Shown here piece by piece: positions 1-64,000 of a stretch of DNA of 64,000 nucleotides. The stretch lies in NCBI GenBank assembly GCA_001512485.1, contig LFRV01000074.1, positions 38,774 through 102,773 of the forward strand. Reading direction: 5' to 3'. Numbering within the stretch: position 1 is the first letter of the stretch; every line of letters begins with the position of its first letter. The DNA is from Clostridiales bacterium DTU069 (GTDB lineage: Bacteria; Bacillota; Clostridia; DSM-8532). Made by a program: the position numbers and the translations under genes. Below the pieces are notes generated by a model. It searched no databases and had not been told where the DNA came from. It saw only the letters and a list, made by a program, of their open reading frames with translations.

Positions 1-17
1 ATGTTTTTCGTTATAAA

Positions 18-1199
18 TCAAAGCCTTTTTGAGGGATGAATAATATCTGTAATCCTTACTCCAAAGCTTTCATCAATAACCACAACCTCACCCTTCGCCA
101 CATTTTTGCCGTTTACAAGAATATCAACAGGTTCGCCTGCAAGCTTATCGAGTTCAATTATCGACCCTTGTCCGAATTCAAGAATCTCTTTTATCTTTTT
201 CGTAGTTCGTCCGAGTTCAACGGTAATCTGCAGAGGCACATCCATTAACAGGCTAATATTCTGCACCTCAAAGGGCTGGCCCCCGGAATCGAACGATTGA
301 AACTGTGCAGGCTGGACATTAATCGGGCTTTGGTAACTCGGCTGCGTCATATAGGGCATTTGTCGGTTAGCGTCCTGGCGCGGCGGTTCCTGCCGGGGCT
401 GCGCAGCAAAACCCGGGGTGTCCCCGGCAGGAGATTTTCTCTCCGGCTGCTTCTGCAAAGGCTCCGGCGCAGCGGGCTGAGGCTCGGCCGGTATCAGCGG
501 TTCTTCCTTTTCGTTCGCCCTTAAAAGATTTTGCACAAGTTCTTTCGCAAAAGATATCGGAAGAAGCTGCATTATCTGACTGTCTATTAAATCTCCTACG
601 GTCAGTGAAAAGGCTACTTTAACAATCTGATCGTTTTTTTCTTCAAATTTGATATTTTCCCTGTCTTCTGCGAAATGAATCAGCCTTGATTCAGGCGGCG
701 AGATTTCCACTCTTTTTTCAAACATAGACGACATTGAAGTCGCCGCTGATCCTACCATTTGGTTCATCGCTTCACTTACCGCGCTCAAGTGCATTTCCGA
801 TAATTCCGCATCACCGTCAACATGTCCGCTTCCGCCCATCATAAGATCGGTTATTATTTTTACGTCGTTTATGCGCATTATCAAAAGGTTCGTTCCTATA
901 AGACCATCGATATACTGTACCTTGACCGCGACATATGGTTCAGGATACTGTTCCGACAGTTCTTCCCAAGTGGTAACGCTAACCCTTGGAGTGGTTATCG
1001 TAACTTTTTTGCCCAGCAATGTATACAGCGTAGTAGCGGAAGTTCCCATACTGATATTTCCTATTTCTCCTATAGCGTCAATTTCCTGGGGAGTCAGAAC
1101 TTCAGCATCGCTCCGGCTTTTTTCTTCCTGTTCTTCATCCATGCTAAGCGCTCCGCTCAATAACGCATCTATTTCGGCTTGCGAAAGCATATCACCCAT
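18..1199 (-). CDS. fliY: Flagellar motor switch phosphatase FliY (CheC-like domain plus FliN-type C-terminal domain)
   Basis: 393-aa ORF. It has the N-terminal LSQAEIDALL peptide, a CheC-like EIGNISMGTSATTL segment, a P/Q-rich linker and a C-terminal SpoA/FliN domain (LQITVELGRT...VNGKNVAKGEVVVID). It overlaps fliM by 1 nt. Confidence 0.9.
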   Translation of the reverse strand: MGDMLSQAEIDALLSGALSMDEEQEEKSRSDAEVLTPQEIDAIGEIGNISMGTSATTLYTLLGKKVTITTPRVSVTTWEELSEQYPEPYVAVKVQYIDGLIGTNLLIMRINDVKIITDLMMGGSGHVDGDAELSEMHLSAVSEAMNQMVGSAATSMSSMFEKRVEISPPESRLIHFAEDRENIKFEEKNDQIVKVAFSLTVGDLIDSQIMQLLPISFAKELVQNLLRANEKEEPLIPAEPQPAAPEPLQKQPERKSPAGDTPGFAAQPRQEPPRQDANRQMPYMTQPSYQSPINVQPAQFQSFDSGGQPFEVQNISLLMDVPLQITVELGRTTKKIKEILEFGQGSIIELDKLAGEPVDILVNGKNVAKGEVVVIDESFGVRITDIIHPSKRL

Positions 1200-2185
1200 T
1201 AATCGTCACTCCTTCTGATAACCTCGGTTATTTTCACCGCTGTTCTTTTATTCTTGACTCCGGGCTTTGCGTTGAATTTATGCAATTCGCCCACCATTAC
1301 CTCCATATCCCCGTTTACATTAGTATTAAGGGGAAGGACATCCCCTGCCTGAAGCTGCAGAAACTCCGATACCATCAGCGTTGTTCTTCCAAGAACAGCT
1401 ATCACCGGCACTTTTGTTTCCTGCACTCTCGCCTCGATTGATTTTTTTGTTTCTTCCGTCGTGCCCTTTTCAATCATCGAAAACCATATTTTTGTGCTCA
1501 GTTTCGACATAACCGGTTCAACAACCATATGGGGTATGCATAAATTCATTAACCCTTCCACATCACCTACTTTAGCCTGGAATGTGACAAGAGCTACCAT
1601 TTCGGTCGGATTCATAATCTGCACAAACTGTGCGTTTGTTTCAATCCTGTCAAGTGATGGTTTTACAACCGCGACATTTTCCCACGGATCGGTCATAAAC
1701 GTGAGCATCTGGGATATTATCCGCATGAGAATCGCAATTTCTATTTCCGTAAATCCGCGTACTTTTTCAATTCCGCTTCCTTTTCCCCCGAGAATTCTTT
1801 CAATCAAAGCATAGGCAATCGCAGGCGAAATATCGAAAACAATGCTTCCCGGCAGCGGATTAAAATTAACAATCGCCAAAACGGCCGGGTTCGCAATGGA
1901 GTTGGTAAACTCCGAGTATTGCACCGCCTCGATTGATATCACATCAACCTGGACAAGGGTACGCAAATAGCCCGACAGGAAGTTTGTGATATACCTCGCG
2001 TAATTCTCATGGATAATCTGCATCGTTCTCAGATGATCCTTCGCAAACTTGCTTGGCCTTTTAAAATCATGTTCCTTGATCTTTTTTTCACCGGTTTCGC
2101 TCTTGAATTCATAGACATTTATTTCCCCGGTGCTCAACTGCGCTAAAAGATCATCTATTTCATTCTGGGAAAGTATATCTCCCAT
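1199..2185 (-). CDS. fliM: Flagellar motor switch protein FliM
   Basis: 328-aa ORF with the N-terminal LSQNEIDDLL motif and a C-terminal SpoA-type domain (VIAVLGRTTLMVSEFLQLQAGDVLPL). It sits between fliL and fliY. Confidence 0.92.
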   Translation of the reverse strand: MGDILSQNEIDDLLAQLSTGEINVYEFKSETGEKKIKEHDFKRPSKFAKDHLRTMQIIHENYARYITNFLSGYLRTLVQVDVISIEAVQYSEFTNSIANPAVLAIVNFNPLPGSIVFDISPAIAYALIERILGGKGSGIEKVRGFTEIEIAILMRIISQMLTFMTDPWENVAVVKPSLDRIETNAQFVQIMNPTEMVALVTFQAKVGDVEGLMNLCIPHMVVEPVMSKLSTKIWFSMIEKGTTEETKKSIEARVQETKVPVIAVLGRTTLMVSEFLQLQAGDVLPLNTNVNGDMEVMVGELHKFNAKPGVKNKRTAVKITEVIRRSDD

Positions 2186-2263
2186 ATGTGCTTGTCCCCC
2201 CTTTGGTCAGGGAATTTGCTGCCCGCATGAATACAATTCATCACGGCTGACTTCATTTTAGGT

Positions 2264-2788
2264 CTACTGCGCGAACATCTGCAGCGTAACCTTGTATACT
2301 ATTTTTTCCATAGGGTGCTTGTTAGCGTTCAATATTTCATTAAACGTATTTATAAGATCATCTCTCGCCTTGTACCGCGTTTCGAGTTCTCTCGCTTCAG
2401 AAAGAGTCATCGCGGCAAAATAGTCGCCGACCGCTTCTTCAAGTTCGCTTAGGTACAATTCGGTAATTAGCGTGGTAATTTCATTTGCTTTTTTCTTTTT
2501 AGGTCCGGCATCACATTTTAATGAAACCGATACAAGCACAATCGCGTCGGGATGCTCGGGCTCGCTCTTCAGCGCAAACATTTTCTCTTCTCCGTTGAAG
2601 AGCTTAAATTCAATCATTTCGTCGTCCGGTACTATCCGTTCCGTCATCGTACCATCGGTTTGAACATCTCCTGCCGCCCTTACGTTTGGATTGTACGTTA
2701 CAAACAGGAATATTATAAGTACTGCCAACGTAAGCGTCAGCACTGCAATAATTGCCAGCAGTATTGTATATATGCTCTTCGATTCCAA
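2264..2788 (-). CDS. fliL: Flagellar basal-body-associated protein FliL
   Basis: 174-aa ORF with a single N-terminal TM helix (IYTILLAIIAVLTLTLAVLIIFLFV). Its position between flbD and fliM is conserved. Confidence 0.7.
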   Translation of the reverse strand: MESKSIYTILLAIIAVLTLTLAVLIIFLFVTYNPNVRAAGDVQTDGTMTERIVPDDEMIEFKLFNGEEKMFALKSEPEHPDAIVLVSVSLKCDAGPKKKKANEITTLITELYLSELEEAVGDYFAAMTLSEARELETRYKARDDLINTFNEILNANKHPMEKIVYKVTLQMFAQ

Positions 2789-2801
2789 AGAGATACACCC
2801 C

Positions 2802-3011
2802 TCACCCCGTTATATAATTTCCATTATTTGTGCAGAATATCTTTCGTTTATATTCTACCACCTTTTTTACAATATCATCAACATTTTCGGCCACTACGTA
2901 CTTTTTCCCGTTTGTAAGGGTTATAACCGTATCCGGAGTGGCTTCAACAGTTTCAATCCAGTCACAGTTAAGGACAAATTCCTTTTTATTAAGACGGGTT
3001 ACTTCAATCAT
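2802..3011 (-). CDS. flbD: Flagellar protein FlbD (SwrD family)
   Basis: 69-aa ORF, MIEVTRLNKKEFVLNCDWIETVEATPDTVITLTNGKKYVV. This is typical FlbD sequence, and the gene lies between flgE and fliL as swrD does in B. subtilis. Confidence 0.85.
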   Translation of the reverse strand: MIEVTRLNKKEFVLNCDWIETVEATPDTVITLTNGKKYVVAENVDDIVKKVVEYKRKIFCTNNGNYITG

Positions 3012-3060
3012 GGCTTCACACTCCTTTCCGGAGTATATATCCGGCTTTCAGCCCTTTATA

Positions 3061-3092
3061 CCGGAAACCGGATTCAAGCATCCGGTTTCCGG
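3061..3092 (-). promoter_or_regulatory. Perfect 13-bp stem-loop in the flgE-flbD intergenic region
   Basis: CCGGAAACCGGAT tcaagc ATCCGGTTTCCGG, with no U tract after it on the minus strand. Confidence 0.6.
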
Positions 3093-3133
3093 TACCTGCC
3101 CGTTACGTTAACTAAACAAAATTAAACTATTTA

Positions 3134-4606
3134 TTATCTCTTCATGTTCGCAAGCTCCTGCAGTATTTCATCGGACGTTGTCATAACACGGCTGTTTGCC
3201 TGGAACCCACGCTGTGTAACAATCATTTCGGTAAACTGCTGCGCAAGGTCGACGTTTGACATTTCCAGCGTTCCCGGGTTTAATGTGCCCGCCCCTTCGG
3301 TGCCCGGCCTGAATGCCCTGTTGAAATCACCGGAGTTCGATGTGGGCAGGAACAGGTTGTTCCCCGCCTTCTGCAAGCCGGCGGCGTTGTCGAAAACTGC
3401 AAGCGCAATGAGTCCGAGAGGCTGCTGACGGCCGTTGCTGTATACACCGGTAAGGACACCATCACTGCCTATGCTGAACGAAACAAGGCTTCCCGGAGGA
3501 TATCCGTCAACCTGCGTCGGTTTGACCGAACTGTCGTCGGCGTACATCGACAGTTTTTCAAAGTTAAGCTCAAATATAAACTCATCGGTTCCGACACTCG
3601 GATCGGGTATTACCTTGATTGGCTGTCTTACGTTAAAAGCAGGGTCGTCGGTAATAATCTTACCGTCACTGTTAAACTTTATGTACCCTGCGGCGCTGCT
3701 TCCTTCCTCTTCGGTTTCAAACTCAGCGCCGGCTCCCGTAACTGTATAATACCATGACGTTTCATTTGCTTCGGAATCAACAAAGTTCTTCCAGAACCTG
3801 ACATTAAGTTTATACTCATTTCCGAGCTTATCGTAAACCGTTAAAGGAACGATAAAATGAGGTTCAAAATTTGATGTCCCATCGTCGGGTATGCCATCCG
3901 GCTCCGGCTCCGGCTGCTGCCCTTCTTCCACTTCCGGCAAGCCGTCAGGCCCTACCACATCATTAATGGCGTTCATTGCTCCCGTACCAACCGCACTTCC
4001 GCTGTAACCTCCCACGGGTGCTTTCGTGGCATCAAGATTTCCCGACAGGACCGCCTTGGTTGTAACCTGCGCCGCAATGAGGCGTTTGTTCATATTGTAT
4101 TCGTCTTCGTAAAGGTTCAGCGGCTTAATTTCTTCCTGCGTATCAAAAATGTAATTCCCTTCGTTGTCAATCTCGTATTTCTGCCATCCAAGCAGGTTCA
4201 GTCCTTGCGCGGTAACAATGTTTCCGAGTTTATCGATCGCGAAATTTCCCGCGCGGGTGAACATCGGCGTGCCTTCAGTACCTGCGCGTACAATGAAAAA
4301 GCCTTCCCCCTCTATCGATAAATCCGTCGGATTGTCTGTGCGCTGAAGGCTTCCGCGCCCCATTAAAGTGTCGACTGCGTTAACATTCATGCCAAGACCA
4401 ATCTGCATCGGGTTCGTTCCGCCTCTGCCGGTGTTCGGGTCCGGCGCTCCGGCTCCGGACATCGTTTGGGCGAATATTTCAGCGAATGTCGTACGGCTGG
4501 CTTTATAGCCAATAGTATTAACATTCGCGATATTATTGCCTATTACGTCCATTTTTGTCTGGTGTGATTTCAAGCCTGAAACGCTTGAAAACATCGATCG
4601 CATCAT
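3134..4606 (-). CDS. flgE: Flagellar hook protein FlgE
   Basis: 490-aa ORF. The N-terminal rod/hook consensus (SGLKSHQTKMDVIGNNIANVNTIGYK) and the C-terminal LEMSNVDLAQQFTEMIVTQRGFQANSR are both present. Confidence 0.92.
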   Translation of the reverse strand: MMRSMFSSVSGLKSHQTKMDVIGNNIANVNTIGYKASRTTFAEIFAQTMSGAGAPDPNTGRGGTNPMQIGLGMNVNAVDTLMGRGSLQRTDNPTDLSIEGEGFFIVRAGTEGTPMFTRAGNFAIDKLGNIVTAQGLNLLGWQKYEIDNEGNYIFDTQEEIKPLNLYEDEYNMNKRLIAAQVTTKAVLSGNLDATKAPVGGYSGSAVGTGAMNAINDVVGPDGLPEVEEGQQPEPEPDGIPDDGTSNFEPHFIVPLTVYDKLGNEYKLNVRFWKNFVDSEANETSWYYTVTGAGAEFETEEEGSSAAGYIKFNSDGKIITDDPAFNVRQPIKVIPDPSVGTDEFIFELNFEKLSMYADDSSVKPTQVDGYPPGSLVSFSIGSDGVLTGVYSNGRQQPLGLIALAVFDNAAGLQKAGNNLFLPTSNSGDFNRAFRPGTEGAGTLNPGTLEMSNVDLAQQFTEMIVTQRGFQANSRVMTTSDEILQELANMKR

Positions 4607-4741
4607 AAAGTATCAACCTCCCCGGGTTACCGCTCCTTCCGTCGTTCCGGAGCGGACAGCCTCCCGATCGGGTCCGGCTGCATAACCCCTTATTCAATAT
4701 ATCGGTTATTAATTAATGATTATTAATGAAACACTCCGCAA

Positions 4742-5128
4742 TCAGTCCGCAAAAACAGCGCCGTCAATGTTTGTAAAAACATTCTCCTTTAACTCGCCGC
4801 CGTTAATCGCGGTTACGACGACCCGGTTCTTTACGTTAACCACAAGAGCCATATTGTCCATAACCACAAGAGTGTTCCTTACTCCTTTCGCATCCGCTTT
4901 GTCAACCGCATCCGAAAGCTTTGCCCGCTGATTATCGTCCAGGTTCAGATTCCGCATTTCCATTCTGAGCCGGGCATGTTTTGAAATTTTTACTTCCCTG
5001 TCGTCAATAAGCTTTTTTTGCAGTATGCCCGCAAAATCCGCCGCTTCATTAATTTGCCTCTGTTCAGGTTTAACGCCGGCCGGCCTCATAAAAGGTATAC
5101 CGGAAACTGGCTTATTGTTAATAATCAT
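4742..5128 (-). CDS. Small conserved flagellar-operon protein (TIGR02530-like), function unknown
   Basis: 128-aa ORF between flgD and flgE. The KISKHARLRMEMRNLNL...KGVRNTLVVMDNMALVVNVKNRVVVTAI pattern matches the family usually found at this position in Clostridia. It overlaps flgD by 4 nt. Confidence 0.6.
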   Translation of the reverse strand: MIINNKPVSGIPFMRPAGVKPEQRQINEAADFAGILQKKLIDDREVKISKHARLRMEMRNLNLDDNQRAKLSDAVDKADAKGVRNTLVVMDNMALVVNVKNRVVVTAINGGELKENVFTNIDGAVFAD

Positions 5129-6207
5129 TGGTTTTCACCTCCGGCTGCGTGAGCGTTTGCGTTTTCTCCGTCCCCAGAATCGACAGCGTCTCCGGAACTT
5201 CCGGCATCGTTTGTGCCATCGGACGCACCTTCCGCTTCGCCGTCCGTGTTTTCAGGTCCTTCAGGTTCTTCGGTGTCTTCCGGGTCATCTGTCATACCGG
5301 GCATTTTTTCATCAAGTGCTTTCAGTGTCTGAAGTATCTCCATGAGAAGCTGCTGCTCGGTGGAAAAAAGATCAATTCTTCGCGCCGAAACTATGTTTTT
5401 CACCGGTACATTTACCTTATCAACTATTACATGGAAGCACTTACTCTCCTCGTCATAAACGCCGTCCCTGAGAACGCATGCGAGTTCAATCGGTTCTCCG
5501 GTTTTTGCGTCTTTTGCCCTAAAGACAACCTCCCGGCCTTTCATGCCGTCAATGTATTCCTGCTCGGTTTCAAAGGCATCCTTCCGGATATCCTTAACGC
5601 TTAGAATTACTTCATCAAGACTCGCGTAAATTCCATCGTCGCCCTTCCATATTGTCGCGACTATGCCTTCCATTACGTAAGGAGATTCGCCTTCCACCAG
5701 TACGGTTTCCGCGGTGCCCAGTAGTCCAATAAGGTTGCTGTAACGTTCAAGTTCAGCATCTTCGCGTCCTAATGGAGTATCGGAAACACTTGAGATTTTG
5801 CCAAGCGGAACATCTTCCCCGTTCACAACGAGGTACACCTGTCCGGATGCAGAGCGCACTGCCGTGACTTCACCTTCCACATATTTGATCTCTCCGGTTT
5901 TTTCATCGGGTATAATCGCTGAAATATACTTACCCATCAATGAAAACCCCATTGAGTAGGAAAACGAACTGTTCAGGTTCTGCATCTGTTCTAGCGCGCT
6001 GAACTGCGCAATCTGGGCGATAAAGTCCTGATCGTCCATCGGTTCAAGCGGATCCTGGTGCTGGAGCTGCGTAATAAGAAGCTTCAGGAAAGCGTCTTTT
6101 CCAAGATCATTATCAACGCTGCGGCTTTCTTTCAATGCTTCATAGGAACCAACTATTTCGTCAACTGTTTTCATTCCTGTCGAATACGCCTGTGACATTG
6201 CTATCAC
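5125..6207 (-). CDS. flgD: Flagellar hook capping/assembly protein FlgD, with a long acidic C-terminal tail
   Basis: 360-aa ORF with the FlgD N-terminal signature KDAFLKLLITQLQHQDPLEPMDDQDFIAQIAQFSALEQ. The C-terminal ~60 aa are D/E/G-rich low complexity. Confidence 0.85.
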   Translation of the reverse strand: MIAMSQAYSTGMKTVDEIVGSYEALKESRSVDNDLGKDAFLKLLITQLQHQDPLEPMDDQDFIAQIAQFSALEQMQNLNSSFSYSMGFSLMGKYISAIIPDEKTGEIKYVEGEVTAVRSASGQVYLVVNGEDVPLGKISSVSDTPLGREDAELERYSNLIGLLGTAETVLVEGESPYVMEGIVATIWKGDDGIYASLDEVILSVKDIRKDAFETEQEYIDGMKGREVVFRAKDAKTGEPIELACVLRDGVYDEESKCFHVIVDKVNVPVKNIVSARRIDLFSTEQQLLMEILQTLKALDEKMPGMTDDPEDTEEPEGPENTDGEAEGASDGTNDAGSSGDAVDSGDGENANAHAAGGENQ

Positions 6208-6215
6208 CTCCTTCT

Positions 6216-7754
6216 TTACGCGGTCAGGTCAATTGCAGATCTTTCCATTTGAATGAGCCCGTCCGCCGTGCCTCCAAACCGGTATGTTTGATGTATGTCG
6301 TCTGTCGGCACCGTTGAGGGTGCTGGTGTTTTTCTGCCAATGGCCCGTCCGCTGCGGCTTCGATTATTATCCGCGTATTGCCCGCCCTGGCCGTTTTGTT
6401 CAACCGATACCGCAAGGCTTTGCAGTTCTATGCCGCTTCTTCGCAGCGAATCCTCCAAAAAGCGCAGGTTGCTTTCAATTATGGCTTTTACCTGCTCATT
6501 TTCCGCAATAAATCCGGCCGTAATCCCGTCACGCTCATGAATAACCCGCAGCGTCAGCTTACCGATGCTTTCAGGTTTAAGTTCAATAACCATTTCAGTC
6601 CTACTTTCGCTGAATAATGTTTCGGCTTTTTCAATTACCTGCCGGATTATTTGATACTCATAACTTTCCGTTTGCCGCAATCCGGCCACAGGTGGTTTAT
6701 CCTCTGTCCGCAAAACCGAAGTCGCTGCATTCGGAATTTCGGCCTGTACGATTACGGTATTTGCGGCAAAATCATGTTCGGCATCGCCTTCCGCCGCGGC
6801 AAAGGTCTTTTGACTATCCATCGGGCTTTGTTCCTGGCGCATTCCTGCCTCACTTTTCGAACTGTCGTCGTTAATAATTTCTGCCGCATGTTCCGCTGGA
6901 AACTCACTGCCAATAGCATTTGACTCGGCGTATTCCGGCTGCTCAATACCTTCGGCATTATTCGAAGCGCCGGTGCGTTCCACGGTAAACTCGGAAGGAA
7001 TTTCCGTGGCTATCCGGTGTTTTATCGTTTCCGTTTCAGAAAGCATTTTTTGAACAAGCGCTTCAAGATCGTATATGAATTCGATCAGAACTTGTTCATC
7101 ACCGGCGTTTCGCGCTTCATACAAACCATTTTGAAGCATTTGCAAAAGCCTGTCCGCAAAAGCCTGCTCAAGTTCAGGCATACCCGATGCCTTAATAAAC
7201 TCTTCGGCTTCGGTCAGATTAAGCAGAATCTGTTGCTTTAATTCCTCCAATTTTACGCTTCCAGGGTTCTCCCCGATGCTGTCCGTTTCCGCTATGGATT
7301 GATAAAACATATGGAGAAGCGCTGAGATATCAGCCAGAAGACCCTGGAGAATTTCAATCCGCTTCATTAAAATTTCCTGTTTCGGTTCGAGGTCGGAAAC
7401 TTCCCGCGTTGATTCGGTGTCCGCCGATTTACCGCTGTCCTGTTCGCCGTTTTCGGTACCTGAAACGATTTCCCGATCGGTCGGCATGATCTTTTCATCG
7501 ACAAGACCATCGGAATATCCTATCTCAGACTGCGTTTTCAAGCGCTGTCCGGGCGCATTCAGCGAAGATACGGCACGATTGGCGCTGTGTATGGACTGTC
7601 TTTTCTCAGACATATCGGTCCTTTGCACCGAGCGCATACTCCTGTCGAGGATTTCAGAAAAGCCGTCTTTTACGGAGCCACGTTTGCACGCCGAATCACC
7701 TGAATTCGCGGCCGTTTGCAGTGGTACCAGCATTTTTGGGCTTGCGCATAGCAT
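6216..7754 (-). CDS. fliK: Flagellar hook-length control protein FliK
   Basis: 512-aa ORF. It has a disordered N-terminal part and a C-terminal Flg_hook-type domain (EMVIELKPESIGKLTLRVIHERDGITAGFIAENEQVKAIIESNL). It lies between the ylxF-like gene and flgD. Confidence 0.75.
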   Translation of the reverse strand: MLCASPKMLVPLQTAANSGDSACKRGSVKDGFSEILDRSMRSVQRTDMSEKRQSIHSANRAVSSLNAPGQRLKTQSEIGYSDGLVDEKIMPTDREIVSGTENGEQDSGKSADTESTREVSDLEPKQEILMKRIEILQGLLADISALLHMFYQSIAETDSIGENPGSVKLEELKQQILLNLTEAEEFIKASGMPELEQAFADRLLQMLQNGLYEARNAGDEQVLIEFIYDLEALVQKMLSETETIKHRIATEIPSEFTVERTGASNNAEGIEQPEYAESNAIGSEFPAEHAAEIINDDSSKSEAGMRQEQSPMDSQKTFAAAEGDAEHDFAANTVIVQAEIPNAATSVLRTEDKPPVAGLRQTESYEYQIIRQVIEKAETLFSESRTEMVIELKPESIGKLTLRVIHERDGITAGFIAENEQVKAIIESNLRFLEDSLRRSGIELQSLAVSVEQNGQGGQYADNNRSRSGRAIGRKTPAPSTVPTDDIHQTYRFGGTADGLIQMERSAIDLTA

Positions 7755-7871
7755 ATATCATCACCTCCTTGCATTATTAATTAATTATTTTAACAGCGGT
7801 TTATGCCGCTGCTCGACCGATTGAGCAATACTGATTTCATATTATATTTTTCAAAGCATTTATAATAGTTT

Positions 7872-8708
7872 TCAGTCATTCTCTTTAAGGTTCCTGTCGG
7901 CGAGCTTCTTGATAAGCTCCGCGGCAAGCTCCGGATCCATGTTTTCCATTATCTCAGCAGATTCATCCGCTTTCATAAGGCTAATAATATCAAGCACCAA
8001 CTCGATGTCTCTGTCTTTTAACTCCGTCAGGACAGCGGCCGCATTTGCGGGCTCCATTTCGGCATATGTTTTCGCCATTTTTTTCACTTGCTGATCGGCG
8101 GCTTCCTGTTTAATAATTTCCGTATATATTTTCTGTGCCGTTTCAGGGTCAATCCTGTTAAAATAATCCTTTAGCCCTTCAGGATTGCCGTTCGCGATAA
8201 TTTGCGCAACCTCTTCCTTCTCTTTTTGAAGCTGTGCCCTCTCTTGTTCTATTCGTTCAAGTAGTTTTTCATTTTCAAGTTTTACGGCCTCTGCTTCGTC
8301 CTTCAGCGAACTTAACTGTTCTTTTTCGCCTTCAAGCTCCATAATGCGCCGGTTTGCCTCTTCAAGCCTTAAAGTCAGGTCGGCTTTGTCACTTCTGAAT
8401 TCATTGTATTTTTTTACTAATTCGGCCTGGGTAAGATGTTTCGGATCATCGGGATCTTCCCAAGCCGGAAGAGGGGGAAGGGCATGCCTGATTATGGGAG
8501 TTTTCTCTATCCGCGGACGAAAGTATTCCCCAAGGTTATATACATTATTTTTCAGCACATAATAAAAAGCCCCTCCGAATACTGCAAGCACGATAAGTAT
8601 TGATAACAGAACGGTCAGCAATCCGTGCAAAAACCCTTCCGATCCACCCTTACTATCGCTTCCATGCGGTACCGGGGCTTCCGCTTTTGTTTTTATTTTT
8701 CCTGCCAT
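7872..8708 (-). CDS. YlxF/MotE-like flagellar protein (TM helix, coiled coil, MgtE-N-like domain)
   Basis: 278-aa ORF with an N-terminal TM helix, a coiled-coil E/K-rich centre and a C-terminal AEMEPANAAAVLTEL...AEIMENMDPELAAELIKKL segment. It lies between fliJ and fliK, as B. subtilis ylxF does. Confidence 0.55.
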   Translation of the reverse strand: MAGKIKTKAEAPVPHGSDSKGGSEGFLHGLLTVLLSILIVLAVFGGAFYYVLKNNVYNLGEYFRPRIEKTPIIRHALPPLPAWEDPDDPKHLTQAELVKKYNEFRSDKADLTLRLEEANRRIMELEGEKEQLSSLKDEAEAVKLENEKLLERIEQERAQLQKEKEEVAQIIANGNPEGLKDYFNRIDPETAQKIYTEIIKQEAADQQVKKMAKTYAEMEPANAAAVLTELKDRDIELVLDIISLMKADESAEIMENMDPELAAELIKKLADRNLKEND

Positions 8709-8717
8709 GGTCCTCTC

Positions 8718-9182
8718 CTATGACATTATGTTTTCAGTTTCTTCATTTGCATATTTCGCATATCCGGCAAGCTCGTCAACCTGTACCCGCTCAATCCTGT
8801 CCTGTTCCTTTCTGAACCTGTCAAATTCTTTTTCTCTTAGCTTTTCAAGCAGCTTCTTTTCCTTCATTATTTCAATAAGCCTTGCTCTTATTTTATCGAC
8901 ATTTCTTATTTCTTCATTAACCCTCTGCTGCTGTAAATCTTCTTTTTCATACATAGCCTTCAAATACTCAAGCCTTTGCCTGAGCTTGGAAACCCTGATT
9001 TTCCGGGCTCCGTCCTTACGGTATTCATTTTCCTGCGAGGCAATATCAAGCTGTATCTCCTTAAGAATGGCCTTTTGTCTTTCAAGTTCCCGGATTGCTA
9101 TGCCAAGCTCATTCTTAACGCTTTTTTCAAGTTGTCTTTTTACGTTAAGGAGCACCTGCAGCCTGAAATCAAATTTTGCCAT
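8718..9182 (-). CDS. fliJ: Flagellar export chaperone FliJ
   Basis: 154-aa all-coiled-coil ORF starting MAKFDFRLQVLLNVKRQLE, directly downstream of fliI. Confidence 0.75.
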   Translation of the reverse strand: MAKFDFRLQVLLNVKRQLEKSVKNELGIAIRELERQKAILKEIQLDIASQENEYRKDGARKIRVSKLRQRLEYLKAMYEKEDLQQQRVNEEIRNVDKIRARLIEIMKEKKLLEKLREKEFDRFRKEQDRIERVQVDELAGYAKYANEETENIMS

Positions 9183-9269
9183 AGAAACCTCCGATTCATG
9201 CTATAACAAGTAAAAATTTTATAGTTTTCTTATTAAATTCATGATATAACGACGGGGGAGAAATTAAGA

Positions 9270-10598
9270 TTATTCTGCCGCCACTGTCTTTGCCATTATT
9301 TCGAGCGTTTGCTGATAATCAAATTTTTCTTCGGTATCCTGTACCAAAAATTCGTTAATTCCCTTTATAACCGAAATCGCTCTGTCGATATCGGGATTGC
9401 TTCCTTTTACATAAGCACCGACATTTATTAAATCCTCGGCGTCCCTGTAAACAGAGAGATTTTTCCGAATCTCGGCGGCAACTTTTTTATGTTCATCATC
9501 AACTATATCGCTCATAACCCTGCTTATGCTTTCAAGAACATCTATGGCCGGGTAATGGTTGCGATGCGCAAGCTGTCTGGATAAAACAATATGACCGTCG
9601 AGTATGCTTCTCGCGGTGTCGGTAACGGGTTCGGTCATATCGTCCCCATCGACAAGCACGGTATATAGACCTGTAATCGAACCGCTGCCGGATGTTCCGG
9701 AGCGTTCAAGCAGCTTTGGCATTACCGAAAAAACAGACGGTGTATATCCTCGGGATACGGGAGGCTCGCCTATTGCAAGACCTATCTCTCTCTGCGCCAT
9801 TGAAAACCGGGTAAGCGAATCCATCAACAGCAGGACGTCTTTGCCTTTATCCCTGAAATATTCGGCTATTGCTACCGCAACAAACGCGCCTTTTTTTCTA
9901 ATCAGTGCGGGCTGATCTGAGGTAGCGACGACGACAACCGATCGTTTAAGGCCGTCATCCTGCAAATCACGCTCGAGAAAATCCCTTACTTCCCTTCCGC
10001 GCTCACCTATTAGCGCTATCACGTTAACATCCGCTTTTGTGTTTCTGGCTATCATTCCTATTAACGTGCTTTTTCCGACGCCGCTTCCCGCGAAAATCCC
10101 CATTCTCTGTCCTTTACCGAGCGTCAGAAGCCCGTCTATGCATTTTACACCTAACGGCAAAGCTTGATTAATCCTCGGCCGCTTTAAAGGATGCGGAGGG
10201 TTGTTATTAACAGGGTAATATCCCGAAATCCCAAGCCTGCCTTTACCGTCAATAGGTTTTCCAAGCCCGTTGATCACCCTGCCCAGCAGTCCTTCGCCGA
10301 CACCCACGCTTAACTGCGTTCCTGTCGCGATAACATGATTCCCCGGGCCGATTCCATCCATTTCACCAAGGGGCATCAGGAGCACGCTCCTGTCTTTAAA
10401 TCCGACAACTTCGGCTAATATTTCCTTCCCTGCCCTCGCGTTAATTATCCGGCACAAATCGCCGACATTGGCTTCAGGCCCGTTGGATTCGATAGTAAGC
10501 CCGACAACCTTTGTTACCTGGCCTTTAAAACACACAAACTTACGATCGTTTAATATTTTTTTGTATTTTTCAAGGTTAACCGGTATTACCATAATCAC
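9270..10598 (-). CDS. fliI: Flagellum-specific ATP synthase FliI
   Basis: 442-aa ORF with Walker A GSGVGKST, Walker B LLLMDSLTR and F1/T3SS ATPase-like sequence throughout. Confidence 0.95.
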   Translation of the reverse strand: MIMVIPVNLEKYKKILNDRKFVCFKGQVTKVVGLTIESNGPEANVGDLCRIINARAGKEILAEVVGFKDRSVLLMPLGEMDGIGPGNHVIATGTQLSVGVGEGLLGRVINGLGKPIDGKGRLGISGYYPVNNNPPHPLKRPRINQALPLGVKCIDGLLTLGKGQRMGIFAGSGVGKSTLIGMIARNTKADVNVIALIGERGREVRDFLERDLQDDGLKRSVVVVATSDQPALIRKKGAFVAVAIAEYFRDKGKDVLLLMDSLTRFSMAQREIGLAIGEPPVSRGYTPSVFSVMPKLLERSGTSGSGSITGLYTVLVDGDDMTEPVTDTARSILDGHIVLSRQLAHRNHYPAIDVLESISRVMSDIVDDEHKKVAAEIRKNLSVYRDAEDLINVGAYVKGSNPDIDRAISVIKGINEFLVQDTEEKFDYQQTLEIMAKTVAAE

Positions 10599-10663
10599 TC
10601 CAATTAGAATTCAAATTCCCTGCAATATTTGCCCGATGGCAGCCGCAACGAGCAAACGGACTG

Positions 10664-11446
10664 TCATTCGGCTTTTGTTTCACCGGCTTGCGGCTTATAC
10701 CCGATAAGTTCTTTGAACGCCCGTTCCACAGCCGCAAGCTGGGTCTCAACACTTGCGTCTATTGAACCGAAACCTGTTTCAATAAGACAGTCTCCTTTTT
10801 TCAGTGCACTGTCCTTTTTAATCGTAATCTCCCGGATATCTTCGCTGTACCGGAGCAATTCATCCCTGTTTTCGCATAAATAGTCGTAATCGTCGGGACA
10901 GACCCTCACAACAACGTCATTAGACGGAGAACTCCCCGTTATCGCCGTTCCGACAAGGCTTAAAACGGCATCCCTGTTATTCTCCAATTCCATACCGATT
11001 ATCTTGCGTGAAACATCAATAATGATATCAACAATATCGCTTTCCAGACGTGCCATGGTATCGTTGTAAACCTTTTGCGCCTGATTTTTTATATCCTCCG
11101 CTTCGTCCAGCAATGCCTGATAATGCTGCCTGGCGAGTTGTTCCCCGTTACGGTAGCCTTCTTCTTTCGCTTTTTGCTCGATATCAAACATATGCTGCTC
11201 AATTTTTCCCTGGGCTTCTTCGAGCATTTCATTCGCTTTTTTCCTGGCATCATCTATTAACTTTTTCGCTTCCGCACGGGCGGCATTAATAACCGCTTCC
11301 GCCTGTTCCTCGGGGCTTTGTGTTTTATGGTCCGGCTGTTCCTTTTTCACCGGTTCGGGCATTGTTTTTTTAGGTCTTACCTGGTATGGCTTTCCTATAT
11401 TAACCTGATATTTCTTATAAACTCCGCTTCCATACAAGTTAAACAA
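10664..11446 (-). CDS. fliH: Flagellar assembly protein FliH
   Basis: 260-aa ORF with a charged coiled-coil N-terminal half and a FliH-type C-terminal domain. It overlaps the fliG stop by 8 nt and precedes fliI. Confidence 0.75.
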   Translation of the reverse strand: MFNLYGSGVYKKYQVNIGKPYQVRPKKTMPEPVKKEQPDHKTQSPEEQAEAVINAARAEAKKLIDDARKKANEMLEEAQGKIEQHMFDIEQKAKEEGYRNGEQLARQHYQALLDEAEDIKNQAQKVYNDTMARLESDIVDIIIDVSRKIIGMELENNRDAVLSLVGTAITGSSPSNDVVVRVCPDDYDYLCENRDELLRYSEDIREITIKKDSALKKGDCLIETGFGSIDASVETQLAAVERAFKELIGYKPQAGETKAE

Positions 11447-12476
11447 CTATTTCGTCTCCTCCGCCTCTGGAAATAATAATTTCTCCTGCATCTTCGAGTT
11501 TTCGAATGACATTTACTATCTTCTGCTGAGCCTCTTCGACGTCTTTTAACCTGACGGGGCCCATGAATTCTATGTCTTCCCTGATCATTTCGGCCAAACG
11601 TTTGGACATGTTATTGTATATAACATTCTGAACTTCCTCGGTAGCGCCTTTGAGCGCAATTGCAAGCTGGCTGTTGTCAACCTCACGCAGGAAGCGCTGT
11701 ATTGAACGATTGTCGAGCTGGAGGATATCCTCGAATACGAACATGCGTTTACGGATTTCTTCAGCCAGATCCGCGTCCTCAATTTCAAGCGTTTCCATTA
11801 TGAATTTTTCAGTTCCGCGGTCGACCGAATTCAATATATCGACTATTGCCTGCAGGCCGCCGGTAGCGGTATAATCTTCGGTTACAAGCGATGAAAGCTT
11901 CTTTTCGAGCACTCTTTCAACTTCCTTGATAATCTCAGGCGAAGTCCTGTCCATAACGGCGATTCGTCTTGCGACATCGGCCTGCTTGTCCTGCGGAAGC
12001 GATGAAAGAATGACCGCCGCCTGCTGCGGCTTCAGGTATGCCAGTATAAGAGCGATTGTCTGAGGGTGTTCGCTTTGAATGAAATTCAACACCTGGGAAG
12101 GATCGGCTTTTCTAACAAAATCGAAAGGTCTTACCTGCAGTGATACTGTCAGTTTATTTATAATTTCCATTGTCTTTTCGGTTCCGAGGGCTTTTTCAAG
12201 AATGTCCTTGGCATATCCGATTCCGCCTTCGGCAATATACTCCTGGGCAAGACAGATCTGATAAAACTCTTCAAGAACCTTGTTCTTATCCTGCGGAGAC
12301 ACGCTTCGAATATTCGCAATCTCAAGAGTCAGCTGCTCGATCTCATCTTCTTTAAGATGTTTAAAAATCTGTGCCGAGCGTTCAGGTCCCAATGTTATCA
12401 AAAGCATCGCGGCTTTTTCTTTTCCCGTATATTCCCGCGTTTCACCGCGTACTGCCAATCTGTTCACCCCCAACAA
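11439..12476 (-). CDS. fliG: Flagellar motor switch protein FliG
   Basis: 345-aa ORF containing EKAAMLLITLGPERSAQIFKHLKEDEIEQLTLEIA and a C-terminal torque-helix region (MSKRLAEMIREDIEFMGPVRLKDVEEAQ). Confidence 0.93.
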   Translation of the reverse strand: MLGVNRLAVRGETREYTGKEKAAMLLITLGPERSAQIFKHLKEDEIEQLTLEIANIRSVSPQDKNKVLEEFYQICLAQEYIAEGGIGYAKDILEKALGTEKTMEIINKLTVSLQVRPFDFVRKADPSQVLNFIQSEHPQTIALILAYLKPQQAAVILSSLPQDKQADVARRIAVMDRTSPEIIKEVERVLEKKLSSLVTEDYTATGGLQAIVDILNSVDRGTEKFIMETLEIEDADLAEEIRKRMFVFEDILQLDNRSIQRFLREVDNSQLAIALKGATEEVQNVIYNNMSKRLAEMIREDIEFMGPVRLKDVEEAQQKIVNVIRKLEDAGEIIISRGGGDEIVV

Positions 12477-12513
12477 CCGTATAAGCTGTTTTTAGCACAA
12501 TTATTTATAAACA

Positions 12514-12550
12514 CATAACCAGGTACACTAAATTTGTACCCACCGTTATG
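12514..12550 (-). promoter_or_regulatory. Interrupted 12-bp stem-loop in the 141-bp fliF-fliG gap
   Basis: CATAAC ca GGTACA ctaaatt TGTACC cacc GTTATG. Confidence 0.5.
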
Positions 12551-12617
12551 TATTTTTAATCTAGTAAACAATATTAAGCTTCATTAATTCGCAGCTGCCG
12601 TAATGACGTTCCGTATA

Positions 12618-14186
12618 TCAGTCCCACTCCTCGGCAAGCCAGTTTCTAAGCAGCTGCGCGACCGCATCCGGCTTCGCCGCGACAAATCTCTCAATCTGCT
12701 CTTTCAATTCATTCGCTTCTCCAAGCTCAATATCCGGAAAACTCATCTTCGGCCTTTCAGGAATGACAAACTGCGGGCCTTCGAATGCCGGTTCCGGTTC
12801 CGGCTCTTCTTCCTTCTTCTTCCTTGGAACAAGCAGTACGGCCATAATAACCAGCAGCAAAATCATAAGAATATATAATCCGTATTGTTCAATAAATCTG
12901 TTCAGGTTATCCGCAAACTTCACTTCAGGTTCCGCCTCGGGTACAAGTTTTTGTATGCTGACCGAAATGTTGTTTTTAGGTATACCTATTGCATTGCTAG
13001 CGTCCTGCTTGATTTGTTCTATGTATTCACTCGTAAGGGCTTCCGCGGTTTCTACGATATGGCCGTACCACAGCGTAATAGTCGCGGTTGTTTCTTCCGG
13101 TACCAGTTTCCCAAGAGCTTTCTGGGTTTCTATTTCTTTTTCGTTAAAGAGTCGCTCTTCAAGGTTTTGCTCTTTCTGGTAGTAAGATTCGCCCGATGTT
13201 CCGATCTGATAGGTGGCGGTCCCAGGATTGCTGTCAAGGCCAGGCGGCTGGCCTCCTTCTCCGCTTTGAAGCTTTTCTTCAAGCGTTTCAAGGGTTTTTA
13301 CAAAACCTTCCCCTTCACTGTCCGGCGCCGAGAACTGGACTTCCCTGCTGTTTAACGTATCAAAATCAAGGCTCGCGCTGACTGTAACGCTCATTGTGTC
13401 AAAATTCGCGTTCTGCACCATCCCTACCCGAAAATGCTTATATATTTTCCGTTCCATTTCAAGTTCGCGATTGCGTCTCATCTCTTCCTGACTGCTGGCT
13501 ACCCCGATTGACGATGTGCTTTGCGTCAGGTTCAGCGGATTTAAAAATTCATCAACAAGAGTGATGTTTTCTTTCGGGATACCTATTGAAGCAGCCACAA
13601 CCCTCGCTGCTGCTTCAATCTGCTCAGGCGTTAAATCCCCTTTTGTTTTTAACGACACGAAAGCAGAACCCTGGTCCTGCTTATTGTTGTTTGATGCCCA
13701 GTAGGTTTTTTCAGGTTTTGTGTACTGCACCGAAGCGTCAATTACATTCTCGAACTTCTTCAGTTTATATACGAGGTTTGTTTGCTCGAACTGCCTCCAC
13801 AGCTTTGCTTTATCCTCTTCGGTTACTGTCAGTGAAAGCTTTGACCAGCTCTGATCAAATATGACATCAGGGCTTATTAAGCCCGCCTCGCTTGCAAGAT
13901 CAAATTCAATATCGGTTTTTTTGCGGCTGTCGACATAGATCTGATTGGTTCCTTTTTTATAGCTTATGCCATGCGAATCAAGGTAATCGATAATGGCCTT
14001 TACGTCATATTCATTACCGCTTTCAAGAAGTGGAACATATGTAACTCTTAGACTTATTACAAGCATAAACACTACCGCTGCCAAAATTACTCCCGCTGTA
14101 ATGTATAACCTTATCTTTTGTCCTTTGTCGAGATCCTTCCAGTAGTCCTTTATCTTATCCCAGATCCTTGTTAACCATTCCGGCAT
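12618..14186 (-). CDS. fliF: Flagellar M-ring protein FliF
   Basis: 522-aa ORF with N-terminal and C-proximal TM helices, YscJ/FliF ring-building sequence and a C-terminal FliG-binding tail (PDAVAQLLRNWL). Confidence 0.9.
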   Translation of the reverse strand: MPEWLTRIWDKIKDYWKDLDKGQKIRLYITAGVILAAVVFMLVISLRVTYVPLLESGNEYDVKAIIDYLDSHGISYKKGTNQIYVDSRKKTDIEFDLASEAGLISPDVIFDQSWSKLSLTVTEEDKAKLWRQFEQTNLVYKLKKFENVIDASVQYTKPEKTYWASNNNKQDQGSAFVSLKTKGDLTPEQIEAAARVVAASIGIPKENITLVDEFLNPLNLTQSTSSIGVASSQEEMRRNRELEMERKIYKHFRVGMVQNANFDTMSVTVSASLDFDTLNSREVQFSAPDSEGEGFVKTLETLEEKLQSGEGGQPPGLDSNPGTATYQIGTSGESYYQKEQNLEERLFNEKEIETQKALGKLVPEETTATITLWYGHIVETAEALTSEYIEQIKQDASNAIGIPKNNISVSIQKLVPEAEPEVKFADNLNRFIEQYGLYILMILLLVIMAVLLVPRKKKEEEPEPEPAFEGPQFVIPERPKMSFPDIELGEANELKEQIERFVAAKPDAVAQLLRNWLAEEWD

Positions 14187-14248
14187 TGTATTTCCCCCCA
14201 GACAGGTTTATCTTTTGTAATAGAACATAAAACCCTTTCCTCAATAAA

Positions 14249-14289
14249 CCAATTCAATAACAGGTATTATATTTTCCTCATTGAATTGG
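14249..14289 (-). promoter_or_regulatory. 10-bp perfect inverted repeat in the 155-bp fliE-fliF gap
   Basis: CCAATTCAAT-21 nt-ATTGAATTGG. Confidence 0.5.
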
Positions 14290-14342
14290 CACAATAAATA
14301 TTTATGCGCTGTTACATACAAAACATCCAGAATAGTGTTCAA

Positions 14343-14645
14343 CTAAACCTGCATCCTCATAATTTCATTGTATGCATCCAATACTCTGTTTCTGATTTCA
14401 ACAATGAGTTCAAGCGATATCGAAGCTTTTTCGGCTGCAATCAGTACAGAGTGAATACTGTCGGTTCTGCCTGCGATAAAATCTTCAGTAATGCTGTCGG
14501 CCTGTTTTTCGAGCCCGGATACATCCTTAAGCGCTTTCATCATAATATCCTTGAAGCTGGTTTGCTCTTCGGCCTGCATACCGGCCGCGCGCGTTTCTTG
14601 TACCAGTGTATCCTGGCGCAGCAGCGACAACCCCGAAACATTCAT
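14343..14645 (-). CDS. fliE: Flagellar hook-basal body complex protein FliE
   Basis: 100-aa ORF whose C-terminal IAAEKASISLELIVEIRNRVLDAYNEIMRMQV is typical of FliE. It lies between flgC and fliF. Confidence 0.8.
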   Translation of the reverse strand: MNVSGLSLLRQDTLVQETRAAGMQAEEQTSFKDIMMKALKDVSGLEKQADSITEDFIAGRTDSIHSVLIAAEKASISLELIVEIRNRVLDAYNEIMRMQV

Positions 14646-14724
14646 TTATTCCCTCTCCTTTATTGCTTTTTCTTTTGTTCAAAATACCCGCAGCATTCAA
14701 TATTTCTAATCCTTAAAAAAGTAC

Positions 14725-15168
14725 TTATCTCCCTATTTCCAGCGCTTTTTCAGCCATTGATTTAGTCGCGTTAACAGCCGTTACATTTGCCTCATATGCC
14801 CTTGTCGCCGAAATCATATTTACCATTTCTGTCACAACATCGACATTCGGCATTTGTACTATGCCGTTTTCATCTGCATCAGGATGGCCCGGATCATATA
14901 CCATTTTAAACGGTGTCTGATCTTCAATTATACGTGATACCCGCACCCCTTTGCTTTTAATGAGTTGACGGCTTGCTCCCGTAAGGTAGCTTGAAAAAGG
15001 AACATTCCCTTCCTGTGCCTCAAATATAACGGTTTTTCTTCTGTACGGAGTGCCGTTCTCAGTACGGGTAGTATTAACATTTGCAATATTCTCTGCAATT
15101 ATATCCATCCTAAGGCGCTGTGCGGTTAAAGCCGACGCGCTTGAATTAAGTGCGCTGAAAAAGCCCAT
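14725..15168 (-). CDS. flgC: Flagellar basal-body rod protein FlgC
   Basis: 147-aa ORF with ALTAQRLRMDIIAENIANVNTTR at the N terminus and YEANVTAVNATKSMAEKALEIGR at the C terminus. Confidence 0.92.
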   Translation of the reverse strand: MGFFSALNSSASALTAQRLRMDIIAENIANVNTTRTENGTPYRRKTVIFEAQEGNVPFSSYLTGASRQLIKSKGVRVSRIIEDQTPFKMVYDPGHPDADENGIVQMPNVDVVTEMVNMISATRAYEANVTAVNATKSMAEKALEIGR

Positions 15169-15173
15169 AATAC

Positions 15174-15563
15174 CTACCTCCCGCGAATAACGGTCCTGAT
15201 TTTGTTAAATTGGCCGCTCATTCTTTGTATCAGCGTATTGTACCGCAATGTATTTTCAGCGAGCTTTGCCATCTCTCTTTCGATATCGACATTGTTGCCG
15301 TCAAGCCGGTAACTGTAATTTTTGTGATCTTCAATAACCTTAATATCCCCGGAGCCTTGAAGGCGGGATTTTCCATTCGAGATACGGCTGTATTTCATCT
15401 CTGAATTGAGAAATTCTTCGAATTTTACTTCTTTTCTTTTATAGTTGGGTGTGTCAACGTTTGCGATGTTTTGCGAAATGACGTCATTTCTAAGCCATGC
15501 GGCATCCAATGACCTTTCCAGATTGTTTCTGGGAAAAAGCAGCTTATTCAGCAACAATATCAC
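15174..15563 (-). CDS. flgB: Flagellar basal-body rod protein FlgB
   Basis: 129-aa ORF with the rod-protein motif NDVISQNIANVDTPNYKRKEV. It is the first gene of the operon. Confidence 0.88.
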   Translation of the reverse strand: MILLLNKLLFPRNNLERSLDAAWLRNDVISQNIANVDTPNYKRKEVKFEEFLNSEMKYSRISNGKSRLQGSGDIKVIEDHKNYSYRLDGNNVDIEREMAKLAENTLRYNTLIQRMSGQFNKIRTVIRGR

Positions 15564-15644
15564 CCCTTAAAGAATATACATTCCCTTCATCTTATGTAAA
15601 CGATTATCTGCGCAATCTATAAAGCATTTGAACAATCTATGCAT

Positions 15645-15673
15645 ATATTACCATATAGTTTTACAAAATACAA
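15645..15673 (-). promoter_or_regulatory. Candidate sigma-A promoter of the flgB operon (TTGTAT-17-TAATAT, with TGG just upstream of the -10)
   Basis: The minus strand reads TTGTAT tttgtaaaactatatgg TAATAT about 80 nt upstream of the flgB ATG. Motif match only. Confidence 0.35.
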
Positions 15674-15986
15674 TAAAAGTCCGCCGAAAACATCAATTTC
15701 CTCGCTATTTTGTCGTTGTTTATGCCTTTTTTATATTATTTTTGTATTATATCATTAATTTTTGCGGATCCTTTTGCCCGGACATCTGAACAAGCAGAAC
15801 GCTAATTAATTCCGGGAACTTTTATTATATTTTTCGGCAAAAAATAAAATATGCCGCAGTTTTCAATTAAAAATAAATAATTAAAGAATCAAAATTAAAT
15901 AAAGTGAAACAATAAAAGCAAAGCTGAAATTCATTTTTTGCGGCATTGATACAAAAAAATCAGCCAGTCACACCATAACTTACTAC

Positions 15987-16015
15987 TCATATATCGAGGT
16001 TTTGCAGACATAATA
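15987..16015 (+). promoter_or_regulatory. Candidate forespore (sigma-G/F type) promoter of the SASP gene
   Basis: TCATA-17 nt-CATAATA lies 24 nt upstream of the SASP ATG. The -10 matches the CATAATA consensus exactly and the -35 is 4/5 to GHATR. Confidence 0.45.
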
Positions 16016-16038
16016 AGTAGTGAGGAGGTGAGACAAAT

Positions 16039-16248
16039 ATGGCAACCAACAACACAAGAAGCAAAACTCAATTTGAAAACATGAAATACGAAATTGCAAA
16101 TCAATTGGGTATCAACCTTAAACAGGGGTACAATGGCGATCTGACCTCAAGGGAAGCCGGAACGATCGGTGGAAACATAGTGAAAAAGGTTTTCCAGAGT
16201 TATACCGGGAATCAGTATCCTCAATATGACACAAACAACAACAAATAA
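16039..16248 (+). CDS. Small acid-soluble spore protein, alpha/beta type
   Basis: 69-aa ORF with MKYEIANQLGI and the REAGTIGGNIVKKV signatures of alpha/beta SASPs. A strong RBS (GAGGAGGTGA) precedes it. Confidence 0.9.
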   Translation: MATNNTRSKTQFENMKYEIANQLGINLKQGYNGDLTSREAGTIGGNIVKKVFQSYTGNQYPQYDTNNNK

Positions 16249-16348
16249 CCGGTAACTGAATTTCCTTCTTTGAACTTGACCACTTAACGCTTTGCATAAA
16301 ACAATTGAGTCGTTTTATCGAATGCGAATTAACAATTGAAAACAAATG

Positions 16349-16383
16349 GCAGGAAACTGTTAAAACAGTTCCTGCTGTTTTTT
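16349..16383 (+). terminator. Rho-independent terminator after the SASP gene; overlaps the 3' end of ytfJ
   Basis: GCAGGAAACTGTT..AACAGTTCCTGC stem followed by TGTTTTTT. Confidence 0.7.
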
Positions 16384-16812
16384 GTCCTTTTTTTCTATTT
16401 CTTTTTCTATTTTTTCCGTATCCGCTTTTTTCTTCCCTGCCAGAGCAGAAATTTTGTCAAGAAACCCCGGCAGGAAATCTATGATGCGATCAAGGGCCGT
16501 ATTATGTTCGACAGGCAACAGCTTAATTGCGTTGTTTTTTCCTACAACCACAAAAGCGACCGGATGAATCGTAACACCGGCTCCGCTTCCTCCGGCAAAA
16601 GGAAAGTTCTCCATCTGATCCGTTTTCCTATCCCTTTGTCCCTGGTAATCCCCTCCTCCGGCGGCAAAGCCAAAAGCAACCCTGGAAACCGGGATAATTA
16701 CAGTATCATCGGCAGTCTGCACGGCGTCACCGACAATGGTGTTAACGTCTACCATGTCCCTTATGCTTTCCATTGCGGTCTTCATTAATTCATCAATAGG
16801 ATGTGCCCCCAT
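16360..16812 (-). CDS. ytfJ: Sporulation protein YtfJ (GerW family)
   Basis: 150-aa ORF with ESIRDMVDVNTIVGDAVQTADDTVIIPVSRVAFGFAAGGGDY, characteristic of YtfJ/GerW. Confidence 0.85.
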   Translation of the reverse strand: MGAHPIDELMKTAMESIRDMVDVNTIVGDAVQTADDTVIIPVSRVAFGFAAGGGDYQGQRDRKTDQMENFPFAGGSGAGVTIHPVAFVVVGKNNAIKLLPVEHNTALDRIIDFLPGFLDKISALAGKKKADTEKIEKEIEKKDKKQQELF

Positions 16813-16913
16813 CCCTTCACCTCCAAAATTTTTTTAATAAATTTAACCCTAATTATCCTTTACAATTAACGGTAAAACTATTCAGCTTTTTATAAGCATT
16901 TTTTCGCTGTATC

Positions 16914-17489
16914 TTAAAATGTCGAGGCCGAATTGGTTTTTGCGTTGAAAACATACTGTTTACCTGTATCGTACAGTATCAATATCAATATTTTCAGCAG
17001 CATTACCCTGATAACTGCGTGAAATATCAGTTCATTCCGGTTGTTCTGAAAATCCGGAACTAGGTTGAAGTTTCCGTGTTCAAGGTTGAACCACGCCGAC
17101 AAAACAATCACCAGGAAATTCCACAGCGCAAGGATAATCCCGTATATTATAGCGTTCGCGGCTGCGTCTTCGGTGGAAAATGAGCCCGTAAGTTCAAGCT
17201 TCTCGATATGAAGTATTTTTCCCTTATTTTTTCGTACCGCGCCGACGATCAGGTTAATAAACCTCTTGCGGACGGTCTCTTTTTCCTTTGAGCCAAGCTT
17301 CCACTGTTTTTTCCCTTTTTCTTCCGCACCGCCTTTAACTTCGAAAACAGGGATGTATTTCAGCACCGTCCCTTTTATTGTATAGGCAATACCGGCATCT
17401 TCGGCTATAAGTTCAATCTGGATTCTGAAGTTGGTTAAAAGCAGCAGCAGTATCAATAAAAAAAGAACAAAAAAAACCGGAAGATACAT
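16914..17489 (-). CDS. DUF2953/YtfI-like sporulation membrane protein
   Basis: 191-aa ORF with an N-terminal TM helix and a LELTGSFSTEDAAANAIIYGIILALWNF segment. It is adjacent to ytfJ, as ytfI is in B. subtilis. Confidence 0.55.
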   Translation of the reverse strand: MYLPVFFVLFLLILLLLLTNFRIQIELIAEDAGIAYTIKGTVLKYIPVFEVKGGAEEKGKKQWKLGSKEKETVRKRFINLIVGAVRKNKGKILHIEKLELTGSFSTEDAAANAIIYGIILALWNFLVIVLSAWFNLEHGNFNLVPDFQNNRNELIFHAVIRVMLLKILILILYDTGKQYVFNAKTNSASTF

Positions 17490-17565
17490 TGCTTCACCTC
17501 ACCGGTTATTTTATCCGATTTATGCCGTTCTATCCTTCTATTTCCACGGGCATTCTTTTTTTTTA

Positions 17566-18117
17566 TCAGTCAACCGGAATTTCATCCATTACCGTTTGTA
17601 TGTCATTAATGTCAATAGGCGGTAAATCTTTAACGGAACTAAAGCCGAAGACCCTTAAGAATTCTTCCGTCGTGCCATACAGTTTAGGTTTGCCCGGACT
17701 ATCCTGCCTGCCCAATTCACATATAAGATTTTTTTCAACAAGATTCATAATTACATTATCCGAGTTCACTCCCCGGATATGTTCAACATAAGCTCTCGTA
17801 ACAGGCTGGTGATAAGCAATTATTGCAAGAGTTTCGTATGCTGCCTGCGAAAGCCCTTGTTTTTTCCGGGTATATCCGAGCTGAACTATGTATTTGTCAT
17901 ATTCCGGCTTCGTACAAAGCTGGTAACCTGTTCCTATCCGCCGCAGCATAATGCCCCTTGAAGAATTCTTGTATTTCATTTCCATATTTGACATTATACT
18001 GATAGTTGTTTTTTTATCCTGTTTAATTATCTCGGAAAGCTTTTCAATCGAAACAGAATCACCGGCGGCAAACAATACGGCTTCCAATATGCTCTCTATT
18101 TCACGCAGATCATGCAT
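17566..18117 (-). CDS. scpB: Segregation and condensation protein B
   Basis: Contains IESILEAVLFAAGDSVSIEKL and LSQAAYETLAIIAYHQPVTRAYVEHIRGV. The start is set at the ATG preceded by GAAAGGAAG; the ORF is open up to 18201. Confidence 0.88.
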   Translation of the reverse strand: MHDLREIESILEAVLFAAGDSVSIEKLSEIIKQDKKTTISIMSNMEMKYKNSSRGIMLRRIGTGYQLCTKPEYDKYIVQLGYTRKKQGLSQAAYETLAIIAYHQPVTRAYVEHIRGVNSDNVIMNLVEKNLICELGRQDSPGKPKLYGTTEEFLRVFGFSSVKDLPPIDINDIQTVMDEIPVD

Positions 18118-18142
18118 GTAAAGCTTCCTTTCATTTTCAGCA

Positions 18143-18907
18143 TTAAGCGCCTTCATCCCTGGCAATTCTCCTTGGTTCAATATATATTTCACCAAATTCA
18201 ACTTCTTGATGAATTGTTGCTTTTCCGGCTTTGGCTATCTCAAGCGCGGCCAAAAAACCCGTCGCGACTTCGAGCTTTGATGTCTTTTTTATATTAAAGA
18301 TCGCGGAAAAGCACAACCTCACGCCTTTTTTCAGCATATCAAGCAACTGCCTTATTTTCAATCTCAGTGAAACCCGTTCATGCTGTATTATGCGCTTCAT
18401 TTTTTGAGAATCGTCATTCTGACGGTCACAATATGCCTGAAAGGTTTTTTGATAGCATTCTTTCAGCAGGGAGGGCGAAACATCAAGCTCTATTTCATAA
18501 GCCGATTCCGGGAGGACTTCCGGTAATTTGTAATGAACTTTTCTCCATTCGGCTTCCCTGTTTCTTAAAACATCGGCAAAATCCCTGATCTTTTTGTATT
18601 CAATGAGCTTTAGAATCAGCTCTTCACGCGGGTCTTCCCCGGCTTCAGGCTGTTCTTTCCGTTCAGGCAGCAGCATGCGCGACTTTATATGCAATAGCGT
18701 CGCCGCCATTACAAGAAATTCGCTTGCAATCTCAAGATCCATTTCCTGCATTGCAAAAAGATAATCCAGGTATTGATCGGTAATTTCAACAATGGGTATA
18801 TCATATATGTCTATCTTATTTTTTTCAATAAGATAAAACAGTAAATCGAAAGGCCCTTCAAAATCTTTAATTTTAATCGTACAATGATCACTCGGCGTGT
18901 TTGTCAT
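18143..18907 (-). CDS. scpA: Segregation and condensation protein A
   Basis: IKIKDFEGPFDLLFYLIEKNKIDIYDIPI matches the ScpA N terminus. The start is set at the internal ATG that avoids overlap with trpS; the ORF is open up to 18952. Confidence 0.88.
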   Translation of the reverse strand: MTNTPSDHCTIKIKDFEGPFDLLFYLIEKNKIDIYDIPIVEITDQYLDYLFAMQEMDLEIASEFLVMAATLLHIKSRMLLPERKEQPEAGEDPREELILKLIEYKKIRDFADVLRNREAEWRKVHYKLPEVLPESAYEIELDVSPSLLKECYQKTFQAYCDRQNDDSQKMKRIIQHERVSLRLKIRQLLDMLKKGVRLCFSAIFNIKKTSKLEVATGFLAALEIAKAGKATIHQEVEFGEIYIEPRRIARDEGA

Positions 18908-18942
18908 AAGTAACTCTCCAGGATCAATACGTGTTGCCTGTT

Positions 18943-19929
18943 TCAGAGCCAATCTATTTTCATGGCGGCTCTTACTTCATACATCGTTTTTTCCGCAATT
19001 TCACGGGCTTTACCGTTGCCGTCATTAATGACATCTTTTATATAATCCGGCCGCTTTAGAAGCTCCGTTCTTTTTTCATGTATCGGCGTATGGAACTCCT
19101 TAACTTTCAGGGCAAGGTTTTTCTTGCACTGAACGCACCCTATCGCGCCTTTCCTGCAGTTTTCTTCAATTTCGGGAACCTCGTTTTCATTGAATATTTT
19201 ATGGAACGCGAAAACAGTACAGACTTCCGGATGCCCCGGATCTGTTTTTCTAATCCGGGCAGGGTCGGTAATCATATTCATTACTTTTTTATAAACCTCG
19301 TCCGGGGTATCGGAAAATGATATCGTGTTATTATAGCTCTTGCTCATTTTCCTTCCGTCAAGGCCGGGAAGTACTTTTGCTTTTGTTAAAAGCGACTGCG
19401 GTTCAGGAAAAACATTTCCGTAAAGAAAATTAAACCTTCGCGCTATTTCCCTCGTCAATTCCACATGTGGGACCTGATCTTCGCCGACCGGGACGTAATC
19501 GGCTTTATACATCAAAATATCGGCGGCCTGCAGACATGGATAGCCTAAAAAGCCGTGAGTCGTTATATTTTTTTCTTTCATCTGTGCCAACTGATCCTTG
19601 TAAGTAGGATTGCGGGTAAGCCATGAAATCGGCGTTATCATAGAAAATAAGAGGTGCAGCTCCGCATGCTGCTTTATCGCGCTTTGAAGAAAGAAAACAC
19701 ACTTGGACGGATCGAGCCCTGTACTGATCCAGTCGGCTATCATTTCGGTAATATTATCTTTATACCTCGTGGTATCTTCATATCCTGTTGTCAGCGCATG
19801 CCAATCCGCAACAAAATAGTGGCATGAATAATCGTCCTGAAGACGTATCCAGTTTTCAAGAGCTCCGAAATAGTTCCCAAAATGCAATACGCCTGTTGGA
19901 CGCATGCCGCTGAGTATTGTCTTTTTCAT
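18943..19929 (-). CDS. trpS: Tryptophan--tRNA ligase
   Basis: Class I motifs are present (GMRPTGVLHFGNYFG, KMSKS). The start is at the ATG preceded by GGAGG; the ORF is open up to 19965. Confidence 0.93.
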   Translation of the reverse strand: MKKTILSGMRPTGVLHFGNYFGALENWIRLQDDYSCHYFVADWHALTTGYEDTTRYKDNITEMIADWISTGLDPSKCVFFLQSAIKQHAELHLLFSMITPISWLTRNPTYKDQLAQMKEKNITTHGFLGYPCLQAADILMYKADYVPVGEDQVPHVELTREIARRFNFLYGNVFPEPQSLLTKAKVLPGLDGRKMSKSYNNTISFSDTPDEVYKKVMNMITDPARIRKTDPGHPEVCTVFAFHKIFNENEVPEIEENCRKGAIGCVQCKKNLALKVKEFHTPIHEKRTELLKRPDYIKDVINDGNGKAREIAEKTMYEVRAAMKIDWL

Positions 19930-20051
19930 AAAAACCTCCGTAACTGTCTGCTGATTTGCATCCAAGCTGCCGGTAATAATCCGTACCCGCTTTATTTAAT
20001 ATTAACTTATCATCCGATGAAAGTCCATACGTAAACAGGAGAAGAATGCAA

Positions 20052-20717
20052 TCATACAAAAAGGCCGATGATTTTTTCCGTTACCCACAGCATGCTGTTG
20101 GCGATAGGTTTTGTAAAAAAGCCCAAAACCGTACTTATTATACCGGGGAAAACAATGACGGCAACAAGAAATATCATGCCTATCGTTCTCTCATGCTGCA
20201 TAAAACGGAAATATTTATCGGCAGGCAGAACGCCCGACAGTACTTTCGAGCCGTCAAGCGGCGGTATGGGCAGAAGATTAAATATCGCAAGGTTAAGATT
20301 AACGGAAAAAAACAATGATAAAAACAGCAGCCAGTATGTTACGATATTGTTTCCGCGCACTATTAAACCGTACATTGTAATAAAAGAAAGCTGGTAAAGA
20401 AAAATGCCCATGAACGCCAATACCAGATTTGAAAGAGGCCCTGCGATGCTTACAAGCATCATGCCCTTTTTCCTGTCCCTGAAAAAAAACGGGTTTACCG
20501 GAACAGGCTTGGCCCATCCTATTCGGGCAACAAAAAGCATTATTGTTCCTATCGGATCAAGGTGCTTTAACGGGTTAAGGGTAAGGCGCCCCTGATCTTT
20601 CGCCGTCATGTCCCCAAGCCTGTATGCCGTGTATCCATGAGACAGCTCATGGATTGTCAGCGATATAAGAAGGACCGGAATTATTAATATATATTGTTCA
20701 AGACTTTGGTTAAGCAT
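20052..20717 (-). CDS. Site-2 protease family (M50) membrane metalloprotease
   Basis: 221-aa polytopic ORF with HELSHG (HExxH) and NLLPIPPLDG motifs. Confidence 0.85.
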   Translation of the reverse strand: MLNQSLEQYILIIPVLLISLTIHELSHGYTAYRLGDMTAKDQGRLTLNPLKHLDPIGTIMLFVARIGWAKPVPVNPFFFRDRKKGMMLVSIAGPLSNLVLAFMGIFLYQLSFITMYGLIVRGNNIVTYWLLFLSLFFSVNLNLAIFNLLPIPPLDGSKVLSGVLPADKYFRFMQHERTIGMIFLVAVIVFPGIISTVLGFFTKPIANSMLWVTEKIIGLFV

Positions 20718-20762
20718 AGAAATCTCCTTTTAAAAAAGATACGCATAAGGCGGCAAAAAGTT

Positions 20763-21143
20763 TTACAATCCCAATAATTTCAACACCGGCTCAATAAAAA
20801 CAAATACGCCGATAAACGCGGCTGCGGCAGCGGATACAAGAACGGCAGCCGCCGCAAGATCCTTTACCCTTTTTGCATTTATTGAATACTCTTTAGTTAT
20901 CATGTCTACAAGCGTTTCAGCGGCCGTATTCACTAATTCCGAGACAAAAACGAAACCGAATGCCACAAATACCAGTGCCCATTTTACAAATGAAATTCTG
21001 AAAAATATGCCTAATATAACAACAATAACTGCCGTTATGCAGTGTATCCTGAAATTCCTTTCCTGCGTAAAAGCCGTTTTCATTCCCTGCGCGGCATATT
21101 TAAAGCTGTCAAACAATGTTCTGCTTTTCATATTATTCTCCAT
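20763..21143 (-). CDS. dgkA: Diacylglycerol/undecaprenol kinase (DgkA family)
   Basis: 126-aa ORF with three TM helices and the VSELVNTAAETLVD motif. It follows ybeY, as in the B. subtilis yqf cluster. Confidence 0.85.
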   Translation of the reverse strand: MENNMKSRTLFDSFKYAAQGMKTAFTQERNFRIHCITAVIVVILGIFFRISFVKWALVFVAFGFVFVSELVNTAAETLVDMITKEYSINAKRVKDLAAAAVLVSAAAAAFIGVFVFIEPVLKLLGL

Positions 21144-21155
21144 AATAATGATTAA

Positions 21156-21647
21156 TCATTTACGCGTAAGCCCTATCTCGGACAGAACCTGTTCCTGCCT
21201 CTTCTCCATTATATCGCTCCTGGGCGGGCTTTCATGATCATATCCGAGCAGGTGCAGCAGGCCGTGAAGCGCTAAAAACGCAAGCTCCCTTTCTTCACCA
21301 TGGCCATATTCCTTTGCCTGTTCAATGGCTTTTGGAACAGATATTACTATATCGCCGAGAAATAGCTTCCCGTCTTCCATATCCGGTTCGCCCGGTTTTA
21401 CAACAAATTCCCCATCCTTCATTTCAAGCATCGGAAACGACAGGACATCGGTAACGCTATCTTTATTTCTATACTCCCGGTTTATCCTTTGAATCTCTTC
21501 ATTCTCGACAAGGAGAATAAAAACCAATGGCGGGTATTCGATATTCTCAATCCTGAATGCGGTCACCACGACTTTCGTCAGCAGAGTTTTTAGACTCTTC
21601 AGTGGAAGGTATCTCTTTTTCAGTTTGCTTTGAATTATTACCTTCAT
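21156..21647 (-). CDS. ybeY: rRNA maturation endoribonuclease YbeY
   Basis: 163-aa ORF with INREYRNKDSVTDVLSFP and HGLLHLLGYDH. The ATG at 21647 has a GGGAG RBS 9 nt upstream, and the N-terminal length matches YbeY homologues. Confidence 0.9.
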   Translation of the reverse strand: MKVIIQSKLKKRYLPLKSLKTLLTKVVVTAFRIENIEYPPLVFILLVENEEIQRINREYRNKDSVTDVLSFPMLEMKDGEFVVKPGEPDMEDGKLFLGDIVISVPKAIEQAKEYGHGEERELAFLALHGLLHLLGYDHESPPRSDIMEKRQEQVLSEIGLTRK

Positions 21648-23835
21648 TCTTTTTCTCCCTTTTATCCTGCTGTATTATATTATATACCTGATTATCAAGT
21701 TCACTCAGGGAATCTTTTTTCTCAAGTTCGGGATATTCGTTCCTTTCGTGAAAAACTCCGCTAAGAACCGTTAAGAAGGCATTCGCTATATCGTTCATAT
21801 CCTTCAGCGTCAGGTCGCAGTTGTCAAGCTGACCGTCATCCAGCTTATCTTTAATTATTTTCCGGATCAGTCCTTCTATTTTACCCTTTGTTTTATCCGG
21901 CATCGAGCGGACAGCGGCTTCAACTGAATCGGCCAAAAGAACAACAGCGGCTTCCCTGCTCTGAGGTATCGGCCCCTCGTACCGGAAATTGCCTTCTTTC
22001 ACTTCGACACCCTTTTCTCCCTGTTTTGCCTTATGGTAAAAATACGCGACCAAAGTAGAGCCGTGATGCTGCAGTATTATATCCCGGATAGCCTTCGGCA
22101 GTTTATGTTTCTTGGCCAGTTCATCCCCATCCTTCGTATGGGATGTAATAACCAATGTACTAAGATTAGGAGTTATCCTGTCGTGCGGGTTTTCCGACAT
22201 CTGGTTTTCCTTGAAAAAACCGGGACGCATCAGTTTTCCGATATCGTGAAAATACGCTCCTACCCTGGCAAGCAAAGCATTCCCGCCGATTTGCCTTACC
22301 GCGACCTCCGAAAGGTTCCCCACCATCAGGCTGTGATGATAAGTCCCCGGCGCTTCCATCAAAAGTCTCTTTAACAGCGGGTGGTTCGGATCTGCCAATT
22401 CAAGAAGCTTCAATGGGGTTATAACATTAAAGATGCTTTCAAGGAACGGAAGCAGGCCTATCGCGAGAATTACCGACAATATCCCGTTAAGAAACGCAAT
22501 CCCGCCCTCGTATAAGAACGTGGTCCATTCCTTTTTTTCAATAACTCCGACACACGCAACGACAACTATGTTTATAGCACCAATAATCAACCCGGCAAGC
22601 GAAATTTTTCTTCTCTGGCTCGCATTTGCGGATAAAAACGCAGCAACTGTACCGCTTATAAACAGCATAATAATAAAAGCCGCGTTTTCGGGAAACATCA
22701 ATGAAGCCGCAAAGGTGATCACAATGTTGACAACAACGGCAAGTTGTATATTCAGAAAAATCGCCAAAAGAACCGGAGCAATAAACCCTATTGTAAAATA
22801 GGGAGCATATTCGGGTATAATTTCTTTGGCCATCCATGCTAAAAATACCGTAAGAACAATAATTGTCGCAATAAGCAGCAAATCGTTGCGGCTGGCAAAG
22901 TGTTTTTTCGAAAAGAATTTCATGAACAGCGCAAGAACAAACCACAGCATGAACAACAGAAGCAGTACGGACGCGAGAAACAAATAATCCGGCCTGTTCT
23001 TTTCATCGACCGAACCAAGCCTTCTTAAAACATCAATCTTGTCGGCTGTGACAATCTCTCCCTTGCGCAGTATTATCTCGTTCCGGTAAATCATAACGGG
23101 ATTTTCAGATTTATATGCCTCAATGAAAGCGTTCTTCTGATTCTCGGTAGCTGCTTCGTCAATTATGCTGTTTGGAACAAGAATTTCTGAAAGAATCCGT
23201 TTGCCTAACTGCTGAATTTGAATCGAAGAAATACGCTGATCAATTTTCAGGTTGTATGTTGCAAGAGTCTGGGAAAGATTCTCAGCGGTTACATTCGCTA
23301 CGGAAATCTGCTGCATGAATTCCCGGACAAAGAGTTCCTTCAGTTCACGGATTTCCGGGCCGGTTTCCTGCTTAAACAGATAAGTCAGCACTTCCCGCGG
23401 GATATCAAGCAGAATTGAAGCCGACTTTCCATAAGAATCTTTGTCAATAAGCTCCGCCGGATCTTTTTCCTGGTTTTTGCTCAGTTCAGGTATAAGATCT
23501 GTTCTGATATTTTCCAAATCATCGAAAAAATCATATATTTCGCCGAGCATTTTTGTATTGGCATTTTCCAACTCCCTTATAACAGGCGGGATCTCCTTAA
23601 CCTTTTCAAGGGCAAGCTCTTCCGTTTTCATCGTATTCTCAATATCTCTCGGAGCGCGTATGTCAAATTCGGATCTCATGCCCAAAGTGAGCTTATACCT
23701 TTTCGGGGCCGCACCGGAGGATATCATCGCGAAAACCGCCAGTAAAGAAACAATGCCAATCAGCAAGCGCTGAAAAATGTCGTTTTTAAAGACTTGTCCA
23801 AACCCGGTTTTCTTTTTTTTCTTATCAGTTTTCAC
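21547..23835 (-). CDS. pgpH: 7TM-receptor/HD-domain phosphohydrolase (PgpH/YqfF family, c-di-AMP phosphodiesterase type)
   Basis: Extracellular domain, 7 TM helices and an HD domain (HHSLMVGNL, YFHDIGK). The start is set at the GTG preceded by GGGGAG; the ORF is open up to 23913, inside phoH. Confidence 0.85.
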   Translation of the reverse strand: MKTDKKKKKTGFGQVFKNDIFQRLLIGIVSLLAVFAMISSGAAPKRYKLTLGMRSEFDIRAPRDIENTMKTEELALEKVKEIPPVIRELENANTKMLGEIYDFFDDLENIRTDLIPELSKNQEKDPAELIDKDSYGKSASILLDIPREVLTYLFKQETGPEIRELKELFVREFMQQISVANVTAENLSQTLATYNLKIDQRISSIQIQQLGKRILSEILVPNSIIDEAATENQKNAFIEAYKSENPVMIYRNEIILRKGEIVTADKIDVLRRLGSVDEKNRPDYLFLASVLLLLFMLWFVLALFMKFFSKKHFASRNDLLLIATIIVLTVFLAWMAKEIIPEYAPYFTIGFIAPVLLAIFLNIQLAVVVNIVITFAASLMFPENAAFIIMLFISGTVAAFLSANASQRRKISLAGLIIGAINIVVVACVGVIEKKEWTTFLYEGGIAFLNGILSVILAIGLLPFLESIFNVITPLKLLELADPNHPLLKRLLMEAPGTYHHSLMVGNLSEVAVRQIGGNALLARVGAYFHDIGKLMRPGFFKENQMSENPHDRITPNLSTLVITSHTKDGDELAKKHKLPKAIRDIILQHHGSTLVAYFYHKAKQGEKGVEVKEGNFRYEGPIPQSREAAVVLLADSVEAAVRSMPDKTKGKIEGLIRKIIKDKLDDGQLDNCDLTLKDMNDIANAFLTVLSGVFHERNEYPELEKKDSLSELDNQVYNIIQQDKREKKNEGNNSKQTEKEIPSTEESKNSADESRGDRIQD

Positions 23836-23860
23836 TGCTACTCCCCTTTCCCGGCATCTT

Positions 23861-24856
23861 CTACCGCTTTTCTTTCCGGGCCGGTTTGGCTTTAGACTGT
23901 CCCCGGGATTCATAACGCTCGTATGCCTTTATTATTCGCTGGACAAGTTCATGCCGTATCACATCTCTTTCATTAAGGTATACGAAACTTAACCCTTCGA
24001 CATCCGATAGAATCTCCTGTACAACAACCAAACCGGACTTTTTGTCTCCCGGCAGATCAATCTGTGTAATGTCACCGGTAACAATTGCTTTAGAGCCTGT
24101 ACCAATTCTTGTTAAAAACATTTTCATCTGCTCGGGTGTCGTATTCTGTGCCTCGTCGAGTATAATGAACGAGTCGTCCAGCGTCCGCCCGCGCATGTAT
24201 GCAAGCGGAGCCACTTCAATAATTCCCTTTTCCATATTGCTCAAATATGTTTCAGGACCCATTATTTGATACAGGGCATCGTATAACGGTCTCAAATAAG
24301 GATCTACCTTGTTTTGCATATCTCCTGGCAGGAAACCAAGCCTTTCGCCTGCTTCCACCGCCGGCCTCGTTAGGATAATCCTGCTGACCGCCTTCTCACG
24401 AAAGGCTTTTACAGCCATCGCAACAGCGAGGTATGTCTTTCCCGTGCCTGCCGGTCCTATTGCAAACACAACGGTATTTTTCCGTACCGCTTCAATATAT
24501 TTCTTTTGCCCGTATGTTTTGGATTTTATAGGTTTGCCCCGCGCCGTCAGGCAGACAAGATCAATCGGGAGTTCATCTTTTTCTATATTTTCACCGTTTA
24601 TTGATATAAAATAATTTACATTCTGTGTCGTAATCGTATCGCCTTCCCTTGCAATCGCAAGCAGTTTTTCAATAATTTCGAGCGCCTGATCGACTTTCGA
24701 TTCAAAACCTGATACCTTAACCTCATTCTCCCTGTTTGTTATTTTAACGTCCAGCGTGTTTTCCAATATGCGGATATTTTGGTCGCGATATCCAAACAGG
24801 TTAATCGCTGTCTCCATATCCGGCAGTTCGATATATTTTTCTACGACTGTTTCCAA
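23861..24856 (-). CDS. phoH: PhoH-like ATPase
   Basis: 331-aa ORF with Walker A GPAGTGKTYLAV and the PhoH signature ILDEAQNTTPEQMKMFLTRIG. Confidence 0.92.
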   Translation of the reverse strand: METVVEKYIELPDMETAINLFGYRDQNIRILENTLDVKITNRENEVKVSGFESKVDQALEIIEKLLAIAREGDTITTQNVNYFISINGENIEKDELPIDLVCLTARGKPIKSKTYGQKKYIEAVRKNTVVFAIGPAGTGKTYLAVAMAVKAFREKAVSRIILTRPAVEAGERLGFLPGDMQNKVDPYLRPLYDALYQIMGPETYLSNMEKGIIEVAPLAYMRGRTLDDSFIILDEAQNTTPEQMKMFLTRIGTGSKAIVTGDITQIDLPGDKKSGLVVVQEILSDVEGLSFVYLNERDVIRHELVQRIIKAYERYESRGQSKAKPARKEKR

Positions 24857-26050
24857 TCAATCTCCTCCAATTTCCTGCTCAATTGCAATATCTTCCACAC
24901 ATTCCGCGGTTATAATCAAATATTCGGCATCCTCTTCCTTAATAAGCTGTACTTGTTTATCAACAACCTTCGCGCCGTGCGGAATCATTTTTCTAAGTTC
25001 CGTTTCAGCAGAATTTCTTGCTGCTTCTATTGCCTGATCATGATCGAGCGTTCTTTCCTCTTCATACAGCTCAAAAAAGCGCTGTATCGTAATCCCGAAC
25101 GGCAGCCTGAACTTTTTTCCAATCACCGGAGCCTTGTCAAAAATGCTTGTTTCATATAATGTAAACGGATTTTTTCCTGACGGCAGCGGTATTTTGAAAT
25201 CCAAAAAATATACGCTTGTTTTGTTCCACTCGTTTCCTGTCCTTTTTCTGACCGTCTCCTTTTTGGGAACCTCCCTTTTTACTTCGTACCATGTACGGGC
25301 TATTACTTCACCTATCGCATGAACGTACCTGGCACCGAACTCCGGACGGATACTCTCGATAATCCCGGAAATTAGAACCTGTCCCCTAATTATAGTATCT
25401 CCCTGTTTAACCAGCGCCAAACCATTTTTAACTATAATCGATACGACAATCCCGTCTCTTTTGGCTATAATATGACACGGCTTGTCAACAGGAACAACAG
25501 CCGGAGGCTCAACTCCTTCCCTGACGGATATAATAAGCCTTGTTCCCTTTATTTCAACTCCGACCCATGACAGATCACTGTTTTTCAACATCAGCGTATC
25601 GGCAACAAGTTTAGGGTTTATCCGGCGCTTTAACGTACCCCGGTATATTCCCATATCATTTATCTGTTCAATTATAACACCCGTATCCACAATCGAGTTT
25701 CCTTGTATATCAATCGACCATACAATTGATGTCATAAGGTAAACAAGTATCGCAAATACGAGCATTCCGGCAACAAACCCCTTGCGTTTTTTATAAACCG
25801 TCAATATGTACGGCAAGCCTTTCTTACTTTGAATGCGGACACGGCACCGCGACTTTCTTGCGGCGGTACGGGATTTTTTGAAACCGTTTATGCTCATCTT
25901 CATGCGTACCGAACCCGGCGTTATCCGCTCCACATCCCAAAGCAGTATCTGCCTGCGCGTACAAATATTAATAAACTTCTCAGCATAAGCACCGGTTACA
26001 ATAATAATAACATACCCTTTTAAATAATGCCATAAGCGAATTAGGAACAT
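24857..26050 (-). CDS. yqfD: Sporulation protein YqfD
   Basis: 397-aa ORF with one TM helix. It lies between yqfC and phoH, and the family-like sequence GYVIIIVTG...INGF is present. Confidence 0.8.
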   Translation of the reverse strand: MFLIRLWHYLKGYVIIIVTGAYAEKFINICTRRQILLWDVERITPGSVRMKMSINGFKKSRTAARKSRCRVRIQSKKGLPYILTVYKKRKGFVAGMLVFAILVYLMTSIVWSIDIQGNSIVDTGVIIEQINDMGIYRGTLKRRINPKLVADTLMLKNSDLSWVGVEIKGTRLIISVREGVEPPAVVPVDKPCHIIAKRDGIVVSIIVKNGLALVKQGDTIIRGQVLISGIIESIRPEFGARYVHAIGEVIARTWYEVKREVPKKETVRKRTGNEWNKTSVYFLDFKIPLPSGKNPFTLYETSIFDKAPVIGKKFRLPFGITIQRFFELYEEERTLDHDQAIEAARNSAETELRKMIPHGAKVVDKQVQLIKEEDAEYLIITAECVEDIAIEQEIGGD

Positions 26051-26063
26051 ATTCTACTCCATC

Positions 26064-26369
26064 TTAAACATAATCAATATTGTCAATGTCGCCGAAAATA
26101 ATAATATCCTCACTTGTGATTTCCCTTATTTTCATATTTTTCCCCGTAATCGTGATTATGCCGTAATTTGAATTTATTCTTACTCTTTCGCCGGTAAATT
26201 CAATAATACCGCTGTGATTTTCTACAAAAACCTCTTTCCCGCCTACAGCGGTAACTTTAGGGCGGTCGGATAGAACATCTTCAGGAAGCTCAAGAAGCTT
26301 AGCGACTTTTTCCCTAATCGTAACGGAATCTTTTTTTTTTCTTCCGGTCCGGCGCTCTGTTTTTTTCAT
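26064..26369 (-). CDS. yqfC: Sporulation protein YqfC
   Basis: 101-aa ORF containing VTAVGGKEVFVENHSGIIEFTGERVRINSNYGIITITGKNMKIREI. Confidence 0.8.
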   Translation of the reverse strand: MKKTERRTGRKKKDSVTIREKVAKLLELPEDVLSDRPKVTAVGGKEVFVENHSGIIEFTGERVRINSNYGIITITGKNMKIREITSEDIIIFGDIDNIDYV

Positions 26370-27304
26370 TGGGTTTCACCTCTCGCGTATGCTTCCAAGT
26401 CAAAAACGTTACCAAACTCATAACCCATTTTGCGCGCATCGTTGATAATCCGTTCCAGCGCATTGGCGTTATCCGCCGATACGGCATGCAGTAAAAGAAT
26501 AGCGCCGTTGTGAAGATTCGGCATTACCATGTTATAAGCATGCTCCCATCCTTTTTGACTGTTCCTGTCCCAGTCTTTATAGGCAAAACTCCAAAACATA
26601 TTTATATATCCCATCTTTGAGGTCAATTCAAGAGTATGTTCGCTGTATTCTCCTTTTGGCGGCCTAAGGAAAACCATGTGTTTTTTGAATTTTTCATAGA
26701 AAAGCCGATCAAGATCGGCCACTTCCTTTACAAGCTGTTCATCGGTTAATGTCGGGAGACTTAAATGGCGGACGGTATGGTTCCCGACGGCATGGCCCTC
26801 CTCAACCATTCTGCGCACAAGGTCCTCATGATGGTTAAGATATGGGCCTGTAATGAAAAAAACCGCGTTTACTTTCGTTTTGGACAATACGTCAAGAATG
26901 TCATCGGTATAGCCGTTTTCATATCCTTCGTCAAAAGTCAGGTAAATAACCGGTTTTTCAGTGTCCGCCAGATATATCGAATTATATTTTTTTAATAGTT
27001 CCGGCGCTCCCGGATCAGCTTGCGGGGTCTTGTGATTTTTTACCCTTACAATGCCCCAACTGCGCAAACGTTTTGGATTTTGTTCCTCCGAGCCGTAAGT
27101 ATATGACGCCGGATAATAGCCATCCTCGTAACCGCCGGTTATTTCCACACTGAAATCAAGATCATTAAAACTTAATTGAAACAATGTGCGCAGATCATCT
27201 TTTTTGTTAACATTATTTCGTATGAGAATGAAGGTGCATAACAGTATGATTAAAACTACGGACAATATAACAGTTTGCTTCCGATTCATCAAACCATACT
27301 CCAA
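26366..27304 (-). CDS. Polysaccharide deacetylase, PdaA-like (delta-lactam-biosynthetic de-N-acetylase type)
   Basis: 312-aa ORF with an N-terminal TM helix and a NodB domain (IYLTFDEGYENGYT, VNAVFFITG, GHAVGNHTVRH). Confidence 0.75.
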   Translation of the reverse strand: MEYGLMNRKQTVILSVVLIILLCTFILIRNNVNKKDDLRTLFQLSFNDLDFSVEITGGYEDGYYPASYTYGSEEQNPKRLRSWGIVRVKNHKTPQADPGAPELLKKYNSIYLADTEKPVIYLTFDEGYENGYTDDILDVLSKTKVNAVFFITGPYLNHHEDLVRRMVEEGHAVGNHTVRHLSLPTLTDEQLVKEVADLDRLFYEKFKKHMVFLRPPKGEYSEHTLELTSKMGYINMFWSFAYKDWDRNSQKGWEHAYNMVMPNLHNGAILLLHAVSADNANALERIINDARKMGYEFGNVFDLEAYARGETQ

Positions 27305-27399
27305 TAAAAAAAGAGCCTTCTTTAACTAAAATTTATGCATAAATCATCGATAAAGAACAATCTCTTATTGTTCCTATAATATATATATTGTTTTTTGCA

Positions 27400-27469
27400 T
27401 AAAAAATGCCGGGCTTGTTGAAGATCGTTCATCCGTCCGGATAAACAGGAACTTCAAAAAGCCCGGCAC
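27400..27469 (-). terminator. Rho-independent terminator after the DUF881 gene pair
   Basis: 17-bp stem with 16 paired positions (TGCCGGGCTTTTTGAAG / CTTCAACAAGCCCGGCA), a 28-nt loop, then TTTTTT on the minus strand. Confidence 0.7.
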
Positions 27470-27491
27470 AAGCCTGAAAGTTTGAGGCTCT

Positions 27492-28187
27492 CTATTCAAC
27501 AGGTTCGAGCATGTCGTACCGCAAAACGGTTCCATCGGTGCGTACCGCAGGAATTATAACGTTTTCTTCCTTCTTTACATCGACCTTAATATTATAATAT
27601 TTCAGCATATCAACAACGCCTTCCATGATTTTTAACGAGCCTTCGAGATTATCCGGATCGGCTATGGCTTTTATAACATACGGCGGTAAAAGCCTTCTGC
27701 CGTTCACCATCATATATCCGCCGGACCTGCGGACTTCGCTCGTTGCTATAATTCTTTCGTCGTTCACCGCAAGGGCCTGAACATCGGCAGCCCTCAGCTC
27801 ATTAAGCACGGCAAGTATGTTGTCGTCATCAACAGGGGCGTTTCCTATACCTTCGATAGTAACAATAACACCTCTGCCTTTAACCGTTTTTAACCCGGCA
27901 ATTATTTCCAGTCGAAGAATCTCTTCCTTCAGCTTTTCAATCGTCTCCGCATCACTTTTGCTGTCATTCCTATAAAACTCAAGATCTTTCTGCAATTCTT
28001 CTATCCGGTGCGTAAGCTGTTCATTCGTTTCCTGTTCCCTTAACAGTTCCATTATTAAATCATTTACCCTTTGCTGTTCATAAACGGCAAGCGTGTTATT
28101 TACTTTCACGCTCCTGTACTGCATTGCGATTATTATTCCAAGCAGCAGGCAGACAACCGTTAAAGACGACACTTTAAATATCTTCAT
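27492..28187 (-). CDS. DUF881 family protein (YlxW/YlxX-like)
   Basis: 231-aa ORF with an N-terminal TM helix, a coiled coil and GRGVIVTIEG...VLNELRAADVQALAVNDERI...PYVIKAIADP. Confidence 0.8.
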   Translation of the reverse strand: MKIFKVSSLTVVCLLLGIIIAMQYRSVKVNNTLAVYEQQRVNDLIMELLREQETNEQLTHRIEELQKDLEFYRNDSKSDAETIEKLKEEILRLEIIAGLKTVKGRGVIVTIEGIGNAPVDDDNILAVLNELRAADVQALAVNDERIIATSEVRRSGGYMMVNGRRLLPPYVIKAIADPDNLEGSLKIMEGVVDMLKYYNIKVDVKKEENVIIPAVRTDGTVLRYDMLEPVE

Positions 28188-28912
28188 TTTTCGATAACCT
28201 CCATACCCGATATCATGCTATCAATATTTTTGTAGGCTTTAAACTTCGGAATCACTATTTCATCTTCTTTTTTTATGTCAACACGGATATTATACAAACG
28301 CATAATCACAACAGCTTCGCTTTCCTCAAGAGCCTGATAAAGCAAATCGGGATCTCCTATCGCTTTTATTACATACGGTACCGGATAACGATTTCTGTTT
28401 ATTAGTATTGTGGGACCGGCGCATATCTGTTTGCTTGTTGCGAGAATTCTCTCGTCATTAATCGAAATAGCCTGGGCTCCGGCTGCTTTAAGTTCATTAA
28501 GAACAGCCGAAATATCTCCATCGTGAATAATAAGCTCATTGGGATCCATGTCCGGATCTCTGGCGGGAGCGTCATTAAGCGTTACCACGACTCCCCTGCC
28601 CTTTACATCCAAAAGACCGCATATAAGCTCCAATTCGTCTTTTCTTATCAGCAGTTCGTTTATAATGGGATTGCTGTCATTGCTCAACCGGCGTTCCGCT
28701 TCTTCTATTTCCTTTTCGATACGCTGGAGTTGTTCATGCAGTTTCAGGCCCTCCGCCCTGATCTGTTCCAATTCATCCGTTAATTTTTGAACGGATGACT
28801 CGCCTATAACGCTTGGCTGCCTGGCAGATATAATTGTTCTGAACTGCATCGTGATAACCATGCCCAAAATAATAAACGCAACGAAAATTATGCCTTTTGA
28901 TTTGTTCGACAT
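28184..28912 (-). CDS. DUF881 family protein (paralogue of the downstream gene)
   Basis: 242-aa ORF with the same architecture (GRGVVVTLND...VLNELKAAGAQAISINDERI...PYVIKAIGDP). The two genes overlap by 4 nt. Confidence 0.8.
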   Translation of the reverse strand: MSNKSKGIIFVAFIILGMVITMQFRTIISARQPSVIGESSVQKLTDELEQIRAEGLKLHEQLQRIEKEIEEAERRLSNDSNPIINELLIRKDELELICGLLDVKGRGVVVTLNDAPARDPDMDPNELIIHDGDISAVLNELKAAGAQAISINDERILATSKQICAGPTILINRNRYPVPYVIKAIGDPDLLYQALEESEAVVIMRLYNIRVDIKKEDEIVIPKFKAYKNIDSMISGMEVIEK

Positions 28913-29117
28913 ACGCTCCCCCCTTTCGAAACAAACTGCAAAAGAAATAAATGCCGTAGTATAATTGCAATGCGAAAACTAATGCCTATCTTTATTTTAT
29001 AGGCTTTTTGAATAAGATACAATAGTTTCCCGAAGAGTTGTCACCAGGGTAATAATACCCAAACCGGGACCCGCGGGAATTACGCCAAAAACACAGCGGG
29101 TGGCTCGGGTGATTGTT

Positions 29118-30176
29118 TTAGAAAAGTTCTTCTATACTTACGCCTTTAGTGATTGTTAAATCAACGTATTCATCGCCTATTTTTATTACCGGTTTTCCAT
29201 ACTGATGTGGGTTAATATAAATAACTTCGGCTATTCTTCCGTCGTTAAGCCTTACCTTATTCCCAATATAATAGTGAGAGATATTGGATAAAAATGTATT
29301 CAAAACAATCGTGTCAAGATACCCAAAGCAATCGTTCTGCATTAATTGAAAAACATGAAAAGGTGTATCTTTCGTTTTATATGATCTGTCTGCCGTCATA
29401 GCGTCAAATGTGTCAGCGACAGCAAGGATTTTGGCAAACAGCGGTATTTGATCTCCCTTAAGGCCCATTGGATATCCGGAACCATCTTCCCTTTCATGGT
29501 GGTATAAGACCGCTTCCTGGATTCTTCTGTCAATTCCTTCCATATACTGTATCAGGTAATAACCATATTCCGAGTGTTTTTTCATTTCAGTGGCCTCTTC
29601 ATCGTTGAGTTTGCCCGGTTTATTTATTATTTCGTCAGGAACACGGCTTTTCCCTATATCGTGCAAAAGGCCCGCCTGTACCAGCAAATGGGTATCCTCC
29701 GGCCTCAATCTTAACCATTTTCCTATAAGCATTGCGAGCATCGATACATTAATGGAATGGTAATATGTATATTCATCGACTTTTCTTATCTGTGTAATGC
29801 ATTCAATTATTTGGCGTCTTTGATCCTTTTTAGCGTAAATGGAATCCGCTATTTGAACTGTTTTTTCAATGCTTACGGTTTTACCGACAGATAAATCATG
29901 TATAATTTCCTTAAACTGTTCAGTATCACTTTCATAGGATTCAGTGAAGATTTCTTCTTCACTGCGGGATTGCGGTCCTTCAGACTCCGCACCCATCGTA
30001 CCATATTCATAGACCCAAATTTTATCAACTCCGAATATTTTCAGCCTGTTTATTGTTAATGCGTCAAGCACAGTATTTTCCCAAACGATAATTGCGCCGT
30101 AATCGCTATATATCGTTTCGGCAGTAACCATACGGGGTTTACAGGCGTCTATGTCTATTTTTATTTTTCTGCTCAA
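29118..30176 (-). CDS. HD-GYP domain protein (probable c-di-GMP phosphodiesterase) with an unassigned N-terminal domain
   Basis: HDIGK and HHEREDGSGYP motifs are present. The ORF is open to 30212 with a TTG; a start at the TTG at 30176, preceded by GGAGGG, is more plausible. The start is uncertain. Confidence 0.8.
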   Translation of the reverse strand: MSRKIKIDIDACKPRMVTAETIYSDYGAIIVWENTVLDALTINRLKIFGVDKIWVYEYGTMGAESEGPQSRSEEEIFTESYESDTEQFKEIIHDLSVGKTVSIEKTVQIADSIYAKKDQRRQIIECITQIRKVDEYTYYHSINVSMLAMLIGKWLRLRPEDTHLLVQAGLLHDIGKSRVPDEIINKPGKLNDEEATEMKKHSEYGYYLIQYMEGIDRRIQEAVLYHHEREDGSGYPMGLKGDQIPLFAKILAVADTFDAMTADRSYKTKDTPFHVFQLMQNDCFGYLDTIVLNTFLSNISHYYIGNKVRLNDGRIAEVIYINPHQYGKPVIKIGDEYVDLTITKGVSIEELF

Positions 30177-30530
30177 CCTCCGTCCCTCCGTTATTCCGGG
30201 CGTAATGCACAAATGCCCGCAAAATCGCTCTTTTATTTATTCAAACACCTGTAGAAATTCCTATAGAAGCATATAATTTTTCGTCTCGTCATATTTATCG
30301 GCTAAAACCATACAATTCAAATAGTCTAAATTTTCTGCGTTTCGAATTACTTCTTCAACTGATCTTTATTAATGCGTCAAAAGTCTTAATGATTTTGAGA
30401 CGAAGACAATTCGCTTTCTTTAACAGTTTCTCTAAAATCGATAAACCATGAATACAATATAATTTATATTAAAGAAAAATTCAATAAGTTTTGTGAAAAT
30501 TGCACAAAAAAGATCTGCTGGCGTTGCATT

Positions 30531-32516
30531 TTATGGCTGAATTCCCCCGTTTAGCCATTCAATAAACGCTGCTTCATCTATTATTTTTATTCCAAGTTCT
30601 TTTGCTTTTCTGTTTTTCGCGGAGTTTGAAAGAATATCGTTATTTATCAGGTAATCGGTATTCGATGTTACTGAATCGGTAACTTTTCCGCCTTTCCCTT
30701 CTATTGCTCTTTTCAGTTCGCCCCTGTTTTTATAATTATATACCTGCCCCGTTATAACGAAAGTAATGTCTTTAAAAATCTGATCCTCGCCTGAAACCTC
30801 AGCCTTCTCTAACTCCAGTTCCTGAAGCAGGTTGTTAATTAGCCTCCTGTTTCTTTCACTCGAAAAGAACTTCACGTATTCACCGGCCATAACTTCTCCG
30901 ATCCCTTTTATTGAAATCAGTTCTTCAAAGGCGGCGTTCTCAATACGGTTCCAATCGTATGAAAAATGGCTGCATATCAGTTTTGCGTTCGAAAGGCCGA
31001 TATTCGGTATTCCAAGGCCGTAAAGAAGCCTTACGGCATTTGTCTTTCTTGATTTGTTTATTGAGTTAACAAGATTGCGGAAAGATTTTTCGCCAAACCC
31101 TTCCATATCAACAATCTCATCCCTGTACTTTTCAATACGGTATATATCCGCGTATTCCTTAATAAATCCCTTTGCGATGAATTTCTCTATTGTCGCCTCG
31201 GACAACCCGTCTATTCCCATCGCGTCCCGCGAAACAAAATGGGTAAATGACTTTATTTGTTTTGCAAGACAATCTTTGTTCATGCAATATAAAAATTTGA
31301 TTCCATTTTCCTGCCTGACGCTTGTTCCTTCACCGCAAACAGGACAATTAGAAGGTATTTTTACCGTGCCGCTTCTTGTAAAATTCTCCGAAACCTGCGG
31401 TATTATCATATTTGCCTTATAAACGCCTATCATGTCCCCAATGCCCAATTCAAGGCTTTCCATAATGCTTATGTTGTGCAGGCTCGCTCTTTTAACCGTT
31501 GTCCCCTCGAGCTCAACAGGTTCAAATATGGCGATAGGGTTTATAAGGCCTGTTCTTGAAGCGCTCCATTCTATTTCCAAAAGCCTGGTTTCCTTTGTTT
31601 CATCCATCCATTTGAAAGCAATTGCGTCCCTCGGAAACTTTGCCGTAGTTCCAAGTGATTCGCCATAAGCGATATCATCATAAACAAGGACAAGCCCGTC
31701 CGCAGGAAAATCATTTTCCGGAATTTTCCTCTCAAACCATTCTACAGTCTGTTCAATATTGCCGAAATCGACTTTCCTGTGCTCTACGACATCAAAACCC
31801 TGGCTCTTTATCCATTTCAACTGGTTGAACCTTGAATTGCCGAACTCCGCATTTTCAGCCCGGACCACCGAAAACGCAAAATAATAGACATTCCTGCTTG
31901 CCGTAATCTCATTGTTTAGCTGACGCACCGAACCGCTGCACAAGTTTCTCGGGTTTTTATATTTCAGCTCTTCAACAGCAATCTCACGGTTTATTTTTTC
32001 AAAATCTGAATAACTGATAACCGCTTCTCCCCTGAGAATAAGATTTCCTTTAAACGGTATGCGCAGCGGGACGTTTTTAAAAACCCTGACATTATTTGTT
32101 ACAACTTCCCCGACTTCTCCGTTTCCACGCGTAACAGCCTTGATCAATTCGCCGTTCTCATATGTAAGCACTATTGTAAGGCCATCGAGTTTCCACGACA
32201 AAACTCCAGTTTGACTGCCGAGCCACTGTTTCAGAGCGTTGATATCTTTAGTTTTGTCAAGCGACAGTATCGGCCTTTGATGGTATTCTTTCGGAAGGTT
32301 TGAAATAAGCTCATATCCGACTTTAACGGTGGGACTGTCAGACAGCGTTATGCCGGTTTCCTTTTCCAATTCGACAAGTTCATCATATAACATGTCGTAT
32401 TCCCTGTTCGACATAATTTCCGTATCCTGCTGGTAATACGCTTTAGATGCTTCATTTAACAACTTTACGAGCTCTTTTATCCGATCAAGTTTACTATCCA
32501 TATTATTCCACTCCAA
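30531..32516 (-). CDS. ligA: NAD-dependent DNA ligase
   Basis: 661-aa ORF with the adenylation motif KLDGL, a Zn finger (CPVCG...C..C), HhH repeats and a C-terminal BRCT domain. Confidence 0.95.
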   Translation of the reverse strand: MEWNNMDSKLDRIKELVKLLNEASKAYYQQDTEIMSNREYDMLYDELVELEKETGITLSDSPTVKVGYELISNLPKEYHQRPILSLDKTKDINALKQWLGSQTGVLSWKLDGLTIVLTYENGELIKAVTRGNGEVGEVVTNNVRVFKNVPLRIPFKGNLILRGEAVISYSDFEKINREIAVEELKYKNPRNLCSGSVRQLNNEITASRNVYYFAFSVVRAENAEFGNSRFNQLKWIKSQGFDVVEHRKVDFGNIEQTVEWFERKIPENDFPADGLVLVYDDIAYGESLGTTAKFPRDAIAFKWMDETKETRLLEIEWSASRTGLINPIAIFEPVELEGTTVKRASLHNISIMESLELGIGDMIGVYKANMIIPQVSENFTRSGTVKIPSNCPVCGEGTSVRQENGIKFLYCMNKDCLAKQIKSFTHFVSRDAMGIDGLSEATIEKFIAKGFIKEYADIYRIEKYRDEIVDMEGFGEKSFRNLVNSINKSRKTNAVRLLYGLGIPNIGLSNAKLICSHFSYDWNRIENAAFEELISIKGIGEVMAGEYVKFFSSERNRRLINNLLQELELEKAEVSGEDQIFKDITFVITGQVYNYKNRGELKRAIEGKGGKVTDSVTSNTDYLINNDILSNSAKNRKAKELGIKIIDEAAFIEWLNGGIQP

Positions 32517-32577
32517 AGCATAAACCGGTTCCGCTTTCCCTCGGCTATAATTGCCGGCGAGAGGTTTTCAAGCTTAA

Positions 32578-33510
32578 TTAATTCTCAATGTCGACAAGGA
32601 TTTTATATATCCCGTGTTCTTTATATGCTCCCAAACATTCAAGAATACGTATTGTTCCGTTAAGTATCCCGTCGGCTATATCCTCTCTGAATTCATCCGA
32701 TTCGAGCCGCTTGTGATCTTCCTCGTTTGTTATATAGGCTGTTTCAACAAGCAGCGCAGGCATATCGGACAGCCTTAAAACACCTAAATCATCTTTTATG
32801 ACGCCATTGTATTTCGTATCGGTTACCTTGTCTATTTCTTCCCCCATCATCTGGGCAAACTGTTTGCTCGTATATTCGCCGTGAGTTTTCCCATAATGAT
32901 AAATCTCGGTCCCGTTATATGCCTGCCAGTTCTTTCCTTCAAATCCGTTTACATGGATGCTCACAAAAAAGGTCGCTTTTATTTCATTCGCAATCCTCGG
33001 CCGTGTCCATACATCTTCCTTCCAGAAACTATGGAGCGCCTCATCCTCATCCCGTGTCATCACAACCTTAATCCCCGCGTCTTCAAGCTTTTTCTTAAGC
33101 CTGAAACCGATATCAAGCACAATGTCCTTTTCATAAAAACCGTCAACATACGGTGAAGTAGTTCCGGGGTCATAACCTCCATGTCCCGGATCGACTACTA
33201 CAACTACGTCTTTAATTTCCTTACCGGGGGGAGGCGGTGTCGGTGTTGGCGAAGGAGTCGGGGTTGGAGTTGGGGTGGCTGTCGGCCGCGGTGTGGGTGT
33301 GGGCGTCGGTGATGGAGCAATCGCGGACATCAGTGCCCTGACGGGATAAAAATCTCCGCCGAGAACAAGGTATAAAGTAATTGAACATAATACTAACAGT
33401 ATAATAAATGCCGCCAATTTGGCCGGAAAAGGCAACCGGTGCCATCTTCGCCGCTGCCTCGAATGGTAGGAATTACCGCTCTCTATAGCTGCAAGCTTGA
33501 TTTTTTTCAT
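32578..33510 (-). CDS. N-acetylmuramoyl-L-alanine amidase (Amidase_3; CwlD-like, TM-anchored) with a Pro/Thr linker
   Basis: 310-aa ORF with a TM helix, a PT-rich linker and an Amidase_3 core (VVVVDPGHGGYDPG, SIHVN, ETAYITN). Confidence 0.8.
   Translation of the reverse strand: MKKIKLAAIESGNSYHSRQRRRWHRLPFPAKLAAFIILLVLCSITLYLVLGGDFYPVRALMSAIAPSPTPTPTPRPTATPTPTPTPSPTPTPPPPGKEIKDVVVVVDPGHGGYDPGTTSPYVDGFYEKDIVLDIGFRLKKKLEDAGIKVVMTRDEDEALHSFWKEDVWTRPRIANEIKATFFVSIHVNGFEGKNWQAYNGTEIYHYGKTHGEYTSKQFAQMMGEEIDKVTDTKYNGVIKDDLGVLRLSDMPALLVETAYITNEEDHKRLESDEFREDIADGILNGTIRILECLGAYKEHGIYKILVDIEN
33226..33315 (-). repeat. Low-complexity (Pro-Thr)n linker-coding repeat inside the amidase gene
   Basis: Encodes PSPTPTPTPRPTATPTPTPTPSPTPTPPPP. 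The DNA is a degenerate GGTGTN/GGNGTC periodic tract. Confidence 0.9.
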
Positions 33511-33732
33511 GAAGTTCCCTCAAATCGAACAAAATTAGTATGCTACGGCTAATAATTCTTTATAATGGAAAAAATCACTTCGTGATTTCAATGTTCAAAC
33601 TATTAGTTTACACAATCATACTTAATAAATAATACAATAATTTTAAATTCACTTCAACAGTATATTCACAAGCCCCGGGTACAGGCTTTTTCAGCCCGTC
33701 TTAACCGGAGTGAGGGATTAATCGTGAAAGAA

Positions 33733-34755
33733 TTACTGCAAATACCTGTCTATATCATCAAAACCAATATTTTTGTGAAGGGCCATGTTGATCCCGTTTG
33801 CGACAACTTTCGCAACCCGTTCGATCACCTCGTCCATTTCCTTCGGGGTAACAACAAGATTACCTCCGTAAGGTTCCAATACCTCCCTGATCAGAGTATA
33901 CTTATCATTTTGATCCATCTGCTTTAGCATTTTGTAAAAATCCGTACCCTCCTGCGAATGAGACAAAAGATTATCAATAACAAGCTCTATCGTGTCGTTA
34001 GCCATAGTTGCCGCATCCACTACGGTCGGGATGCCGATTGCAATCACCGGAACACCCATTGTTTTTACAGACAGTTCCGCGCGTTTGTTTCCAACGCCCG
34101 AACCGGGAGAAATCCCTGTATCAGCAATCTGTATCGTAGTATTAATACGGTTCATTTTTCTCGATGCCAAAGCGTCTATCGCAATAACAAGAGCCGGGCG
34201 CACCCTGTCAATTACCCCTCTTACGATATCACTTGTTTCTATTCCGGTCAAACCGAGAACTCCCGGTGCTATTGCGCAAACCGGCCTTACCCCGTCATTT
34301 ACCTGTTCGGGCAGATATTCATGCAAATGCCGCGTAACCATGAGATATTTCGAAACCTTAGGACCAAGCGCATCAGGGGTTATGTTCCAGTTTCCCAGTC
34401 CCACGACAAGTACGGTGTCATTGTCCTTTATATTGATCAGGCGATTCAGTTCGTACGCCACCGCCCTGCATGTGTTTTCATACAGATCGCGGTCGTTCTC
34501 TTTCAGCTTCGGAACATCGAGCGTAATATAGTTCCCCATAGGCTTTCCTATGTTTTTTTCACCTTCGGCGGAAGTAATTCTGACTCTTGTGACATGGATG
34601 TTTTCATTCCCATCTTCTTCAACTTCAACTCCTTCGCCGTAAGGATGCGGTACCGGTTTCCCGGCGCGCTTTATATCGGCCTGATTCTTCTCATGGACTT
34701 CCAACGCGAGGTCTGTTCGTACTGGTGTAAAATTTTCCATTGATTTCTCCTCCAA
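33733..34755 (-). CDS. gpr: Germination protease GPR (SASP-degrading spore protease)
   Basis: 340-aa ORF with VRTDLALEVHE at the N terminus and GPR-family sequence throughout (VVGLGNWNITPDALGP, ADTGISPGSGVGN). Confidence 0.92.
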   Translation of the reverse strand: MEEKSMENFTPVRTDLALEVHEKNQADIKRAGKPVPHPYGEGVEVEEDGNENIHVTRVRITSAEGEKNIGKPMGNYITLDVPKLKENDRDLYENTCRAVAYELNRLINIKDNDTVLVVGLGNWNITPDALGPKVSKYLMVTRHLHEYLPEQVNDGVRPVCAIAPGVLGLTGIETSDIVRGVIDRVRPALVIAIDALASRKMNRINTTIQIADTGISPGSGVGNKRAELSVKTMGVPVIAIGIPTVVDAATMANDTIELVIDNLLSHSQEGTDFYKMLKQMDQNDKYTLIREVLEPYGGNLVVTPKEMDEVIERVAKVVANGINMALHKNIGFDDIDRYLQ

Positions 34756-34772
34756 AATGTGCTGTATAAAAT

Positions 34773-34802
34773 TATTATGCTTATTGCGCTGCGGATTTAT
34801 AT
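34773..34802 (-). promoter_or_regulatory. Candidate forespore (sigma-F/G type) promoter of gpr
   Basis: The minus strand reads ATATA-18 nt-CATAATA about 20 nt upstream of the gpr start region. Motif match only. Confidence 0.35.
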
Positions 34803-34954
34803 ATTTTTCAGCCTTATTTGTTTTCGCTTATATTCTTTTAGTATTATTCACAATACAGGATAAAATATTATTGATATGTATTTTATGATCAGGTTGCGGG
34901 AAATCAGGGGTACTTATGATAATCACAAGAATAATCATATTATGCAAAAAATCC

Positions 34955-34983
34955 TTGCCAAATGAAACTGATCATGCTATTAT
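34955..34983 (+). promoter_or_regulatory. Candidate sigma-A promoter of rpsT (TTGCCA-17-TATTAT)
   Basis: Hexamers with 17-nt spacing lie 35 nt upstream of the GTG start, which has a GGGGAGGTGA RBS. Confidence 0.5.
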
Positions 34984-35017
34984 TATTTTTGTTGACTAAC
35001 TTTGGGGAGGTGAAAAT

Positions 35018-35293
35018 GTGCCAAATATCAAGTCTTCAATAAAAAGAGTGCGTAAAGCAAGAGCAAAGACGGAGCAGAATAAAGCCCGCCGTTCAGAGCT
35101 TAAAACCGTTATTCGCAATTATAATAAAGCTCTGGTTTCCAATTCTGAAAACAAAGAGGAATTGTTAAAGCAGGCGATTAAGAAGCTTGATAAAGCCGCT
35201 TCAAAGAAGCTTATTCATAAAAACAAAGCCTCCAGAAAGAAGTCACAGCTTATGAAAGCGTATAATGCCGCAGCTGCTCAGGCTTCAGAATAA
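35018..35293 (+). CDS. rpsT: 30S ribosomal protein S20
   Basis: 91-aa basic ORF starting with GTG, PNIKSSIKRVRKARAKTEQNKARRSELKT. Confidence 0.95.
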   Translation: MPNIKSSIKRVRKARAKTEQNKARRSELKTVIRNYNKALVSNSENKEELLKQAIKKLDKAASKKLIHKNKASRKKSQLMKAYNAAAAQASE

Positions 35294-35295
35294 TA

Positions 35296-35328
35296 AAAGG
35301 TACGCGCTGAAGTGCGTGCCTTTTTTAT
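35296..35328 (+). terminator. Rho-independent terminator of rpsT
   Basis: AAGGTACGC..GCGTGCCTT stem with one mismatch, followed by TTTTTT. Confidence 0.65.
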
Positions 35329-35349
35329 TGATCAAAACCAACAGAATAA

Positions 35350-35381
35350 CAAAACGTACTTGCAGTAAGTACGTTTTTTAT
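35350..35381. terminator. Bidirectional terminator between the convergent rpsT and the 35406-36272 gene
   Basis: AAAACGTACTT gcag TAAGTACGTTTT: a perfect palindromic stem flanked by an A-run and a T-run. Confidence 0.65.
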
Positions 35382-35405
35382 TACGCTTTCATTCCAATAA
35401 AGTTT

Positions 35406-36272
35406 TTACCATGACAGAAATTCCCTAACTGCATTGAGAATATCGGAATTGTTCCAGATAAAAAAGTTCCTGTCCGGGAAAAAATATATATAAGCGAAAA
35501 AAGCCGCGATTAACAAGAGAGTGATAACAATGATCGCCAGTGCAGGCTTTCTTTTCTTTTTCGCCGGTACATATCCCTGCAATATGTCGGAATATTTGTT
35601 GAATATATTGAAATTTCCCTTACGTCCGTATTTTTTTGTAAGTGCCGCGATTGTTTCCGAAAAATCCGACACAAGATCGGTAATCCCATCGAAAGATTTT
35701 CTTTCGCATTTTTCTACAAACCGTTTTGCCCGTTTATCCTGCCTGCATACCGAAGGCAGGCATTCGAAAAAAAATCTGCCAAAATACGGCATCAGTTCCC
35801 GAATATCGTACGGATACTCCCCTTTGAACTGAACAACGTAAATAAACCGCATTTGACCTTTATCAAATATTATTAATGAGGGTCTGAGCAAACAGCTTAA
35901 CATCGCGATCGGAAAATGCTCAAGCTGGCTTACAATAAAAATAACCGATTTTTTTATTAATTCCAAACATTCCGCAATACTCTCGCATGTTTTTATACAT
36001 TCATCAAGTGTTGTCCCGCCAGTATGCCTGAATACCAGGATCAGTGCCTGTCCGCACTCGAAATATTCAACATAATCAGGCATCGTTAACCACGGAAGCA
36101 TTTTTTTAACTTTTGCGGCAACAACATCACCCTCATATACATTCAAAAAGTAATGGTGCGAAATATCATCGCGTTCTCCGGATTTAACCGCTATCCCGGC
36201 TTTATACCCGGGTTCGTCAGCAAATAAATGCAAGATGCAGTACTGGCCATAGACATAAATCTCTTCCGGCAT
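35406..36272 (-). CDS. Hypothetical C-terminally TM-anchored protein, no recognisable family
   Basis: 288 aa counted from the ATG with an AGGAGGAG RBS; the ORF is open to 36365. The ~240-aa N-terminal domain is soluble and Cys-rich, followed by KKKRK and a TM helix (ALAIIVITLLLIAAFFAYIYFF). I recognise no motif. Confidence 0.6.
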   Translation of the reverse strand: MPEEIYVYGQYCILHLFADEPGYKAGIAVKSGERDDISHHYFLNVYEGDVVAAKVKKMLPWLTMPDYVEYFECGQALILVFRHTGGTTLDECIKTCESIAECLELIKKSVIFIVSQLEHFPIAMLSCLLRPSLIIFDKGQMRFIYVVQFKGEYPYDIRELMPYFGRFFFECLPSVCRQDKRAKRFVEKCERKSFDGITDLVSDFSETIAALTKKYGRKGNFNIFNKYSDILQGYVPAKKKRKPALAIIVITLLLIAAFFAYIYFFPDRNFFIWNNSDILNAVREFLSW

Positions 36273-36293
36273 CCTATCACTCCTCCTATGAAC

Positions 36294-36320
36294 ATATCGG
36301 CATGAATAAAGTATTGTTAA
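36294..36320 (-). promoter_or_regulatory. Sigma-D (sigma-28)-like promoter upstream of the hypothetical gene
   Basis: The minus strand reads TTAA-15 nt-GCCGATAT. The -10 is 8/8 to the Bacillus sigma-D consensus GCCGATAT and the -35 is imperfect. It lies 21 nt upstream of the ATG. Confidence 0.4.
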
Positions 36321-36379
36321 AGATGCCGAGGTGTGAATGCCGGAAAACCTTGCCCGCTGCGGCAAATGCCAGTATCCTT

Positions 36380-36961
36380 TTATCTCATGTTTCTGATATA
36401 TATTGAGTTCATTTCAACACTGGCGTGCCGTATAACAATATCAGAGATCTGGGCGGTCTGATCCGGTGAAAGATTATCCGCTTTTACTATTATGTCTACA
36501 CTTCCATTTGTGCCCAGTATTGCGACTACATCGTCAAAACCCCTTTGCCTAATCAGTGATTCAATTGTAGCTTCTATTTCAGAGCGCTTGATAAGGGCAA
36601 GGTATTCTTCATGTGCTTTTGCAACGCTATCTTCCGGAGCATCTTTAAGCGCCGTAATCTCCTGCAGTTCCTCTTTCTGCCGGCTGCGGATCGTTTCCCT
36701 GTCAAGTCTTGCCTGAACGAAAAAATTCTCAGTTTCATTCACAACGGGTATATCATCAGTGCTTATACCCGTATCTTCACCTGTTACTGTCGTGCCGCCA
36801 TTAATATTGTCCACATATACCGCTTCACCGAGACGTTCGTCACCATCTTTACGGGAAGAAAAACCCCTTTTTCCGTAAGTATACTGAAGAACCCCCGCAG
36901 TAATAATAACCAGAACCAGAGCAATAACCAGTATTTGCTTTTTATTAATCATGTTTATCAC
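36380..36961 (-). CDS. spoIIIAH: Stage III sporulation protein AH
   Basis: 193-aa ORF with an N-terminal TM helix and a YscJ/FliF-like C-terminal domain. It is the last gene of the spoIIIA cluster. Confidence 0.7.
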   Translation of the reverse strand: MINMINKKQILVIALVLVIITAGVLQYTYGKRGFSSRKDGDERLGEAVYVDNINGGTTVTGEDTGISTDDIPVVNETENFFVQARLDRETIRSRQKEELQEITALKDAPEDSVAKAHEEYLALIKRSEIEATIESLIRQRGFDDVVAILGTNGSVDIIVKADNLSPDQTAQISDIVIRHASVEMNSIYIRNMR

Positions 36962-36975
36962 CTCATAAATCTGTT

Positions 36976-37584
36976 TTATTTTCTTTTTAATACATTAATC
37001 CTATGTGGAGGAAGCCCGGTTAAAGCTTCAACCGCATCCTTAATATTCTGCCTTACCGTACCGCTACCCGCGCCGTCCGCGACTACGACAACACCTTTGA
37101 TTTCGGGTTCATAGCTTTTTATAATTACCGGCATGCGCTCTCCTGTGCTTGTTTCGATAAAAACCATCTCATGTTCGCGCCTGTATTCATCGGTCCTGGC
37201 CGAATGATCCGTGTTGTCCTTTTCTTCCCTTATACTGTTTTCCTCAACCTGGTTATATGCATGCACCACCTCTCCGTCCGTTATTCCGGTTATCATTACT
37301 TTAACGGTACCGGCGCCTTCTATTTCCGACAGAATAGACTCAAGCCTCTGTTCAAGTTTCTCTATCCTGTCTTCAATTACGCCGGATACTATAGTAACTT
37401 CATTTTTCGTCTGCTGCGTATTTTTTTTATTTTTTCCGCTGCCTGTAAATGAACTTGCTACTATGATAATTATTATTCCAACAATCAGGATTATGACTAA
37501 ATTCTCAATTCTCCGCCTGCCTTTTTTTTCTTTTACGTAATCCGTTAATTTATTAAACCAGCCAAACATTTTAACCACCTTCAA
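36976..37584 (-). CDS. spoIIIAG: Stage III sporulation protein AG
   Basis: 202-aa ORF with a TM helix and the C-terminal PEIKGVVVVADGAGSGTVRQNIKDAVEALTGLPPHRINV typical of SpoIIIAG. Confidence 0.8.
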   Translation of the reverse strand: MKVVKMFGWFNKLTDYVKEKKGRRRIENLVIILIVGIIIIIVASSFTGSGKNKKNTQQTKNEVTIVSGVIEDRIEKLEQRLESILSEIEGAGTVKVMITGITDGEVVHAYNQVEENSIREEKDNTDHSARTDEYRREHEMVFIETSTGERMPVIIKSYEPEIKGVVVVADGAGSGTVRQNIKDAVEALTGLPPHRINVLKRK

Positions 37585-38141
37585 TTCTCCGACATGTTAA
37601 TCAATATATCCTTTTCATCGAGAAGAAAAGTCTTTTGGAGTTCCTTTGAAATTTCCGATGCGATTTTGTCATTGGCGCCGGGAAACATTTTCTTTTCCCT
37701 TTCCCCGGCTTCTGATAATATCAAATTGATATAGATTTTCCGAATTTGCCCATACTTCTCCGAATTTATATTTTCATTCAGCACTATGTCCACCTCCGCT
37801 TTTTCTATTTCCTTATGCATGTTAAGACGGTTATGTATATCCGAAAGAAGTATTTCACGGTACAACTCAAGGGTTTGTCTTGCCTGTTCACTCCGGCCTG
37901 CATCGGTAATTCTGTCCAATCGGCTGCCGGAAAAAAAGTATTCGTCAAGATTTCCAGCAAGACCCTTTCCCCCGTTTCCGATAAGCTTCGCCGCGGGGTT
38001 TATAATAATGAACATAATGACAAAACCGGTAAGAAGCCGAGTAAATTTCCGGATTCTGCTTTCCGGAATCAACAAGTCGAGGATTACCACCAGAACGGCC
38101 GCGGTCGCGATACTCAGAACCCACCTCTTTATTTCCTCCAT
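37581..38141 (-). CDS. spoIIIAF: Stage III sporulation protein AF
   Basis: 186-aa ORF with two N-terminal TM helices (WVLSIATAAVLVVILDLLIP..., LLTGFVIMFIIINP). It overlaps spoIIIAG by 4 nt. Confidence 0.78.
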   Translation of the reverse strand: MEEIKRWVLSIATAAVLVVILDLLIPESRIRKFTRLLTGFVIMFIIINPAAKLIGNGGKGLAGNLDEYFFSGSRLDRITDAGRSEQARQTLELYREILLSDIHNRLNMHKEIEKAEVDIVLNENINSEKYGQIRKIYINLILSEAGEREKKMFPGANDKIASEISKELQKTFLLDEKDILINMSEN

Positions 38142-38153
38142 AATTATCCTCCG

Positions 38154-39386
38154 TTACTGCATCATTCCGCTTATTCCACCCGCGCTTAAAAGAGTTCCGA
38201 CAGATAACAGGAACATGAATAAAGCCGCTCCAACAATCCCAACAATTGTTTTAATGCAGTCGGAGATATCCGAAAGGCAGTCGTACAAACGTTCCTCGGC
38301 AAAAGGTTCGACAATTGCTGCAGCGAATTGATAAAGCAGCGCTATCGCGAGAATTTTTAATACCGGAATAATGCATACGGCAAGAGTTATAATCATTGTT
38401 GCGATTCCCGCCGCGTTTTTAATAACCAGCGCACAGCTTAAAATTGTATCCGCGGCGTCGGCCATATATTTACCTGCAACGGGGATAATTGTGCTGATTG
38501 CCGTTTTTGCCGTTTTTGACACAGCCCCGTCGATTGTACCGCCGACAGCGCCCTGGATCATCGCTGCCGAACCGTAAACAGTCAGTACCCCCGCCAGCCC
38601 CCACGCCACAATCTGTTTTATCAGATCAGCCATACCGGTAATTTTTATCCTGTCGGACAAACCGCTGACTATATATAAAATTCCCGACAGCAGGCACAAA
38701 GGCAAAAACACATCACGGAGTATTTTAACGGTACCCTGTATTGCAAAAAGCAGCACAGGCTGCAGTGCGCTGCCCGATACGATATTACCGCTTGAAATTA
38801 ATAACGCAAGAAGCGCCGGTACGGCAAAACCAGTGATTTTATCAATCGTATCAAGCACTTCCCTTGCATACTGTAATACCGTTTGAAATCCGAGAGCAAT
38901 CATTGTGACAATAGCCCCGTAACAGGAAAAGTAAGCCAATTCCCCCACAGCGCTTTCCGCAAACGAGCTTTGAAGGTTTTTAACCATTGCCGTCAGGAAT
39001 ATAATCATAATGAGCTTCAGAATAAGACCGAAGTTTTGCCTGATCTCACCTATTACCGTGTCGATGGCCGCCTTCGGGAGCGATTTGACAGTTTCCCCGA
39101 CATTTCCCTTTACAAGTTCCTCCATAAGTTTTCCGGGTGAATATTGCGGAAACAGTTCTTTTGCCTCATCAGTAATGTTTTCTTCGAGATTCTTTTCAAG
39201 TTTTTTTACTTCACTGCCTTCCAATTGCCGCTTAATAATACTGTCCATCATCATTTCGTTGTCTTCGGCAGCACAGACAACCGGAAACGCGAACACGGCG
39301 AAGACAATAAGAACAATGATAAGCTTTTTGCGTAAAACCGCCGAAAGAATATTAAAACTATATGCAAAATGAGCACCTGAACACAT
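38154..39386 (-). CDS. spoIIIAE: Stage III sporulation protein AE
   Basis: Polytopic membrane protein with a signal-like N terminus. The start is set at the ATG preceded by GGGGGA; the ORF is open to 39470, inside spoIIIAD. Confidence 0.85.
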   Translation of the reverse strand: MCSGAHFAYSFNILSAVLRKKLIIVLIVFAVFAFPVVCAAEDNEMMMDSIIKRQLEGSEVKKLEKNLEENITDEAKELFPQYSPGKLMEELVKGNVGETVKSLPKAAIDTVIGEIRQNFGLILKLIMIIFLTAMVKNLQSSFAESAVGELAYFSCYGAIVTMIALGFQTVLQYAREVLDTIDKITGFAVPALLALLISSGNIVSGSALQPVLLFAIQGTVKILRDVFLPLCLLSGILYIVSGLSDRIKITGMADLIKQIVAWGLAGVLTVYGSAAMIQGAVGGTIDGAVSKTAKTAISTIIPVAGKYMADAADTILSCALVIKNAAGIATMIITLAVCIIPVLKILAIALLYQFAAAIVEPFAEERLYDCLSDISDCIKTIVGIVGAALFMFLLSVGTLLSAGGISGMMQ

Positions 39387-39453
39387 TATCGTTGTCCCCC
39401 GGAAATCAACTAAATTTACAGCTGCCGCGGTACCCCGGAAATATCCGGGCTTG

Positions 39454-39837
39454 CTACAGCATGTTAACAATTACGCTCATTACCGACGTTATTATGGGTA
39501 TTGCCGTTATCATTATCATTACCTTCCCCGCAAGCTCAACCTTTGCCGCAATTGACTCCTGGGAAGCGTCCCGGCAGCTCTCGGCGGCAAACTCGGTAAT
39601 ATATGCCATTCCGATTATTTTAAACAGCGAAGTAATATATGTACCACTAATACCCGCCCGATCAAAATAAAGTGATATCAAATCAAGAATCGTCTTTATT
39701 CTGCCCGCGAGCGTAACCATTACGACAGCACCGAAAACCAGAGAAATCTGAAGTCCGATTTCCGGTTTTTGAGCTTTTATTAGAACGATAAGGACAGCAG
39801 AGATAATTCCCATTACGCCAATACGAACCAAATCCAT
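39454..39837 (-). CDS. spoIIIAD: Stage III sporulation protein AD
   Basis: 127 aa counted from MDLVRIGVMGIISAVL (RBS GGATGGAG), with four TM helices. The ORF is open to 39891. Confidence 0.85.
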   Translation of the reverse strand: MDLVRIGVMGIISAVLIVLIKAQKPEIGLQISLVFGAVVMVTLAGRIKTILDLISLYFDRAGISGTYITSLFKIIGMAYITEFAAESCRDASQESIAAKVELAGKVMIMITAIPIITSVMSVIVNML

Positions 39838-39891
39838 ATTTTTGCTCCATCCTGACAAGTTAAGCTTCCTGGCCTTATTTACAAGCCTCAT

Positions 39892-40086
39892 TCAGAAGTT
39901 AAAAAGTTTTTTCACGGTATCAAAAAGATTCGCAATTTCCCTGACAATCATCAAAAGAACCACTACCAGCCCGGCCAGCGTAGTCATCATTGCCTGCTCA
40001 TCCCTTCCCGACTTTGAAAGAAGGGAGTCAAGCACGGCAACTAAAATCCCAATCGCCGCTATCCTGAAAATTAAGTCAATGTTCAT
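39892..40086 (-). CDS. spoIIIAC: Stage III sporulation protein AC
   Basis: 64-aa two-TM ORF, MNIDLIFRIAAIGILVAVLDSLLSKSGRDEQAMMTTLAGLVVVL. Confidence 0.88.
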   Translation of the reverse strand: MNIDLIFRIAAIGILVAVLDSLLSKSGRDEQAMMTTLAGLVVVLLMIVREIANLFDTVKKLFNF

Positions 40087-40096
40087 ACCAATCCCC

Positions 40097-40636
40097 TCAA
40101 ATCAATACAAGAACCACGGCAAGTCCTCCGAGAACACCGAGGTTTTTGTAAAGCTTGTCCTTTTTTGTCCTGTCTTCTTCCGCAGCTTTTTCTCTTACGG
40201 CAAACTTTTCCCTCATTAATGAAAGAAACGAGCTTTGATTCTCCCTGTCGGTTTTTCCCAAAACTTCGCCGATGCAATAAAGCAAATCCCATTCCTCCCT
40301 GTGTATAGGCCACTGAGAACGGAACTCTTCCAGGCATTTATGCCAGGCCGCTTCAATACTTATTTCCATTTTCGTGTGGAGCTCGCATACCCTTCGTGCG
40401 AACCCGGAAATTCTGTCTTTTTTTCCACGTGACAGGGACATAAACGCTTGTCCGAGAGGGCGGTTCATATAATGGATTTCATTTTCGAGTTCCATCAGAA
40501 ATCCCTGAATCTCCCGTATGCATTCCACCCGTTCGGTAAGCCGCCGGGAGAACGCATAGCCCACCATTGTTGAACTTGCTACTATAAGAATGCTTCCTGC
40601 CGCTTTGATACTCAACATCAAGTACATTTCCATCAC
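40097..40636 (-). CDS. spoIIIAB: Stage III sporulation protein AB
   Basis: 179-aa ORF starting with GTG. It has N- and C-terminal TM helices and a GspF-like cytoplasmic domain, and lies between spoIIIAA and spoIIIAC. Confidence 0.82.
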   Translation of the reverse strand: MMEMYLMLSIKAAGSILIVASSTMVGYAFSRRLTERVECIREIQGFLMELENEIHYMNRPLGQAFMSLSRGKKDRISGFARRVCELHTKMEISIEAAWHKCLEEFRSQWPIHREEWDLLYCIGEVLGKTDRENQSSFLSLMREKFAVREKAAEEDRTKKDKLYKNLGVLGGLAVVLVLI

Positions 40637-41585
40637 CGTCCAATACTTTTACGCAATACTGCAGTTTTGTATTGACTGATATGATTACGAACCTCTCAAA
40701 CGCCTTATCTTCGAACAACTCGTAAAAGCCCTTCCGCATCTTAACCGCCCTGAGGTCATAACCGTGCGCTGTGCCGATAATGCGTATACCGGCGTTCATC
40801 ACCTGCATTACCGCCGAAACATCTTCAGGATTGCCCATTTCATCCAGCGCAATAACACATGGGCTCATGCTTCGAAGCAGGATTTCCATGCCGTTCTTTT
40901 TTTGAATGCCGTTTATGACGTCGGTACGGCTTCCAAGGTCATTTTGCGGATAACCTTTGCAGCAAGCTGCAATTTCACCGCGTTCATCAACGACACCTAT
41001 TTTTACTCCTGAAAAAGAACCAAAACCCTCGCTCAGGCAGCGCACTATATCCCTAAGAAGAGTCGTTTTCCCCAGCCCCGGAGGTGATATTATCAGGGTA
41101 TTATATATATCCCTGTTTCCGTTTATCAGATAATTTACCGTTCTTTCTCCACAGCCGACAACTTCACGCGCAAAACGGATATTTATCGAAGAAATGTCAC
41201 GCATGTTAAAAACCGATCCGTTTTTAATTACCGGCGTACCCACAATGCCGATACGGTGACCGCCTTTAATTGTGACAAAACCTTTGCTGATATCTTCCTG
41301 GTACGCATACCAGGAGTTTTCACAGAACTTATACACGGTGTCCGCCAGTTCCTCCGCCGAAACCAATATATTGGAAGGTCTGCCAAGAATCCGACCGTTT
41401 TCATGCAGGAAGCCATCCGTGCCGCGATAATGCAGCATTGCCGGTTTTCCTGATCGCAGCCTTATTTCTTCAAGATCGATAAGAATGTTTATGTCTGTTT
41501 GCATAAGGCTTTGTTTTACCCTGTATGGAAGGAACTGAAGCACTTCGCTTACAAATCGGTTTTTCAGCAGTATTTTATCTTGCAT
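40479..41585 (-). CDS. spoIIIAA: Stage III sporulation protein AA (AAA+ ATPase); the reading frame runs 158 nt into spoIIIAB
   Basis: Walker A ISPPGLGKTTLLRD and Walker B VIALDEMG are present. At 368 aa the ORF is about 50 aa longer than needed to reach the spoIIIAB start. Confidence 0.88.
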   Translation of the reverse strand: MQDKILLKNRFVSEVLQFLPYRVKQSLMQTDINILIDLEEIRLRSGKPAMLHYRGTDGFLHENGRILGRPSNILVSAEELADTVYKFCENSWYAYQEDISKGFVTIKGGHRIGIVGTPVIKNGSVFNMRDISSINIRFAREVVGCGERTVNYLINGNRDIYNTLIISPPGLGKTTLLRDIVRCLSEGFGSFSGVKIGVVDERGEIAACCKGYPQNDLGSRTDVINGIQKKNGMEILLRSMSPCVIALDEMGNPEDVSAVMQVMNAGIRIIGTAHGYDLRAVKMRKGFYELFEDKAFERFVIISVNTKLQYCVKVLDGDGNVLDVEYQSGRKHSYSSKFNNGGLCVLPAAYRTGGMHTGDSGISDGTRK

Positions 41586-41650
41586 TGGGTACCTCCTGTG
41601 TTTTTTCAGCAGTGGAATGTGTTAAGTTAAGGTTGTCCGGGTTCGTTTAA

Positions 41651-41680
41651 TTTCTATGCATTTATGCCGGGAAATATGAC
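41651..41680 (-). promoter_or_regulatory. Candidate sigma-E promoter of the spoIIIA operon
   Basis: The minus strand reads GTCATATT-14 nt-CATAGAAA about 65 nt upstream of the spoIIIAA ATG. This is close to the sigma-E consensus (GKCATATT / CATACA-T). spoIIIA is sigma-E dependent in B. subtilis. Confidence 0.55.
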
Positions 41681-41703
41681 AGGTGCTAAAATTTTGGACC
41701 GCA

Positions 41704-41765
41704 AATAAAAAGGCTTGCGGGATAAGCGTAAAAACAAAGCATTTTAAGCTTATCCTGCAAGCCTT
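41704..41765 (-). terminator. Second of two tandem rho-independent terminators after efp
   Basis: 17-bp stem AGGCTTGCAGGATAAGC / GCTTATCCCGCAAGCCT with one mismatch, followed by TTTTTAT on the minus strand. Confidence 0.7.
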
Positions 41766-41767
41766 TA

Positions 41768-41799
41768 TAAAAAGCCCGGCACTTAATTTATGCCGGGCC
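41768..41799 (-). terminator. First rho-independent terminator after efp
   Basis: GCCCGGCA taaattaagt TGCCGGGC followed by TTTTTAT on the minus strand. Confidence 0.75.
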
Positions 41800-41822
41800 C
41801 TGAATATTTACAATATTTTACA

Positions 41823-42380
41823 CTAAACTCTTTCCATATACTCTCCGGTTCTCGTGTCAATCCTGACTATATCACCCTGGTTAACAAACAGCGGAACTTT
41901 TATTTGAGCTCCTGTCTCAACAACAGCCGGCTTTGTTGCACCAGTCGCGGTATCACCCTTGAAACCGGGTTCGGTTTCCGTTACTTCCAGTTCAACAAAT
42001 GTCGGCGGCTCAATTCCAATAACCTGATCTTTGAAAAACAGTATCTTGCAGATCATATTTTCTTTTACGAACTTCAGCGCGTCTCCAATCGTGCCCGCGT
42101 TCAGCGGTATCTGCTCGTATGTCTGCTCATCCATGAAATAATATAAATCGCCGTCATTATATAGGTACTGCATATCCCGCTTTGCCACCTGGGCTCGGGG
42201 AAATTTGTCCGTAGGGCTGAACGATTTTTCAATTGTGGCTCCGGTTATTACATTTTTTATTTTTGTCCTTACAAATGCGGCGCCTTTTCCAGGTTTGACG
42301 TGCTGAAACTCAATAACCTGGTAAACCTGCCCATCCATCTCAAAGGTCGCGCCATTTTTAAAATCACCGGCACTGATCAT
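41823..42380 (-). CDS. efp: Translation elongation factor P
   Basis: 185-aa [46 protein letters not shown]. Confidence 0.96.
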
Positions 42381-42440
42381 ATTATAACCTTCCTCTCAAC
42401 TTTTGGATTCGAATACTCTAATATATTAAATGAAAATACA

Positions 42441-42467
42441 TTTATTTTCAAGGATAATATTGGTCTG
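42441..42467. repeat. Direct repeat copy 1 (TTTATTTTCAAGGATAATATTGGTCTG)
   Basis: 23/27 identical to 42708-42734. It lies 6 nt downstream of the small-ORF stop on the minus strand. Confidence 0.8.
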
Positions 42468-42473
42468 TTTCGA

Positions 42474-42626
42474 TTACTTTGAATTCTTATAAAGATATAC
42501 ATTTATTGCTTTAATTCCTTTTAATGATAAAACGATTGCCAATACATAAAAAACAACTTCCAGTACAGCTTTAATGAAACCATAAACAATATTCAAAGAA
42601 GCTAAAGTTCCCACAATACTACTCAT
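42474..42626 (-). CDS. Possible 50-aa hydrophobic peptide with a basic C terminus (hypothetical)
   Basis: MSSIVGTLASLNIVYGFIKAVLEVVFYVLAIVLSLKGIKAINVYLYKNSK. The RBS is weak (AAAGG, ~11 nt upstream). The longer ORF-track version starts inside a repeat element. Whether it is coding is unproven. Confidence 0.3.
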   Translation of the reverse strand: MSSIVGTLASLNIVYGFIKAVLEVVFYVLAIVLSLKGIKAINVYLYKNSK

Positions 42627-42668
42627 AATACCATTACCTTTCTTTCTAAAGCTTAATTTAGCTTTGTA

Positions 42669-42698
42669 GGGGGGACAATGGGACAGGTACATTGTCCC
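42669..42698 (-). repeat. REP-like palindromic element, single copy (GGGACA-N7-TGTCCC plus an extra TTGTCCC half-site)
   Basis: The minus strand reads GGGACAATGTACCTGTCCCATTGTCCC. This is 26/27 identical to the plus-strand unit at 45669-45695. Confidence 0.85.
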
Positions 42699-42707
42699 GA
42701 TACAAGT

Positions 42708-42734
42708 TTTATTTTCAAAGACAATATTGGCCTC
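42708..42734. repeat. Direct repeat copy 2 (TTTATTTTCAAAGACAATATTGGCCTC)
   Basis: 23/27 identical to 42441-42467. It abuts the aroQ stop codon, overlapping it by 2 nt. Confidence 0.8.
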
Positions 42735-43167
42735 ACCCGCCGGTTCCGGCTAAAATATACAACGCCACCAAATAGCTTTTAACGCCGAAACCGCTTATCT
42801 GGCCGATACACACCGGCGCAATAACCGACTTCGTCCTGAACTCCTCCCTGGCATGAATGTTGGACATATGCACCTCAATTGCCTTTATACCCGTTCCCTT
42901 GATTGCATCCCTGATAGCATAACTGTAATGAGTGAAAGCTCCGGGGTTAATTATTACCGCGTCTGTTCCTTCTTTCATTGCATTATGAATTGCGTCTACG
43001 ATTTCCCCTTCATGGTTCGACTGAAAAAATCCGACATTCATTCCAAGCCTGCTTGCTTCTTCATTGATTGCTTTCTCTAGATCTTCAAGGGTTTCTTTTC
43101 CGTATACTTCAGGTTCTCTCTTCCCCAGCAGGTTCATATTAGCCCCGTTCAGCACCAGAACTTTCAT
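42733..43167 (-). CDS. aroQ: Type II 3-dehydroquinate dehydratase
   Basis: 144-aa ORF, MKVLVLNGANMNLLGKREPEVYG...INPGAFTHYSYAIRDA. Confidence 0.93.
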   Translation of the reverse strand: MKVLVLNGANMNLLGKREPEVYGKETLEDLEKAINEEASRLGMNVGFFQSNHEGEIVDAIHNAMKEGTDAVIINPGAFTHYSYAIRDAIKGTGIKAIEVHMSNIHAREEFRTKSVIAPVCIGQISGFGVKSYLVALYILAGTGG

Positions 43168-43205
43168 GCCAATACCTCCTCTGATAAAAAGTTTCGCCGG
43201 TTATA

Positions 43206-44615
43206 TCAATCGCTGGCTTTTTCTGCATTCTGTTTCAGATACATGTCAATTGCGGTTGCAGCTTTTTTGCCCGCTCCCATTGCCAGGATAACGGTAGCGG
43301 CGCCGGTTACGACATCTCCGCCCGCAAATACCCACGGTATGCTTGTCGCGCCTGTTTCTTCATCGGCAATAATCCCGCCCCATTTATGGGTTTCAAGCCC
43401 CGGCGTCGTCGACTTAATCAGCGGGTTAGGGCTTTGTCCGATCGCGATTATCACGGTACCGACATCAATCACATGCTCCGACCCCTTTTTCGCAATGGGC
43501 CTTCTTCTGCCCGATTCATCAGGCTCGCCAAGTTCCATCTCGACGCATTCCATTCCTTTCACCCAGCCGTCATCGGTTCCAAGAATCCGTACCGGGTTTG
43601 TAAGAAGCTTGAAAATGATCCCCTCTTCTTTGGCATGGTGAACTTCCTCAACCCTCGCGGGCATTTCCTTTTCCGATCTCCTGTAAACAATATAGACCTT
43701 TTCGGCTCCGAGCCGTTTCGCGCTCCTCGCGGCATCCATCGCAACATTTCCGCCACCGACTACCGCAACAGCATTCGCAACTTTAACAGGCGTATCCACT
43801 TCGGGGTACATATAGGCTTTCATAAGATTTATTCGCGTAAGAAACTCGTTCGCCGAATAAACACCGTTCAGGTTTTCTCCCGGAATACCCATAAAACTGG
43901 GAAGCCCGGCTCCGCTGCCAATGAATACCGCTTCATAGCCCTCGTCGCGCAGTTCCTCGACAGTGATTGACTTTCCTATAACCATGTTTGTCATTATTTT
44001 CACGCCGAGATTTCTCACATTATCAATTTCGGCCTGCACCAGTTTCTTCGGAAGCCTGAATTCCGGGATTCCATATGTTAAAACACCGCCCGGAACATGG
44101 AAGGCTTCAAATATGGTCACATCGTAACCCATCTTTGCAAGATCAGCGGCACATGTAAGCCCAGCCGGCCCTGAACCGACAACGGCCACTTTTCTGCCAT
44201 TTTTCTTTATTTCGGAAGCCTTCGGTTTTCTGTTAGACATATACCAGTCCGCAGCAAACCTTTCAAGGCGGCCTATCGCGACAGGCTCTCCTTTTTTGCC
44301 CCTTACGCAGTACATCTCGCATTGCGTTTCCTGCGGGCATACCCTGCCGCAGATCGCCGGTAGGTTATTTGTTTCGGTAATTTTAAGATAAGCTTCTTCA
44401 AATTTTCCTTCGGCAATAAGGCTGATAAATTCGGGAATCTGTATATTAACCGGGCAGCCCTGCATACACGGCTTCGTTTTGCATGCGAGGCACCTTTTCG
44501 CTTCTTCTATCGCCATTTCTTCAGTATAACCCATTGCTACTTCTTTAAAATTTTTAATCCTTTCATTCGGATCCTGTTCAGGCATTTTAACTTTTGTCAG
44601 TGACATGTTAGCCAT
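43206..44615 (-). CDS. nfnB: GltD-like NADPH-dependent oxidoreductase, large subunit of an NfnAB/SudAB-type ferredoxin:NADP oxidoreductase
   Basis: 469-aa ORF with an N-terminal 2x[4Fe-4S] Cys cluster region (CLACKTKPCMQGCP, CGRVCPQETQCE) and two Rossmann motifs (VAVVGSGPAGL, VVGGGNVAMD). Confidence 0.65.
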   Translation of the reverse strand: MANMSLTKVKMPEQDPNERIKNFKEVAMGYTEEMAIEEAKRCLACKTKPCMQGCPVNIQIPEFISLIAEGKFEEAYLKITETNNLPAICGRVCPQETQCEMYCVRGKKGEPVAIGRLERFAADWYMSNRKPKASEIKKNGRKVAVVGSGPAGLTCAADLAKMGYDVTIFEAFHVPGGVLTYGIPEFRLPKKLVQAEIDNVRNLGVKIMTNMVIGKSITVEELRDEGYEAVFIGSGAGLPSFMGIPGENLNGVYSANEFLTRINLMKAYMYPEVDTPVKVANAVAVVGGGNVAMDAARSAKRLGAEKVYIVYRRSEKEMPARVEEVHHAKEEGIIFKLLTNPVRILGTDDGWVKGMECVEMELGEPDESGRRRPIAKKGSEHVIDVGTVIIAIGQSPNPLIKSTTPGLETHKWGGIIADEETGATSIPWVFAGGDVVTGAATVILAMGAGKKAATAIDMYLKQNAEKASD

Positions 44616-45453
44616 TATTCAACCCCTCCAGTTTACATTCGTGTTCTTCGAGGCTTTGTTTTTCTTCTGCTTTATACATTGCCTGTCTTCTTATGGCCTC
44701 ATCGAAATCTACCTCGTGCCCATCGAAATCCGGGCCGTCAACACAGGCAAACATTGTCTTGCCGCCAACGGTTACACGGCAGCCGCCGCACATGCCCGTG
44801 CCGTCAATCATAATCGGATTCATGCTTACGATCGTTTTTATTCCATGTTCTTTTGTCAGGTTCGACACAACTTTCATCATAACAAGCGGACCGATGGCCA
44901 CCACAAGATCGTACCTGTTTCCTTCTTCAATCAGCTTTTTCAGAACATCGGACACAAAGCCGCGAATTCTATACGATCCGTCGTCCGTAGCAACAAACAG
45001 CCTGTCGCTTACTTTGCGCATTTCTTCTTCAAGTATTACAAGATCTTTATTCCTGAAACCAATAATGGTATCTACCGAAACGCCGAGAGAGTGAAGCTTC
45101 TTCGCCTGTGGGTACGCGATAGCGGTCCCGAGGCCGCCCCCGATAACAGCGGCTTTTTTTACTTCACCAAAATGCGACGCCTTGCCGAGGGGGCCGACAA
45201 AATCGAGGATATACTCCCCTTCTTCAAGGGTTCCGAGAAGCTTCGTCGTCTTTCCTACCTCCTGAAAAATAATCGTAACGGTGCCTTCCTCACGATCGTA
45301 ATCCGCAATCGTCAGCGGTATCCGTTCCCCGTTTTCATTTACCCTCAGTATGACAAACTGTCCGGGTTCGGCTTTTCTTGCAACAAACGGAGCGTCAACG
45401 ACCATGAGCTTTACATCAGGATTAAGTACCTTCTTTTTTACTATTCGATACAT
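44608..45453 (-). CDS. nfnA: PyrK-like FAD/NAD(P)-binding and [2Fe-2S] subunit (NfnA/SudB type)
   Basis: 281-aa ORF containing RIPLTIADY, GGGLGTA and a C-terminal CGGCRV...FACVDGP cluster. It overlaps the partner gene by 8 nt. Confidence 0.65.
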   Translation of the reverse strand: MYRIVKKKVLNPDVKLMVVDAPFVARKAEPGQFVILRVNENGERIPLTIADYDREEGTVTIIFQEVGKTTKLLGTLEEGEYILDFVGPLGKASHFGEVKKAAVIGGGLGTAIAYPQAKKLHSLGVSVDTIIGFRNKDLVILEEEMRKVSDRLFVATDDGSYRIRGFVSDVLKKLIEEGNRYDLVVAIGPLVMMKVVSNLTKEHGIKTIVSMNPIMIDGTGMCGGCRVTVGGKTMFACVDGPDFDGHEVDFDEAIRRQAMYKAEEKQSLEEHECKLEGLNNG

Positions 45454-45586
45454 TAATACTCCTGCCTCCTATCAGATGAAAATTTACCGCATAAGACATT
45501 CAAACCTGCCGCAGTTCCCCTTTTTGAACTTGTTTGAAGTGAACGGAAGCATTTGAATGTTGATATACATAAATAACCTGATTTGA

Positions 45587-45616
45587 ATTATACTCCAAAA
45601 CCATACCTCATTGCAA
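45587..45616 (-). promoter_or_regulatory. Candidate sigma-A promoter of nfnAB (TTGCAA-18-TATAAT)
   Basis: A perfect -10 TATAAT with a 4/6 -35 embedded in the centre of the 16-bp palindrome CCTCATTGCAATGAGG. It lies about 130 nt upstream of the nfnA ATG. Confidence 0.4.
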
Positions 45617-45621
45617 TGAGG
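45606..45621. repeat. Perfect 16-bp palindrome CCTCATTGCAATGAGG
   Basis: Read directly from the sequence. It overlaps the putative -35 and abuts the GGGACA/TGTCCC array. Confidence 0.9.
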
Positions 45622-45623
45622 AC

Positions 45624-45736
45624 GGGGGGACAGGTTCCTTGTCCCCTTGTCTCTGTCCCCCGGGAACTGGGACAATGTACCTGTCCCCTTGTCCCTGCTC
45701 GTTTCACTGGGACAAGGGACCTGTCCCCCTGTCCCT
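45624..45736 (+). repeat. Array of three REP-like palindromic units (GGGACA-N7-TGTCCC, each followed by a (T)TGTC(C/T)C half-site)
   Basis: Units lie at 45627-45645, 45669-45687 and 45709-45727, with centres 42 and 40 bp apart. The array overlaps the last ~10 codons of the GPH transporter ORF. Confidence 0.85.
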
Positions 45737-47098
45737 GATATCGCCGCGTTCTTTTAGATCGGAAATGATCCTGTTATACATTTCTTCGTCAATCCTGTAC
45801 TTAAGCCTGTATATCAAATACCCGGCAAGTATGCACAGCAAAGGGATGCCAAGCATCGACAACTTTAAAATCAAAAGTCCCTGCGCCGTTACATCCTCTT
45901 TTGATACGGCAGTGCTTATGCCCGATATTATCACGGTCGCACCGACTATACCGCTCGCTACGGCTCCGCCCATCTTATTTATGAAAGGCTGCAGCGAGAG
46001 CGTGATACTGTCATTGCGCCTGCCGAGCTTCCATTGGCCGTATTCAATCGTATCGGCGAGGAACATCAGCATCAGCAGTTGTATAAAAGCTTCGCCGAGG
46101 AATATCAGGACACCGGCTACGCCGATATATTTCATATCCGCCGGGGATAGGAAAAACAGCACGTAGCCGACGACAACAAAAACGGTGGCACCGGCATAAA
46201 GCTTCTTTCTGTCAAAGTGCCTGCTGAATACCGGGAATACCGCGAGCGCTATAATCTGCGACACGCCGAGAACAAGCGCAAATATCGAATACATGTTCTC
46301 ATCGCCATACGCGTATTTGAAATAGTACAGCCCGAAGCTTGTCGTAGTGGTATATCCAATCATGAACAGCGCCATCGCTATCGTTGTATATAAAAGCTGA
46401 TCATTGTGAAAGATAACCTTGAACATCCCCTTAAGGGTTGTTGCGGATTCCTGCTTAAAAACACCTTTTAGTTCCCTGACCCCGAAAAGAGTTATTGATT
46501 GGCCGAGCAGCATCAATAATGCTATGATGACTGAAAAAACAAAATACGCTTTTGTCATGCTCCCAAAAATATTCCCCAAAGCCTCCGTTACCGGAACAAT
46601 GCCCACAACCACCGCAAAAAGACCTACATCCGCGCAGATTCGCGCAAAAGCCCCTATTTTTTCGCGTTCTTTCTGATCGATGCTCAGTGACGGAAGCATT
46701 GACCAGTAACCGATATCATTTGCGGTAAAACTTACATCCCAACAGAGATAGACTATTGTAAACATGACAACGTATGCGGTTCCCCTAAGGCCGAAATCGG
46801 TATACAAAAGAACTGTGAATATACCGGTCAGTACTGCTCCGACAGCAATCCAGGGTTTGAATTTTCCGAATCTGCTGTTAGTATTGTCAATAAAAATACC
46901 CATTATCGGATCATTTACGGCATCAAAAACCCTGGCCGCGAACAGGATACCGGTAAGCCACCATAGCGTCGAATCAGGCAGATCCAATATGTCTGTCAGA
47001 TAAAACATCAGGTACATGCTCACGAGTGCGTACAGCATATCCCTTCCTATCGTTCCGAGCCCGAATGTGATGCGGTTGCGGTTTATTCCCGATTTCAT
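45704..47098 (-). CDS. Glycoside-pentoside-hexuronide (GPH):cation symporter (MelB/YicJ-like)
   Basis: 464-aa 12-TM ORF with the N-terminal FGLGTIGRDMLYALVSMYLMFYLTD typical of the GPH family. The last residues (RDRGTGPLSQ) are read from the repeat array. Confidence 0.85.
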   Translation of the reverse strand: MKSGINRNRITFGLGTIGRDMLYALVSMYLMFYLTDILDLPDSTLWWLTGILFAARVFDAVNDPIMGIFIDNTNSRFGKFKPWIAVGAVLTGIFTVLLYTDFGLRGTAYVVMFTIVYLCWDVSFTANDIGYWSMLPSLSIDQKEREKIGAFARICADVGLFAVVVGIVPVTEALGNIFGSMTKAYFVFSVIIALLMLLGQSITLFGVRELKGVFKQESATTLKGMFKVIFHNDQLLYTTIAMALFMIGYTTTTSFGLYYFKYAYGDENMYSIFALVLGVSQIIALAVFPVFSRHFDRKKLYAGATVFVVVGYVLFFLSPADMKYIGVAGVLIFLGEAFIQLLMLMFLADTIEYGQWKLGRRNDSITLSLQPFINKMGGAVASGIVGATVIISGISTAVSKEDVTAQGLLILKLSMLGIPLLCILAGYLIYRLKYRIDEEMYNRIISDLKERGDIRDRGTGPLSQ

Positions 47099-47130
47099 AC
47101 GGAGACCTCCTTGAAAATATAAAATTAACG

Positions 47131-49470
47131 TTACGAAGCACGGCTTTTTTCAATAATATATAAATTGGAGCCGAAATCCCCCAGAAGGCGCGTTTTATTA
47201 TTGTAATGGCTCCCCATAAACTGGTTGTTCAGCTTTATTCCGGCCATTAGCATGTCCCCGAAGGCCTCGTATTCCTCTACGCAGTCGGTCAGCGCGTAAT
47301 ACCTGTTGGACGTTCGAAGCAGAAATCCGTCCGGATTCAATGAAAACGGCATAATATGTTTTACGAGCCCGCCGAATGTTTTTAGGAAAAGGCTTTGCGG
47401 ATAAGTCTTTACCGTGTATTTCGAATTCGGGTCAAGGCCTTCCAGCGGCAGAAAGTCGTAACTTTCGCTCGGAGACGCAAAGGTTTGGAAAAAGCCGGCT
47501 ATTACCTCTTTTCCGTCCTCGGCCAGGCATTCAAAATGGACCTTGTTGTTTTTTTGCGGCGTAAGCCTGTAAAAACGTCCGTATTGAAAAGTTCTGCGGT
47601 GTTTTTTATAAAATTCGATCTGCCTTTTGATTTCTTTCCTCTCAACGGCGGACAGGTATTTCAAATCCATCTCATAACCAAGACAGCCGAAACACGCCGC
47701 ATTAAATCTTGTAGATAAAGGGGAGTTTCTGAGGGTTTGCTGGTGGGGCGCATCGGATACATGCGCTCCTATCGTTGACAGCGGGTATAAATATGACAGC
47801 CCTTTTTGTATTTTAAGCCGTTCCATCGGATCGGTATTATCGGATGCCCAGATTTGCTGTGAATAGCAAAGCATGCCGAGATCAAAACGGTTTCCGCCGC
47901 TTGAACAGCTTTCAACAAGTATATGAGTCCGCTTATGAAAAATCCTGCCCAAAATGTCGTACAAACCCATTACATACCGGTGGAAAAACTCGCCCTGGTT
48001 ACCGACGCAGACCGAAAACGCGTCGCTTATATGTCGGTTCATGTCCCATTTAACATACGAGGCTTTTGTTTGATCAAGAATTCTTCCGACGTTTTCAACT
48101 ATATAATCCCTGACATCGGGATTGCATAAATCAAGCACGAGCTGATTCCGCCCGAGTGCCGGCTTTTTGCCCGGCGTCGTAACTGCATATTCGGGATGCA
48201 AACGGTATAAGTCGCTGTCGATGTTAACCATTTCAGGCTCAAACCATAAGCCGAATTCCAGGCCGATCTTTCGTATTTTTTCAGCAAAACGGGCAAGTCC
48301 CTTAGGGAATTTTTTCGGGTTCACTGTATAATCGCCAAGCCCGGCGTTATCATCATCCCTTTTCCCAAACCATCCGTCGTCAAGAACAAACAGTTCTACA
48401 CCGAGCTTTTTCGCGCTTCGCGCCAAACGAAGGAGTTTTCTTTCATTGTATTTAAAAAAAAACGATTCCCATGTATTAATGACAACAGGGCGCTCTTTAC
48501 CCTTCCAATCCCCGCGTATGATATGATTGTTTATAAAATCGTGGAAATTATGGCTCACGCCGTTAAAACCGATTGCGCTGAAGGTCATTACGGCTTCGGG
48601 GGTTTCGAATGATTCACCCTTTTCCAAAACCCATTCAAAGCAGTGCGGATTAATGCCGAGATTAACGCGCACAAGCCTGTGGTTCGACAATTCGACGGCG
48701 CCGTAGTGGTTTGCGCTGTATATAAGATTAAAGCCGTAAACATAGCCGTGCTGCTCCGCCGCCCCGCGCTCGGCAAGCAGAAACCCGGGGTTGTGCCTGT
48801 TACTGCTTGTCCCCGTTGTTGATGAGTTTACAAACATGCCGTACTCCAAAGGCCGTTCGTGACGGTTTGCTTCTTTTATCCATCCGCCGTCAAACGTAAC
48901 GAAATCGAAATTGCGATCGGGCAAATCGAGCATAAGGCTCATCAGGCGCCTTATGGTCAGCGGCTTGTCATTGCGGTTTTCCAAAACCGCGCGCCGCGTA
49001 ATAACATTTGTTTTTTCGTAGACAGTGTAATACATAATAAGATAAACATCGTTCGATTCATCTTTGAGCGTTATTTCAACCGACGCGCATTCGGTTTCGG
49101 AGCCGTATGCGGACGGCAGCGTTTTGATTGGTACATGCCCGTCAATTATCCTGTGGGATATGTATTTAAAATCGCAGTTAAAAGATCCGTCCGGCATTTT
49201 TATTTCGGCGGGGGAATGACGGAAATCACCTTTCCCGATGCCCGACCATTCAAGGCATAGATTATCAAGGCAGTATGTAGGATCCGATTCATCATAGCAG
49301 ACGCTTGTCCCTATTGCCGCAGTCCGCTTGAGCGCGAGAGCGTCGGGAGGCTGTTCTTTCAGCCTTGGGCCATAAAAAATATGCTCAAGGTGGCCAAAAA
49401 CCGTTACTCTAAACCAGTAACTCGTATTTTCGGTTGTTAGCCGGAACAGGCCGTCCTTAAATTCAATCAC
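47131..49470 (-). CDS. Alpha-galactosidase, GH36
   Basis: 779-aa ORF with FVLDDGWFGKRDDDNAGLGDY, YVKWDMNR and the CSSGGNRFD motifs characteristic of GH36. Confidence 0.9.
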   Translation of the reverse strand: MIEFKDGLFRLTTENTSYWFRVTVFGHLEHIFYGPRLKEQPPDALALKRTAAIGTSVCYDESDPTYCLDNLCLEWSGIGKGDFRHSPAEIKMPDGSFNCDFKYISHRIIDGHVPIKTLPSAYGSETECASVEITLKDESNDVYLIMYYTVYEKTNVITRRAVLENRNDKPLTIRRLMSLMLDLPDRNFDFVTFDGGWIKEANRHERPLEYGMFVNSSTTGTSSNRHNPGFLLAERGAAEQHGYVYGFNLIYSANHYGAVELSNHRLVRVNLGINPHCFEWVLEKGESFETPEAVMTFSAIGFNGVSHNFHDFINNHIIRGDWKGKERPVVINTWESFFFKYNERKLLRLARSAKKLGVELFVLDDGWFGKRDDDNAGLGDYTVNPKKFPKGLARFAEKIRKIGLEFGLWFEPEMVNIDSDLYRLHPEYAVTTPGKKPALGRNQLVLDLCNPDVRDYIVENVGRILDQTKASYVKWDMNRHISDAFSVCVGNQGEFFHRYVMGLYDILGRIFHKRTHILVESCSSGGNRFDLGMLCYSQQIWASDNTDPMERLKIQKGLSYLYPLSTIGAHVSDAPHQQTLRNSPLSTRFNAACFGCLGYEMDLKYLSAVERKEIKRQIEFYKKHRRTFQYGRFYRLTPQKNNKVHFECLAEDGKEVIAGFFQTFASPSESYDFLPLEGLDPNSKYTVKTYPQSLFLKTFGGLVKHIMPFSLNPDGFLLRTSNRYYALTDCVEEYEAFGDMLMAGIKLNNQFMGSHYNNKTRLLGDFGSNLYIIEKSRAS

Positions 49471-49521
49471 AGGCTCCCCTCCTTAATAGTGCGGAAACTT
49501 TAAATGAAGAGTTTATATCAT

Positions 49522-51132
49522 TCACGTCTTAATGATAACGGCTTCGTAAGGCTTAAGAACACCGCCTGAAAACCCCGTTTTATAGTTTGATATGATAACT
49601 TCACCATCATAGTCAAACTTCTGCGGCCGGGACGAAAAGTTCAGGGCTATAATAAGGCTTTGCTCTCCGTATCTTCGTTTATACGCAAAAAGATGCTTTT
49701 TTATTTTCAGTGCTTCAAAGTCCCCGTACTTTAATACATCACTTCCGGCTCGCAGCTTAATCATCGTTTTGTAAAAATTGCGGATCGAGTCCGGGTTATC
49801 AATCTGCGACTCCATATTAATACACGTGTAATTCGGGTTTACGGGAAGCCACGGTTTACCCGTAGTAAAACCCGCATTTGGCCCGTCATTCCACTGCATT
49901 GGCGTGCGCGCGTTATCCCTCGTGGTCTTTTTAATCATTTTCCAGCTTATCTTTTCGGGTATATGAAGCCGTTTCGCCATACGGTAAACATTATGCGATT
50001 CGACATCCTTTATCTGATCGAGCGACGTAAAGTCAAAGTTTGTCATGCCGATTTCCTGCCCCTGGTAAATAAACGGCGTTCCTTTCAGTGTCAGCAGCAG
50101 AACGCCCAGCATCTTCGCGGATTCGCTCCAATACGTACCGTCATCGCCGAAGCGCGAAACGCTCCTGGGCTGGTCGTGGTTTTCAAGGTAATTCGCATTC
50201 CATTCGAGAGCGTTCTGCCAGCGGGAAACAGTCCTGCCGAACCTCTCCGCGTTAAACTTCCTCTTAAACCATTTAACATAGAACTGGTCTGCTTCCATAT
50301 GCTCAAAAGAAAAGAGCATATCCAGTTCCCTGCGTTCGGAATCACAAAAATCTTTTGCCGTTTCAGGTGTTATGAAAACCGTTTCGCCGACGGTAAAGCA
50401 GTCATAATGATCCAAAACGTCATGCCTTAAGCTGCGAAGAATCTCGTGGGTTCCCTGCTGGGATATGTAATGCTCCATGCCCGTAAGAGCAAGCCTTTTT
50501 CTGCCGTCTTCAAGAGATGTTTTGTACAAAACGTTTATAACATCGCAGCGAAAACCCGATATGCCTTTGTCGAGCCAGAACCGCATGATATTTTTGACTT
50601 CCTCGAGAACTTTCGGGTTATAGTAATTTAAGTCGGGCTGTTTTTTTGAAAACAAATGCAGGTAATACTCGCCGCTTTTATCGTCATATTCCCAGCAATC
50701 CTCGGCAAAAAAGCTTGTCCAGTTGTTGGGCGGCTTTCCGTCCCTGCCCGGCCTCCATATGTAATAATCGCGGTATGGGCTGTTTTTATCCCTGCTTTGC
50801 TGAAACCACGCGTGTTCATCGGACGTGTGGTTAATGACGAGATCCATTATAATTTTGATATCACGCTTATCCGCTTCTTTGATTAGCAGCTCCATATCGG
50901 CCATCGTTCCGTATTCAGGGTTAATATCGTAATAATCGCTTATATCATACCCATAGTCGGCGTTAGGAGACGGATATACCGGGCTTAGCCATATAATGCC
51001 TATGCCTAAATCGGAAAGCACGTCAAGATGCCGGATAATACCCTGGATATCGCCGATTCCGTCGCCGTTCGTATCCTGAAAACTCCGGGGATAAATCTGA
51101 TAGACCACACGTTCCTTCCACCATTTTTCCAT
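49522..51132 (-). CDS. GH13 alpha-glucosidase (oligo-1,6-glucosidase subfamily)
   Basis: MEKWWKERVVYQIYPRSFQDTNGDGIGD, DLVINHTSDEH, GFRCDVI and ENHDQPR motifs are present. The start is set at the internal ATG; the ORF is open to 51198. Confidence 0.88.
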   Translation of the reverse strand: MEKWWKERVVYQIYPRSFQDTNGDGIGDIQGIIRHLDVLSDLGIGIIWLSPVYPSPNADYGYDISDYYDINPEYGTMADMELLIKEADKRDIKIIMDLVINHTSDEHAWFQQSRDKNSPYRDYYIWRPGRDGKPPNNWTSFFAEDCWEYDDKSGEYYLHLFSKKQPDLNYYNPKVLEEVKNIMRFWLDKGISGFRCDVINVLYKTSLEDGRKRLALTGMEHYISQQGTHEILRSLRHDVLDHYDCFTVGETVFITPETAKDFCDSERRELDMLFSFEHMEADQFYVKWFKRKFNAERFGRTVSRWQNALEWNANYLENHDQPRSVSRFGDDGTYWSESAKMLGVLLLTLKGTPFIYQGQEIGMTNFDFTSLDQIKDVESHNVYRMAKRLHIPEKISWKMIKKTTRDNARTPMQWNDGPNAGFTTGKPWLPVNPNYTCINMESQIDNPDSIRNFYKTMIKLRAGSDVLKYGDFEALKIKKHLFAYKRRYGEQSLIIALNFSSRPQKFDYDGEVIISNYKTGFSGGVLKPYEAVIIKT

Positions 51133-51210
51133 ACAACCACATCCAAAAAACTGTTTTATCCAAACAATATTTAAATATAGGCTTAACCTGCCCGGCAAAA
51201 GCCAAATATA

Positions 51211-52074
51211 TCATTTTGCTAAATATATATCCGCGTTTTCATTTATCCAGTTAGTAATATTCTCATCGGCTTCCTTCGGATAACTTAACCGAAGTTTATT
51301 CGCTGTTTCGACCGAGAGCCTGCGGAATAAATTCATCGCAGCCAACAGCGCCCGAAAGCTATCGGCTTTTTCATAAAGGCTATAAGTGTTTTTTAATTCT
51401 TCCAATGTATTTTGATCAACCCATTCATGAAGAAACCGCCCCGCATGCCAAACGTCATGGTCATTGCCGTGCATGGCTTTTGCATGCCATTCCATCATCT
51501 GAAGCAATAATGCTCTCAGATCGTTTTCTTTTGTTTTAGCAGTCCATAGCTCACCGCGAAAGATTTGTTTGGCTATATAAACTGAAGCAAACAAAAACAT
51601 ATTAATAGTTTGAATAAAAGCTGTTTCGCTGATTGCCGAAGATTTCGGTTTAAATACTGATGGAACTATATAACCGCTGACATTATCCTTGTCGACTAAT
51701 ACCCTGACTCCCCTGTAAAAACTATCCGGAGTTATGCGATCTTTAGCCATCAGTCGTAAATCATTACTAGAATGAAATACGATATCAACCTGGTAGCCGC
51801 CCTCGAATACAGTTAGACGTTCGGGTTCGCCGCTCGAAGTATGATAGACAAATGTCGCCCAGATACTACCTAATGTTTCCAGCCAGTCAGTATTATATAT
51901 ATAAAACTCATGGTTATTTGCATACAAAATAATATCCAAATCAGACCATTTGTCTGCCGAATGATCAGTTCGCGCTCTTGAACCCACAATAAATGCGGCC
52001 CTTATGTCATCTGTTTTTCCCGCCCATGACAAAAAAGCATCTTCAAACCTGTTAAAAAACTCATCTGTTTTCAT
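51211..52074 (-). CDS. Aminoglycoside 6-adenylyltransferase-like nucleotidyltransferase (AadK/ANT(6) family)
   Basis: 287 aa counted from the ATG with an AAAGGTGG RBS. IRAAFIVGSRARTDHSADKWSDLDIILY resembles the ANT(6) N-terminal nucleotidyltransferase fold. The ORF is open to 52185. Confidence 0.65.
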   Translation of the reverse strand: MKTDEFFNRFEDAFLSWAGKTDDIRAAFIVGSRARTDHSADKWSDLDIILYANNHEFYIYNTDWLETLGSIWATFVYHTSSGEPERLTVFEGGYQVDIVFHSSNDLRLMAKDRITPDSFYRGVRVLVDKDNVSGYIVPSVFKPKSSAISETAFIQTINMFLFASVYIAKQIFRGELWTAKTKENDLRALLLQMMEWHAKAMHGNDHDVWHAGRFLHEWVDQNTLEELKNTYSLYEKADSFRALLAAMNLFRRLSVETANKLRLSYPKEADENITNWINENADIYLAK

Positions 52075-52210
52075 AAACTGAAAACCACCTTTTAGCATAA
52101 TACTTTTATTGTGCTTCAGGCAATGGTGCGGACTATTGCGGTCAACCAGCCGACTGCGCAGTTTTAATTTACTAAGGTATACCATGCACGGAATTTCGCG
52201 CCATTAACAT

Positions 52211-52984
52211 TTATCGTTTCGGCTTTGCGGTAAAAAAGAACCTCGGGAACCTGAAAATAATGTCGCCGTTCTTTTGTTTCGGGTATCTTCGCACTATATT
52301 TTCCATAAAATCGGCTTCAAATTCGGTTTTCTTATCGTCGGGCAAAACATCAAGGTAAGGCCGCAGCCCGGTGCCGCGGTACCATTCCAGAATATCATTA
52401 TGGGATTTCATAACATGGTAATAGACAGTTTCCCAAATATGAAACTCTTCCGATATCTCGGATAAAATATCAAAGTATTCACTTTGACTCAGCGTGTAAT
52501 AAACCGAAGGGTTTATGAAATATTTCTTCCATTTTCCAGAAGCTGTGAGCTCGCTGACGATTTTATGGATAGGCTCGTTAAAATTCATCGGGATTTGAAC
52601 CGCAAGAATGCCGTTTCTTTTTAATAAGTTCAGCATATTCGTTATAAGATTTGCATGGTCCGGTATCCATTGGATACACGCATTTGAGAAGACAATATCG
52701 AAGTCGCTGTCTAACTGGGACAGTTCAGTTCCGGCATCACATATATTGAAATCCAGGTTTGGGTAACTCTTTTTTGCCGCTGATATCATTTCTTCAGATT
52801 TATCCACGCCGACGATATAAGCATCCGGAAATCTGCCTGCCAAAACCTGCGTACTGTTTCCCGGCCCGCAGCCTATATCTATTATTTTTTCAGGGTTGTC
52901 CACGTTAATGCGATTAACCAGATCGATGGCAGGCTGCGTGCGTTCGGCTTTAAATTTCAAATACTGACTGGAATCCCAATCCAT
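52211..52984 (-). CDS. tam: Trans-aconitate 2-methyltransferase-like SAM-dependent methyltransferase
   Basis: 257-aa ORF with MDWDSSQYLKFKAERTQPAIDLVNRI and the SAM motif IIDIGCGPGNST. Confidence 0.75.
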   Translation of the reverse strand: MDWDSSQYLKFKAERTQPAIDLVNRINVDNPEKIIDIGCGPGNSTQVLAGRFPDAYIVGVDKSEEMISAAKKSYPNLDFNICDAGTELSQLDSDFDIVFSNACIQWIPDHANLITNMLNLLKRNGILAVQIPMNFNEPIHKIVSELTASGKWKKYFINPSVYYTLSQSEYFDILSEISEEFHIWETVYYHVMKSHNDILEWYRGTGLRPYLDVLPDDKKTEFEADFMENIVRRYPKQKNGDIIFRFPRFFFTAKPKR

Positions 52985-53123
52985 AATATGAAACCTCCTA
53001 ATTGAATTGTAATCCGTACCGCTTTATCATGTCAAACAAAACCGGGACCTTCCCGCACCCATTTCCCGGTTTCTTTAAAATACATAATATCATATTTTAA
53101 CAATACAAACAGTAATTACATGC

Positions 53124-53151
53124 TAAAAGTAAACAAATTTGTGTCCGATAT
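53124..53151 (+). promoter_or_regulatory. Sigma-D (sigma-28)-like promoter of the MCP gene
   Basis: TAAA-17 nt-CCGATAT lies about 130 nt upstream of the MCP ATG. The spacing is one nt longer than the B. subtilis consensus TAAA-N15-GCCGATAT. Confidence 0.5.
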
Positions 53152-53280
53152 ATATTGTAACGATAATAAAGCCACTTCTTTGTCCACATCATTGTATTAT
53201 TTTGCCATTATTAATTTTGCGGAGTAAAAATTGATAATTTTTACAAGCTAAAAAAAATACCAATGACCAAGGGGGGTTTT

Positions 53281-55305
53281 ATGGCAAAAATCAAGTCGAT
53301 TTTGTCGCGTCTTTTTACATCCGGAAGTAACGGCTCCGATAAAAAATCCATCAGTCAGATTATAAAAAATAACACAAGAACAATGATTCTGATATTCGGC
53401 ATTGTTTCAATTGTCGTATCTGTTTTTGTGGCATTCTTTACATTGAACTCTGTACTGACGGATTCCGTCAAGGAAACGGCTGACCGTACCGCAACAATAG
53501 TCGAACTTGAGCTTAGCAGGTACAATTATATCTTACGGACAATGTCCATTGATAAGGTATTGATGTCTGAAACGGCAACCGTTGCGGAAAAATTGAGCCG
53601 CCTTAACGATTACGTGCGTCTGCATGGATTTGCTTCGGCAGTATGGATTAATGATCAAAAAATGGCGCATATAACAAACGATGTCACCGCGGATTTTTCA
53701 AACCGCGACTATCTTAATGACGCCATTGCAACAGGCCAGCCGACGGTTTCCAATGTATTTGTAGCGGTAGGAAGTGACTTCGCAATGAGCATAGTGCTGT
53801 GCTGTCCGGTATTTAATGAGAATCAGGAATATATAGGCGCAATCGGCACCGTTATTGACGCACAGCGTGTTACCGATCTCGTGAAGGAGTGTATTATCGG
53901 CGAACAAGGCCAGACTTTCATTGTAGACAGTAATGGAGTTATTGTCGCCCATCAGGATTATGACAATACTGTGGTAAACCAGCTCTCCGTAACGGAGTAT
54001 TATAAAGGTGCGGGCAGAATTGAAGATGCCGCGGTAAACAAAAAAAGCGGCATTATGAATATGTTTCTTGGCAAGAAATATTCTGTTGTAGCGTACCGCC
54101 AGATAGAAGGTTCCCGGGGATGGACGATTTTTGTAAGCGCATCCGTAACCGAATATATCACTCCTATTATTATCTGTCTGTTTATATTTATTGTAATTCT
54201 CGTCGTTTTAATGGTTATCTCCAGCGAAATTTCGAAGAAAAACGCCGAAAAACTTGCAATGCCGCTTAAACAGATTATTGAAAGACTTGAAAGACTTTCA
54301 GAAGGCGATCTTACGTCGGTTGCGGATCTTTCGACAACAACAACCGAAATGATTGAAATGAACAGGGCAATGAAAACCGCGGTTAATAACCTGAATAATA
54401 TTATTGTGAATATCAAGGAAAAACTTCTTCAGTTATCTAATGGAGACTTCAGATACGATATGGACAAAGAGCGGGATATTTATGTCGGTGATTTTGAAGC
54501 GTTGGTAGATTCCTTTATTAATGTAAAATCGATGTTATCTGTGGTTATAAATTCTATAAACGATACAAGCACACATGTCGCTTTGAGTGCGGACAACATG
54601 GCCGAGGGTTCGTCCAGTCTTGCTGAAAGTGTCGCAAACCAGAGCATTTCCGTAAATTCCGCCAATGACATTATTGAGCAAATAATTGAAGCCAGTAAAA
54701 AACAGGCTGAAAAATCGCAGGAACTTATTGTAAACATGAAAGAATCGACTGAAAAAATAGATACCGAATGTAAAGAAAGACTCGCCAATCTTAAACTGGC
54801 CATGAATGAAATTGTGAAGTCTTCGGCGGCAATTGAGTCGATTGTTGAAAATATAAGCGGTATTGCGAAACAGACATCACTGTTATCTTTGAATGCTTCA
54901 ATTGAAGCGGCAAGAGCGGGGGAACTGGGAAAAGGATTCGGTGTTGTAGCTGACGAAGTCGGTAAGCTGGCGAGTGAGAGCAGCGTTTCAGTAAGCAATA
55001 CGCATCGGCTCCTGTCGGAAGTAACGCAAGCGATTGAAAACAACAATTTGATAGTCAGCGATATAGAAAAATATTTCATGGAAGTATTAGAATACATTAA
55101 TCAGCTTGTTGGCTTTACGGAACAGGTAGTTGAGGACTTTATGAACAATTCACGGGAATCGCTTAAAATACAGCAGGAAATTAACGCTCTTACCACGACG
55201 ATAACCGACACATCAGCAACTGCCGAAGAATATGCAAGCATATCGGCTGAACTTGCCGAGCAGGCGGCAAAGCTGAAAGAAAACCTGAAAGTGTTCCAGG
55301 TATAA
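53281..55305 (+). CDS. Methyl-accepting chemotaxis protein (dCache-type sensor, HAMP, MA domain)
   Basis: Two TM helices flank a ~270-aa periplasmic-type domain, followed by a HAMP domain and a signalling hairpin ([33 protein letters not shown]). The start is at the ATG preceded by AAGGGGGG. Confidence 0.92.
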
Positions 55306-55333
55306 AACATACAGGTATATTATTGCGATGCAA

Positions 55334-55367
55334 AGCAGAGGTTTTCGTCAGAAAACCCCTGCTTTTT
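55334..55367 (+). terminator. Rho-independent terminator after the MCP gene, between convergent genes
   Basis: AGCAGAGGTTTTC gtca GAAAACCCCTGCT (12 of 13 positions paired) followed by TTTTT. Confidence 0.75.
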
Positions 55368-55392
55368 CTTAAGCGTTTTTTATAACAAAAAT

Positions 55393-57045
55393 TCAGTCAC
55401 CCCATACCTTGTTAAATAACCTGTATAAAACTGTCGCAGCTTCCGCCCTTGTCATTTTCTCCTTAGGAAGCAGCTTTCCTCCCGCACCGATAATAATTTT
55501 TTCCTCGACCAGAACAGCAGCGCTCTCCAAAGCTTCAGCAGACACAAGACTTGCATCCGAAAACTCATTCAGCATATCATAATTTTGATACTCAGCCTGC
55601 CCCGCATCCGGCTTTGCGTATTTCAATGCCGAAGCAGTGAACATCATCATTTCTTCTCTTGTTATAGGAGCCCTTGGTCTGAAGAGATTTCCGTCCGCTT
55701 TAACAATACCTGTCTTTTTTGCTATCCCCACCGTATGATAAAAATAATCGTCAGGCGTAACATCGTCAAAATTAGTCTCCACTGTGGTCGTTATACCCAG
55801 CATTCTCACGAGCAGTGTAACGTAATCGGCACGAGTTATGTCATACTGGTACCCGAACAAATTGTTGGGAAGTCCTTTGATAATACCGCGGGAGGCCATC
55901 ACGTCCACATATTTTCGCGACCAGTGATCTATAACATCGTCAAAGGTTTTCTTAACAAAAGTTACGGCGAACGTACCAAAATAGTTTGTCGCAAAGCTTA
56001 CGACTTTTTGCTGATTATTATATACTCCCGTTTCAACAGGTTTTGCATTTCCTTCTGCATCAATATGCCATACAACAATATGTTCAAAGTCCGCTGCTTC
56101 TTCCACAGTTGGATCGTATGGTATCGCCGCGCGGACAAAAGCATTTGGATTACTCAATGTAATCGCATTTCCGTTTACGTCAATTTGTATTGTGATAACA
56201 GGCCTGCTGCCTATCTGTTCTTTCAGCGCCTCATTAAAATTACCGGTATCCGCGATACCTATTTTTATTGAAGCATATTCCGCATTATGCGCCATTTCAC
56301 CCGTAAGTATGTTCCCGGGGATCCGGACAGTCCCTAAAGGGGTCATTATTATATAAAAGGTTTCCGGAATCGGGTTTGACAGTGCCTGTACGGGAAATCT
56401 CTGAACATATTCTTTGGCATCCCCGGTTTGCAATATTTCTATTTCAATTGTCTTTATCCCTGATGAATCGGCCTGTACTTCCGATAACAAACCTTCGATT
56501 TGTGTCATTGACAATATCGCGGTCGCTGTCCCGGTTTCCTCGTCCATTACCGGTTCCAGTACCAGATTGGCTCTGCGAACCGCCACAGAAATCGATTTGC
56601 CCGACATATATGTTTGTGATGACAATTTTGAATCCACCGTTCTGAACGACTCAAGTTTGATTGAAGCCATGCCCGATGCTTTCCCCCGGAAAGTAATCGT
56701 ACTGAGTTTCATGTTTCCGTTCTCGCCATCCACATCTCCCACTTTTGTAAAAGCAATGTATGCCTTATCTCCTTCTATCTTCGGAGAAACGGAAAAACCG
56801 TTTATTAACGATACTGTCTTTATTAATTCAAGTTTTTCGCTGTCAAACGACAAAACCGCCTCGTAAGCATAAAGGTCATTCAGATTAATCCCATCCAGGG
56901 AAATATTTATAATAGAGCTTCCTGCACCGGCACTGTCCGCCGCGGATATTGAAAAAACTGTCTCCGCGGCAAAACTCACGTTCGGGCTGGTCACTGTCAT
57001 GGAAGTCAGAACGGCCATAAGCACGTATACAACAAAACGTTTCAT
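55393..57045 (-). CDS. Cell-surface anchoring protein: signal peptide, one cohesin-like module, a ~210-aa spacer domain and three SLH repeats
   Basis: 550 aa counted from the ATG with an AAGGAGGA RBS. It has the cohesin-like FSISAADSAGAGSSIINISLDGINLNDLYAYEAVLSFDSEKLELI and C-terminal SLH repeats (FDDVIDHWSRKYVDVMASRGIIKG; FDDVTPDDYFYHTVGIAKKTGIV; FSDASLVSAEALESAAVLVEEKII). Confidence 0.75.
   Translation of the reverse strand: MKRFVVYVLMAVLTSMTVTSPNVSFAAETVFSISAADSAGAGSSIINISLDGINLNDLYAYEAVLSFDSEKLELIKTVSLINGFSVSPKIEGDKAYIAFTKVGDVDGENGNMKLSTITFRGKASGMASIKLESFRTVDSKLSSQTYMSGKSISVAVRRANLVLEPVMDEETGTATAILSMTQIEGLLSEVQADSSGIKTIEIEILQTGDAKEYVQRFPVQALSNPIPETFYIIMTPLGTVRIPGNILTGEMAHNAEYASIKIGIADTGNFNEALKEQIGSRPVITIQIDVNGNAITLSNPNAFVRAAIPYDPTVEEAADFEHIVVWHIDAEGNAKPVETGVYNNQQKVVSFATNYFGTFAVTFVKKTFDDVIDHWSRKYVDVMASRGIIKGLPNNLFGYQYDITRADYVTLLVRMLGITTTVETNFDDVTPDDYFYHTVGIAKKTGIVKADGNLFRPRAPITREEMMMFTASALKYAKPDAGQAEYQNYDMLNEFSDASLVSAEALESAAVLVEEKIIIGAGGKLLPKEKMTRAEAATVLYRLFNKVWGD
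55396..55947 (-). other. Module: three S-layer homology (SLH) repeats of the anchor protein
   Basis: The C-terminal 184 aa contain three repeats beginning F(D/S)D(V/A), each followed by a helical G-I-hydrophobic pattern. Confidence 0.75.
56581..56964 (-). other. Module: cohesin-like domain of the anchor protein
   Basis: aa ~28-155, with a beta-rich alternating pattern, L.FD...LELI and ITFRGKASG. Boundaries are approximate. Confidence 0.6.
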
Positions 57046-57074
57046 GAAGAATCCTCCTTTTTTTGTCATTCCCG

Positions 57075-58550
57075 CTACGGTTGTTCCAGTATCTTTTTTG
57101 CTATAAATATGATATCGAGAATATCCACTATGCCATCCGGTTTTCCGTTTTTCCCTGTAACATCACAGTGTCTTGCCTGTTCCCATTCTGGATCTCCTGC
57201 CTGGGTCATGTAATTATATGCAGCTATCGCCAAATCTCCTGCATTAATAACACCATCGTAATTTACATCTCCCAATATACCGGGAATTCCGGTTATGGTT
57301 ATTCCCTGGGATGTGTTTCCGTCAGAATCCATAGTTTTCAAAACAAACTGATATACCTCTCCATTAATAAGGTCCGGAATAGTTATACTCTGCTGGCCTT
57401 TTGCGACGATATACGAGTCTGTTTCGTTTACTATCACCAAAATCCGGTCATATTCGTTACCGGGAGGGTCTATCCATGCCAGCGATATTGCGGAATTCCC
57501 GGGAAGTACTATAACATCCGATACTTCGGGAAGAGTAATTCGGGATATCGTTATATTGATGGAATTAGAGGCAACAGGGATCTGTTCACCGGGAGGAGCA
57601 GTTCCTGCTAAAGCCCGTTCAAGCCGGAAACAGCCGGTATAATTCTCCATTGCATTCTCCGCTTTAAAATTCAGTGTAATCATGCGAATTCCCTGCCCCG
57701 TTATCGGCACGCCATTACCGGCAACAAATATCCTTACGCTTCCTTCGGAGTTGTCGTCCACACGAACAACTGTGATATTCTCCGGTCCGTCATAACATAA
57801 ATACTGAAAGTAATCAGCATCATACTCCAGAACCGCTTGAATCGCATATATATCGGTACGTGAAGCATATACATCCATAGTGACCGAAAAGCTTTGCCCG
57901 CTTTTTACTGCTACGGGACCACTAAGATGAATTCTTATCCCTGCCTCGGGAACTGACGTGATCTCCACACCCTCGGATTCATTCCCGGAAGTGTCCAGCG
58001 CGGTAATGACAAAACGGTACTCTGTTCCATTATCAAGGCCATCGATTAATAACCGCTCCACTCCCTTATCGACATCAATAACTCCGTTTGGACCTGTTAT
58101 TCGAATTCGATCCAAATCGTTGTCAACCGGATCATTCCATTTCAACAAAACACATCCGTCGTCCGGTATCCCATATGCATTTGATACCGGGCCAGGTGGT
58201 GTCTCATCCCGTGGAATACCGAAAACAACTGTTTCATCCAGAATAACCCCCGTGTCGCTTATAATTGATAACCGAAACGAATATTCTATCCCGTTTATAA
58301 GATCAGCAAAAACCGCCTGTTGAACTCCCTTTTCGACATACACCGTTTTTCCTGCGCCGGTAATTTTGACCCGGGCAAAAAAGCTGTTATCAGGATCCTG
58401 CCACTGTAACGTGATCTGCCCATCCGATTCAATTACAGAGACATCTGTATCGGAAATGCCTGCTCCGGCGGAAGAAGGATTTATAAAGGTTATTATAAGA
58501 ATGAGCATCAGGAACATACCGGTCTTTTTATATAAATTTCTTTTTTGCAT
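57075..58550 (-). CDS. Adaptor-type protein: signal peptide, two Fn3-like modules, a cohesin-like module, a third Fn3-like module and a C-terminal dockerin
   Basis: 491 aa counted from the ATG with a GAGGTGA RBS. The Fn3-like repeats share the pattern W.DP...(D/F).R(I/V).(I/V)...KG.Q...(I/F).DL.NG.EY.F. The cohesin-like segment is SGPVAVKSGQSFSVTMDVYASRTDIYAIQAVLEYDADYFQY. The dockerin is GDVNYDGVINAGDLAIAAY...CDVTGKNGKPDGIVDILDIIFIAKKIL. Confidence 0.75.
   Translation of the reverse strand: MQKRNLYKKTGMFLMLILIITFINPSSAGAGISDTDVSVIESDGQITLQWQDPDNSFFARVKITGAGKTVYVEKGVQQAVFADLINGIEYSFRLSIISDTGVILDETVVFGIPRDETPPGPVSNAYGIPDDGCVLLKWNDPVDNDLDRIRITGPNGVIDVDKGVERLLIDGLDNGTEYRFVITALDTSGNESEGVEITSVPEAGIRIHLSGPVAVKSGQSFSVTMDVYASRTDIYAIQAVLEYDADYFQYLCYDGPENITVVRVDDNSEGSVRIFVAGNGVPITGQGIRMITLNFKAENAMENYTGCFRLERALAGTAPPGEQIPVASNSINITISRITLPEVSDVIVLPGNSAISLAWIDPPGNEYDRILVIVNETDSYIVAKGQQSITIPDLINGEVYQFVLKTMDSDGNTSQGITITGIPGILGDVNYDGVINAGDLAIAAYNYMTQAGDPEWEQARHCDVTGKNGKPDGIVDILDIIFIAKKILEQP
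57078..57272 (-). other. Module: dockerin of the adaptor protein
   Basis: Two Ca-binding-loop-plus-helix segments are present (DVNYDGVINAGDLAIAAY; DVTGKNGKPDGIVDILDIIFIAKKI). The second loop carries a 5-residue insertion. Confidence 0.7.
57540..57944 (-). other. Module: cohesin-like domain of the adaptor protein
   Basis: aa ~203-337 of the 491-aa protein. Boundaries are approximate. Confidence 0.6.
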
Positions 58551-58617
58551 AGATTTCACCTCTGAATATGAGAACTTGTCCATAATTACCGCTTTATTTG
58601 TAATTTATTGAATAAAC

Positions 58618-58646
58618 TAAATATCACTGTCTCCTGCAATATGCAA
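58618..58646 (-). promoter_or_regulatory. Candidate sigma-A promoter for the adaptor-anchor gene pair (TTGCAT-17-TATTTA)
   Basis: Hexamer match about 70 nt upstream of the adaptor ATG. Confidence 0.3.
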
Positions 58647-58705
58647 GGATAAAATTAAACCAAGAAACGTGTACTTTTTCAGGCTGTTTGCATTACCTGA
58701 TAATG

Positions 58706-58737
58706 ATATGGGCAGAATTTTAAATTCTGCCCATATC
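58706..58737 (-). terminator. Hairpin after the GH10 enzyme gene (terminator-like, poor U tract)
   Basis: ATATGGGCAGAATTT ta AAATTCTGCCCATAT is a perfect 15-bp palindromic stem, 17 nt downstream of the stop. Confidence 0.45.
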
Positions 58738-58753
58738 AATAATAATTATCTGT

Positions 58754-61700
58754 TTAATCAATAATGCTTCTTGCGATAATTGCAAGGTCTATAATGTCAA
58801 CAATACCGTCATTGTTCACATCGGCTATTTGTGCCTGCGGCCAGTTTTCGCTGGAACTGTCGGCGTGGTAATAATATGCCGCTATAGCCAGGTCTCCAAT
58901 GTCGATACTATCGTTACCGTTCAGATCCCCAATAAGTACGGTTACGGTACAAGTTGCCGTCTTACCGCCGTCTTCGGTGGTGACCGTAATGATTGCTTCC
59001 CCGTTTCCAACCGCGGTAACTACGCCGTCTTCCACAACAGCAACATCCGTATTGCTTGAAGACCAGGTTACATTCTTATTCGTCGCGTTTGCCGGCTCAA
59101 CGGTGGCGGTAAGCTGTGCGCTTTGACCAATTTTTGTCAGGTACAGGCTCGTTTTGTCAAGGCTTACACCTTCAACAGGAACTGTTGTATCAATGGTAAC
59201 AGTGACCGTACAGTCAGCGGTAAATCCACCATCCTCGGTAGTAACGGTTATAACCGCTGTTCCTTCACCAACCGCAGTGACAACACCGTTATCAACCACA
59301 GCGACGCTTGGGTTGCTTGTAGACCATGTTACATTCTTGTTTGTCGCGTCGGCGGGTTCAACAGTCGCTGTTAGAGTTTTGCTCTGACCTATCTCGCTTA
59401 ATGTCAGGGTTGTTTTGTCGAGACTTACTCCTGTTACAGGAATACCCGAAACGGATACCGACAATATGCCGCCGGAAGCCTTAATTACCGTTCCTTCCGG
59501 AGCAACACCCAATTCCGCCGATGATACCGAGATTACACCGGTTTGACCAATAGCTTCGGAGGCCTGGAATTTCAGTTTAAACAGAGAATCATTTCCGGTA
59601 AGCGCATCCGTATTGAATGCAATAATACGCAGTATTCCAGGCTCCAATTCAGTTTCTTCGTTAGGAACTATTATCTCAACGTCTTCGGCCGCTTCCACAT
59701 CCAAAAGGGTAAACAACTGCGAATTGTACGTAATAACGATATCTTCCGCGTATACATTACCACACACGTTTTCCATATCCACTTCTACGATAAACTCACT
59801 GCCAGACTGTATTTCAGCTGCCCCCTTCAATACCACCGCATTCTCAAGAGCACTTGCAACCGTCACCTGGGCTGTTGCCTTTTCTACGCAGCCTTCAATT
59901 TTACCTTGCACCGTAAATACTCCGGGGCTTGCATAGCTCTGCGGATCTATCTCATCCCATACGACTGCCCGCTCTTCCGGAACAATCCCGGTATCGTTGT
60001 GGTTTACGGATACGATCACTGTTTCAGGCAGTACGGGAGCAACCCCAGGAACCGTTTCAACCGCAACGTCTTCAATGCCTCTGATTTTGCTCTTTGAGAA
60101 GAACCAGTCTATCAGCATGCCGTGTTCCGGGTCAACATATTCATTATATGCCGGCAGCCATGAGCAATGCGGATCAAATACCCATCCGTTGTAAGGAGGA
60201 TTATTAAGTTTATTTTCGGGGAAAACTGTCAGCATCGAGTCGTTCCAATATTGACTGTAGGTATTATAAGTATTGACAACCATGCCATATAGAAAATCAT
60301 CGTCATCGACAAAGGTCCAAAGAGGCAGATAGGCCACCTTCAGTGCGTTTTCCACGTTTCCGGGTCCGCCGGCAGGACATATCGGCGCGGCTGCCGCAGG
60401 GACGTCGGGGAAATTCTGGAGGAAGGTCCAGGTAGCTCCTCCGCCCATCGAGAACCCGGTTATATAGATACGGTTAGGATCAACTTTACCGTCGGCTATC
60501 CATGTATCTACAAGCGCTTTTACTTTTTGCATTGCTGCGGCGGTAGTCGCATTGCGCGGGGCAAGAACATGGCACGGATACCTGGCCTGGTTTTCGGGGT
60601 TTGCCCAAACGGTACCGCCGTTGCTGAAACGGATAGGCGTGTATATATCATTCCCCTGTCCGCCGCCGTGATTGAAAATTACGAGTGGAAGCGGTTCATC
60701 AATTTCATCGTTCCAGAAATAACTGTAATCCAGTCCGTCATAATTTGCGTATTTAAACTTATCAAGCACAGGGCTTACAACACCGGTCTGAACAAATGCT
60801 TCAGGTATAATTTGGGTCCCGTCTGCACAGTCTATATGAGTACCGCTGAAGGTAATTGTGTACTGTGAATCAAATGTATATCCCCCGTCATTTGTGTATC
60901 CGCCGTCATCCCATCCTACGTCAGGAAAGTCAATAACAATATATTGTCCCGTATCGGAAGGATAACCCACATCATTCACTTTGCTTACATAAACGTCAAT
61001 TATTTCGCGCGGTCCGTCATACCAGACATAGCTCGGGTCCACTATTCTTGTGGCGCGTACATGCGCGCTCCAGTCGGAAATATTCAAAGAGGAGCCGATT
61101 ACTTCTTTTTTTGCGTCTATGATCAATGCGTCTGTGCGCTCATGGAAGGCGAAGTTTTCATTTCTGAGTATAAACGGTAGTTTGGAATAATCTTCTTTAA
61201 TCAACAGCGGAACAGCTTTCGATGCGAGAAGTATGTCTCCATCATATACATCGACAATAATCCTGTACTGTCCTGCTTCAAGAGTTTCGGAGATTGAAAC
61301 CGTTCCGGTGCCGTTTATTAGCTGAAACTCATCGCTGTACTTAATGCCGTCTTTCTCCAGGCAGGCAATAACATTATAATTCCCGATACCCTCGGCAGTT
61401 GCGTTAACGGTGATATCGGCCGGATCACCGGCAAATATTTCACCGGGGTCCGCTGAAATAGTCAAGTCATAAAGTGAACGCGGCGTAAGGCCTTTTTCCA
61501 TCAAATAGCCGCTTGGATCAAGAACCGCATAGAACGCTTCTTTTGCGGCAAATGTGCGATCAAACAACTGTGGGCTGTAATCACCGCGCCAGCTTCTGTT
61601 ATCTGAGTGGCCCCAAAAGGTTACTCGTGTGATGTGTGCATCATAGGCCTTGTAATATTCAAACAGACGAGCATAATAGATGGCCTGTTCTACCTGTTGT

Positions 61701-63178
61701 TCGTATGTAAGGATTGGAGAAGTCGGCCCATTATAATGGCCTACGGGAACATCAAGTTCGGACGCGGTAATCCTGACTCCGGCTTTAATAAAACGTTGAA
61801 TGGTTTTTTCAATTTCGGAAACATCCGGATGCTCAGTATGGTGGTGAGACTGCATACCAAGTCCTTCAATCAGTTTGCGGCTGGGGTCGGTATTGCGCGG
61901 ATCGGTTTTCCATTTTTCGTTCAGTTCTTCAGCCATCAGCGCCATTGCTTCCCGTTTCCAGTCATCTGTTTCATTATAATCGTTGTATTCAAGCACTGCG
62001 TTCGGGTCTGCGAGGCGCGCAAAGACAAACGCGTCGTAGATATAGTCTGCCCCGCTTTCGCCCTTTGTTGTATCGGCTCCGTTTTCATAGGCTCTGTACC
62101 ATGGGGAGCCCTTTCTTAAGACGTCTCTCCAATCATCGAACGGAAGAGAACCGCCGTCGAAAGCCTCGTTAACAACATCCCACGAAATAACTTTACCGGC
62201 ATAGTAACCTGCGACATTGCTGATAAATTCCTCCATGTTTTCACGGGCTTCTTCACGGGTAACAGGAGTTTTGTCAGGGTTATTCGTCAGCCAGCTTGCA
62301 GATTGAGAATGCCACACCAATGTGTGCCCATGAAGCAGGAGCCCATTCTCCTGAGCCCAGGTAACAATCGGTTCGGCGCCCGAAAAGTCATATTGGCCTT
62401 TTCCGCTGCTGAGATACATCGGTTTCATACTGTTTTCCGCCGTGACGACATTGTAATGAAGTTTATACATTGCGGTAGTATCGGCATCCATTTGATGGGG
62501 CGATATTACATTTCCAATCATGAAACTGTCCTTATATGCTTCTGCGAGTGAAGGCAGCGTAAGATCCCACTCAGGACGTACGATTACGATATTGTCAATA
62601 TACCAGGCATCAGGGTGGCTTGATTCACTGTCTCCCCAAAACCGGAAATCAATGCTCCTAATGTCCTCTGTCATTACAGGTGTACTGACGCTAAGCGTTC
62701 TCCAGGTGTCCATCTGTATAAATCCTGAGCTCCATGGGCTTGATGGAAGGTTATATTCTGTATTCGAGTAATCACCGTTTAATACAATCCCAAGTCCCAA
62801 CATCCATGATTTGTTTTGGTTTAGCTCAGAAGGAACATAATAGGATACCCGGATATCATAACTTGCGCCTGCGGGCAGAGGCTCGGGCAGATTCAGCCGT
62901 ATTGCGTTGTCGGCATTAGCGTAGCTCTCTCCGTCGATGTGGTTTGCGCGAAGAACAAAATCATCATCAAAACCCATGCCGCTGCCACTGTCCCAAACGA
63001 CTTCGGAAGCTGATGACGGGACAAACCAGGTTTCCTGTTCAAGTTTTTCAGCAGGAGTAAAAGTGAACTTATACAACTCATTAGAGGCAAATACCGGAAT
63101 TGAAATAAATAATCCAAATAAAAGAACAGCGGTTAAAACCAGCGAAACGCCGGATTTTAATAAATGTTTTTTGTACAT
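58754..63178 (-). CDS. Multimodular secreted enzyme: CBM22-like module, GH10 xylanase, Ig-like modules, alpha/beta-hydrolase carbohydrate esterase, Big_4-like module, cohesin-like module, two Big_2 modules and a dockerin
   Basis: 1474-aa ORF with an AAAGGAGGAG RBS and a signal peptide. GH10 catalytic motifs WDVVNEAF and ITASELDV are present, as are the esterase motifs VIFNHGGG and the GFSMGG nucleophile elbow. The C terminus has a cohesin-like module, Big_2 repeats and the dockerin GDLNGNDSIDIGDLAIAAY...DVNNDGIVDIIDLAIIARSI. Confidence 0.85.
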   Translation of the reverse strand: MYKKHLLKSGVSLVLTAVLLFGLFISIPVFASNELYKFTFTPAEKLEQETWFVPSSASEVVWDSGSGMGFDDDFVLRANHIDGESYANADNAIRLNLPEPLPAGASYDIRVSYYVPSELNQNKSWMLGLGIVLNGDYSNTEYNLPSSPWSSGFIQMDTWRTLSVSTPVMTEDIRSIDFRFWGDSESSHPDAWYIDNIVIVRPEWDLTLPSLAEAYKDSFMIGNVISPHQMDADTTAMYKLHYNVVTAENSMKPMYLSSGKGQYDFSGAEPIVTWAQENGLLLHGHTLVWHSQSASWLTNNPDKTPVTREEARENMEEFISNVAGYYAGKVISWDVVNEAFDGGSLPFDDWRDVLRKGSPWYRAYENGADTTKGESGADYIYDAFVFARLADPNAVLEYNDYNETDDWKREAMALMAEELNEKWKTDPRNTDPSRKLIEGLGMQSHHHTEHPDVSEIEKTIQRFIKAGVRITASELDVPVGHYNGPTSPILTYEQQVEQAIYYARLFEYYKAYDAHITRVTFWGHSDNRSWRGDYSPQLFDRTFAAKEAFYAVLDPSGYLMEKGLTPRSLYDLTISADPGEIFAGDPADITVNATAEGIGNYNVIACLEKDGIKYSDEFQLINGTGTVSISETLEAGQYRIIVDVYDGDILLASKAVPLLIKEDYSKLPFILRNENFAFHERTDALIIDAKKEVIGSSLNISDWSAHVRATRIVDPSYVWYDGPREIIDVYVSKVNDVGYPSDTGQYIVIDFPDVGWDDGGYTNDGGYTFDSQYTITFSGTHIDCADGTQIIPEAFVQTGVVSPVLDKFKYANYDGLDYSYFWNDEIDEPLPLVIFNHGGGQGNDIYTPIRFSNGGTVWANPENQARYPCHVLAPRNATTAAAMQKVKALVDTWIADGKVDPNRIYITGFSMGGGATWTFLQNFPDVPAAAAPICPAGGPGNVENALKVAYLPLWTFVDDDDFLYGMVVNTYNTYSQYWNDSMLTVFPENKLNNPPYNGWVFDPHCSWLPAYNEYVDPEHGMLIDWFFSKSKIRGIEDVAVETVPGVAPVLPETVIVSVNHNDTGIVPEERAVVWDEIDPQSYASPGVFTVQGKIEGCVEKATAQVTVASALENAVVLKGAAEIQSGSEFIVEVDMENVCGNVYAEDIVITYNSQLFTLLDVEAAEDVEIIVPNEETELEPGILRIIAFNTDALTGNDSLFKLKFQASEAIGQTGVISVSSAELGVAPEGTVIKASGGILSVSVSGIPVTGVSLDKTTLTLSEIGQSKTLTATVEPADATNKNVTWSTSNPSVAVVDNGVVTAVGEGTAVITVTTEDGGFTADCTVTVTIDTTVPVEGVSLDKTSLYLTKIGQSAQLTATVEPANATNKNVTWSSSNTDVAVVEDGVVTAVGNGEAIITVTTEDGGKTATCTVTVLIGDLNGNDSIDIGDLAIAAYYYHADSSSENWPQAQIADVNNDGIVDIIDLAIIARSIID
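58757..58930 (-). other. Module: dockerin of the GH10 enzyme
   Basis: DLNGNDSIDIGDLAIAAY and DVNNDGIVDIIDLAIIARSI are separated by a 17-aa linker (YYHADSSSENWPQAQIA). Confidence 0.75.
58931..59437 (-). repeat. Tandem duplication encoding two Big_2 (bacterial Ig-like group 2) modules, period about 261 nt
   Basis: The protein repeats V(T/E)GVSLDKT.L.L..IGQS..LTATVEPA(D/N)ATNKNVTWS.SN..VAVV..GVVTAVG.G.A.ITVTTEDGG.TA.CTVTV are highly similar, and the DNA is visibly repeated. Confidence 0.85.
59438..59851 (-). other. Module: cohesin-like domain inside the GH10 enzyme
   Basis: VVLKGAAEIQSGSEFIVEVDMENVCGNVYAEDIVITYNSQLFTLLDVEAAEDVEII...LFKLKFQASEAIGQTGVISVSSAEL. Its pattern resembles the cohesin-like modules of the two downstream genes. 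Confidence 0.6.
60089..60766 (-). other. Module: alpha/beta-hydrolase esterase catalytic domain (Ser in GFSMGG at 60449-60451)
   Basis: aa ~805-1030 contain PLPLVIFNHGGG, RIYITGFSMGGGATW and FDPHCSW. The substrate (feruloyl or acetyl xylan) cannot be decided by eye. Confidence 0.65.
61514..62566 (-). other. Module: GH10 catalytic domain
   Basis: aa ~205-555, with acid/base Glu in WDVVNEA and nucleophile Glu in TASELD. Confidence 0.85.
62579..63082 (-). other. Module: N-terminal CBM22/CBM_4_9-like carbohydrate-binding module
   Basis: aa ~33-200 form a beta-sandwich-type sequence preceding GH10, as in many GH10 xylanases. The family assignment is tentative. Confidence 0.5.
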
Positions 63179-63419
63179 GATACTCCTCCTTTAAATATAT
63201 GTTTTTTAGGATTTGAAATAAAAGATTCACTGATCACGTATCCTGTTCACAATATCCCCCCCTTATGTGTGTTTTTTATTACATTTATATTTATTTCCCG
63301 GGTGCCGCTGGACTTGTAAGAATTAGTTTTGTTTGCATTTTAAAGTGTTTCTGACAATAATCTCAACTATTATATAGTGTCCAGGTAATATTGAAAGGTG
63401 AATAGGGCTAAGCACTCAT

Positions 63420-63448
63420 ATATAAACACAGAAAATTTTTTGTGTCAA
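63420..63448 (-). promoter_or_regulatory. Candidate sigma-A promoter of the GH10 enzyme gene (TTGACA-17-TTATAT)
   Basis: A perfect -35 and a 5/6 -10 at 17-nt spacing imply a ~235-nt 5' leader. Confidence 0.45.
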
Positions 63449-63642
63449 TATATTTTATACATATTTCCCAGATATTTCTATGGGCCCTTTTGTTTATTTA
63501 ACTTGGACAGGGCTTGTTTTTTTAGGCTGACATCTATTCTCTTATAGAAATGCTTTTGACTTTTAAAATGTTTATCGTCTAAATATTCAGGGAAATGCAT
63601 GTAATGAACAGGTAAACAAAGAAGGGCATTATAAACTGATTA

Positions 63643-64000
63643 TTACAGGGGTTTTTGAGCTTCATATATCTGTTTCAATATTAAGGCGTCTTCGGCCATC
63701 CTGTCTCTTGACTCGCATATGATTACGGGTTCCGCCTTCCTTTCGGCAAGTACTTTTGCCAAAGGTTCAAAATCCGGACCGTATTCCGTATCCTCAATTG
63801 TGTGATGTCTTCTTTCGCCCGCATCGGTAAACTCAATACGGCTGAAGTGAATGTGGATCTTATTGGTTCTATCCTTTCCAAGCGAATTTTCAAGAGTATT
63901 AAAAATATGCCGGTAATCATCGATGGTTTTCAGTCTTCCGAGGCTTCGCGCATAAACATGGCCGAAATCGACACAAGGAATCATTGATTCATCCAAACCG
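63643..64000 (-). CDS. C-terminal part of a xylose-isomerase-like TIM-barrel protein (endonuclease IV-like family); 5' end lies outside the window
   Basis: The frame is open to the window edge. DFGHVYARSLG...IHIHFSRIEFTDAGERRHH...VIICESRDRMAEDAL resembles the metal-binding C-terminal half of AP-endonuclease 2 / TIM-barrel proteins. Confidence 0.5.
   Translation of the reverse strand, partial: GLDESMIPCVDFGHVYARSLGRLKTIDDYRHIFNTLENSLGKDRTNKIHIHFSRIEFTDAGERRHHTIEDTEYGPDFEPLAKVLAERKAEPVIICESRDRMAEDALILKQIYEAQKPL

Follow-up and report, generated by a model that had tools for sequence, protein, structure and literature searches.

Cohesin-dockerin biology rests almost wholly on cellulosomes and their multi-cohesin scaffoldins, and the role of "non-cellulosomal" cohesins and dockerins is a long-standing loose end. 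The locus described here lies in a 64-kb stretch of DNA (64,000 nucleotides, hereafter the window) from an uncultured biogas-digester Clostridium, and comprises the genes of an enzyme, a non-catalytic "adaptor" and an SLH anchor, each with a single cohesin. The ORF listing of the window places the three genes consecutively on the minus strand, in ORFs 58754-63178 (enzyme), 57075-58583 (adaptor) and 55393-57069 (anchor), as a first-pass annotation had proposed. The proteins (1474, 491 and 550 aa) agree in length with the public gene calls, are all named hypothetical by NCBI (the enzyme as "hypothetical protein GX211_07815"), and each have a signal-peptide-like N-terminus by sequence reading. 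Together they contain three cohesins, two dockerins and one SLH triplet, with a cohesin on every protein and a dockerin on the enzyme and the adaptor. Pfam, profile comparison and AlphaFold2/Foldseek bear out this inventory, which had originally been read from the sequence; Pfam on its own recovered both dockerins, the SLH, fn3 and Big_2 modules and the cohesins of enzyme and adaptor, and left the anchor cohesin under its cutoff. The interpretation we favor, with moderate confidence, is that the three genes form an operon-like cassette that fixes a GH10 xylanase/esterase to the cell wall without a multi-cohesin scaffoldin, with stacking of the dockerin-bearing proteins (clients) possible.

The enzyme gene (58754..63178, on the minus strand like all coordinates below unless noted) encodes a signal peptide, an N-terminal module, a GH10 domain, an Ig-like plus alpha/beta-hydrolase esterase region, a Big_4 module identified by Pfam, a cohesin, two Big_2 modules and a dockerin. 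It had been described as a 1474-aa CBM-GH10-esterase. The length, the GH10 domain, the esterase-like region, the cohesin, the paired Big_2 modules and the dockerin all stand, but no support was found for the CBM label: the N-terminal module that bore it (~175 aa, 62564..63082) returned no significant match in sequence searches of Pfam or the PDB, and the L013 orthologue of the enzyme lacks it. The GH10 xylanase catalytic domain (aa 210-554, 61517..62551) is a full-length match to PF00331 at 267 bits. The carbohydrate esterase-like region, EstA_Ig_like plus alpha/beta-hydrolase (aa 674-1030, 60089..61159), has weak-to-moderate Pfam and NCBIfam matches to esterase and PHB-depolymerase families and contains a GFSMGG nucleophile elbow. 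The client-type cohesin (aa 1110-1246, 59441..59851) was missed in a whole-protein Pfam scan and recovered when the module was scanned alone (46.4 bits, E 6e-12); a local family HMM matches it at E 8e-37, and it falls in the client clade of the cohesin tree. Cohesins inside long enzymes are under-annotated, as this window shows. Two Big_2 modules (aa 1247-1410, 58949..59440; Pfam 99.8 bits in two stretches) form the spacer to the dockerin (aa 1415-1474, 58757..58936), which is identified by Pfam Dockerin_1 (28.6 bits, cutoff 22.9), a family HMM (E 1.5e-27) and alignment. A homologue search with the C-terminal 441 aa of the enzyme gave matches swamped by Big_2 repeat proteins.

For the adaptor, a GAGGTG ribosome-binding site within ORF 57075-58583 favors the 491-aa start at 58550, giving a gene at 57075..58550 that encodes a signal peptide, Fn3, Fn3, cohesin, Fn3 and dockerin. 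This architecture, including its non-catalytic character, had been predicted and is confirmed by Pfam and AlphaFold2. Pfam matches comprise fn3, Cohesin (28.7 bits, cutoff 24.1) and Dockerin_1 (26.6 bits), and the Pfam and NCBIfam scans returned no enzyme-family match. In the single-chain AlphaFold2 model of the full protein, the Fn3-Fn3-cohesin-Fn3 portion is modeled at pLDDT 80-90 and the dockerin at low confidence (pLDDT <50, pTM 0.49); Foldseek matched the model to 2w1n, a Clostridium perfringens cohesin-FN3 construct. The adaptor cohesin (aa 203-338, 57537..57944) belongs to a distinct client-type subclade. Alignments place the adaptor dockerin (aa 425-491, 57078..57278) in a subtype whose second Ca loop is extended by a 5-residue insertion and which has an invariant Cys. 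With one cohesin, one dockerin and no catalytic module, the protein has the composition of a monovalent adaptor scaffoldin, and it ends in the same cohesin-spacer-dockerin tail as the enzyme and ~50 other client proteins. The sequence comparisons indicate that the Fn3 "adaptor" descends from the client clade and that it is a conserved client devoid of catalytic domains, with cohesin and dockerin subtypes of its own.

The anchor gene (55393..57045) encodes a signal peptide, a cohesin, an X module and three SLH repeats. An AGGAGG ribosome-binding site in ORF 55393-57069 favors the start at 57045, and this, together with the SLH match and the profile and fold evidence for the cohesin, upholds the earlier description of a 550-aa cohesin-spacer-SLHx3 protein. 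The cohesin (aa 27-160, 56566..56967) belongs to a separate, anchor-type clade and scores 20.6 bits in Pfam, under the PF00963 cutoff of 24.1. We nevertheless assign it as a cohesin because its profile matches those of the client cohesins (hhalign probability 98.2%, E 4e-14), its AlphaFold2 model matches solved cohesins in Foldseek (2vo8 and 2jh2, TM 0.75-0.79), and several anchor homologues carry precomputed Pfam Cohesin calls; all three modules of the cluster are thus cohesins by Pfam score or by fold and homology. The X module (aa 161-365, 55951..56565) matched no family in the Pfam scan, is modeled by AlphaFold2 at pLDDT ~85-95, and is common to SdbA-type anchoring scaffoldins. The SLH triplet (aa 366-550, 55396..55950; Pfam 83.9 bits in three stretches) has a profile match to the SLH region of Bacillus anthracis Sap (E 6e-19) and Foldseek matches to 3pyw and 6bt4. 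A secreted protein with a cohesin and an SLH triplet has the makeup of an SLH-anchoring scaffoldin of the SdbA/OlpA/OlpC type.

The gene coordinates verify the 29-nt gap reported between adaptor and anchor. Counted from the 491-aa start of the adaptor, 203 nt separate it from the enzyme gene; the 170 nt first given for this interval applies from the first in-frame ATG. This gap had been said to contain a hairpin and a promoter-like site, and it is the hairpin that survives: it has a perfect 15-bp stem with a 3-nt loop (58705..58737), lies 17 nt past the enzyme stop codon and has no U-tract, and a hairpin recurs at the same position in the folds of six of six orthologous loci examined. In the alignment, 86.5% of cells are paired, compared with 34-48% in slid registers; covariation is weak, with two compensatory double changes among six sequences, which is not significant. 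In a consensus scan of the gap, nothing on the coding strand reached the threshold for a promoter-like site, and the region concerned varies between orthologues, so this element was dropped. The best promoter-like site upstream of the enzyme (TTGAGA-18-TAAAAT, 10/12, 63337..63366) is a consensus match, which is not functional evidence, and lies within the 464-nt gap that follows an upstream AP-endonuclease-family gene. By scan and sequence, a terminator-like hairpin (55334..55363, not assigned to a strand) between the anchor gene and a convergent chemoreceptor gene probably marks the end of the transcription unit; its U-tract is good on the plus strand and short on the minus strand. Tetranucleotide composition of the cluster correlates with that of the rest of the window at 0.87, and values for further client loci of the same digester metagenomes, compared as candidate parts of the window's organism, range from 0.64 to 0.89.

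A conventional cellulosome would bring a multi-cohesin primary scaffoldin and a bank of cohesin-less dockerin enzymes, and the DNA examined has neither. Family-specific HMMs run on a six-frame translation of the 64-kb window found no further cohesins or dockerins, and no ORF carries more than one cohesin, either in the window, where the first-pass annotation had likewise seen no multi-cohesin scaffoldin, or in ~40 related loci. The window has two dockerins, and 50 of the 52 distinct dockerin-bearing ORFs of the family also carry a cohesin, a count that takes in a dockerin-seeded metagenome scan independent of the anchors. Both window dockerins have the two Ca-binding loop-helix repeats of PF00404 and score above 22.9 bits, and neither has the Ser-Thr pair that marks a canonical type I dockerin at repeat positions 10-11. 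These positions read I-G and I-I in the enzyme and A-G and I-L in the adaptor, and are hydrophobic throughout the family consensus (DIGDL/DIxDL). The two dockerins are 46% identical with a nearly identical helix-1 motif, and align as one family with those of Paenibacillus. A two-faced dockerin, with helix 1 for the anchor cohesin and helix 3 for client cohesins, was considered and dropped, the two halves being similarly conserved and near-symmetric.

The cluster has many relatives. Anchors of the form cohesin-(X)-SLH adjoin one to three large proteins ending in cohesin and dockerin, in digester Clostridia and in many Paenibacillus. The three-gene cassette is kept in at least seven diverged lineages of the window's own family, where genomic neighborhoods differ, and that it travels together through them speaks for the three genes working as a unit. 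All seven lineages have the adaptor, which was found by tblastn in L012, L095 and L096 at 90.6% identity. A two-component version occurs in ~16 Paenibacillus genomes, whose anchors are full-length homologues of the window anchor (28-34% identity) with cohesin-dockerin enzymes adjacent. The catalytic domains of family clients are those of secreted CAZymes (GH10, GH3, GH43, PL11 and GDSL), and some related clients have a FIVAR module before the dockerin. Cohesin-to-dockerin spacing across the family is quantized at ~0, 80, 165 and 257 aa: the cohesin of Paenibacillus clients abuts the dockerin with a linker of ~0 aa, whereas one or two Ig-like modules intervene in the window clients. The anchor-type cohesin is represented by 337 clusters, and is N-terminal in nearly all of the best-scoring 150 of these. 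In the tree, anchor and client cohesins form separate clades, each spanning Clostridia and Paenibacillus, with differing class-specific signatures. The slowest-evolving modules are the anchor cohesin, which is the most conserved cohesin, and the dockerins, that of the enzyme being slowest of all; client cohesins evolve fastest, led by that of the adaptor. We conclude from these comparisons that the window cluster is one member of a widespread cassette family that includes many Paenibacillus species, and not a one-off.

The closest described counterpart is the "scaffoldin-containing" system of Paenibacillus guangzhouensis, with enzymes bearing a single dockerin-cohesin pair and SLH anchors bearing a single cohesin (Minor et al., 2024, PMC11557425, section 15). 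Almost all dockerins of that species are in cohesin-bearing proteins, and an enzyme-rich surface unlike a cellulosome was proposed (PMC11557425). The window and its homologous cassettes have the same paired-module enzymes and SLH-cohesin anchors, a logic described for P. guangzhouensis computationally, as a genome census only. That description is without the gene linkage, the anchor and client cohesin clades and the non-catalytic Fn3 member given here; homology of its system to the window is inferred from congeners, the loci that we compared being from other Paenibacillus. The anchor also resembles SdbA of Acetivibrio thermocellus, as well as OlpA and OlpC, in having a signal peptide, an N-terminal cohesin, a middle region and an SLH triplet. 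Its X module and SLH triplet share 38% identity over 390 aa with the A. straminisolvens SdbA orthologue, and OlpA and OlpC cohesins are among its Foldseek matches. SdbA binds the X-dockerin of a nine-cohesin scaffoldin, whereas a scaffoldin partner of this type was not seen in the 64-kb window. The anchor cohesin has no BLASTP similarity to that of the SdbA orthologue and its nearest structures are non-cellulosomal, unlike a type II cohesin. By both sequence and fold, C. perfringens glycosidases and toxins (NagJ, NanJ and NagH; 2vo8, 2jh2, 2ozn and 2w1n) supply the nearest solved cohesins, although the sequence similarity is weak (E 0.003 to 0.5), and the likeness to non-cellulosomal cohesin-dockerin pairs suggested at first reading is apt. 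C. perfringens dockerins also come after a FIVAR module, and single cohesins are likewise carried on enzymes with no scaffoldin. In contrast to the window, cohesin and dockerin are usually on different enzymes in that organism, there is no SLH cohesin anchor, and the enzymes target mucin and host glycans. Binding of single cohesins on enzymes to dockerins on enzymes occurs there, according to the part of PMC12997984 that cites Adams et al.

Architecture also likens the window enzyme to Amy4 of Ruminococcus bromii, in which a catalytic domain, one cohesin and one dockerin share a polypeptide. The Amy4 cohesin binds its own dockerin to give multimers, and only removal of the dockerin keeps the protein from aggregating (PMC4611034, PMC12663171). 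R. bromii, too, has wall-bound single-cohesin anchors (Sca2 and Sca5), but these belong to a sortase-anchored GH13 starch system in place of SLH anchoring, and Amy4 is an exception among amylosome enzymes, whereas the pair is typical of clients in the window's family. The Fn3 protein fits the defining architecture of the monovalent adaptor scaffoldins of Minor et al. (such as Ruminococcus flavefaciens ScaC), with the differences that it groups in the same clade as enzyme-borne cohesin-dockerin tails and that no primary scaffoldin was seen. A minimal cohesin-dockerin pair encoded by adjacent genes ~40 bp apart, with a demonstrated heterodimer, is known in ClcC/ClcD of Cellulosilyticum lentocellum (PMC13487519). 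There, in contrast to the window, one cohesin and one dockerin reside on separate proteins, the dockerin is canonical type I, and the cohesin protein has a CBM3 and no SLH.

From these modules and their relatives we infer how the cassette may work. The SLH triplet would hold the Gram-positive wall non-covalently, probably via a pyruvylated secondary cell-wall polymer, as the similarity to Sap SLH suggests. The single N-terminal anchor-type cohesin would then serve as the wall-proximal receptor for dockerins of the family. Each client, here the enzyme and the non-catalytic Fn3 protein, would dock by its C-terminal dockerin and present its own client-type cohesin, set zero to three Ig-like modules upstream of that dockerin. 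Since a client carries its own cohesin, docking of a client would add a new docking site, and clients may line up head-to-tail, joined to an anchored client or to one another, as experiments have shown for R. bromii Amy4. The Fn3 protein would be a rod of four to five Ig-like domains that most likely spaces or extends the stack and might also be a type-switching link. The hairpin 3' of the enzyme gene probably sets unequal mRNA levels for the enzyme and the structural genes.

The order wall-anchor-adaptor-enzyme is possible within such a scheme, and its strictest form is a linear, type-switched chain in which the anchor cohesin is the sole partner of the adaptor dockerin and the adaptor cohesin that of the enzyme dockerin, with an unoccupied enzyme cohesin ending the chain distally. 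An adaptor with its own conserved cohesin subclade and dockerin subtype is what specific, non-redundant pairings would lead one to expect; the adaptor is found in all seven lineages, its gene is tightly coupled to that of the anchor (29 nt), and ScaC-like monovalent adaptors are thought to switch types (PMC11557425). We nevertheless consider the strict chain unlikely. Paenibacillus and L100-type cassettes have no adaptor, which implies that client dockerins ancestrally need none, and in L009 the adaptor gene does not adjoin the anchor gene. Helix 1 is almost identical in the two dockerins, and the enzyme dockerin is the slowest and the adaptor cohesin the fastest of the modules, unlike a tightly co-evolving pair. 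A highly conserved anchor cohesin with fast client cohesins is no worse a fit to a hub with stacking than to a fixed linear chain. The same fast evolution could also mean that client cohesins are not receptors for dockerins, and, as the class-specific signatures of anchor and client cohesins differ, one dockerin may not bind both types. Fast client cohesins would be expected, too, if each co-evolved with its own dockerin alone, that is, if the client dockerin folded onto its own cohesin as a self-cap, clasp or stabilizer, closing that cohesin to others so that any attachment to the anchor would need the clasp to open. The near-obligatory presence of both modules in one polypeptide (50 of 52) and the flexible multi-domain spacers of the window's family, which permit fold-back, agree with such intramolecular pairing. 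It is improbable in our judgment, as the cohesin fold would make canonical face-on cis binding sterically unlikely across the ~0-aa Paenibacillus linker, the adaptor model shows no confident compact arrangement (pTM 0.49, dockerin pLDDT <50), and the Amy4 precedent is put down mainly to intermolecular oligomerization (PMC12663171).

Two further readings would take the function of the modules outside the cluster or away from binding altogether. The three proteins could be peripheral parts of a larger cellulosome encoded elsewhere, with the dockerins bound to a multi-cohesin scaffoldin and the anchor binding a scaffoldin dockerin as SdbA does. The homology of the X-SLH portion of the anchor to SdbA is in keeping with this, as is the Ruminiclostridium sp. 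label of a closely related MAG, a group that includes cellulosome producers, and our view of the genome is the 64-kb window. We give it little credence, however: the anchor cohesin is not type II, has no BLASTP similarity to the SdbA cohesin and finds its nearest counterparts in the non-cellulosomal cohesins of C. perfringens; no Ser-Thr recognition pair is present in the dockerins, which form one family with those of Paenibacillus; a multi-cohesin ORF is absent from the window and ~40 related loci; and the dockerins of P. guangzhouensis are nearly all in cohesin-bearing proteins (PMC11557425). Alternatively, the modules might not interact, the cohesins being Ig-like spacers or carbohydrate-binding modules, the dockerins Ca-binding stabilizers, and the gene linkage a matter of surface-protein co-regulation only. 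Pfam scores are modest for both window dockerins and two of the three cohesins, and two C. perfringens cohesin-bearing enzymes gave no dockerin binding by ELISA (PMC12997984). That anchor cohesin, client cohesin and client dockerin persistently occur together in distant taxa, alongside many different catalytic domains, and that the anchor cohesin and the dockerins are strongly conserved, makes this account highly improbable.

Scaffoldin-free attachment of the xylanase/esterase to the wall is thus the reading we retain, and the window offers a compact, genetically linked three-protein example of a large family (337 anchor-cohesin clusters) in which nearly every dockerin protein has its own cohesin. 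We suggest more tentatively that display could be "site-regenerating": a single-cohesin SLH anchor might seed heteropolymers on the cell wall in which enzymes and Fn3 spacers join head-to-tail without a fixed end, with the anchor cohesin starting them and the client cohesins extending them. If anchored chains and separate cohesin roles are true, nature would offer in them a simple design for enzyme display on Gram-positive walls, of use in engineered surface display and in understanding hemicellulose degradation in biogas reactors. Site-regenerating display, if true, would follow a different assembly principle from that of cellulosomes, one shared by hundreds of lineages in Clostridia and Paenibacillus.

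The cluster spans window positions 55393-63178 as three successive minus-strand ORFs, encoding an enzyme (58754-63178, 1474 aa), an Fn3-containing adaptor (57075-58550, 491 aa) and an anchor (55393-57045, 550 aa). The adaptor starts at ATG 58550 and the anchor at ATG 57045, each with a ribosome-binding site 6-7 nt ahead (GAGGTG and AGGAGG, respectively), and the resulting lengths of 491 and 550 aa are the same in public assembly gene calls. The adaptor stop and anchor start are 29 nt apart, as the first-pass annotation had it. Its figure of 170 nt between enzyme and adaptor applies only from the first in-frame ATG of a longer ORF; the distance to the adaptor start is 203 nt. All three proteins begin with basic, then hydrophobic, then small residues, resembling a Sec signal peptide.

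Domain scanning of the enzyme identified GH10 (267 bits), an esterase region (EstA_Ig_like and an alpha/beta-hydrolase whose elbow reads GFSMGG), one Big_4 and two Big_2 Ig-like modules, and Dockerin_1 (28.6 bits). The enzyme cohesin (59441-59851, minus strand; aa ~1100-1247) scored 46.4 bits against Pfam Cohesin (E 6e-12) with the module scanned alone. The whole-protein scan gave no Cohesin match, and the module is also missing from precomputed public annotation; genome censuses probably under-count cohesins within long multidomain enzymes systematically. The N-terminal module (62564-63082, ~175 aa), previously called a CBM, had no significant match. It appears to be an optional accessory, because the orthologous GH10-esterase in a related MAG (locus L013, 4137-8039) begins directly at GH10 and lacks it. 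On a contig with identical adaptor and anchor (L002, 5000-21000; ENA ERZ3460576), the enzyme gene retains only its last 93 aa (dockerin). Upstream of this remnant are an IS91/Y2-type transposase, a seryl-tRNA synthetase fragment and a 203-aa ORF that is found again downstream, beside full serS. This layout reflects either a transposon-mediated rearrangement deleting the xylanase or a chimeric assembly.

In the adaptor, scanning identified fn3, Dockerin_1 (26.6 bits) and a Cohesin that scored 28.7 bits against a cutoff of 24.1. AlphaFold2 modelled the protein as Fn3-Fn3-Coh-Fn3 with pLDDT 80-90, the dockerin being of low confidence, and Foldseek matched the model to the Coh-FN3 construct 2w1n of C. 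perfringens and to arrays of Fn3 domains. The Fn3 protein was found in 7 of 7 lineages of the window's family; its apparent absence from one locus (L012) was an ORF-filtering artefact. In alignments, Fn3-protein dockerins stand apart as their own subtype: a five-residue insertion lengthens their second Ca loop, and one Cys is invariant.

The anchor has three SLH repeats (83.9 bits), a triplet that matches B. anthracis Sap SLH at E 6e-19. Its N-terminal module scored 20.6 bits against Pfam Cohesin, under the 24.1 cutoff. Comparison of a profile of anchor modules with a profile of the client cohesins, that is, those of proteins bearing their own cohesin upstream of a C-terminal dockerin, gave 98.2% probability (E 4e-14). 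The AlphaFold2 model (pLDDT 78 overall, ~85-93 in the cohesin module) matched solved cohesins by Foldseek, the best being C. perfringens 2vo8 and 2jh2 (TM 0.75-0.79); A. fulgidus 2xdh and OlpA/OlpC were matched too. Several anchor homologues have Pfam Cohesin among their precomputed annotations. Because the anchor module passes these three tests beyond its sub-threshold score, and Pfam itself identifies the enzyme and adaptor modules, we accept all three cohesins first proposed for the cluster; the two dockerins and the SLH triplet proposed with them are likewise real by the scores reported here.

Directly ahead of the SLH triplet lies module X (55951-56565, minus strand; anchor aa 161-365, ~200 aa, pLDDT ~85-95), which matched no Pfam family. 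A 640-aa A. straminisolvens protein, an SdbA orthologue whose cohesin matches the solved SdbA type II cohesin (E ~1e-76), shares 38% identity with the window anchor over 390 aa of X and SLH (E 4e-84). The same comparison found no similarity between the two cohesins. Judged from these alignments, the anchor is an apparent SdbA-like wall-binding part with a different, swapped cohesin. X also occurs C-terminally, ahead of SLH, in many surface proteins of 1000-3700 aa (loci L024-L091) from Clostridia, Paenibacillus, Syntrophomonas and Pelotomaculum.

Full-length relatives of the anchor share 44-100% identity in metagenomes; relatives in three digester MAGs are 68-82% identical, and those in about sixteen genomes of Paenibacillus ~28-34%. 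When the anchor cohesin alone was searched exhaustively, 337 representative clusters were returned, 145 of which had E<=1e-10; among the best 150 of the 337, the cohesin almost always directly follows the signal peptide. Protein lengths have two modes, ~340 aa (Coh-SLH) and ~550 aa (Coh-X-SLH). Among representatives, the short form (~335-345 aa, Coh then SLH without X; e.g., L100:8259-9263) and the 550-aa form occur at roughly equal frequency.

Models of the cohesin, dockerin, X and SLH modules were built from the window and used to scan loci. Every full-length Coh-X-SLH anchor locus has one to three adjoining same-strand genes for large proteins ending Coh...Doc. Within the window's lineage, locus L007 keeps the order enzyme, Fn3 protein, anchor (anchor 66% identical) amid entirely different flanking genes. 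In L009 and L097 the Fn3 protein and anchor are retained with other enzymes and extra clients. A metagenome scan seeded with dockerins only, and thus independent of anchors, yielded 16 loci: every dockerin ORF had a cohesin upstream, and Coh-SLH anchors were again present in several. Among distinct dockerin ORFs, 50 of 52 carry a cohesin, the two others being a fragment that is truncated and a Paenibacillus protein of 1725 aa. Cohesin-dockerin spacing is quantised at ~0, 80, 165 and 257 aa, corresponding to 0-3 Ig-like modules (Big_2, Fn3, FIVAR). The clients include diverse secreted CAZymes (GH10-esterase, GH10, GH3, GH43, PL11 rhamnogalacturonan lyase, GDSL esterases) as well as FG-GAP and metallophosphoesterase proteins. 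Adjoining the related cassette of L009 on the opposite strand is a gene for a lone secreted 233-aa protein (12108-12809, minus strand) made up of a single cohesin of the client type (Pfam 32.5 bits), which could act as a dockerin cap or competitor. In a variant arrangement, Thermoanaerobacterium sp. DL9XJH110 (L074) encodes in a row a 1117-aa cohesin protein, in which no dockerin was detected, an X-SLH protein without cohesin and a 711-aa Coh...SLH protein.

A neighbour-joining tree separates anchor and client cohesins into two clades, each with Clostridia and Paenibacillus members; within the window's family, Fn3-protein and enzyme cohesins are sister subclades. Anchor cohesins carry the signature DLYAYEAV...GFSV.PK...AFTK.G, whereas client cohesins carry A.[LA]G..P.G, and the window's three cohesins share 21-27% pairwise identity. 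The dockerins form a single family with the near-symmetric consensus GDLN..G..DIGDLAI.AY.YGK......W..AK.AD.N.DG.VDI.DLA.IA..IL, from which the Ser-Thr pair is absent in the alignment; those of the window's enzyme and adaptor are 46% identical. Among the modules, conservation across the seven lineages is highest for the dockerins and the anchor cohesin and lowest for the two client cohesins; identity at the deepest nodes is 51-52% for the anchor cohesin versus 30-40% for the client cohesins.

What was observed is the modules and their classes, the linkage of the genes and the co-occurrence of modules; we infer each binding step in the arrangement toward which we lean slightly. The SLH triplet would bind the cell wall, and the anchor cohesin would be a conserved wall-proximal receptor for the family's dockerins. 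A docked client would fill one site and offer its own cohesin in exchange, and clients could therefore stack head-to-tail, with the Fn3 protein, a catalytically empty client, as a putative extender or linker. There are precedents for such binding. The cohesin of R. bromii Amy4 binds the dockerin of the same protein, and Amy4 aggregates as long as that dockerin is present (PMC4611034, PMC12663171). Enzymes of C. perfringens bind one another via single cohesins and dockerins, a system on which multimer structure prediction with pDockQ has been validated (PMC12997984). A bolder version of the stacking model, open-ended, site-regenerating enzyme polymers on the wall, we regard as rather doubtful. 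The strict order of anchor, adaptor and enzyme proposed in the first-pass annotation is favoured by the adaptor-specific cohesin and dockerin subtypes. It is nonetheless unlikely given that cassettes without an adaptor exist, that helix 1 is near-identical in the two window dockerins, and given the pattern of module conservation.

Stacking of clients is also to be weighed against intramolecular capping, in which a client dockerin would occupy its own cohesin; for the present clients we consider capping quite improbable. We give next to no credence to the idea that the cluster's modules do not interact at all. Family-specific HMMs found no further cohesin or dockerin in a six-frame translation of the 64-kb window, upholding the earlier statement that it holds neither a multi-cohesin scaffoldin nor a dockerin-enzyme bank. 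The cluster lacks the defining features of a conventional cellulosome across all DNA examined: neither its multi-cohesin scaffoldin nor its bank of cohesin-less dockerin enzymes was found in the window or the related loci. There is little to recommend the view that the proteins belong to a larger cellulosome encoded elsewhere.

The best promoter-like site (63337-63366, minus strand) lies upstream of the enzyme gene in a 464-nt gap. A hairpin and a promoter-like site had both been placed in the enzyme-adaptor gap; the perfect 15-bp hairpin is present (58705-58737, minus strand), directly 3' of the enzyme stop codon and without a U-tract, but a coding-strand scan found no promoter-like site there. 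All six orthologous loci (window, L012, L013, L007, L014, L097) have a hairpin at the equivalent position within diverging intergenic sequence. L007 shows a compensatory change from T-A to C-G, and in L097 the sequence is unrelated yet folds. In the alignment 86.5% of cells are paired versus 34-48% in shifted registers; covariation involves two pairs only and has weak statistical support. The hairpin is possibly an attenuator or an mRNA-stabilising 3' end. The scan also found a terminator-like hairpin between the anchor gene and a convergent dCache_1/MCP chemoreceptor gene (53263-55305, plus strand), a gene that stays beside the anchor in all near-identical contigs (L001-L006) and not in L007, and that has no apparent functional tie to the cassette. 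The simplest reading is one transcription unit, in which the internal hairpin would tune the level of enzyme mRNA relative to that of the structural genes.

The rest of the window includes flagellar, sporulation and housekeeping genes, and the window is therefore from the chromosome of a spore-forming, uncultured Clostridium-class bacterium. Identical cluster proteins were found again in anaerobic-digester metagenomes. In NCBI they are GX211_07805/10/15, each named "hypothetical protein", from a MAG entered as "Clostridiaceae bacterium", and a near-identical MAG is labelled Ruminiclostridium sp.

The same logic is known from a one-genome census only, that of P. guangzhouensis, which encodes five SLH anchors and 28 proteins that each bear one dockerin-cohesin pair, frequently alongside a GH domain (Minor et al., 2024, PMC11557425). 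Nearly all its dockerins are in cohesin-bearing proteins, and the authors read the system as an enzyme-rich surface distinct from cellulosomes (PMC11557425). No experiments on systems of this type were found in the literature searched. The present cluster extends this logic to a lineage of Clostridia and adds operon-level linkage in many genomes, the division of anchor and client cohesins into separate clades, quantised cohesin-dockerin spacers, a non-catalytic Fn3 member that is conserved and has subtypes of its own, and an apparently swapped cohesin on an SdbA-like wall-binding part.
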